This document shows positions 1-32,000 of a stretch of DNA of 32,000 bases, piece after piece. The position numbers and the translations under genes are program-made. The notes under the pieces are model-generated. The model was not told where the DNA came from and did not search any database. It saw nothing but the letters and a program-made list of their open reading frames with translations. Every line of letters starts with the position of its first letter. The stretch's first letter is position 1. The DNA comes from Chloroflexota bacterium (GTDB taxonomy: Bacteria > Chloroflexota > UBA11872 > VXOZ01). Location: positions 2,552,119-2,584,118 of the forward strand of contig OZ244922.1 in assembly GCA_965221905.1 (NCBI GenBank), in the 5' to 3' direction.

Positions 1-1761
1 CTTTGGGAAGCAAAGCGCTTGGGGTTCGACGATTCCCAGATCGGCACCTTGGCCGACGTGCTCCCCACCCGCGTACGCGAAATGCGCAAGCAGTGGGGCA
101 TCGTGCCGGTATACAAGATGGTGGACACCTGCGCCGCCGAATTCGAAGCACAGACGCCGTATTTCTACAGCACGTACGAACTCGAGAATGATGCGCCTTC
201 CTTGACCGCGGAACGAGCTGCCGTGGTTGGGTCCGGGCCGATCCGCATCGGCCAGGGCATCGAGTTCGACTATTGCTCCGTGCATGCGGCGTGGGCACTC
301 GCTAGTGCAGGTGTGCAAAGCATTATGATTAATAGCAATCCGGAGACTGTGTCCACGGACTTCGACACCTCCGATAGACTCTACTTTGAGCCGCTCGATA
401 TCGAAAGTGTCCTGAACGTTCTCGATAACGAGGGCGTACCGCCCACCATCGTGCAGTTTGGCGGTCAGACCGCCATCAACCTTGCCGAACCACTCACCCT
501 AGAAAACGTCTCACTCGCGGGAAGCGGCGTCTCCGCGATTGATCTCGCCGAAGACCGACGAAAGTTCGAGGCATTCTTGGATCGGCTCGGCATTCCCCAA
601 CCGCCCGGTGCGACCGTGACAAACGTAGATGATGCTCTCTCCATCGCTTCGAATGTCGGCTACCCTGTGCTCGTGCGACCTTCATACGTTCTTGGCGGTC
701 GGGCGATGGAAATCGTGAATACACCGGAAGACCTCAAGACGTACGTGGCAACTGCCGTACAGCTCTCTACGCGCCATCCCGTGCTGGTTGACAAGTATCT
801 CCAGGGCAAGGAAGTAGAAGTCGATGCTATATGTGATGGGAAGGAAGTGCTCATTCCCGGCATCATGGAGCACATCGAGCGTGCAGGCGTACACTCCGGC
901 GATAGTTTTGCGGTCTACCCGCCCCGCGACCTGCACGAGCGGATCGAACAGACTATCGTGGACTACACGACGCGCATCTGCCTGGAGTTAGGAGTATTGG
1001 GTCTGGTCAACATCCAATTCGTGATCTTTCAAGATGAAATCTTTGTGCTGGAGGTAAACCCGCGGTCAAGCCGCACGGTGCCGTTCTTAAGTAAAGTGAC
1101 GGCCGTGCCAATGGTGCGCCTCGCAACGTTGACCATGCTTGGAAAGTCGCTCGCTGAAATGGGCTACGCTGGCGGTCTATGGCCGAAGCAACCACTCGTC
1201 GCGGTGAAAGCTCCGGTCTTCAGCATGGCGAAACTGCGCGGTGTGGAAACGTCAGTCGGGCCGGAGATGAAGTCTACCGGCGAGGTTATGGGAGTGGACG
1301 TAACGTTCGAGGCAGCGCTCTATAAGGCTATGGTAGCTTCGGGACTCAGCGTCCCTGCGGGCGGCACGTTCCTGCTCTCCATTGCCGACGCCGACAAGGA
1401 CGCCATCCGTCCTATCGTGCGCCAGCTTGCTGCCGCGGGGTTCAAGTTCATGGCTACCGAGGGCACTGCCGCCATGTTGGAGTCTATGGGCGTTCCTGTG
1501 CGCATGATCAGCAAGCGCCTGCAAGGCACCCTCAACGTGGTTTCCGTGATCCAAGACGGCGATGTGCAAGCCGTCATCAACTCCCTCACCGGCGGCCGAT
1601 CCGTCCTGCAAGACGGTTTCTACATCCGCCGCGCGGCAGTTGAGCGCCAGATTCCCTGTCTTACATCCCTTGATACTTCCCGCGCCCTGGCCACCGCGCT
1701 TTCGTTGCAACAGGATGCGTATCAAGTGCGGCCCTTGTGGGCGTACCGCGATCAGCGCTGA
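1..1761 (+). CDS. carB: carbamoyl-phosphate synthase large subunit, C-terminal ~586 aa (5' end outside window)
   Basis: Frame 1 is open from nt 1 (LWEAKRLGFDDSQIG...), with stop TGA at 1759-1761. The translation carries the second ATP-grasp half (VVGSGPIRIGQGIEFDYC, GYPVLVRPSYVLGGRAM, LEVNPRSSRTVPFLSK) and a C-terminal MGS-like domain, as in CarB/PyrAB. Confidence 0.93.
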   Translation, partial: LWEAKRLGFDDSQIGTLADVLPTRVREMRKQWGIVPVYKMVDTCAAEFEAQTPYFYSTYELENDAPSLTAERAAVVGSGPIRIGQGIEFDYCSVHAAWALASAGVQSIMINSNPETVSTDFDTSDRLYFEPLDIESVLNVLDNEGVPPTIVQFGGQTAINLAEPLTLENVSLAGSGVSAIDLAEDRRKFEAFLDRLGIPQPPGATVTNVDDALSIASNVGYPVLVRPSYVLGGRAMEIVNTPEDLKTYVATAVQLSTRHPVLVDKYLQGKEVEVDAICDGKEVLIPGIMEHIERAGVHSGDSFAVYPPRDLHERIEQTIVDYTTRICLELGVLGLVNIQFVIFQDEIFVLEVNPRSSRTVPFLSKVTAVPMVRLATLTMLGKSLAEMGYAGGLWPKQPLVAVKAPVFSMAKLRGVETSVGPEMKSTGEVMGVDVTFEAALYKAMVASGLSVPAGGTFLLSIADADKDAIRPIVRQLAAAGFKFMATEGTAAMLESMGVPVRMISKRLQGTLNVVSVIQDGDVQAVINSLTGGRSVLQDGFYIRRAAVERQIPCLTSLDTSRALATALSLQQDAYQVRPLWAYRDQR

Positions 1762-1786
1762 GCGGAGCGTTAGGAATACGATAGCC

Positions 1787-2605
1787 ATGAGCGTCGTCCA
1801 AGAGCAGGCAACGATTATCTCTAACGAGCCCGTGGCTGACGGGCTTTACATTCTCCGGCTGCATTCACCGCAAATTGCGGCCCAGTGCCGGCCCGCGCAA
1901 TTCGTACACATGCGCTGCGGCGATGGCATAGACCCGCTGTTGCTCCGCCCATTTAGCATGTTGACCGCCGACCGCGAAGCGGGGACGCTCGACATCCTCT
2001 ATCAGGTGGTGGGACGGGGCACGGATATCCTAGTGAACCGGCGGGCCGGAGAAGAGATCTTGCAGCTTGGGCCGCTGGGAAAGACCTTCACAACTCCCTC
2101 CAATCCATCCAATCTCCTGATGGTAGGCGGCGGTATCGGCATTGCCCCGCTGGTCTACTTAGCGGAAACGATGATTCCGAAAGGATACACGGTTACGTTG
2201 CTGGCGGGCGCCCGCACGGCCGCACGCCACCTACCTGCCGAACGTGTGCCTCCCGAAGTGGAGTATGTGCTGGCAACCGACGACGGTTCGGCAGGCTATC
2301 ACGGGCCGGTGACTAATCTGATTGCCGAATACTATCTGTGGAGCGACGCCATCTACGTCTGCGGCCCGTGGCCGATGCTCACCGCCATAGACGCTGCCTA
2401 CCAGGCCGGAACCTGGGGCTGGCACAGCAAGAAACCGATTCAGGTCTCCCTGGAGAACCAGATGGGTTGCGCGATGGGTGTCTGCCTCGGCTGCGTTGTT
2501 ACCACGCCGCAAGGCTACCAACGCGTCTGCCGCGACGGACCGGTATTCGCATTGGGAGAACTGCACCAAGAATTCGCTTCCCGCTCCGCACAGAGTGTCT
2601 TGTAG
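1787..2605 (+). CDS. pyrK: dihydroorotate dehydrogenase (type 1B) electron-transfer subunit, FAD / 2Fe-2S
   Basis: ATG at 1787 lies 26 nt after the carB stop (the track ORF from 1562 overlaps carB). It has a ferredoxin-reductase-like layout (RPFSM, MVGGGIGIAPL) and a C-terminal Cys cluster CAMGVCLGC...VCRDGPVF typical of PyrK. Position right after carB matches Gram-positive-type pyr operons. Confidence 0.85.
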   Translation: MSVVQEQATIISNEPVADGLYILRLHSPQIAAQCRPAQFVHMRCGDGIDPLLLRPFSMLTADREAGTLDILYQVVGRGTDILVNRRAGEEILQLGPLGKTFTTPSNPSNLLMVGGGIGIAPLVYLAETMIPKGYTVTLLAGARTAARHLPAERVPPEVEYVLATDDGSAGYHGPVTNLIAEYYLWSDAIYVCGPWPMLTAIDAAYQAGTWGWHSKKPIQVSLENQMGCAMGVCLGCVVTTPQGYQRVCRDGPVFALGELHQEFASRSAQSVL

Positions 2606-2901
2606 GCCGAAAACGTAGCATTTAGGCTTCTTGCCACAGTGTTCGCAGTGCATCACACACTCATATGACACTGCGGCGATCATCTTATGTCAATAATGAA
2701 ACGCCACTACTCCCGGAACCACAAGTGCCATACTCGCTTGTCGCCAACCCAAGAGCTGACTACCTTCAAACAGCCGCCGTGGACGTGCGTAGAGCGATTG
2801 CGCCCCAAATCGGAACTCTCTGCTACAAGCATCGCTAGCGTGGTTCTACCCAAGGCCGGCAAGCTCGCGGGAGCGGCACTGTCGGACCCCGTGGCAAGAA
2901 A

Positions 2902-4005
2902 CTACGGCGAGAACTTCAAGCAAACCGGTGTCGGCACAGTGGCTACGTGTCCGGTGGGCTCAAGCTCTCCGGTTTCAAGGACTATGCGGAACGTGACGAT
3001 AGTGTCAGTATCCTGATTTGCCGCGAGCAAGAAGGTACCCGTGGGATCGATCACAAAATTGCGCGGCGCCTCGCCCAGCGTAGATTGATGCCCAACCAGA
3101 GTGAGTGTGCCATCTGCTTCGTCAATGCCATAGATGACAATGCTGTCGTGCCCGCGATTCGAGCCGTACACGAACTTTCCTGAGGGGTGAACGTGTATGT
3201 CGGCAGTGTGGCTGGTTTCCCCAAAGTCCGGCGGCAACGTAGGAATAGTCTGCAACTCTTCCAAGACGCCCCGACTTAGGTCGTAGGCAAAGACCGTAAC
3301 CGTGTTGCCGATCTCATTGATGACATAGACAACGCGGCCGTTGGGATGGAAGTCAAGATGGCGGGGCCCGGCGCCGGGATGCACGGTAGCAAAGGCCGGG
3401 TCATTTGGCGGCAATTTCCCATGTTCGAGATCAAGCCGGTAGACAAGCACCTGATCGAGACCGAGATCGCACGCCAGCGCGTACTTGTTAGCGGGATCGG
3501 GCGTGAAGGAATGACCGTGCGGCTCTCCTTGACGATCCGGGTTAACGCTGGACCCTTCATGCTGCGCCCAGTCCGTCGGAGGACCCAAGCTCCCGTCTTC
3601 CGCAATCGGCAGCATGGCCACGCTGCCACCCAGATAGTTTGCGGTGATCACATATCGGCCCGTCTGCTCCACGCTCACGTGACAGGGCCCTGGCCCCTGC
3701 GACGGCTGCCGGTTGAGAAATGTAAGTGCGCCCGTAGTCCGGTCCACCGCAAATGCGCTCACTGTCCCGCCGGCACGCCCGTCTATTTCCGGAACCGCAT
3801 TCACCGCATAGAGGAATGGACGCTCCGGGTGCAAGGTGAGGAATGACGGATTCGGCACGTCGGGGACTGTGTGCACCAACTCCACGGCGCCGGTAGTCAT
3901 TTCCATCCGGCAAACGTAGATTCCCTCTGCCCCGCCGCCGTGATCGTCAACGCCGGTAAACGTTCCTACATAGATGAATCTGGTATCCACAGACTGTGCA
4001 TTCAT
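2902..4005 (-). CDS. 7-bladed beta-propeller lactonase family protein (6-phosphogluconolactonase-like)
   Basis: Repeated blade motifs are present (LDFHPNGRVVYVINEIGNTVTVF, HVHPSGKFVYGSNRGHDSIVIY, IDPTGTFLLAANQDTDTIVTF). The track start at 4014 is GTG. The ATG at 4005 is preceded by GAGGTGG with 5-nt spacing, so I prefer it. Confidence 0.8.
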   Translation of the reverse strand: MNAQSVDTRFIYVGTFTGVDDHGGGAEGIYVCRMEMTTGAVELVHTVPDVPNPSFLTLHPERPFLYAVNAVPEIDGRAGGTVSAFAVDRTTGALTFLNRQPSQGPGPCHVSVEQTGRYVITANYLGGSVAMLPIAEDGSLGPPTDWAQHEGSSVNPDRQGEPHGHSFTPDPANKYALACDLGLDQVLVYRLDLEHGKLPPNDPAFATVHPGAGPRHLDFHPNGRVVYVINEIGNTVTVFAYDLSRGVLEELQTIPTLPPDFGETSHTADIHVHPSGKFVYGSNRGHDSIVIYGIDEADGTLTLVGHQSTLGEAPRNFVIDPTGTFLLAANQDTDTIVTFRIVLETGELEPTGHVATVPTPVCLKFSP

Positions 4006-4120
4006 CAAGGCCACCTCGTTCTGTATTCAGTGATTGCTATTACTCTTACCTAATTGTTAGCCTAACGTTTCACACAACGCAGGCGCAAAGGATGCAAGGC
4101 CGTTTAGGCACTCCATTGGA

Positions 4121-5032
4121 CTACGCTCGCAAGATAGCCTGAAGGGCGCCCGCAACAGTGGGGTAGCGGAATTCGAAACCGGCATCCGACAATTGCACAG
4201 GCAGTGCCCGCTGACCGTGCAGAACTATGTCCGCCATTTCGCCCATGGCAAGGCGAAGGGCCCAGGGTGGCACGCGGAATAGCGCAGGTCTCCCTAGCGT
4301 CTGTCCGATCGTGCCGGCAAATGCGGCAAACTGCACCGGATTGGGCGCGCACACGTTCACGGGCCCCGAGACATGGTCATGTGTTATGAGGAATTCGATC
4401 GCCCGTACCGTGTCTTCGATATGTATCCAGGGCACCCACTGCTTACCCGTGCCCAAGGCGCCGCCCGCGAAGAGGCGAAATGGCAGAACCACGCGCGGCA
4501 ACATGCCGCCATCTTTACTCAGGGAGACACCCATGCGTAACAACACGCGCCGGGTTGCGTCATTCTCGACTGGCGCTGAAGCGTGCTCCCACTCTTGAGA
4601 CACGTCGGCGAGAAAATCGGTGCCCGGTCCATGTTGTTCGTCCACCTCCTCGTCGTCGGTATTCCCGTAGTAGCCCACTGCGGACGCCTGCAGGAGCACG
4701 GCCGGCTTCTGCGATGCAGCGTGGATGGCGGCTACGACCCCGTTGGTAGACTGTATCCGGCTATCACGCAGTTTTCGTTTCTGCGCATACGTCCAGCGCC
4801 TACTTGCGATGCTCTCCCCGGCGAGGTTTACTACAGCGTGCGCACCGTCTGCCAATTCCGCCCAACCTTCGCTGCTGCTGCCGTCCCAATATGCAGCGTC
4901 TGCGCCTTCAGGCAGCCCCGCAACCTGGTACGGACGCCGGCTCAAGACCACAACCGCATATCCCTTCGCGCAAAGATGGTGGGTCAGAGCGCGACCGATC
5001 AGTCCGCTACCACCGGCGATGATTACTCGCAT
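4121..5032 (-). CDS. YfcH-type (TIGR01777-like) SDR epimerase family protein with DUF1731-like C-terminus
   Basis: N-terminal Rossmann motif MRVIIAGGSGLIGRAL. Conserved GTGKQWVPWIHIEDTVRAI and a C-terminal ...LSDAGFEFRYP... tail. The ATG at 5032 is preceded by GGAGGGAG (4-nt spacer), so I prefer it to the track start at 5062. Confidence 0.8.
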   Translation of the reverse strand: MRVIIAGGSGLIGRALTHHLCAKGYAVVVLSRRPYQVAGLPEGADAAYWDGSSSEGWAELADGAHAVVNLAGESIASRRWTYAQKRKLRDSRIQSTNGVVAAIHAASQKPAVLLQASAVGYYGNTDDEEVDEQHGPGTDFLADVSQEWEHASAPVENDATRRVLLRMGVSLSKDGGMLPRVVLPFRLFAGGALGTGKQWVPWIHIEDTVRAIEFLITHDHVSGPVNVCAPNPVQFAAFAGTIGQTLGRPALFRVPPWALRLAMGEMADIVLHGQRALPVQLSDAGFEFRYPTVAGALQAILRA

Positions 5033-5108
5033 TTGGCTCCCTCCGCCTTTTGTCTTACCCACGTGCTAGCTATTTTAATCAAGGGCTTTTCTTCCCGCCG
5101 TTAGTGGC

Positions 5109-6089
5109 ATGCAAGCACCTACCTCATTGAGGAGAGTACCCAAATTTGCTATAATACATAAAGTGAAAGACCAGCGCACACTCAGGCCAATTGAAGCCCT
5201 GGCCGAATCCGGTTCCCTACTCAATCGGCGTATCTGGCTCATCTTGCTGCCGATCGGGTTAGACTTGCTCATCTGGTTGGCGCCGCGCGTCATTCTCGGG
5301 GAAGAGCTATTTCCGTTGGCAGAAGGATCAACCTCTGCTTTCGATGAGGGAACAGACACAGAAGACCTTACCATCTTCTCGCTTCTTCGGCAGTCAAACC
5401 TACTCTCGCTCGTTATAGGAGTTTGGGTACCCTCGCTAGGGGTTTCCGCATCGGGCGACGAGACGGGCGCAATTGTAGTCCTAAAGTCGCTCCCGCAGCT
5501 CCTGATGGCATTGGCGTTGCTACTCCCATTGAGCTTCATTGTGGGTAGCACCTACCTGGCGCTGATTGCATCAGAAATGCAGCAGCGCACGTCTACGTGG
5601 GAGGTCCTTGTTCCCCGAGTCTTGCGGTTGGCCATGCGGCTCGGAGGGCTTGTCGGCATAATGCTCGTGGTAACTGTGGTTCCATTCGCCATTGCAAGTT
5701 TGTTCTTATCGATTGTTCCTCTACTCGGATTCTTGTTGTTCTTACTAGCATTGATATTGTTGATGTGGGTTGCGTTCTATGCCTTCTTCATAGTGGATAG
5801 TCTAGCGCTTGTGCGCCAGAGTTTGCCCAAGGTAATCCGGCTAACGCTGGACCTCATTCACAGCAACCCATGGCCTGCTGTCGGTTTCTTCTCCCTTTAC
5901 TGGCTTATAGTAATCGGCACCAGCCTCATATGGAGCGTACTGCTTGACTTGGAGATTCTGAATGTTGGCATTGGAAGAATTATCGCATCTATTGGCAACG
6001 CTTATGTTGGCACATGGGTGACGATTGCTATGTTCATGTACGTTTGGAACCGTTTACTCATTCACCAAGAGGATACCACCGCCGCTTAG
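5109..6089 (+). CDS. hypothetical polytopic membrane protein
   Basis: 326-aa ORF with several long hydrophobic stretches (e.g. LGGLVGIMLVVTVVPFAIASLFLSIVPLLGFLLFLLALILLMWVAFYAFFIV). I recognised no family. The start codon is uncertain. Confidence 0.55.
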   Translation: MQAPTSLRRVPKFAIIHKVKDQRTLRPIEALAESGSLLNRRIWLILLPIGLDLLIWLAPRVILGEELFPLAEGSTSAFDEGTDTEDLTIFSLLRQSNLLSLVIGVWVPSLGVSASGDETGAIVVLKSLPQLLMALALLLPLSFIVGSTYLALIASEMQQRTSTWEVLVPRVLRLAMRLGGLVGIMLVVTVVPFAIASLFLSIVPLLGFLLFLLALILLMWVAFYAFFIVDSLALVRQSLPKVIRLTLDLIHSNPWPAVGFFSLYWLIVIGTSLIWSVLLDLEILNVGIGRIIASIGNAYVGTWVTIAMFMYVWNRLLIHQEDTTAA

Positions 6090-6122
6090 CAGTCTAAACC
6101 GCCTTTTCAAGAAGGGAACTAT

Positions 6123-8090
6123 ATGGCCAAGACAACTATACAAGACGACAGCAACGCTGCAACTATAGTTGCCGAAGCAGAATCGACCGCTGCAGCCTTG
6201 AATGACTATACCGCTGCCGACATCCAGGTTCTCGAGGGTCTGGAGCCTGTGCGAACCCGTCCCGGCATGTTCATCGGCAGTACAGACGTGCGAGGGCTCC
6301 ACCATCTTGTGTTCGAGGTTGTGGATAACAGTGTGGATGAAGCGCTCGCCGGCCTTTGTGACCGCATCGTCGTAACCATTCATGAGGATTGCAGCGTTAC
6401 TATCGAAGACAATGGCCGCGGGATTCCGGTTGACGTGCACGAAAAGACCGGTGTATCTGCCTTGGAGACCGTGCTCACGCGGCTGCACGCCGGCGGCAAG
6501 TTTGGCGGCAAGAGCTACAAAGTCTCCGGCGGCCTCCACGGTGTCGGCGTTTCTATTGTCAATGCACTATCGATAAAACTCGTCGCCACCATTTATCAAG
6601 CGCCTTACGTCTACCAACAAGAGTACCGCAGCGGCGCGCCCCTCGGCAAAGTAGAGCGGATCGGCAAGTCTGATCGAAATGGTACCACTATCCACTTTCT
6701 CCCTGATTCCACGATCATGGAGACGCTTGACTATGAGTTCAATACGCTGGCACAGCGTTTCCGTGAGATCGCCTATCTCTGTCCCGCCCTTCGTATCGAG
6801 TTCCGCGATGAACGGACTGCTCGCGAACTAACGTTCTACTTTGAGAGCGGGATCCGCGCCTTTGTTCATCAAATGAATCGGCGCAAGACGATCATCAATA
6901 ACGAGGGGATATTCTTTGCTGGGGAAGCAGACTCGCTGCAGCTCGAAGCGGCGCTGCAGTACACCCAGAGTTTTGACGAACGCATCTATGCCTTTGCAAA
7001 TACTATCAACAACGTGGACGGCGGCACGCACCTGACCGGGTTCCGCTCAGCTCTGACCCGCACATTGAACGACTACGCCCGCAAGCAGAACCTCATCAAG
7101 GAGAAAGATCTCTCCCTCACCGGCGACGACGTGCGCACCGGACTGACTGCGGTTATCAGTGTGCGGCTCACTAACCCGCAATTTGAGGGGCAGACCAAGG
7201 CCAAACTCGGCAATTCCGAAGTGCGGCGCTTTGTAGAAACGACTGTCAATCAGAAACTCGGCCAATATCTGGAAGAACATCCCAGCGAAGGCAAGTCCAT
7301 CATTGAAAAGTGCCTGAATGCAGCCCGCGGGCGCATAGCAGCGCAGAAGGCCCGGGACATGGTGGCACGCAAAGGCTACCTGGATGTCTCCACACTGCCG
7401 GGCAAACTTGCGGACTGCACGGAACGAAGTATGGAAAACGCCGAAATCTTTGTCGTGGAGGGCGATTCTGCCGGCGGCAACGCTAAGCAGGGGCGTGAAC
7501 GGCGCTTCCAGGCAATCCTCCCGCTGCGAGGCAAGATCCTCAATGCGGAGCGCACCAGCCTTGACCGTATGCTCTCAAATGCCGAGATTCGCGCGCTGGT
7601 GACAGCACTGGGCACGAACATTGGCGAGACCTTCGATATCACCAAACTGCGGTACGGCAAAGTCATCATCATGACGGACGCCGACGTTGACGGCGCCCAT
7701 ATCCGCACGCTTCTTCTCACGTTCTTCTTCCGGTACATGCGCGAGATTATTACGAATCAGCGGCTCTATGTTGCCCAAGCCCCGCTCTATCGCGTGGCCC
7801 GCAATCGTGATGTTCACTACGCCTGGGACGACTCCGAACGCGACAGTATTCTCAAGCAGTTTAATCGAACCAACGTCGCAGTCCAGAGGTACAAGGGCCT
7901 CGGCGAAATGAACGCCGATCAGCTTTGGGAAACGACCATGGATCCGGCGCGCCGCAAGCTCTTGCGGATTGTGCTGGAAGACGAGGCTGCCGTCAGCTTG
8001 GTATTCGACCGGCTCATGGGAGATGATCCGCAGGCGCGCAAGCGCTTTATCCAGGCGCACGCCAAAGAAGTCCAACATCTCGACGTTTAG
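6123..8090 (+). CDS. gyrB: DNA gyrase subunit B
   Basis: 655 aa with GHKL ATPase motifs (GLHHLVFEVVDNSVDEA, DNGRGIPVD) and Toprim motifs (VVEGDSAGG, PLRGKILNAE, IMTDADVDGAHI). The C-terminal tail is typical of GyrB. Confidence 0.97.
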   Translation: MAKTTIQDDSNAATIVAEAESTAAALNDYTAADIQVLEGLEPVRTRPGMFIGSTDVRGLHHLVFEVVDNSVDEALAGLCDRIVVTIHEDCSVTIEDNGRGIPVDVHEKTGVSALETVLTRLHAGGKFGGKSYKVSGGLHGVGVSIVNALSIKLVATIYQAPYVYQQEYRSGAPLGKVERIGKSDRNGTTIHFLPDSTIMETLDYEFNTLAQRFREIAYLCPALRIEFRDERTARELTFYFESGIRAFVHQMNRRKTIINNEGIFFAGEADSLQLEAALQYTQSFDERIYAFANTINNVDGGTHLTGFRSALTRTLNDYARKQNLIKEKDLSLTGDDVRTGLTAVISVRLTNPQFEGQTKAKLGNSEVRRFVETTVNQKLGQYLEEHPSEGKSIIEKCLNAARGRIAAQKARDMVARKGYLDVSTLPGKLADCTERSMENAEIFVVEGDSAGGNAKQGRERRFQAILPLRGKILNAERTSLDRMLSNAEIRALVTALGTNIGETFDITKLRYGKVIIMTDADVDGAHIRTLLLTFFFRYMREIITNQRLYVAQAPLYRVARNRDVHYAWDDSERDSILKQFNRTNVAVQRYKGLGEMNADQLWETTMDPARRKLLRIVLEDEAAVSLVFDRLMGDDPQARKRFIQAHAKEVQHLDV

Positions 8091-8243
8091 ACCTCGTTGT
8101 CATATACTGATGCACAAATGCCGACTGGGAACCGCCAGAAGGGTCGAGATGCAGTGCGTCGCAGCACAGAGAACCCTTCCTAGCCGGCACATGACCGCAA
8201 GGATTCAAAGAAGCATCCTTAAGGCAATGGAGCCGGCGCGGCA

Positions 8244-9545
8244 ATGAGCATCGCTCCCGACAACGCCCAGTTTGTCTTGCTCAGCTTCGAGGGACCGGAC
8301 CGGTACTCACTGGCCGGTGGACTGGGGACGCGCGTCACCGAGCTTGCGCGCGCGCTCGCCCAAGCGGGTTTCACGACCCACTTGATCTTCATTGGCGATC
8401 CGAATCTACCTTCCGTAGAAACCGTCGATAACGGCAATTTGCACCTCTATCGCTGGTGCCAATGGATTAGCCACTCTCATCCGAAAGGCGCTTACGAGGC
8501 AGAGTGGGATAAGATCATAGACTTCGGCAACAGCGTTCCTTGGTTCGTTACCGACCGCATCGTGCGGCCCGCTGCCGACGCCGGCCAGCTCACCGTAATC
8601 ATGGCGGAAGAATGGCATACCACGGACACTCTGGCACGGCTGAGCGATTCCCTGCACTTCAACGGCCTGCGCCAGCAGTGTGTGCTGCTGTGGAACGCAA
8701 ATAACGAATTCGGTTTCGGCCACATCGATCTTCCCCGGCTCGGATTCATCGCCACCGTTACGACAGTGAGCCGATTCATGAAGTATCGCCTCTGGGATTG
8801 GGGACTAAACCCACTCGTGTTGCCGAACGGCATCCCTCGTCGATTGCTTGAAAAAGTGCCACAGAAGCCGGTGACAAAGCTCCGCAATGGCATGGCCGCG
8901 GATTTCTTGCTACTCAAAATGGGACGCTTCGACCCGGATAAGCGATGGTTGCAGGCAATTGAGGCCGCGGCACAACTCAAGCACGCCGGCCATCGCGTAC
9001 GCTTCATAGCGCGGGGCGGTCTGGAGCCGCATGGCGGTGAAGTGCTTCATCGGGCGGTGGAAATGGGCTTAGTGGTCCACGACGTTCATAGCGACAACTC
9101 GAACCTCGATGAGGCTCTGGATACCATGCTCGCTGCCAATGATGCAGACGTCCTGAATCTTTGCCAATTCGTGCCTGAGGACTTGCAGCGGGTTCTCTAC
9201 TCAGCCGCCGACGCGGTACTCGCCAATAGCGGGTATGAGCCGTTCGGCCTCGTAGGCCTCGAAGCCATGGCGTGCGGCGCTGTGGTGGTCACGGGCACTA
9301 CCGGAGAAGATTATGCGATTCAACTGCACAATGCCCTCTCGGTTGAGACCGATGACCCGGCAGAACTGGCCAGCTATTTGCGCTTTATACACGACCAGCC
9401 CGACGTAATTCGGCAGATACAACGCCACGCGGGGCAAACTGCGGCTCTCTTTACCTGGGATTCGACCATTCGAGACCTCCTGGGCAAAGTCGAATACCTG
9501 GCGGAAAAGCAAGGCATTCTCCTGCAGAGCAACGCCGATGGCTGA
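8244..9545 (+). CDS. GT-B fold glycosyltransferase (GT4-like, glucan/sucrose-synthase-like N-terminus)
   Basis: N-terminal FEGPDRYSLAGGLGTRV motif and C-terminal NSGYEPFGLVGLEAMACGAVVV (EX7E-type region). The stop overlaps the next gene's start by 8 nt (ATGGCTGA). Confidence 0.8.
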   Translation: MSIAPDNAQFVLLSFEGPDRYSLAGGLGTRVTELARALAQAGFTTHLIFIGDPNLPSVETVDNGNLHLYRWCQWISHSHPKGAYEAEWDKIIDFGNSVPWFVTDRIVRPAADAGQLTVIMAEEWHTTDTLARLSDSLHFNGLRQQCVLLWNANNEFGFGHIDLPRLGFIATVTTVSRFMKYRLWDWGLNPLVLPNGIPRRLLEKVPQKPVTKLRNGMAADFLLLKMGRFDPDKRWLQAIEAAAQLKHAGHRVRFIARGGLEPHGGEVLHRAVEMGLVVHDVHSDNSNLDEALDTMLAANDADVLNLCQFVPEDLQRVLYSAADAVLANSGYEPFGLVGLEAMACGAVVVTGTTGEDYAIQLHNALSVETDDPAELASYLRFIHDQPDVIRQIQRHAGQTAALFTWDSTIRDLLGKVEYLAEKQGILLQSNADG

Positions 9546-10743
9546 CAATCTTGTGATCTATGTGATCGCGCACCAGCCCCGGCGTGTGCGATTGCCCGCC
9601 AACGTAATCCCTCCCGGTGCCGCTCCGCAAGATATGGCGCGGCTGCTCTTCGACGAGGAGATGAACGAACGGTATTTTCGCAAGGTTGCCCGCTACTGCT
9701 ATAAACCCGCCACTGAACTATGGCTGCGGTTGCTCGACTCCGGTCTCAAGCTCTGCTTCGGCATCTCGTTCTCCTTGATAGAGCAGGCGCAGCGGTGGGA
9801 CCCAAGCGTGCTCGAAGGCTTCAAGCGCGTCGTCTCCCACCCCAATACGGAACTGATTGGCGTCGATCCCTACCATTCGTTCCTCTTGCTGATAGACCTG
9901 CCTGCTTTCACGGCGCGGATGGAATCTATGGCGGACGAGCTATCGGACCTCTTTGGGAAACGACCCATCGTAACCGATACAACCGAAATGCTCATGTCGG
10001 AAACCATTGTCAGCGCGCTGGACAAAGCCGGCTTTCGCGGCGCCCTCATGGACGGGAGGGAATGGATGCTGGGATGGCGACAACCCACGCATCTCTACTA
10101 TCATCGCCCGGGCGTCAAGCTGCTTGCGCGTCACTATGAACTGAGCGACGACGTTGGGTACCGCTTCTCTCAGCGCCAGTGGGCGGGGTGGCCCCTCATG
10201 GCGGACGACTATGCCCGTTGGGTGCGAAACGCCGACGGCCCGTTTGTGATGGTGGGCTGGGACTTCGAGACTTTCGGCGAGCACCAGTACTACGACAGCG
10301 GAGTCTTTGAATTCATGGAGGCGCTGCCCCGCTACCTTAAACACGAGGGTGTCACACCGGCTACGGCTACAGAGGTGATCGACAATTACGGCGGCCAAGC
10401 TAATCGGATTACACTGCCGCCTTTCCCCGGGACCTGGGCAGGTTCAGGGGGCTCTGAGTTCTTCCTCGGCAACGAACCGCAGCGCGCCATCTTCCAGCTT
10501 ATGACTGCCTGCTATCAGAAGGCGCGACTCACAGGGAATGAGCAGCTCATCGACCTCGCCCTCTGGCTCTCTCAATCCGACAATCTCCACCTGATCCATT
10601 GGTGGGGCCGCTGGGGCTCCGAAGCCGAAGTGTCCGTCTACTTCATGCCGGATGAATGGTGGGGCCTGGGCGTGGACGGCATCATCTGGGAGCAGCAGTG
10701 CGTTTACAAGAATTTCCTGAGCGCGTTAGGCTACTTTCTCTAG
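9538..10743 (+). CDS. GH57-family-like glycoside hydrolase / alpha-glucan-active enzyme (small, catalytic-domain-only form)
   Basis: HQP motif near the N-terminus (VIAHQPRR, GH57 region I). WDFETFGEH resembles GH57 region IV (DGEKFG, acid/base Asp). SQSDNLHLIHWWG resembles region V. The call is from motif memory only. Confidence 0.62.
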   Translation: MADNLVIYVIAHQPRRVRLPANVIPPGAAPQDMARLLFDEEMNERYFRKVARYCYKPATELWLRLLDSGLKLCFGISFSLIEQAQRWDPSVLEGFKRVVSHPNTELIGVDPYHSFLLLIDLPAFTARMESMADELSDLFGKRPIVTDTTEMLMSETIVSALDKAGFRGALMDGREWMLGWRQPTHLYYHRPGVKLLARHYELSDDVGYRFSQRQWAGWPLMADDYARWVRNADGPFVMVGWDFETFGEHQYYDSGVFEFMEALPRYLKHEGVTPATATEVIDNYGGQANRITLPPFPGTWAGSGGSEFFLGNEPQRAIFQLMTACYQKARLTGNEQLIDLALWLSQSDNLHLIHWWGRWGSEAEVSVYFMPDEWWGLGVDGIIWEQQCVYKNFLSALGYFL

Positions 10744-12305
10744 CGCCGTTCTGCAGCAGTAGCACTCCCCTTCGGTACCGGTCCCTGTTGGTAATTGGGA
10801 AACCGGCGCGCCCGGTCGTCCCCGGATGCAGACCCGCGAATCCCTGATGCGCTCATGCGCTCGTCGGCGCGTGCTTTCCATTTGGCGTAGTTCGGTGAGC
10901 GCAGGAAGGCGCCGTCCGGTTGCACGACCAGTTTGCCGCCTTGACCGCGTGGGTCGCCACGCTCCTCATTGACGCGCGCAAGCAGGCTGCGCATTGCCTC
11001 AATTCTATCTTTCGCTGCCGGATTCCCGGCAAGGTCGTGGCACTCCTGGGGATCCTCGATAAGATCAAAATACTGTTCCTTGCCCGTATGGTGGAACCAG
11101 GTGTACTTCTCGCGCTTATTCACGATGAACTGCATGCCGTTCTCTCTGCCATGGAGATTCGTCTGCTCCCCTTGCAAGTACTCACGCCAGTCAGTGGGCT
11201 CCCCTCTTGCCAGAGGAATTACGCTCTTCCCATCGACGCAATCCGGGATGTCCACCGCGGCGGCATCGAGCACCGTCGGCATGATGTCCCGCACTTCGAT
11301 TATCTCATCGCACACGCCACCGCGAGCCTCGCTCCAAGTATCCGGGTACTTGATGAAGAAGGGTATGCGCGAAGAACCGTCGTAGGAATAGCCCTTTCGC
11401 CACAAACAGTGGTCGCCAAGCATGTCGCCGTGGTCTGACGTAAAGACGAAGAAGGTATTCCTCATTGCCGCCCGCTCAAGCCGTCCGAATTCATACAAGA
11501 ATCGTCCCACCTGATGATCGATGAACGAGATGGCGCCGTAGTAGGCTGCTCTTGTCCGGTGCACTTGAGCATCCGTTGCCCGTCCCTTCCAAGCCGAAAT
11601 GCTCGTGATCGGCTCATCGTACATTTCGGCCCAGTCACCTTGCGGCGGCATCGGAATGTCGGGGTTGTCTTTGTACATGTCAAAGTAGACCGGCGGCGGA
11701 TCGTACGGCGCATGGGGACGCGAAAACGATAACCACAAGAAGAAGGGACACGTGGGGTCCCGCCGCTCGATGAACTTGACGGCCTCACTCGCCGTCCAAT
11801 ACGTAGGATGCAGGTGTTCCGGCAGGTGGCTCGGCCGGGCCATCCAGCTATTCCACTCCAGTCCATGATCCAGGTCGCCGAATTTGCCGGCGGTCTGCTC
11901 GCGCAGCCAAATCTTGTAGTCGGTTTCAAGCCCACGCCCTGTGCTGTCCTGCACCGCGTTGAAGAATCCGTAGAGGGCACGGCGGGGAAATTGGTCTGAT
12001 TTCCCGATGCTCTGGGTATGGTACCCGGCTTTCATGAGCTCGCCCGCCAACGTCGCCGGAAAGTCCAGCGCGTCGTAGCCCGCGCCGCCGCCTAGGCGAC
12101 CGTGGGTCCATTGGTCCATCCCTGTCATCATGGCGGCACGCGACGGCAAGCAGGACGGCGAAGCGGTATAACACCGCGAAAACTTTACTCCTTGTGACGC
12201 CAGGTCATCGAGATAGGGAGTCTCCAAGACCGGGTTGGCATATCCTACACAGTCCGATCGTTGCTGATCGGTGACAATCACGACAATGTTTGGACGTACT
12301 GGCAT
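10740..12305 (-). CDS. Cys-type (formylglycine-dependent) sulfatase, no signal peptide
   Basis: IVVIVTDQQRSD, sulfatase signature SPSCLPSRAAMMTG (C-x-P-x-R) and FTSDHGDMLGDH. The ATG at 12305 is preceded by GAGGAG. The N-terminus starts directly with the catalytic domain, so the protein is predicted cytoplasmic. Confidence 0.88.
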   Translation of the reverse strand: MPVRPNIVVIVTDQQRSDCVGYANPVLETPYLDDLASQGVKFSRCYTASPSCLPSRAAMMTGMDQWTHGRLGGGAGYDALDFPATLAGELMKAGYHTQSIGKSDQFPRRALYGFFNAVQDSTGRGLETDYKIWLREQTAGKFGDLDHGLEWNSWMARPSHLPEHLHPTYWTASEAVKFIERRDPTCPFFLWLSFSRPHAPYDPPPVYFDMYKDNPDIPMPPQGDWAEMYDEPITSISAWKGRATDAQVHRTRAAYYGAISFIDHQVGRFLYEFGRLERAAMRNTFFVFTSDHGDMLGDHCLWRKGYSYDGSSRIPFFIKYPDTWSEARGGVCDEIIEVRDIMPTVLDAAAVDIPDCVDGKSVIPLARGEPTDWREYLQGEQTNLHGRENGMQFIVNKREKYTWFHHTGKEQYFDLIEDPQECHDLAGNPAAKDRIEAMRSLLARVNEERGDPRGQGGKLVVQPDGAFLRSPNYAKWKARADERMSASGIRGSASGDDRARRFPNYQQGPVPKGSATAAERR

Positions 12306-12447
12306 GGCTAACTCCTCGTAGACCTGTAATCGCTCATAGTGTTCCGTGGCAGTATCCAGATTTCAGAAAACTCTTTTTCAACATGGTGTAGCCCGGCAGC
12401 AAGCTTTAGGGAAATGCTGGTGCTGTACGGGGGAATACTTCCCCGGA

Positions 12448-12479
12448 CGTTCATGCTTCGACAAGCTCAGCACGAACGG
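12448..12479 (+). repeat. REP-like hairpin element (CGTTCATGCT-TCGACAAGCTC-AGCACGAACGG)
   Basis: Same core and outer arms as 14332-14364. It lies between the oxidoreductase stop (12527) and the sulfatase start (12305). It is immediately followed by a second hairpin, GGGGAA-TAC-TTCCCC (12430-12444). Confidence 0.85.
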
Positions 12480-12526
12480 CTGGGAAGTGCTATGCATTCC
12501 AAATAGCCTCTAACTAGAAGTACCAC

Positions 12527-13759
12527 CTAAGCAGAAGCCGATGCCAGCTCCTCCGCCACGAATTCTTTTATATTAATCCACTCACCGTTACGGCTGATCG
12601 ACTCCTCCGCTGCCAAACAGATGACCGTGCTCTCCATACCGGCTTCCGGCGCCACCGGCGCGGGCTTGTCGTGAGCGACGCAGTCCAAGAAGCGGAAAGC
12701 TTGCGTCAGGTCGCCGGAATGCCCCGGCAGGTTGCTGTCTCGGCTGACCTTATATACGGCATGGTCGTTAAGCGGACTGCGCCCGAAGACCTCGACCGAG
12801 CCGCCCTTCACGACTATGCGCCCGTTGTCGCCAATCGCATCCAAGACTGCCTTCGGCCCACTTGAAGCTGTAGCAAACAAGCAAAGCTGCAGGCAACCCC
12901 GGGCGCCGTTCTCATACTCTACGAGAACCCACGCGTGGTCGATGACATCGGTGTTTTCGGTAAGAACATGTTGGCCGCCGATGCCCATCACACGCTGCGG
13001 CTTAGAATCGACGAACCAGTTGAAGAGATCGAAGTCGTGGCAGTTTTTTTCGTTCAGCGCGCCGCCGCTCTGCGCCTGACTATACCGCCAGGGAGTCGGA
13101 GCAAATGGGTGTCGAATCGACTGGGCGGTTATCATCTGGGGACGGCCGATTTGACCGGTAGCAACAACCTCACGGGCCTTCGTCACGGCCGGGTTGGATC
13201 GCTCGTTAAGTCCCATGTACATTTTACCGCCGCTGCGATGCGCGGCGTCCACAATTGCCTGGCAGTCCGCCACGGTCGTCGCCAGCGGCTTGTCGCACAG
13301 CACCCATGCCCCCGTGTCGAGCGCCGCAACGGCAATCTCGCGATGCGCAAAGTTGGCGCTGACCACGACCACGGCATCCAGCGCGGCCTCATCCAGCATC
13401 TGCCGATAGTCGGTATAGGTCTTGGGCGGCTCCCTGCCAAGCTCCTCAGTCAGGATCTGCGTCGCCACATCAAGGTGTTCGTCCTTGATATCGCAGACGG
13501 CCACAATCTCGGCGCTCAGATCCCGTATCTCAACGATCCCGTACTCCTTGAGGCTGCGCGCATACTGCTTGTACATCTCTTCCGGGTAGGCTATGTCACG
13601 CGATTCACGCAGCACGGTTCCCCAATACGACGTCCGCTTCGTATGGCTCCAGTGCCGGTCCGCGCCCAGGTACGAACGACGGTCAACCTCACTGATCCAC
13701 CGCAGATAGTTCTGCCCGCGGCCGCCGATACCAACCACCCCCACGCGAATTGCGCTCAT
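12527..13759 (-). CDS. Gfo/Idh/MocA family NAD(P)-dependent oxidoreductase with an N-terminal insertion
   Basis: IRVGVVGIGGRGQ Rossmann motif, VAVCD strand, VLCDKPLA (EKP-type motif) and a C-terminal alpha/beta domain. About 56 extra residues sit between the GxGxxG helix and the VAVCD strand. Confidence 0.85.
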   Translation of the reverse strand: MSAIRVGVVGIGGRGQNYLRWISEVDRRSYLGADRHWSHTKRTSYWGTVLRESRDIAYPEEMYKQYARSLKEYGIVEIRDLSAEIVAVCDIKDEHLDVATQILTEELGREPPKTYTDYRQMLDEAALDAVVVVSANFAHREIAVAALDTGAWVLCDKPLATTVADCQAIVDAAHRSGGKMYMGLNERSNPAVTKAREVVATGQIGRPQMITAQSIRHPFAPTPWRYSQAQSGGALNEKNCHDFDLFNWFVDSKPQRVMGIGGQHVLTENTDVIDHAWVLVEYENGARGCLQLCLFATASSGPKAVLDAIGDNGRIVVKGGSVEVFGRSPLNDHAVYKVSRDSNLPGHSGDLTQAFRFLDCVAHDKPAPVAPEAGMESTVICLAAEESISRNGEWINIKEFVAEELASASA

Positions 13760-13941
13760 AGGTCAAGATCCTCGTTTCTGTTTAATCGTAACTGTGGGCA
13801 AGAATCCGATATGTAACCGAGAGATTGCCTGCCAAGGCACTGTAGCGCAAAGTCTCCGTTTGTCAGCTTAGTAGCCCATCCGCCCTGAACACCGACCACC
13901 ACACCTTGAAAGCCAAGACAACTCCTGAGCCTGCCCCCATA

Positions 13942-14331
13942 CCGTTCGCCCTGAGCTTGTCGAAGGGCCGTTCGCCCTGAGCTTGTCGAAGGGCCGTTCG
14001 CCCTGAGCTTGTCGAAGGGCCGTTCGCCCTGAGCTTGTCGAAGGGCCGTTCGCCCTGAGCTTGTCGAAGGGCCGTTCGCCCTGAGCTTGTCGAAGGGCCG
14101 TTCGCCCTGAGCTTGTCGAAGGGCCGTTCGCCCTGAGCTTGTCGAAGGGCCGTTCGCCCTGAGCTTGTCGAAGGGCCGTTCGCCCTGAGCTTGTCGAAGG
14201 GCCGTTCGCCCTGAGCTTGTCGAAGGGCCGTTCGCCCTGAGCTTGTCGAAGGGCCGTTCGCCCTGAGCTTGTCGAAGGGCCGTTCGCCCTGAGCTTGTCG
14301 AAGGGCCGTTCGCCCTGAGCTTGTCGAAGGG
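13942..14331. repeat. perfect tandem array, 15 copies of the 26-bp unit CCGTTCGCCCTGAGCTTGTCGAAGGG
   Basis: Read directly from the sequence. The period is exactly 26 bp (13942 + 15 x 26 = 14332) and I saw no substitutions. Each unit contains a GCCCT/AGGGC inverted repeat around the 11-nt core GAGCTTGTCGA. A degenerate partial copy may precede it (13923-13941). Confidence 0.95.
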
Positions 14332-14364
14332 CCGTTCATGGTTCGACAAGCTCACCACGAACGG
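14332..14364 (+). repeat. full REP-like hairpin element capping the array (CCGTTCATGGT-TCGACAAGCTC-ACCACGAACGG)
   Basis: 10 of 11 bp are complementary between the arms, around an 11-nt core. The core is the reverse complement of the core in the adjacent array units. Confidence 0.85.
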
Positions 14365-14407
14365 CACTGGCAGTCGTTCTGGCCAACCATTGTGTCACCC
14401 TCTAAGC

Positions 14408-14442
14408 CACATCTCCGCAGAGAAGTGTTCCGCGGAGATGTG
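14408..14442 (-). terminator. degenerate copy of the same terminator hairpin downstream of SBP gene 1 (11-bp stem, 13-nt loop, no U tract)
   Basis: CACATCTCCGC-agagaagtgttcc-GCGGAGATGTG lies 45 nt after the stop and is homologous to 16075-16111. The lack of a U-rich tail suggests leaky termination into the repeat array. Confidence 0.45.
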
Positions 14443-14486
14443 TTCTTGGACTAAATGGTTGCCAAAGTTGCCGTTCTAGCCTCTTA

Positions 14487-15857
14487 CTATCCCCTACCGG
14501 TCTCATCCAATCGCGCGTTCCACAACTTATCCAACTCGCGCGTAACCTCTTCCACCGAGGTCGTGCCTTCCCAGATCTTTGGCAGCAACTCACGTGCGAT
14601 ACCGTTAAAGGAAACGCCATCCCAACTGTGGGAATAGGGCACTACTGCGAAGTCAGGATTCTGGAGAAAGACGTGCCGATTCGCCGGCTTCTGCAAATGC
14701 GTATTCCAGAAGTACTCGTTTGCCTCTCTGTGCGCGGTTGGCGACCCAGCAACGAATGCTATTGCCCGGGCAAGCGCCCACTCGCCGCCGTCAGAGTTCG
14801 TATACCACTTCAGCACTTCCCACGCGGCATCAGGCGCATTGGTATTGCTGAAAATGCCGGCCCCGCCCGGAATGAAGAACGTCACTCTTCCCTCCGGCCC
14901 TTGCGGGATAAGACCGATCTCAAAATCCAGTCCTTCTACGGCAGCCAGCCTTACCGCGGCCCACTCCGGCAGGAATGACATCGAAACTACGCCTTGGGAA
15001 ATTCCGTTTCTCCATCCCAGCGTCGGATAAGGATGAACACGGTCCTTCAACATCAGGTCGGCGAGGTATTGCAACGCCGTAATGGAACCGGGATCCGTCA
15101 CGACCGACTTCGTATTCTCCTCGACAAGGAAGCCGCCCCCGTAGGAGCGCAGCACATGGTCGAGACGCACCAGGCGAAACTCTACCCCCCACGCCTCCGG
15201 TTCGCCGTCATTATTGGCGTCCTTAGTCAGCTTGCGCGCCGCTTCAGCGACGTCGTCCCAATTCCAGTTTTCGTCAGGTTCTTCGACACCCGCTTCGGCG
15301 AAGTGCTGCTTGTTATAGTAGAGCCCCTCAGTAGCATAGTTCCACGGCAGGCACCACAGGCCGCCTTCCGGTACGCGGTAGTAGTCCGTGACGCGCGGAT
15401 AGTACACGTCGATGTCGAACGAATTATCCGCCTTGGCATAGTCATCCAAGTTGACGAGGTTGCCGTCCACGGCGTACGTTAGGTGCGGGCCGGACATATG
15501 CACCACGTCCGACGCGGCGCCGGCAGCGACAAAGATGCGGATGTTCTCTTGATAGTTTCCCGCTCCCGCGACGATCAAATTGATCTGAATATCGGGATGC
15601 TTCTCATGGAAGTTCGCGAGCAAAGTGTCGAACGTTTCGGCGTTGCGCCCCGCAAACGGCCCGATGAAGAAGTCAACGACGGTCGGCTCGGCAGGCTCAG
15701 GTGGCTTCTGCTCCTCTTTGGGCGCCATTGCCTCCTTTTCTGCCGGTGCCGGCGTCGTCACGACGGTACCGCAAGCCGCCAAACCCAAGGCAACAAACGA
15801 TCCACCGATGCCCTGCAAGATTCGTCGCCTGCTTGTTTTACCGGCAATTGCCTTCAT
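14487..15857 (-). CDS. ABC transporter extracellular solute-binding protein (family 1, sugar-type), Tat signal plus lipobox
   Basis: SRRRILQGIGG...LGLAACG (twin-arginine plus lipobox), then a Pro/Glu/Lys-rich linker and an SBP fold. The ATG at 15857 is preceded by AGGAGGG with 7-nt spacing, the same context as its paralog. The track start at 15893 would sit 5 nt from the predicted -10 box. Confidence 0.85.
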   Translation of the reverse strand: MKAIAGKTSRRRILQGIGGSFVALGLAACGTVVTTPAPAEKEAMAPKEEQKPPEPAEPTVVDFFIGPFAGRNAETFDTLLANFHEKHPDIQINLIVAGAGNYQENIRIFVAAGAASDVVHMSGPHLTYAVDGNLVNLDDYAKADNSFDIDVYYPRVTDYYRVPEGGLWCLPWNYATEGLYYNKQHFAEAGVEEPDENWNWDDVAEAARKLTKDANNDGEPEAWGVEFRLVRLDHVLRSYGGGFLVEENTKSVVTDPGSITALQYLADLMLKDRVHPYPTLGWRNGISQGVVSMSFLPEWAAVRLAAVEGLDFEIGLIPQGPEGRVTFFIPGGAGIFSNTNAPDAAWEVLKWYTNSDGGEWALARAIAFVAGSPTAHREANEYFWNTHLQKPANRHVFLQNPDFAVVPYSHSWDGVSFNGIARELLPKIWEGTTSVEEVTRELDKLWNARLDETGRG

Positions 15858-15897
15858 GCTCGCACCCTCCTGCATAACTTCAATCTGCTTCAAGTCG

Positions 15898-15927
15898 AGT
15901 ATATGCTACCATACTGCGCATCCTCAA
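15898..15927 (-). promoter_or_regulatory. candidate sigma-70-type promoter of SBP gene 1 (TTGAGG-N18-TATACT)
   Basis: Minus-strand reading of 15898-15927. It is paralogous to the promoter-like sequence upstream of SBP gene 2. Confidence 0.35.
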
Positions 15928-16074
15928 TGCAGTCTAGCCCGCTCGCAGCCTTTACTGCACACGAAGTATCCCTGCCCAGCAGAGGTTTACCGCGCCGTCA
16001 GCCCCTCTTAATGCGCTCACCCTTCACGATCTGTGATCGCGCACGTGAGTTAGGAAGTCTCACTGCAAACGAAA

Positions 16075-16111
16075 ACACATCTCCGCAGAGACATGCTCTG
16101 CGGAGATGTGT
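16075..16111 (-). terminator. intrinsic terminator of SBP gene 2 (16-bp stem, 5-nt loop, U-rich tail)
   Basis: ACACATCTCCGCAGAG-acatg-CTCTGCGGAGATGTGT lies 44 nt after the stop. On the minus strand it is followed by TTTCGTTTGCAG. Confidence 0.65.
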
Positions 16112-16154
16112 GCTTGGACTTAACAGTTGCAAGAGATGCCGATCTCGTCTCCTA

Positions 16155-17528
16155 CTATCCCCTACCGGTCTCCTCCAGCCGCGCGATCCACATCTTATCC
16201 AGTTCCCGTGCTACCTCTTCCACCGACTTCGTGCCTTCCCAAATCTGCGGGAGCGCCTTGCGCGCGCTTTGGTCGAAGAATCTGCCGTCCCAACTGCCGC
16301 CGAAAGGCACTACGGCGAAGTCGGGATTCTGGAGGAAGCGGGTGCGATTTGCCGGCTTAGTGAGATATTCTGTCCAGAAGTACTCATTGGCCGCAATCAA
16401 TGCAGACGGCGATCCGGCGGGGAATGAAATCGCCCGGGCAACCGCCCACTCGCCGCCGTCAGAGTTCGTGAACCACTTCAGCACCTCCCAGGAAGCATCC
16501 GGCCCCTTGGTCGTGCTGAACATAGAGGCGCCACCCGAGCCGAAGAACGTAAACCTTCCCTCAGGGCCCTGCGGCATGATGCCGATGTCGAAGTCAAGCC
16601 CCTCTACTTTGCCCAGCCTCACTGCCGCCCACTCCGGCAGGAAAGACATCGCTATCTTGCCCTGGGAAAACCCTTTGTTCCATCCCAGCGCCGGGTAAGG
16701 GTGGGTGCGGTCCTTGACGATCAGGTCGGCGATGTATTGCAACGCGGTGATTGAACCGGGATCGGTTATAACTGACCTCGTGTTTTCATCGGCAAGGAAC
16801 CCACCGCCGAACGATCGCAGCACGTGATCGATGCGCACCAGTCGAAACTCAACGCCCCATGACTCCGGCTCGCCGTCATTATTGACATCCCTGGTCAGCG
16901 TACGCGCAGCCTCGCGGAGGTCGTCCCAAGTCCAATTCTCGTCCGGTTCTTCGACTCCGGCCTCGGCCAGGAGCGTCTTGTTGTAGTAGAGCCCCTCGGT
17001 GGCATGGTTCCACGGCAGGCACCACAGCCCGCCTTCAGGCACGCGGTAGAACGCCGTAACGCGGGGATAGTAGGCTTCGATGTCGAAGCCACCATCCGCC
17101 TTGGCGTAGTCATCCAAATTGACCAGAATACCGTCGGTGGCGTACGTAAAATGCCCACCGGACATATGCACCACGTCGGCATTCGCTCCGGCAGCGACAA
17201 AAGTCCGGATCTGTGTCTGGTAGTTCACGCCCGCCTCGGCGACGATCAGCTTGATCTGTATGCTAGGCGTCTTCTCATGGAAATTTGCCAGCAGCGTGTC
17301 CATCGCATCGGCGTTGCGTCCCGCGAACGGTCCGATCAAGAATTCAACCTCGGTCGGCTCAGCCGGTTCAGGCGCCTTCTGCTCCTCTTTGGGCGCCATG
17401 GCCTCCTTCTCTTCAGGAGCCGGCGCGGTCGCCACCGTTCCGCACGCCGCCAAGCCCAACACACCTAACGTCCCGCCAATGCCCTGCAAGAGCCGGCGTC
17501 TACTCAGACCTACAGAATTCGCCTTCAC
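16155..17528 (-). CDS. ABC transporter extracellular solute-binding protein, paralog of 14487-15857 (about 75-80% aa identity by eye)
   Basis: The GTG start at 17528 is preceded by AGGAGGG with 7-nt spacing. SRRRLLQGIGG...LGLAACG is a Tat/lipoprotein signal. The protein is collinear with the neighbouring SBP over its whole length. Confidence 0.85.
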   Translation of the reverse strand: MKANSVGLSRRRLLQGIGGTLGVLGLAACGTVATAPAPEEKEAMAPKEEQKAPEPAEPTEVEFLIGPFAGRNADAMDTLLANFHEKTPSIQIKLIVAEAGVNYQTQIRTFVAAGANADVVHMSGGHFTYATDGILVNLDDYAKADGGFDIEAYYPRVTAFYRVPEGGLWCLPWNHATEGLYYNKTLLAEAGVEEPDENWTWDDLREAARTLTRDVNNDGEPESWGVEFRLVRIDHVLRSFGGGFLADENTRSVITDPGSITALQYIADLIVKDRTHPYPALGWNKGFSQGKIAMSFLPEWAAVRLGKVEGLDFDIGIMPQGPEGRFTFFGSGGASMFSTTKGPDASWEVLKWFTNSDGGEWAVARAISFPAGSPSALIAANEYFWTEYLTKPANRTRFLQNPDFAVVPFGGSWDGRFFDQSARKALPQIWEGTKSVEEVARELDKMWIARLEETGRG

Positions 17529-17587
17529 GCTCGTACCCTCCTGTTAGGTTCACTCTTCGTTCGAACTGCACACTCCCATTGCCAAGC

Positions 17588-17616
17588 AGTATATCGTACA
17601 CGCTGCTTGGCTTCAA
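17588..17616 (-). promoter_or_regulatory. candidate sigma-70-type promoter of SBP gene 2 (TTGAAG-N17-TATACT)
   Basis: Minus-strand reading. The spacer and -10 box are bracketed by an 8-bp inverted repeat CCAAGCAG/CTGCTTGG (17582-17610). Confidence 0.35.
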
Positions 17617-17808
17617 TCGTTACAGTTGGACAAGATTCTATCACACACTACCCCCACTTTTAAGCATCTAGATAGACTAGACTGCACCGCGCAAACCTGG
17701 TAAGCGTAGCCCCTGACGTCTCCTCGCTTTGTACAGAGATTAACCCAGTCGCGGACAGCCCAAATCCGGCTGGTCCATGGGAGCCAAATGAGCAGCGAAT
17801 TTACTCAC

Positions 17809-17826
17809 GATGTTGTATACAACATC
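17809..17826. promoter_or_regulatory. 18-bp perfect palindrome GATGTTGTATACAACATC
   Basis: Read directly; it equals its own reverse complement. It lies in the 570-bp intergenic region between SBP gene 2 (minus) and the EamA gene (plus). A function as a dimeric-regulator site is inferred only. Confidence 0.5.
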
Positions 17827-18098
17827 TCCGCTCAATACACGCCCTGACTGCCGCGCTATACTGGGATGAGCCCTTCTCCACCTTGACCAAGCTGTAAGAC
17901 CGTAACGCGATCACGTGTGGAGATGAAGTCGGGAAACCGCGAGCAAATCTGTGGAATGCGGAATCGACAGATCAGATTTCACCTTGTACCTGCCCAGGCC
18001 TCAGTACTCTTGAACACTAGTAAGCAAAAACCTTCACGGGTGCGCAACGCAGAGCCGTCAGAGAATCCCAGTTATCATAACGGTGGCGAGGCGCAAGC

Positions 18099-18974
18099 AT
18101 GACCGTGCTTGCGTTGCTGCTCGTGCTGGGAGCAGCCTTGGCCCACGCCACGTGGAACCTGCTCCTGAAGCGCAGCGGCCGGCCCCTGATCTACACCTGG
18201 AATCTATGCGTGGCCGGTACCGTCGTCACGCTGCCAATCGCTTTGTACCTACTTTCCAGGACAACGATTACGCCCATCGGCTGGGGATTCTTCCTGGGCA
18301 CCGCGATCATCCACGCGTTCTACTTCACGCTGCTCGCTCAGGCCTACGAGCACGGCGACCTGTCGGTGGTCTATCCCCTGGCTAGAGGCGTCGGCGTGGC
18401 GCTAACGCCCATTGGCGCGGTGCTGTTTCTCAGCGAGCACATCAGCCTGCCGCAAGGGCTCGGCATTGCCGGTATCGTTCTGGGGCTCCTGATCGTCCAG
18501 ATTCCGGCAGACCTCTCGCGCGAGGGTCTTGACGCCCACTTTCGCCCTGCCGCCGGTATCGGCTTCGCCGTCGTCACCGGTATGACCATCGCGACGTACT
18601 CGCTGTGGGACAAGGTGGGCGTATCGCACGTGCCGCCCTTGCTCTACGTCACCGGAGCATTCCTCGGGCCAGCCCTCACAATGTCGTGGCTGCTCCGTCG
18701 CAGAGTGGACTCCCTAGTTGCCGCGTGGCGCGCGCATCCGGTCACCATGGGCGCCGGCGCAGTGCTCTCGCCGCTGGCCTACAGTCTCGCGCTGGTGGCT
18801 CTCTCGATTGCGCAGGTGAGTCAAGTGGCGCCATTACGCGAAGTAGGGGTAGTTATCGGCACGGTGCTGGGCATCATGGTACTGCGCGAGCAATCGCCGG
18901 TGCCGCGCATCGGAGGCGCAATAGTGATCGCCTTGGGCGCTATCGTGCTCGCGTATAGCAGTGTGACGGTTTGA
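18099..18974 (+). CDS. EamA/DMT-superfamily transporter
   Basis: 291 aa, about 10 hydrophobic helices in two halves. The N-terminus LLVLGAALAHATWNLLLKR is typical of EamA-domain proteins. Confidence 0.78.
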   Translation: MTVLALLLVLGAALAHATWNLLLKRSGRPLIYTWNLCVAGTVVTLPIALYLLSRTTITPIGWGFFLGTAIIHAFYFTLLAQAYEHGDLSVVYPLARGVGVALTPIGAVLFLSEHISLPQGLGIAGIVLGLLIVQIPADLSREGLDAHFRPAAGIGFAVVTGMTIATYSLWDKVGVSHVPPLLYVTGAFLGPALTMSWLLRRRVDSLVAAWRAHPVTMGAGAVLSPLAYSLALVALSIAQVSQVAPLREVGVVIGTVLGIMVLREQSPVPRIGGAIVIALGAIVLAYSSVTV

Positions 18975-19118
18975 AGATGGCCGGTTCTAGTAGTACGACA
19001 CCATTGCACTGACGGGTAGTTGCGCGGGGCATGGTTGCCTATCAATGCAGGTCAACGGCGCAGGTTACGCGCACGACCCGTGCGAACCTACGCTACCGGC
19101 GCTCCCACTCATTGATAC

Positions 19119-19132
19119 AAGCTTGTCGAACC
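19119..19132 (-). repeat. fragment of the REP-like core (AAGCTTGTCGAACC)
   Basis: 11-nt exact match (AGCTTGTCGAA) to the array unit, abutting the TAA stop of the TIM-barrel gene (19134-19136). No flanking arms are visible, so this is a remnant at best. Confidence 0.4.
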
Positions 19133-19133
19133 A

Positions 19134-19988
19134 TTAGGCCGCCCGCTCTAACACAGCGTCAAGGGCCTGTTTGGCAATGCTCACTGCTACTTCTCGGTCT
19201 TGATTGCGAAATGCCTCGTCGAAGACCTCGATGGCGACGTAGCCGTCGAAGCCAATCTCAGCAATCGCCTGGAACCATCCCACCAAGTCTATGACGCCTC
19301 GGCCGGGCAGCACGCGGTCCGTGTCTTCCAGGCTCATCACGTCGGCATGGGGGGCATCATTCACGTGCAAGTGCACGATATCCTGCGCGCGCAACGAACG
19401 AATCTGCGACAAATCGCCGCCGCTCGTGAAGTAATGGAACGAGTCGAGAATCAAGCCGACGTTCGGCCTGCCGGTCTCACGGAGCATAGTAATGGTGTCC
19501 GGCACGTTGTTGATGAATGCATGGGGTTCGTCCAGCCGGAACGTGCGCAGACCCAGAAACTCCAGGCCGATGGCAATGCCATGAGGCTCCGCCCGCTCAG
19601 CTAATGTGCCCGTACGATCTCTTAGAATCCGGCGTGCCTCGTCCGGCGGCAGCGGCATACGATTGGGGAAGTACGAGCCGGTGCGCCGGCAACCTACGGA
19701 TTCTGCCACCGCGCAGTTCTCCGAAAACTGGTCAAGAGACTGCATAAACTCTGCCTCCGGCGAAAATATCCCTGCCGGGATAAATCCCATGAAGGCGGGC
19801 AGCGCACCGTGGGCGGCAAAGAGATCGCGCACAGAGGCAGGCGATGTCTCCTCCACCAATGCCCGCACTGCGCCGAAAGAAGCGTCTACTCCCGGTAAGC
19901 CAAAGCGCTTGGCTAGAGCAAGCATCTCCGCCAACGAATAGCCTGCTTTTAAAACTGACCCATGAAGTGATTGTTGTGGCAAGGTCAT
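19134..19988 (-). CDS. xylose-isomerase-like TIM-barrel protein (sugar phosphate isomerase/epimerase family)
   Basis: GIAIGLEFLG, VGLILDSFHYF, VHLHVNDA and GYVAIEVF are the metal-ligand-bearing strands of the PF01261-type barrel. The start is ambiguous (ATG at 20003, 19994 or 19988). I chose 19988 on GGAGAG spacing. The track start at 20126 overlaps the upstream gene. Confidence 0.78.
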   Translation of the reverse strand: MTLPQQSLHGSVLKAGYSLAEMLALAKRFGLPGVDASFGAVRALVEETSPASVRDLFAAHGALPAFMGFIPAGIFSPEAEFMQSLDQFSENCAVAESVGCRRTGSYFPNRMPLPPDEARRILRDRTGTLAERAEPHGIAIGLEFLGLRTFRLDEPHAFINNVPDTITMLRETGRPNVGLILDSFHYFTSGGDLSQIRSLRAQDIVHLHVNDAPHADVMSLEDTDRVLPGRGVIDLVGWFQAIAEIGFDGYVAIEVFDEAFRNQDREVAVSIAKQALDAVLERAA

Positions 19989-20046
19989 GTTCATTCTCTC
20001 CATTGTGAATCCGCTGCCAATCTTCTGATGTGCTCTGCTACCTTCT

Positions 20047-21012
20047 TCAAGGGGCTTCGGCATAGTCGAACTTCCAAAACACCTCTTCCTCAAGCAAAGC
20101 AGCCGGTAGCTCCGGCCAGTCTGCAATACCTATGCGCTCCGCATACATGCTGAGCGCATCTTGCTTCTCCTCCGGGGCAGTTACGTGAACACGCAGGTCC
20201 GGAGGTCGCCGCGCGTCGGCTTTTTGTGAATATACAAGCACCCTAGCGGTAGGGGGCGCCACTTCGCGCAACGACCGCACAATCAGCCGTCCCGCGGCAG
20301 CCGCGGTCTCATCTTCACTGTCGGGTGAGGGAAAGTAAATCTCCCTCGGGTTCAATTCAACCAGCACGTCATTCAGGTCGCGCAATACAAAATTGAACGC
20401 ATACGGGAAACCGTATCCGGTGCGCAGGATGCGATACGGGGTGACGTTGGGATCATGTACGCCGTCTTTCTCGGTGTAGGGCGAGCGGATCACTTGGTCC
20501 GGCGCTTCCTCCGCCAATTGATGCAAATTGCCGTCGGGATATGAGAGGAAGAATACGTCTTCCCACGTTAAGCCAAACGAATTCTCCGCCACTTTCAATG
20601 CCGTTTCCTGGAGCACCGCCGCCCCGTGCAGATATTGCCGTGGGGTGGGCGTAGCATCTGCAGGCAGGTCGGCAAGTCCTCGCGCAACAATAGTCTGGGC
20701 GTCACCGTCGGTCACAAAGACGATGACGACTCGCTTGCCCTGCGCGACTGCTTGCCTAATCGTGGCGAATGCCGACACCGCCGCATCACCGGGACGTGCC
20801 GCAAATACGACAACATCCGCCTTTGCGATGGGATCTCCGCCAATCGCAGCGGTAGTAGGTGGCACATAGTCGGCAGGGGGTTGTATCTCCGGCTGAGAGC
20901 GGATTGCGTTATACAGGCGGCCAAAGCGCTCCGTACTTCCTTCAGCCGAACAACCAACGAGCAAGAACGGAAGCAGAATACAAAGTATCCAACGGGGCAC
21001 ACGCCTTACCAT
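20047..21012 (-). CDS. exported lipoprotein with LmbE/PIG-L-like deacetylase fold but degenerate catalytic motifs
   Basis: Signal peptide plus lipobox (LLPFLLVGCS). VVVFAARPGDAAVS...GKRVVIVFVTDGDA aligns to the PIG-L pattern vlvisAHPDDE...G..v.vv.lTDG. FFLSYPDGNL matches the lpDG motif. SPDSEDET sits where HPDH is expected. The start (GTG 21015 or ATG 21012) overlaps the upstream stop. Confidence 0.5.
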   Translation of the reverse strand: MVRRVPRWILCILLPFLLVGCSAEGSTERFGRLYNAIRSQPEIQPPADYVPPTTAAIGGDPIAKADVVVFAARPGDAAVSAFATIRQAVAQGKRVVIVFVTDGDAQTIVARGLADLPADATPTPRQYLHGAAVLQETALKVAENSFGLTWEDVFFLSYPDGNLHQLAEEAPDQVIRSPYTEKDGVHDPNVTPYRILRTGYGFPYAFNFVLRDLNDVLVELNPREIYFPSPDSEDETAAAAGRLIVRSLREVAPPTARVLVYSQKADARRPPDLRVHVTAPEEKQDALSMYAERIGIADWPELPAALLEEEVFWKFDYAEAP

Positions 21013-21809
21013 CACATTCTACCTACCAGCTCGATGAGGTTGTCTCCCCTAAAGCAGATTGTCGTCCCCCCACGCCGAATGCTGTACACGCCATCGCACG
21101 CAATGGCATCGAGAAACCTCGGTGAGCTGTACTGCAAGCACAATTCATACGGCGGCGCAATGAAATGTGGCGTCAATTCACCGGCGCGGCGCACCGCCCG
21201 CGCTGCAGCCTCACGGATCCTGGCGTGCTGGTCGGCAACAGGCAAGAGCTTGGCGGCATGCCGTCCCAGCCCGGTCTTGACCGGCACAACATCCACCAAA
21301 GGCCCCAGCAACGCGCAGGCCTCTGCACACACCTTGTCATCGCCGACCACGATACCGACCGGTACGCCGTAAACGCCCGCGCATGCGGCGCTTAGTCCCA
21401 ATTCGCCTATCGCCACTCCGTTCAGCCAAACGTCGCTCCAACGTGACGAACTCACGGTATGGTCTCGAAAAGCGTGCATCGTGCCCTGAGCTGCGTGGTA
21501 TCCCACGCAGAAGAAAACGTCAACATCAGGTTCCAAAATTGCGTGCTGGGGATAGGGCAGGTTGCCCATATAGACGTCCGCGCGCGGGTCAATCTGCTCT
21601 ATTGGCATGTTCATGCTGCTGCCGTGGTTATCGTGCACAATTACGTCTGTGGCGCCGCCAACAAAAGCCCCCTCTATGGCGGCATTTACCTCCGCCATCA
21701 CCAATCTTCGGCCCTGCTGATATTGCCGCCCCCCAATGTGGCGGGAAATCTGCTCGCGCAGCGCAACGCCGGCGAGTCCTTCCATATCAACGCTGATGTA
21801 TACGCGCAC
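21012..21809 (-). CDS. D-aminopeptidase DppA-like (peptidase family M55)
   Basis: VRVYISVDMEGLAGV, VHDNHGS, VGYHAAQGT, GELGLSAACAGVYGVPVGIVVGDD are collinear with B. subtilis DppA. The GTG at 21809 is preceded by GGAGG with 9-nt spacing. The track ATG at 21890 would add 27 non-conserved residues. Confidence 0.85.
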   Translation of the reverse strand: MRVYISVDMEGLAGVALREQISRHIGGRQYQQGRRLVMAEVNAAIEGAFVGGATDVIVHDNHGSSMNMPIEQIDPRADVYMGNLPYPQHAILEPDVDVFFCVGYHAAQGTMHAFRDHTVSSSRWSDVWLNGVAIGELGLSAACAGVYGVPVGIVVGDDKVCAEACALLGPLVDVVPVKTGLGRHAAKLLPVADQHARIREAAARAVRRAGELTPHFIAPPYELCLQYSSPRFLDAIACDGVYSIRRGGTTICFRGDNLIELVGRM

Positions 21810-21884
21810 GGATGTCTGCCTCCGAGGACTATTCGTACCACGTCTAGTATCGCCTACGCGGCCAATCTGCGCTACACTATGAAT

Positions 21885-21933
21885 ACGCATGTCTATGCGT
21901 ACGCACGTCTATGCGTGCGCACATCTTATGCGC
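21885..21933. promoter_or_regulatory. three head-to-tail 16-17-bp palindromic repeats (ACGCATGTCTATGCGT / ACGCACGTCTATGCGT / GCGCACATCTTATGCGC) in a divergent intergenic region
   Basis: Read directly. Each unit is a 5-6-bp inverted repeat around a 4-7-nt centre. The repeats lie between the dppA-like operon (start 21809, minus) and the oxidoreductase gene (start 22037, plus). The sequence is certain; the operator function is inferred. Confidence 0.55.
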
Positions 21934-22036
21934 GCGCAGCAGAGAGCCGTAACGAACGGCTGTGCGCGGGAGCTACCTCGCTTTACTTCCTTAGTTTGAC
22001 CCGAACTCTCCACTGGAACCATTATGATTCAACACA

Positions 22037-23059
22037 ATGATCACACCGGTTAGTCGCGTTCGCACGTGCATCATTGGCGCAGGCGCCAGCGCCCGCAAGC
22101 ACATAATCGGCTGGCAAGCGGTGAATGATTCCCAGGTGGTGGCGATTGTAGACCTGGATGAGTCGCGTGCCCACGGCTTGGCCCAAGAGTTTGGGATCGC
22201 CACAGTCAGCACGGACTACTACGCCGTTCTTGAGCGCGCTGACATCAACATCGTTTCTCTCTGCACCCCTTCGACATTGCACGGGCCCATCGGCCTTGAC
22301 GTCGTTAAGCACCATAAGCACGTATTCTGCGAACGCAGCATCACGCACGCGCTGAGCGAGTGCGACACGCTCTTGGCAACGGCGCACGGCAACCGGGTAG
22401 CTGTCGGCGTGAGTTTCCCGCGCCGTTTTCAGCCCAGTTTTGTGCGCATCCGTGAAATGTTGGATGAATCCACCCTTGGTCGACCTGCGATATATCGTGT
22501 CCACTGCCTGATGCCGGCGTTTGCCAACCCGCCTGACCGCAACGAATCGCAAGGCATGCAAGTCTTCCTCGATCTGTTTGCAGACCACTACGACGTGTGG
22601 ACTTGGCTCTTTCGTAGCGAAGTCAAACAGGTAACCGCCCGCGGCTTCAGTTGGGGCAAGCAGCAGTCCGACCAACGCAAGAAGCTTGGCGCCCCGCCCG
22701 ATACGGGCGTCGCACTTATCGAATTCGATAGTGGCGACATTGGCGTCATCACAACTTCCTGCGGCATGCCGCACGGATTCAAGCCCTTTCCGGTACAGGA
22801 GGAAGAGCTAATTGGACCCCTCGGGGTAATCATGGACATCGAAGCTACCCAATTTACCCACAGAGACCATGTGGGCAGAGCGCAAGAGTACAGATTCCGG
22901 TCTCAACATGCGTACACCGCAGCTATTCAAGAGTTCTCAAACCGAATACGCCGCGGCGAGCCACCACGAGTAGCCGGGGAAGATGGGAAGCGCGCGCTAC
23001 GCGTCGGCCTTGCGGTATGTGAATCCATGGAAACTGGAGAAACGGTGGCCCTTCGCTAG
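22037..23059 (+). CDS. Gfo/Idh/MocA family oxidoreductase (EKP motif replaced by ERS)
   Basis: RTCIIGAGASARKH Rossmann motif and VVAIVD strand. VFCERSIT sits at the position of the usual EKP motif. The C-terminal domain is typical of the family. Confidence 0.83.
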   Translation: MITPVSRVRTCIIGAGASARKHIIGWQAVNDSQVVAIVDLDESRAHGLAQEFGIATVSTDYYAVLERADINIVSLCTPSTLHGPIGLDVVKHHKHVFCERSITHALSECDTLLATAHGNRVAVGVSFPRRFQPSFVRIREMLDESTLGRPAIYRVHCLMPAFANPPDRNESQGMQVFLDLFADHYDVWTWLFRSEVKQVTARGFSWGKQQSDQRKKLGAPPDTGVALIEFDSGDIGVITTSCGMPHGFKPFPVQEEELIGPLGVIMDIEATQFTHRDHVGRAQEYRFRSQHAYTAAIQEFSNRIRRGEPPRVAGEDGKRALRVGLAVCESMETGETVALR

Positions 23060-23131
23060 CCAAGAGCTAGAATTGGGAGTAAGCAATTGGCGGTTTGCTG
23101 ACAGAGCGGAGCAGAGTGTGCGCTCTATTGA

Positions 23132-23164
23132 CCGTTTACGCTTCGACAGGCTCAGCGCGAACGG
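23132..23164 (+). repeat. diverged REP-like hairpin element (CCGTTTACGCT-TCGACAGGCTC-AGCGCGAACGG)
   Basis: The core differs at one position (TCGACAGGCTC) and 8 of 10 arm positions pair. It lies about 73 nt after the oxidoreductase stop (23059). Confidence 0.7.
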
Positions 23165-23171
23165 TTGGAGC

Positions 23172-23268
23172 ATTCCGCGCTCGGTTTCCCGCGCTCAATT
23201 CTCTGCGCTCGGATTTCCGTGCTCGGTTCTCCGTGCTCGGTTTTCTGCGCTCCGTTTACTGAGCTGGG
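23172..23268. repeat. degenerate 13-15-bp minisatellite, about 7 units of consensus TTYTCYGYGCTCGG
   Basis: Units read directly: attccgcgctcgg / tttcccgcgctcaa / ttctctgcgctcgga / tttccgtgctcgg / ttctccgtgctcgg / ttttctgcgctccg / tttactgagctggg. The array starts 8 nt after the REP-like element at 23132-23164. Confidence 0.75.
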
Positions 23269-23424
23269 TCTAAAGCGCTGCGTTTCTTGTGCTCTTGGTG
23301 ATTTGCGCCGCATACAGTTTGGCACAATCAAGCCTCGGCACACTCGTGCCTTGGTACACTCAGGCCTTAACACATCCACGCCACTGATACTGCAAAACCG
23401 GCAAGGTAGAAAGAGAGAGAGTTT

Positions 23425-24210
23425 ATGTCAATAGAGAAATCCCAGCCCCATGTTACGTACTCCATGCTTGTCGATGGCTTGCGCAATCTTGGACTTGCCG
23501 ACGGCGACGTGGTACTTGTGCACTCGTCCCTCTCTCGCTTTGGGTACGTCGAGGGTGGGGCCGACACTGTCGTGGATGCGTTGCTTGCAGCGGTAGGCGC
23601 CGAAGGGACGGTAGCAGTCCCAACCAGCCCGGTGACCTGGCGCGGGGGGTCGCATTTCCATTACATCAAGCACAACCCAATCCTCGACCTCCGAGTCACC
23701 CCATCGAAACTTGGCGCCATTACTGAGGCGCTGCGCCGGCGACCGGAGGCCCGGCCCTCCCTCTCCGCTTGCCATACCCTCCACGCCATCGGCGCCCGCC
23801 GCGACTGGCTACTCGCCGGTGCGGAGACCGCCGTTTATCCTACCGGGCCGGGAACCCCGTGGCACAGAAATTGCGTCAGCGGCGGGAAAGTGTTGTTGAT
23901 CGGCATCGGCCAGAATAGCAATACGACCATTCACACGATTGAAGAGGCCGGCGGCGCCCCGATCTTGAGTAAGGAAGTCTTCTATCCCAAGGTAATTGAC
24001 TTAGAAGGGCGCATTGTCACCGTACCCACCCGCGCCCACTTGCCGGAGCACCCCCGCGCATTCGAGAAGATGGATGCCGTCTGCCTCGAGCACGACATCA
24101 TGCGCGTAGGGAAGATTGGCAACGCAACCCTGCGCCTCATCGAGGCAAAGCCGTTCTTGGAAATTGGCGTCAAGATACTTGAGAAAGACCCGCTGTTTCT
24201 GCTCGCGTGA
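23425..24210 (+). CDS. AAC(3)-family (YokD-like) aminoglycoside N3-acetyltransferase homolog
   Basis: LGLADGDVVLVHSSLSRFGYVEGGADTVVDALLAAVGAEGTVAVPT is the characteristic N-terminal block of the Antibiotic_NAT family. It is followed by GKVLLIGIGQNSNTTIHTIEE. Confidence 0.8.
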   Translation: MSIEKSQPHVTYSMLVDGLRNLGLADGDVVLVHSSLSRFGYVEGGADTVVDALLAAVGAEGTVAVPTSPVTWRGGSHFHYIKHNPILDLRVTPSKLGAITEALRRRPEARPSLSACHTLHAIGARRDWLLAGAETAVYPTGPGTPWHRNCVSGGKVLLIGIGQNSNTTIHTIEEAGGAPILSKEVFYPKVIDLEGRIVTVPTRAHLPEHPRAFEKMDAVCLEHDIMRVGKIGNATLRLIEAKPFLEIGVKILEKDPLFLLA

Positions 24211-24476
24211 CCCTGGGCGAAGCAGAATCCCGGTTCGCGAATGCACTGTTTGAATTCTGATGTGGGAGGCGCTTCCAGAGGCGCATCAAGCAACCGTTTT
24301 CCACTGCGAGGAACCCTCATTTCTCCAATGTGAATTACAATTATCCAGAGCATTGTTTGCACACAAGGCCGCATCATTGGCACTGCACAGCACGGCAGCC
24401 TAGGGCCGGAGTATGTGCTAAGATGTAATTACTACTGGCGAGGTAGGAATTAGCTGTTGTCGTTTTCATAGCGCAA

Positions 24477-24968
24477 ATGACACAGTCAGGAAACCTGCCT
24501 TACGAGGGAAATACATTGGTCGCTGCACGCTCACAACTTGCGACTTCAAATGCTAAGCGACTTCTCCGGTCGTCAGGCCGCCGCTTCACGCGACAGCGTG
24601 AAGCCATTTTGAAGATCATTCGCGAGCAACCCGGACACCTGGGAGCGGATGAGGTATTTCAGATTGCGCGGCAGCGCGGTCATCGGGTCAGTCTCTCTAC
24701 CGTGTACCGCACGCTTGATCTCCTGCGCGAGCAGGGGCTCGTGGAGGCAGCGAACCTGCAGCAAGACCATCGCCACTTCAAAGCCGCCGGTGATGGAGAG
24801 CATCACCACCTCGTCTGCATAACATGCGAAGCAGTAATTGAATTTAGCAGCCCGCACATCGACCAACTCAAGCAGTCCCTTCAAGAAGAGCACGCCTTCA
24901 CCATCAGAAACGTGGAACTTGAAGTCGGCGGGCTCTGCTCGAATTGCGCCGCCTCTCCCGTTGGGTAG
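24477..24968 (+). CDS. Fur-family metalloregulator (Fur/Zur/PerR subtype not resolved)
   Basis: Winged-helix block RFTRQREAILKII...SLSTVYRTLDLLREQGLV, His-rich HHHLVC, and two CxxC pairs (CITC, CSNC). Confidence 0.88.
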   Translation: MTQSGNLPYEGNTLVAARSQLATSNAKRLLRSSGRRFTRQREAILKIIREQPGHLGADEVFQIARQRGHRVSLSTVYRTLDLLREQGLVEAANLQQDHRHFKAAGDGEHHHLVCITCEAVIEFSSPHIDQLKQSLQEEHAFTIRNVELEVGGLCSNCAASPVG

Positions 24969-25077
24969 CTTCCTTCGCGGACGTGCCCACACGCACCGTG
25001 GATACGCACCGCATCAACTCTATTGACCCTTTCGGCTCTCACGTCCGACTCTTGCATTAACCTGCAATAGAAATCTC

Positions 25078-25104
25078 AGCCCCTCTATGCACTTTGGGCT
25101 TTTT
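25078..25104 (+). terminator. weak candidate terminator after the Fur-family gene
   Basis: AGCCC-13 nt-GGGCT followed by TTTTAAA. The stem is short and the loop long. Confidence 0.25.
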
Positions 25105-25151
25105 AAAGAGCAGGTCAGCCATCTTCTTCTGTTGTGGGCCGCAATCACCGG

Positions 25152-25880
25152 TTATTTGCCGGCAATCTTGATTGCCCGTCGGTGTGCAGCCTCCTCGATG
25201 GCATCGTCGAGCGGAGGCAGTGAAGCAACACCATAGCGACGCTGCAGGGCTTGCAGGATCAGGTGATCCGCAAACGCCGGATTCTTGGGCAGCAGAGACC
25301 CATGCAGATAGGTGCCGTAGACGTTCTTCCACTGTGCACCTTCCGTCCGGTCTTCACCATTGTTCCCGAATCCGCTAGAAACGGTAGCCAGAGCAGACGC
25401 CGGGTCGCGAAGATATGTGCGCCCACCGTGATTCTCAAATCCAACGAGCTTTTCCCTGTGCCACGTGGTAACTATGTTGCCAATGCAGCGTTGGCTGGCT
25501 GCACCCGGGTGAATGGTATAGGCTGGCAGCACCTCAAGGCCGCGCAGCTCGGCGCCGGTGTGATCACGATAGTACTCGCCGAATAGTTGATATCCCCCGC
25601 ACACCGCGAGCGCAACCAGCCCATCCGTAATCGCATCCTGCAACACTGAGCCCTTTGCCTCTACCAGGTCCTGCGAGGCTAGCATTTGCTCGCGGTCTTG
25701 GCCGCCGCCAACCAAGAGAATGTCGATCTCCGCGGCCGCGTGCATGGGTCCGGGATCGATGCTTCGTATTTCCAATTCTATACCGCGCCATCGGCAGCGC
25801 TGCTCCAAACAAATGACGTTACCGCGATCCGCATACATATTCATGAGGCGCGGATAGAGATGCCCAATCACGAGCTTCAT
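25152..25880 (-). CDS. gatD: lipid II isoglutaminyl synthase, glutaminase subunit GatD (CobQ-type GATase)
   Basis: MKLVIGHLYPRLMNMYADRGN, LLVGGGQDREQ, AVCGGYQLFG, GFENHGGRT, GTYLHGSLLPKN are collinear with S. aureus GatD. The ATG at 25880 overlaps the murT stop (ATGA). Confidence 0.88.
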   Translation of the reverse strand: MKLVIGHLYPRLMNMYADRGNVICLEQRCRWRGIELEIRSIDPGPMHAAAEIDILLVGGGQDREQMLASQDLVEAKGSVLQDAITDGLVALAVCGGYQLFGEYYRDHTGAELRGLEVLPAYTIHPGAASQRCIGNIVTTWHREKLVGFENHGGRTYLRDPASALATVSSGFGNNGEDRTEGAQWKNVYGTYLHGSLLPKNPAFADHLILQALQRRYGVASLPPLDDAIEEAAHRRAIKIAGK

Positions 25881-27307
25881 CCTTGTCCCTCCCAATAGCG
25901 GCGCACAAGCCCGCGCCCTACCCAAACTTTGCGCATTTCAAGCATACCTGTGTACGTCGCCAGGACGAAGAGCGTACCACCGGTCGGTACGCCGGCAAGA
26001 GCCCTGTCAAACGCGCTCTCGATATCACGCATGGCGGTCATGTCCGTTACACCCGCATACTTTAACCGCACCGCCATATCCTCCGCACGCCGTCCGCTAG
26101 TCGTGACTGCGGCATCCGCCAAGCATTCGAAATCTACATCCCATATCCATGAAACATCATGCCCGTCCGCCGCGCGATCCTGGAGTATTACGAGCGCATG
26201 CAGGGGGCCTTCTTCAGCAGACAGCAGCCGCAAGACTTGGTTTGCGCCGACCGGATTCTTAATGAGCAGCAGCCATGTATTTCGCTCACCGACCTCAACT
26301 ACCTCTGCACGTCCAAATGCGGGAATCGTGGTACTGAGACCCTGCGATACTGCCTCTGCGGCGGCGCCAAAGTACCACGCCGCCGCCGTGGCTGCGAGCG
26401 CATTGTAGACGTTATAGAGTCCCGGAACACGCAGATTTACCCGGGTTTCGTTCTCCGGCAGTGAGATGGTGAGGTCCGCGCCGGCAAAGCCGTGCAATTC
26501 CACTGCTGTTGCCCGCACATTGCGCTCGGGCCGCTTCCAACCGCACGCTCCGCACACGTAATCTCCAAGGTGCCCGTAGTAGGCAGCCGCATACGTCAAC
26601 GGAATCGCGTCATGGGGGCAGTAGTGCGAATCGGCTGCCAACTCGATGTCTTTGCGTGCCAAGCCGGGATCATCAAGGCCGAAGTAGTGCACCGGGCCGC
26701 CATAGGATTCACCCAGACTCGCTACCAATGGATCATCTCCATTCAGAAGTAGCGCTGTGGAGGAATCTAATTGTGAAAATGCAGTGCGCAAACCGGTGGC
26801 AATCGTCTGCACCTCGCCGTAGCGGTCGAGCTGATCGCGAAATAGATTGGTCACTACAATACATTTTGGCCGGTGCTGCCGGAGCGCCTGCACTATCGCC
26901 GCCTCGTCCAACTCCAAAACGGCCATGCTCTCGCGCGTAAGATGCAGCCTGCCGTTCCACGCCGTGTGTTGGAGTAGCATGCTCAAGACGCCGCGAGTCA
27001 GATTCGACCCCGTGGCGTTGTGCAGAACGGAGCGCCCGTCTGCAGCAAGGATATTGCGAAGCAGAGCAGCGGTTGTCGTCTTGCCATTGGTGCCAGTCAC
27101 AAAGACAGTGCCCGCGGGCACCTGGGCAAGTAGGAAACCGAGCAAGGTTGGTGACAGGTGCTCAGCCACAAGCCCGGGGAGGGCAGTGCCGCCGCCGCGC
27201 TGCAATCGGCGCGAGAAAGCGCCTGCCACCTTGGCTAACAGAATTGCAAGGATCCGTCGCAGGCGGGGAATTGGATTACCTCCGTTAACCACCTTCTCGA
27301 ATCTCAT
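25877..27307 (-). CDS. murT: lipid II isoglutaminyl synthase, Mur-ligase-like subunit MurT
   Basis: Mur ligase P-loop VTGTNGKTTT, a Cys-rich ribbon (CPHD...CGACGW) and a C-terminal DUF1727-like region. I prefer the ATG at 27307 (MRFEKVV...) to the track start at 27379. The start is uncertain. Confidence 0.86.
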   Translation of the reverse strand: MRFEKVVNGGNPIPRLRRILAILLAKVAGAFSRRLQRGGGTALPGLVAEHLSPTLLGFLLAQVPAGTVFVTGTNGKTTTAALLRNILAADGRSVLHNATGSNLTRGVLSMLLQHTAWNGRLHLTRESMAVLELDEAAIVQALRQHRPKCIVVTNLFRDQLDRYGEVQTIATGLRTAFSQLDSSTALLLNGDDPLVASLGESYGGPVHYFGLDDPGLARKDIELAADSHYCPHDAIPLTYAAAYYGHLGDYVCGACGWKRPERNVRATAVELHGFAGADLTISLPENETRVNLRVPGLYNVYNALAATAAAWYFGAAAEAVSQGLSTTIPAFGRAEVVEVGERNTWLLLIKNPVGANQVLRLLSAEEGPLHALVILQDRAADGHDVSWIWDVDFECLADAAVTTSGRRAEDMAVRLKYAGVTDMTAMRDIESAFDRALAGVPTGGTLFVLATYTGMLEMRKVWVGRGLVRRYWEGQG

Positions 27308-27479
27308 AGCCTGCAGCAGTTGGCATAGATGGGAACACCCGCGCAGCAAGAAGACCCAGTCAATCGCCGACCCGGACACCGTAGCTCCACATCGGCAAAC
27401 AAGAGAACATGAGGCTCAAGAGCCCGATTAGGCTTCAATTCAAGACTATGGGTGGGATAAGTCGAGGGATTACTCGCGA

Positions 27480-27821
27480 TTAGAAGCGTTCGAACCGCTC
27501 AACGTCTAGGACGAAAATGACGGCTCCCCCCACCTGCACCTCGACCGGGTAGGGCATGTAGAACTCGCCCGGCTCCATAGCAGGCGGCATGGGGTTGATA
27601 TACTGCATGCGGGTCGTGCAATTTCGCCGGACAACCACCAGTACCTCGCTGACTTTCTCTTCCTCCACGCCCACGAGCACAGTGGCATTGCCATGCCGCA
27701 GGAAGCCGCCGGCAGTATTAATGCGCGTTGCGCCAAAGCCGGCCTTCACCATGCTATCAATGAGATTTCCCGCGTCCTCGTCTTGCACAATTGCCACGAC
27801 GAGTTTCATGTTATCGTCCAT
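27480..27821 (-). CDS. darA: PII-like cyclic-di-AMP receptor protein DarA (YaaQ/PstA family)
   Basis: MKLVVAIVQDEDAGNLIDSMVKAGFGATRINTAGGFLRHGNATVLVGVEEEKV...PYPVEVQVGGAVIFVLDVERFERF is collinear with B. subtilis YaaQ. AGGAG lies 9 nt upstream of the ATG at 27821. The ATG at 27809 is an alternative start. Confidence 0.85.
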   Translation of the reverse strand: MDDNMKLVVAIVQDEDAGNLIDSMVKAGFGATRINTAGGFLRHGNATVLVGVEEEKVSEVLVVVRRNCTTRMQYINPMPPAMEPGEFYMPYPVEVQVGGAVIFVLDVERFERF

Positions 27822-28035
27822 GCTGTGAAACTCCTAGTCCCAGGAGGTCTCAGACCCAACAACGGGCGTCGCCAAGAGCAGAGCACAGGGAATACCGTTT
27901 CTGCGTCCGCCGCAGCAAGCGCCGTTCGACGGTCCTTTTACGAGCCCCGGCATCCGGGCAGCCTCTTCCACTACTCCCATTATTGCAGGAACGGCCTTTC
28001 GCGACGCAGTTGTCGCTGATATGCGGCGCGCCAAT

Positions 28036-29118
28036 CTAGCGCAACCGCTCGATCAGGGCATCCGCCACGCCCGACGTGCTGGCTGCGGTCGGATCGTTGC
28101 GGTCGGGCTTCATATCGTAGGTGACGTGCTTGCCCTCCGCGATAACGTCCGCGAGCGCTGTCTCCATCCGCTCCGCAGCCTCGCGCTCGCCAATGTGGCG
28201 CAGCATCATCACCGCGGAAAACATCTGGGCCATGGGGTTTACTTTGTTTTGACCCGTATACTTGGGCGCACTGCCGTGAATAGGCTCGAAGAGCGCCATT
28301 TGATCACCGATGTTCGCGCCCGGCGCCACACCAAGACCGCCCACCAGCCCGGCACAGAGGTCGGACAGAATATCGCCATACAAGTTCGGCATGACCATGA
28401 CGTCGAATTGTTCCGGCCGGCGCACAAGCTGCATGCACGTAGCGTCCACTATCATGTCCCAAAACTCTATATCCGGGTAGTCTTCCGCTACTTCACGCGC
28501 CACACGGAGAAAGAGGCCGTCGGAGTGCTTCTGAATGTTCGCCTTGTGGATGGCCGTGACGGCCTTGCGTCCATTCGCCCGGGCGTACTCGAAGGCGAAC
28601 TTTACAATGCGTCGGGAACCCTCTACTGAGATTGGTTTAATCGTAATGCCGGAGTCAGTAGGAATCTGGCTGCCGTGATGAGCGCGGATAAAGTGAATGA
28701 GCTCAAGCGCATTGCCGGCGCCTTCCTCGAACTCGATACCGGCATAGAGGTCTTCTAAATTCTCGCGCACCACCACTATGTCAATTTCGTCAAATCGGGT
28801 CTGCACACCGGCATAGCTCCTGCAAGGCCGCAAGTTTGCGTAGCACTCTAACTCCTTGCGCAAGGTCACGTTAAGGCTGCGAAACCCCGTGCCCACCGGC
28901 GTCGTGATCGGCCCTTTGATACCTACTTTGTTCCGGCGCAATGAATCGACCACGGACTGCGGCAGAAGCTCACCGGTCTTCTCAAATACGTGCAGGCCCG
29001 CTTCTTGGACGTCCCACGTTATGCCGACGTCCAACGCCTCAATTACGCGGCAGGTCGCGTCCGTAATCTCAGGACCCACACCATCGCCCGGAATGAGGGT
29101 TATTGTATATCCCACCAA
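28036..29118 (-). CDS. isocitrate/isopropylmalate dehydrogenase family enzyme, most like NAD-dependent (IDH3-type) isocitrate or homoisocitrate dehydrogenase
   Basis: ITLIPGDGVGPEI, RSLNVTLRKELECYANLRPC, NLYGDILSDLCAGLVGGLG and GSAPKYTGQNKVNP are family signatures. The start is TTG at 29118 or GTG at 29115, downstream of AGGAG. Confidence 0.85.
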   Translation of the reverse strand: MVGYTITLIPGDGVGPEITDATCRVIEALDVGITWDVQEAGLHVFEKTGELLPQSVVDSLRRNKVGIKGPITTPVGTGFRSLNVTLRKELECYANLRPCRSYAGVQTRFDEIDIVVVRENLEDLYAGIEFEEGAGNALELIHFIRAHHGSQIPTDSGITIKPISVEGSRRIVKFAFEYARANGRKAVTAIHKANIQKHSDGLFLRVAREVAEDYPDIEFWDMIVDATCMQLVRRPEQFDVMVMPNLYGDILSDLCAGLVGGLGVAPGANIGDQMALFEPIHGSAPKYTGQNKVNPMAQMFSAVMMLRHIGEREAAERMETALADVIAEGKHVTYDMKPDRNDPTAASTSGVADALIERLR

Positions 29119-29233
29119 GTGTTCTCCTGTTACTAGCTTTCTTCTATGCTCTTAGATGACTGCAAACACCCCGGAAAGGGCACTTAGTTCAAGACTTCTT
29201 ATACTACCTGGGGCTGGGTCTGCCTATCGCTGC

Positions 29234-29260
29234 GGTCGATTCGATTCAAGCGAATCGACC
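29234..29260. other. perfect 10-bp-stem hairpin GGTCGATTCG-attcaag-CGAATCGACC
   Basis: Read directly. It lies in the 380-bp region upstream of the isocitrate dehydrogenase-family gene. Function unknown. Confidence 0.4.
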
Positions 29261-29514
29261 TACCCTGCACCGGAATCTCTACAGAAGGACACTGTTCACC
29301 GACGAGTGCGCATTCAAGTGCCCAGTTGGTGCGCTTGATGATTGCAGACCGCAGTGCACCTGCAATTGGCGCAATTGCTATTCCTATCTCGCATTATATA
29401 CTGTGAGTATGTGGTTCGCCATTAACTGCCGAGGCGAAGGCTGCGGCAGGTGGCTTTGACATTGAGGACGGTGATCCACGTGAACCTGGTGTAGGACGTT
29501 TGGAGCTGATCGCC

Positions 29515-29973
29515 ATGAAACAGAAACTCACGTGGGTTTTCGTCATCGCATTTTCAGGACTGATCGGCCTTTTCATGCTCGTCCTAACCGCGCCTCGCAA
29601 CCATGTCTACGATCCGCGCATTGACGAACGCAACACCTCCGTTGTGACAAAGAGGCCCCAGGAGATCATGGACGCAATTCTCACGCAAGCCGAAGGTCTG
29701 CCCAAGCAGGACATCGCGCTCGTTGAAAATGATGGCAGGCTGCCTACTAGCGTACGCTACTACCCAATCCAGCGCTATACGGTTACGCGGGTGCGGATAC
29801 TCGGCAATGAACCAATCTGGCTCGATGCCTTCATTCCCGAACCAACCTATGACTACATCATTACGGCCGACGTGGAGTACGCCGATCGGGACCTGCGGCA
29901 AATAAAAGTAGTCGTCACACGTCCGGGCATGTTCACGGGCTTTTCGATTCGCACCTCTCTCTTTAGTCCGTAG
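29515..29973 (+). CDS. hypothetical protein with a single N-terminal membrane anchor
   Basis: The ATG at 29515 is preceded by TGGAG (the track start at 29500 is TTG). One hydrophobic helix (LTWVFVIAFSGLIGLFMLVL) is followed by a soluble domain. I recognised no family. The 3' end overlaps the convergent GT2 reading frame by 11 nt. Confidence 0.5.
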   Translation: MKQKLTWVFVIAFSGLIGLFMLVLTAPRNHVYDPRIDERNTSVVTKRPQEIMDAILTQAEGLPKQDIALVENDGRLPTSVRYYPIQRYTVTRVRILGNEPIWLDAFIPEPTYDYIITADVEYADRDLRQIKVVVTRPGMFTGFSIRTSLFSP

Positions 29974-30972
29974 GCTGCTTAGCTTGCGTGACTCCCTTTA
30001 GTTGACGTTGCCGCTGCAGGACCTCCATTGGGTGCGGTACCGGCTCCATGCGAGCAAGCATTTCCTCGGCGGATATGCGCCGCAACTCACTCTGTTGCTT
30101 TCCGTCACGGAGCATCTGGGACAAGCCTCGAAGAGCGGCAATGCGCCCCGCAATCGGGGCGAGAGTGCGAGTGCCGGCCACCGTCACCGGCATGCCGGCT
30201 AGGTCAAAGAACATAATCGCCGGAAGGTACCGCAGTAAACCGGGCCAAGGGTAATTCTTCGCGAGAAGCCAGACCTTGTTTCGGCCCAGAAAGCGCAGCT
30301 TGAAGGCCGATCCTGCCTGAGACGTGCCCGAATACGCGTGAAGCACCTCCGCCTCCGGGACGTATAGAGCGCGCCATCCCGCCACTGCGCCCGCCATGCG
30401 AGATCGACGTCTTCAAGGTAAGCGAAGAAACGTTCGTCGAAGAGCCCTATGTCATCCAGCAACTTCCGCCGGTAGAGTGCCGCCCCCGCAGAAGCGCCGA
30501 ACACCTCTGCCTTAGCACTTGCTTCTTCAACCGGATCACCACAGTGCCGATCCCAGGCAAGTCCGGCACGATCGACAACGAGCCCAGCCGAATTGATAAC
30601 GTGCGGTTGCTGCCAAAAACACATCTTGGAAGCAAACGCGCCGTAGTCGGCATGGGCGTCAGCCGCCTTTACGAGGGATGAGAGCCAGCGCGGCCGGGGC
30701 AACGTATCGTTGTTCAGCGTGGCGACAAACTCAGTGCGCGTCGCTCGCATGGCGGCGTTATTGGCCGCCGCGAATCCAAGGTTCCGCTTGTTGCGGATTA
30801 CGTGAATCGTAGGATAACAGCGGTCCAGGTAGTCCGTAGTGCCGTCGCTGGAACCGTTATCAACGACCACTACCTCAAAGTCAACCTCCTCTTGCGCCAT
30901 CAACGCAGGCAGACACTGCTGCAGGTGTGTGAGACCGTTCCACGTGGGAATTACGACTGAGACTCGGGCCAT
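29963..30972 (-). pseudogene. family-2 glycosyltransferase (rhamnosyltransferase-like) interrupted by a single-nucleotide frameshift near 30384
   Basis: ORF 30199-30972 reads VSVVIPTWNG...VVVVDNGSSDGT...NLGFAAANN...FFAYLEDVDLAWRAQ, then runs into nonsense. ORF 29963-30397, in another frame, continues with AGWRALYVPEAEVLHAYSGTS, the expected continuation (EDVDLcWRaqlaGWr..YvP.a.v.H). One missing base after CAG in CAG-TGGCGGGATGG (plus-strand 30382-30387, CCACTG) would join them into about 336 aa. Confidence 0.75.
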
Positions 30973-31087
30973 AGTGACTTCTGCTTAGGACTCCCTTTTG
31001 CCTGCTCTACACATTCTCTATACAATTGAGCCTAGACATCAAGCAAGCGGTACGCCGCCGTCTACCTCCTTTTTGAAATTAAGAGCG

Positions 31088-31156
31088 GCCGTGCGAACTT
31101 GTGCACGGCAGTGCGAATGAGGGAATTGAAGCCTATTCGCACACTCCGGAAGTGTG
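31088..31156 (+). other. cluster of three adjacent or overlapping hairpins in the GT2 / nucleotidyltransferase divergent region
   Basis: Hairpin A is GCCGTGC-8 nt-GCACGGC (31088-31109). Hairpin B is GTGCGAAT-16 nt-ATTCGCAC (31111-31142). Hairpin C is CACACT-5 nt-AGTGTG (31140-31156) and overlaps the 3' arm of B. GTGCGAA occurs twice (31091, 31111), allowing alternative pairing. Confidence 0.4.
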
Positions 31157-31259
31157 GTCGTCATCAGGTTGTTCAGGCGGTTGCCTGACCCCACCTCCGA
31201 GCCGGAAGTATCTTGTCTACTATACCCACAAGGCAATGTTTGGAGTGCAGTAAAGTCCT

Positions 31260-31961
31260 ATGCAAGCCATTATCCTCGCAGGAGGACTAGGAGAGCGACT
31301 GCGACCGTTTACGTCCGACCGTCCGAAGACGATGGTCCAGATAGCAGGCGTGCCAATCCTCGCCTATCAGCTCGCCTGGTTGAAAGCCGCTGGGGTCAAT
31401 CGCTTTGTAATTTCATGCGGATACCGGCACGACGTGATCCAAGAGCACTTTGGCGATGGCGAGCGGCTCGGCGTCCAAATCGAGTACGCAATCGAGTGGG
31501 AAAAACTCGGCACGGGCGGTGGGCTGAAGCTCGCGCTTGGATCGGCGGATGCCGCTGAGCCCTTTATCCTTGCCACGAACGGCGACATACTTACCGATCT
31601 AGACATTGCTTCGCTCGTAGACTTGCACGTGGCGGGCGAGAATCTGGCGACGATATCCCTCACCCAGTTGCAAAGCCCGTACGGCATCGTCGACTCAAAC
31701 GATGTGCACAAGGTTACCGCATTCCACGAGAAACCGCTCTTACCCTATTGGCTGAGTGCCGGCATCTACGTGCTTTCTCCGGCCATCCGAAGTCTATTGC
31801 CGGACAAGGGCGATCACGAGCGGAGCACGTTTCCCCAGGTTGCCCAAGATGGCAAACTCGGCGCCTACAAGGCGACCGCGTACTGGCGCGCCGTCGATAC
31901 GGCCAAGGACCTTTCTGAAGCTGAGAGCGAGCTAATCGCACACCCATTGCCCCATGTCTAA
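31260..31961 (+). CDS. NDP-sugar pyrophosphorylase (mannose-1-phosphate guanylyl- / glucose-1-phosphate nucleotidyl-transferase family)
   Basis: MQAIILAGGLGERLRPFTSDRPKTMV signature (GxGxRLxPxT..xPK). 233 aa, nucleotidyltransferase domain only. Confidence 0.85.
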   Translation: MQAIILAGGLGERLRPFTSDRPKTMVQIAGVPILAYQLAWLKAAGVNRFVISCGYRHDVIQEHFGDGERLGVQIEYAIEWEKLGTGGGLKLALGSADAAEPFILATNGDILTDLDIASLVDLHVAGENLATISLTQLQSPYGIVDSNDVHKVTAFHEKPLLPYWLSAGIYVLSPAIRSLLPDKGDHERSTFPQVAQDGKLGAYKATAYWRAVDTAKDLSEAESELIAHPLPHV

Positions 31962-32000
31962 GGATTCAGAAACAGGGAAAAGCACCGGTTTCGACTATGC

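What the first reader, a model, noticed from the sequence alone, without database searches (positions are those of the whole stretch)
13942..14364. Perfect 15 x 26-bp tandem array of a REP-like half-element, capped by an inverted full element, between two same-strand genes
Nt 13942-14331 are 15 head-to-tail copies of CCGTTCGCCCTGAGCTTGTCGAAGGG, and I can see no substitution. The position of a 16th unit is taken by a full hairpin element (14332-14364, CCGTTCATGGT-TCGACAAGCTC-ACCACGAACGG). Its segment TTCGACAAGCTCA is the exact reverse complement of TGAGCTTGTCGAA in every array unit, so the cap can pair with the array in 15 equivalent registers. Each unit on its own forms a GCCCT/AGGGC stem with an 11-nt loop. 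The period is not a multiple of 3. The minus strand has no stop in any frame, which produces the phantom ORFs reading LRQAQGERPFDKLRANGPSTSSGRTA. The plus strand has a TGA in every unit. The array lies on the transcribed strand between a solute-binding-protein gene (stop 14487, with a degenerate terminator) and a Gfo/Idh/MocA gene (start 13759). Zero divergence among 15 copies implies very recent or ongoing expansion (slippage or gene conversion), or an assembly artefact. REP/BIME elements between malE and malF in E. coli are known to stabilise the upstream message. By analogy, this array could set differential expression or act as a copy-number-variable switch. I know of no described function for such an amplified form.
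Basis: partly seen in the sequence, partly recalled or inferred. Interest (0 to 1): 0.72.

Follow-up and report, generated by a model that had tools for sequence, protein, structure and literature searches.

The report
Hypervariable tandem array of a hairpin repeat
The perfect 15 x 26-bp array is real and is a strain-specific, fast-changing expansion of one arm of a small palindromic intergenic repeat that occurs across many bacterial phyla; it looks like tolerated repeat instability, not a dedicated switch.

Summary
Nt 13942-14331 are 15 identical 26-bp units, followed by an inverted full hairpin at 14332-14364. They lie between a solute-binding-protein gene and a Gfo/Idh/MocA gene, both on the minus strand, in a Chloroflexota genome.

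Sister strains show how the array arose. One has the cap plus exactly one unit, a 59-nt long hairpin. Others have 2-4, about 9-10, about 11 and about 20 units, mostly as a 52-bp alternation of intact and degenerate units. An 83% ortholog has no element. The window allele is therefore a recently homogenised expansion at a variable-number tandem-repeat (VNTR) locus.

The unit belongs to a very widespread repeat family. Its mark is an invariant 13-nt core, TGAGCTTGTCGAA, closed by a short covarying stem, usually found as head-to-head pairs. Direct arrays of the core (periods 14-51 bp, up to 14 copies) recur in many phyla.

A single unit does not fold better than shuffled sequence; only the cap and the cap-unit pair are stable.

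The most likely mechanism is slippage or unequal recombination in a non-coding gap between a conserved terminator-like hairpin and the next promoter. No function of the amplified form is shown. The family has no Rfam match above threshold, and no searched paper holds its sequence.

The parts
13942..14331 (.). Tandem array of 15 identical 26-bp units. The + strand reads CCGTTCGCCCTGAGCTTGTCGAAGGG; the gene-sense (minus) strand reads CCCTTCGACAAGCTCAGGGCGAACGG.
   Evidence: TRF: period 26, 15.2 copies, 100% match. Sequence read directly. A regular-expression count gives one run of 15 perfect units.
14332..14364 (.). Cap: a full hairpin copy of the element in inverted orientation. The minus strand reads CCGTTCGTGG-TGAGCTTGTCGAA-CCATGAACGG. 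Together with one unit it forms the ancestral head-to-head pair.
   Evidence: Sequence. Folds at -16.5 kcal/mol as RNA, z -4.6. Present at the same place in L205, L208, L209-211 and L215-223.
13924..13941 (.). Partial degenerate unit (cctgagcctgcccccata) at the end of the array far from the cap. It matches the degenerate 'D' unit that alternates with intact units in sister strains.
   Evidence: Compared with L221, L222 and L223, where D is ccgttcaccctgcgcctgcccccgta.
14408..14442 (-). Terminator-like hairpin, 46-80 nt downstream of the SBP stop codon: 14-bp stem, 7-nt loop, no U tract.
   Evidence: Inverted repeat I7. Folds at -25.5 kcal/mol, z -6.0. The same stem with a different loop is present in the 83% ortholog L207 and after the paralogous SBP gene at 16075-16111.
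13839..13866 (-). Promoter-like site (CTGACA-16-TACAGT) between the array and the Gfo/Idh/MocA start codon. It lies in the roughly 180-nt segment conserved in the strains that carry the array.
   Evidence: Consensus scan: 1 site found against 0.8 expected, so this is weak evidence. Conservation of the segment is seen.
12527..13759 (-). Downstream gene: Gfo/Idh/MocA-family oxidoreductase.
   Evidence: Pfam PF01408, PF22725 and PF02894. A homolog at 98% identity exists.
14487..15893 (-). Upstream gene: extracellular solute-binding protein. Relatives are called as 456 aa, so the true start is probably downstream of the TTG at 15893.
   Evidence: Pfam PF01547. Gene calls in L205 and L220-222.
12448..12478 (.). 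Second, single full-hairpin copy of the same family, between the Gfo/Idh/MocA gene and the sulfatase gene. The minus strand reads cgttcgtgc-TGAGCTTGTCGAA-gcatgaacg.
   Evidence: Conserved in L205, L212, L218 and L219, and replaced by other sequence in L208-210, L215 and L216.
23132..23164 (.). Third single copy, with one mismatch in the core: CCGTTTACGC-TTCGACAGGCTCA-GCGCGAACGG. It is intergenic.

Best explanation
The array is a strain-specific, recently homogenised expansion of one arm of a head-to-head dimer of a small palindromic intergenic repeat.

The repeat family is marked by an invariant 13-nt core, TGAGCTTGTCGAA, closed by a short covarying stem.

Ancestral state (shown): cap hairpin plus one inverted half-unit, which together form a 59-nt long hairpin.

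Inferred steps:
1. The half-unit duplicated.
2. The resulting 26-bp direct repeats grew, shrank and were homogenised by replication slippage and/or unequal recombination. Nearby hairpin-forming DNA may have helped.

Result (shown): alleles with 1 to about 20 units in strains of one Chloroflexota species.

The array sits in non-coding DNA, after a conserved terminator-like hairpin and before the likely promoter of the next gene. Length changes there are tolerated (inferred). No function specific to the amplified form is needed to explain it.
For: Anatomy:
- The array is perfect and the cap is inverted.

Evolutionary series at the orthologous site:
- L207 (83% Gfo identity) has only the terminator-like hairpin and a 133-nt spacer.
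- L205 (98% protein identity) has the cap plus exactly one unit. Its spacer is 363 nt against 727 nt in the window, a difference of 364 = 14 x 26.
- L208 has a 52-bp repeat x2, and L212-214 have 26 bp x2.4.
- L221 has 52 bp x5.0, L223 has 26 bp x9.3, L220 has about 9-11 irregular units, and L222 has 52 bp x10.0.
- L220-L223 all come from one sample and are 95-98% identical to the window in the flanks.

Family:
- 85 viral-collection loci carry the element, typically as inverted pairs.
- There are 88 arrays of at least 3 copies, with periods of 14-51 bp and up to 14 copies. Of the 81 that lie away from locus ends, 30 have an inverted copy within 80 nt.

Structure:
- The three pairs next to the core are Watson-Crick in 82-90% of 487 unique instances, with several pair types.
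- The covariation score is 0.607 against 0.238 for shuffles (0 of 500 reach it) and 0.11-0.21 for slid controls.
- The cap-unit pair folds at -34.9 kcal/mol, z -6.6. Units alone give z about 0.

Not coding:
- The period is not a multiple of 3.
- Copy number differs among strains.
- The phantom ORFs have no Pfam family.
Against: - Slippage itself was not observed. It is inferred from the allele series.
- The strains compared differ by 2-8% in flanking DNA, so the rate of change is unknown.
- The source and read type of the window are unknown, so the exact count of 15 is not independently verified.
- Ascertainment bias: the genome scan required two direct cores, so it shows that arrays recur, not how often.
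- The near-universal 13-nt core and the tendency of arrays to include it could point to an active, factor-dependent process rather than passive slippage.
- No transcript data exist to exclude an RNA-level role.
Confidence: 0.68

Rival explanations
1. The array is a functional, copy-number-dependent regulator. As RNA it would protect or insulate the upstream SBP message, or tune read-through into the Gfo/Idh/MocA gene. Slippage would then act as a phase-variable switch.
For: - The array lies between two same-strand genes.
- The cap can pair with any of the 15 units, and the whole region folds at z -4.08.
- Copy number does vary among strains.
- REP elements are known to stabilise upstream mRNA in E. 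coli (established knowledge, malE-malF).
Against: - A strong conserved hairpin already follows the SBP stop codon, upstream of the array.
- Units alone have no structure beyond shuffled sequence.
- Alleles with 0, 1, 2, about 10 and about 20 units, and alleles with the distal half replaced by unrelated DNA, all keep intact flanking genes.
- Related arrays in other phyla have many different periods and contexts.
Confidence: 0.12
2. The arrays are made by an active, element-specific mechanism. An unidentified transposase, HUH nuclease, reverse transcriptase or host factor would recognise the 13-nt-loop hairpin and generate tandem copies by template switching or rolling-hairpin synthesis. Generic slippage would not be the cause.
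For: - The 13-nt core is invariant while the closing stem covaries, as expected for a protein-recognised hairpin.
- The family spans many phyla.
- Arrays with periods as short as 14-16 bp keep the core.
- 5 of 85 loci chosen for a single element show local tandem (partial) duplications.
- 37% of arrays adjoin an inverted copy.
Against: - No recurrent transposase-like ORF family was found next to elements. Recurrent clusters were ABC ATPases and phage or GTA-like structural genes, and two plasmid contexts had none.
- The cap has no fixed polarity: 16 on the 3' side, 10 on the 5' side, 4 on both, 51 with none.
- The 52-bp and 159-bp higher-order repeats in sister strains are typical of unequal recombination.
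Confidence: 0.1
3. The 15 copies are an assembly artefact (expansion or mis-collapse of a short repeat).
For: - The array is 390 bp of perfect repeat, which short reads cannot resolve.
- The origin of the window is unknown.
- Exact look-ups of the flanking proteins found no record.
Against: - Four other contigs of the same species carry arrays of 240-520 bp at the same site with different internal structure. They come from assemblies whose contig names carry coverage tags and lengths up to megabases.
- A GyrB protein identical to the window's lies on a 3.52-Mb contig.
- Comparable arrays occur in isolate and long-contig genomes of other phyla.
Confidence: 0.05
4. The array is a protein-binding site array such as iterons or a centromere-like partition site. 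Each unit contains the short palindromes AGCT and TCGA.
For: It consists of direct repeats of constant phase, 15 x 26 bp. Each core contains two 4-bp palindromes (direct reading of the sequence).
Against: - No rep, par or plasmid genes are nearby. The neighbours are sugar-metabolism and housekeeping genes, including gyrB and carB.
- Copy number ranges from 0 to about 20 among strains.
- The same core is dispersed as single hairpins and pairs in many phyla.
Confidence: 0.03

Closest known systems
REP / BIME clusters and REPINs (REP doublets) of Proteobacteria
   Same: - Short extragenic palindromic repeats.
- Usually arranged as head-to-head inverted pairs that form a long hairpin; the ancestral cap plus unit does this.
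- Clusters of variable copy number lie between genes. Nunvar et al. 2010 (PMC2817692) state that BIMEs hold regularly spaced REPs.
   Different: - BIMEs alternate REP orientation (PMC2817692 abstract). Here 15 half-units are all in direct orientation.
- There is no GTAG tag.
- The stem is short and variable around an invariant 13-nt loop. REP sequences are species-specific (recalled from memory, not tested here), whereas this core is the same across phyla.
- No RAYT association could be tested.
CGTC-tagged REPs (Di Nocera et al. 2013, PMC3733652)
   Same: - Mostly head-to-head dimers, found in several phyla, with no dedicated transposase known.
- Variants of this family in other genomes begin CGTCAT and end ..ATCC (L144, L194).
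   Different: - CGTC REPs have 8-9-bp stems and 4-5-nt loops with CCA tails.
- This family has a 3-4-bp obligatory stem (up to 11 bp in full copies) and a 13-nt invariant loop.
- The copies in the window start CCGTTC, not CGTC.
Bacterial VNTR / minisatellites such as MIRU-VNTR loci of Mycobacterium tuberculosis
   Same: - Intergenic tandem repeats of tens of bp inside gene clusters.
- Copy number differs between strains.
- Tandem-repeat copy number in M. tuberculosis is reported as phase-variable (PMC12817950, title only).
   Different: - The unit here is half of a dispersed palindromic element and is capped by its inverted partner.
- It has no small ORFs or translational coupling.
- It belongs to a family that crosses phyla.
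Rfam RF02901 AaHKsRNA41 (Aggregatibacter sRNA 41)
   Same: The first long stem of the model is CUGAgCUUGcCGAAG ... gUUCGgCAAGcUCAg, which is a head-to-head pair of the same core. It aligns to the last unit plus the cap in the window and to a pair in Actinobacillus porcinus. This suggests that such pairs can be transcribed.
   Different: Scores are 32 and 43 bits against a gathering score of 97. The rest of the model does not match, so this is not a member.

Membership tests
REP / BIME (RAYT-type repetitive extragenic palindromes) | Short (20-40 nt) imperfect palindrome able to form a stem-loop | tested here: met
   The 33-nt cap folds at -16.5 kcal/mol, z -4.6. This holds for full copies only; the 26-bp array unit alone gives z +0.78.
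REP / BIME (RAYT-type repetitive extragenic palindromes) | Many dispersed extragenic copies per genome | tested here: inconclusive
   Only 32 kb is available. It holds three intergenic copies, the array and one relic. A genome-wide count was not possible.
REP / BIME (RAYT-type repetitive extragenic palindromes) | Conserved GTAG (or CGTC) tetranucleotide at one end | tested here: not met
   The copies in the window begin CCGTTC or ACGTTC and have no GTAG next to them. CGTCAT-type heads occur only in relatives from other genomes.
REP / BIME (RAYT-type repetitive extragenic palindromes) | Cognate RAYT (IS200-like Y1 transposase) gene flanked by the repeats | not testable with these tools
   The whole genome was not available. 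No transposase-like family recurred in the 204 loci sampled.
REP / BIME (RAYT-type repetitive extragenic palindromes) | In clusters, successive copies alternate in orientation | tested here: not met
   All 15 units are direct; only the cap is inverted.
REPIN (REP doublet forming a long hairpin) | Two inverted copies separated by a short spacer, folding into one long hairpin | tested here: met
   Met for the ancestral allele, cap plus one unit in L205: -34.9 kcal/mol, z -6.6. Inverted pairs are the commonest arrangement in other loci.
VNTR / minisatellite | Head-to-tail repeats of 10-100 bp whose copy number differs among strains at one locus | tested here: met
   TRF gives 15.2 x 26 in the window. 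Alleles with 1, 2-4, about 9-10, about 11 and about 20 units occur at the orthologous site.
CRISPR array | Direct repeats separated by unique spacers of similar length | tested here: not met
   Units abut without spacers.
Rfam RF02901 AaHKsRNA41 | Covariance-model score at or above the gathering threshold (97 bits) | tested here: not met
   32.3 bits in the window and 43.2 bits in L161. No Rfam family reaches its gathering score anywhere in the window.
Intrinsic (Rho-independent) terminator | G+C-rich hairpin followed by a U tract | tested here: not met
   No terminator-like site was found in 13760-14486. Neither the hairpin at 14408-14442 nor the cap is followed by a T run.
Iteron / centromere-like repeat arrays | Direct repeats next to rep or par genes on a replicon that depends on them | tested here: not met
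   The neighbours are SBP, Gfo/Idh/MocA, sulfatase, GH57, gyrB and carB. Copy number is 0 to about 20 among strains.
[quoted passage not shown] | Terminal inverted repeats plus target-site duplication, derived from a parent IS | tested here: inconclusive
   The pair has inverted arms. The empty site in L207 is too diverged to reveal a target-site duplication, and no parent IS was identified.

The most novel reading that the evidence does not exclude
The hairpin with the invariant 13-nt loop TGAGCTTGTCGAA and a covarying 3-4-bp stem may be an undescribed, pan-bacterial structured element recognised by a conserved factor. Under this reading, the direct arrays (including this 15-mer) are products of that factor's copying or nicking activity rather than of passive slippage. 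The copy-number polymorphism would then be a readout of ongoing activity in natural populations.
Probability: 0.1. Interest if true: 0.8.

Novelty: new variant of a known kind. Interest (0 to 1): 0.45.

Why it matters
- It gives a clean natural series (empty site, inverted pair, arrays of 2 to about 20 units) for how a dispersed palindromic repeat turns into a hypervariable minisatellite. The alleles come from co-occurring strains of an uncultured Chloroflexota species.
- It flags a repeat family whose 13-nt core is identical from Actinomycetota to Cyanobacteria, Bacteroidota and Proteobacteria. The family has no Rfam match above threshold, and no searched paper holds its sequence.
- The family produces phantom ORFs that gene callers accept. 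A 99-aa ORF was called in a sister array.
- Practically, such loci are strain markers and assembly hazards.
- Biologically, the conserved loop needs an explanation.

Tried and rejected
- **Rfam:** nothing reaches the gathering score in the whole window. A permissive scan gave only a sub-threshold AaHKsRNA41 match and miRNA noise.
- **Literature:** three searches for the core DNA and for the phantom peptides found primers only or nothing. REP papers describe different architectures.
- **Coding repeat protein:** rejected. The period is not a multiple of 3, there is no Pfam hit, and frame-breaking copy-number differences exist among strains.
- **CRISPR, iteron and terminator readings:** rejected on anatomy and context.
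- **Unit-level hairpin:** rejected by folding.
- **Obligatory cap or fixed polarity of array growth:** rejected.
- **Transposase association:** all-against-all clustering of ORFs from 204 loci gave only ABC ATPases and phage or GTA-like genes. Two plasmid contexts showed none.
- **Source contig:** exact look-ups of both flanking proteins and of one identical GyrB failed.
- **Metagenome scans:** the scan for the pure-unit junction and the scan for a conserved flank both found nothing in the JGI collection.
- **Strand asymmetry (G-T against A-C in the fourth stem pair):** looked at by eye as a clue to an RNA-level role. In the pairs read, each arm shows the same asymmetry on its own strand, so it gives no support for RNA over DNA (pair-type counts).

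Full report
**Observation**

Reading 13600-14700 and Tandem Repeats Finder confirm the array. It spans 13942-14337 with period 26, 15.2 copies, 100% matches, no indels and score 792. The consensus unit is CCGTTCGCCCTGAGCTTGTCGAAGGG.

The fractional copy is the CCGTTC that begins the next element, the 33-nt cap CCGTTCATGG-TTCGACAAGCTCA-CCACGAACGG at 14332-14364. Its 13-mer is the exact reverse complement of the 13-mer in every unit. The window holds 20 matches to that 13-mer at up to 2 mismatches, against 0.78 expected.

On the minus strand the unit never has T followed by A or G. No stop codon can therefore occur in any frame, which explains the mechanical ORFs 13756-14367 and 13863-14339. These have no Pfam family.

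Both flanking genes are on the minus strand: a solute-binding protein (PF01547, 14487-15893) and a Gfo/Idh/MocA oxidoreductase (12527-13759).

GyrB in the window (6123-8090) is identical to proteins on contigs of 2.0 and 3.5 Mb. It is 92% identical to one named 'Chloroflexota bacterium'. The organism is therefore a Chloroflexota with a genome of about 3.5 Mb.

**Corrections to the description**

A single unit does not fold better than shuffled sequence. As RNA it gives -3.2 kcal/mol with z +0.78, as DNA z -0.28, and two units give z about 0.

Three structures are stable:
- the cap (-16.5 kcal/mol, z -4.6);
- the cap paired with one unit (-34.9 kcal/mol, z -6.6);
- a 14-bp hairpin at 14408-14442, just downstream of the SBP stop codon (-25.5 kcal/mol, z -6.0), which has no U tract.

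The z-score of -4.08 for the whole region comes from these, not from the array.

The same stem sequence follows the paralogous SBP gene at 16075-16111. It is also kept, with a different loop, in an 83% ortholog. It is probably the functional end of the SBP transcripts (inferred).

**Orthologous loci**

The Gfo/Idh/MocA protein has a cluster of 72 relatives at 90% identity or more, plus orthologs at 80-83%. I fetched their contigs and those carrying an identical or 99%-identical GyrB.

| Locus | Relation to the window | State of the SBP-Gfo spacer |
|---|---|---|
| L207 | 83% Gfo ortholog, on a 3.28-Mb contig | Terminator-like hairpin only; 133-nt spacer, no element |
| L205 | 98% protein identity | Hairpin, cap and exactly one unit; 363 nt against 727 nt in the window (364 = 14 x 26) |
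| L229 | 94% nucleotide identity on the gyrB-Gfo side | 363-nt spacer by gene coordinates; content not read |
| L208 | in the 72-member cluster at 90% identity or more | 52-bp repeat x2 |
| L212-214 | same cluster | No cap; 26 bp x2.4 |
| L209-211, L215-219 | same cluster | Cap, a rearranged right half and unrelated downstream DNA |
| L221 | 95-98% flank identity, sample ERZ25069191 | 52 bp x5.0 |
| L223 | same | 26 bp x9.3 |
| L220 | same | About 9-11 irregular units |
| L222 | same | 52 bp x10.0, with a 159-bp higher order |

In L220-L223 the array alternates an intact unit with a degenerate unit (ccgttcaccctgcgcctgcccccgta). The window has 15 intact units and only a partial degenerate unit, at 13924-13941.

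The locus is therefore a VNTR with 1 to about 20 units within one species. The window allele is a recent homogenised expansion of the intact unit.

These contigs have coverage-tagged names and sizes up to megabases, and they differ in internal structure. A pure assembly artefact is therefore unlikely. The source reads of the window itself could not be traced.

**The element family**

*Distribution.* A scan of viral-collection contigs with CCGTTCNNNNTGAGCTTGTCGAA found 85 loci. These came from Actinomycetota, Chloroflexota, Eremiobacterota, Bacteroidota, Cyanobacteria, Alpha-, Beta- and Gammaproteobacteria, Desulfobacterota, Planctomycetota, Acidobacteriota, Latescibacterota, Patescibacteria and others. 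BLAST against plasmids found the pair in 50 plasmids, including Moraxella osloensis, Sphingobium, Sinorhizobium and Comamonas. The two hits I inspected lie between annotated genes.

*Forms.* There are two usual forms:
- a single full hairpin, CCGTTCG-NNN-core-N'N'N'-TGAACGG;
- a head-to-head pair of half-elements separated by 0-40 nt.

*Structure.* In 487 unique instances the three positions on each side of the core are Watson-Crick in 90, 87 and 82% of cases, with several pair types. On 148 sequences, one per locus, 72% of cells pair against 51.5% in shuffles. The covariation score is 0.607 against 0.238 (0 of 500 shuffles reach it) and 0.11-0.21 for slid controls. Copies of a repeat family are related to one another, so these figures overstate independence. 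The C-G, G-C and T-A alternations at pairs 2 and 3 are nonetheless clear.

*Known families.* No Rfam family reaches its threshold. The only meaningful weak hit, AaHKsRNA41, has a first stem that is itself a pair of this core.

**Arrays elsewhere**

The genome loci hold 88 runs of at least 3 direct cores. Periods range from 14 to 51 bp and copy numbers reach 14. Examples are 12 x 30 and 10 x 28 in a Limnocylindria MAG, 9 x 23 in a Bacteroidota MAG, 7 x 42 in Microbacterium phycohabitans and 7 x 34 in Microlunatus kandeliicorticis. Most carry substitutions.

Of the 81 runs away from locus ends:
- 16 have an inverted copy on the 3' side, as in the window;
- 10 have one on the 5' side;
- 4 have one on both sides;
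- 51 have none.

The cap is thus the frequent remnant of the original pair. It is not an obligatory part and not a fixed growth pole.

The scan was designed to find arrays, so it shows recurrence, not frequency. As a less biased hint, 5 of the 85 loci chosen for a single element show local tandem or partial duplications of the core.

**Mechanism**

Shown:
- the ancestral pair;
- the allele series;
- the higher-order 52-bp and 159-bp repeats;
- the perfect homogeneity of the window allele;
- the non-coding position between a conserved hairpin and a segment conserved up to the Gfo start codon. That segment holds a weak promoter-like site at 13866-13839.

Inferred: expansion, contraction and homogenisation by replication slippage and/or unequal recombination between 26-bp and 52-bp direct repeats, possibly favoured by the adjacent hairpin-forming DNA, and tolerated because nothing in the gap is length-sensitive.

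I put this at about 0.68.

Rivals:
- a copy-number-dependent RNA or regulatory role (0.12);
- an active, factor-driven amplification tied to the conserved loop (0.10);
- an assembly artefact (0.05);
- a protein-binding repeat array (0.03).

No transposase-like family recurred near elements in 204 loci, but this is a weak test.

**Comparison with known systems**

It works like a REP/REPIN-type palindromic repeat that has become a minisatellite. For membership in each known class:
- REP/BIME: the palindrome and inverted-pair features are met. The GTAG/CGTC tag and the alternating orientation of clusters are not met. RAYT association is untestable here.
- CGTC-tagged REPs (PMC3733652): these share the head-to-head habit and the lack of a known transposase. 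They have 8-9-bp stems and 4-5-nt loops.
- Bacterial VNTR: the locus meets the definition.

The family's cross-phylum 13-nt core did not turn up in Rfam or in the literature I could search. That literature excludes most subscription journals.

**Verdict**

The functional 'switch' idea is unsupported. The array is best filed as a new variant of a known kind: a direct-repeat VNTR grown from one arm of a palindromic intergenic repeat.

The more intriguing open question is why the 13-nt loop is so widely conserved.

Noticed in passing
window 16075-16111 and 14408-14442; L207 3906-3935: The same hairpin stem (ACACATCTCCGCAGAG / CTCTGCGGAGATGTGT) follows both paralogous SBP genes. It is kept with a different loop in an 83% ortholog. 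It looks like a conserved terminator-like hairpin without a U tract.
   Followed up: partly
window 23173-23257 and 23319-23368: Two further imperfect tandem repeats lie directly downstream of the third element copy at 23132-23164: 14 nt x6 (TTCCGCGCTCGGTT, 74% matches) and 16 nt x3. Intergenic tandem repeats may be common in this genome.
   Followed up: no
window 21884-21938: A 16-nt tandem and palindromic repeat, TACGCACGTCTATGCG x3, overlaps the predicted start end of the minus-strand ORF 21012-21890.
   Followed up: no
window 19111-19135: A relic half-element (caAGCTTGTCGAAccattagg) abuts the stop codon of the minus-strand ORF 19134-20126.
   Followed up: no
L212-L214, about 120-175 nt after the SBP stop codon: In these strains the cap hairpin is replaced by an unrelated inverted repeat (gtttgcg...cgacaaac), while the units remain. 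Elements appear to turn over at one site.
   Followed up: no
window 12306-12526; L208-L210, L215, L216 at 2734-3180: The Gfo-sulfatase spacer is also polymorphic. It is 221-258 nt with a full hairpin copy in some strains. In others it is 447-448 nt, lacks an intact core and holds fragments resembling element arms.
   Followed up: partly
L222 18324-18623: A gene caller recorded a 99-aa ORF lying largely within the sister array. Such arrays seed phantom proteins in databases.
   Followed up: no
About 30 of L001-L085 (for example L007, L019, L022, L024): Many 'viral' contigs carrying the element share capsid, portal and non-contractile tail sheath protein genes. These look like GTA-like or prophage clusters, probably of Proteobacteria, with the element between the genes.
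   Followed up: partly
L161 5880-6088 (Actinobacillus porcinus): A head-to-head pair of the same core matches the first stem of Rfam AaHKsRNA41 at 43 bits, below the threshold of 97. That sRNA family may be built on a copy of this repeat.
   Followed up: partly
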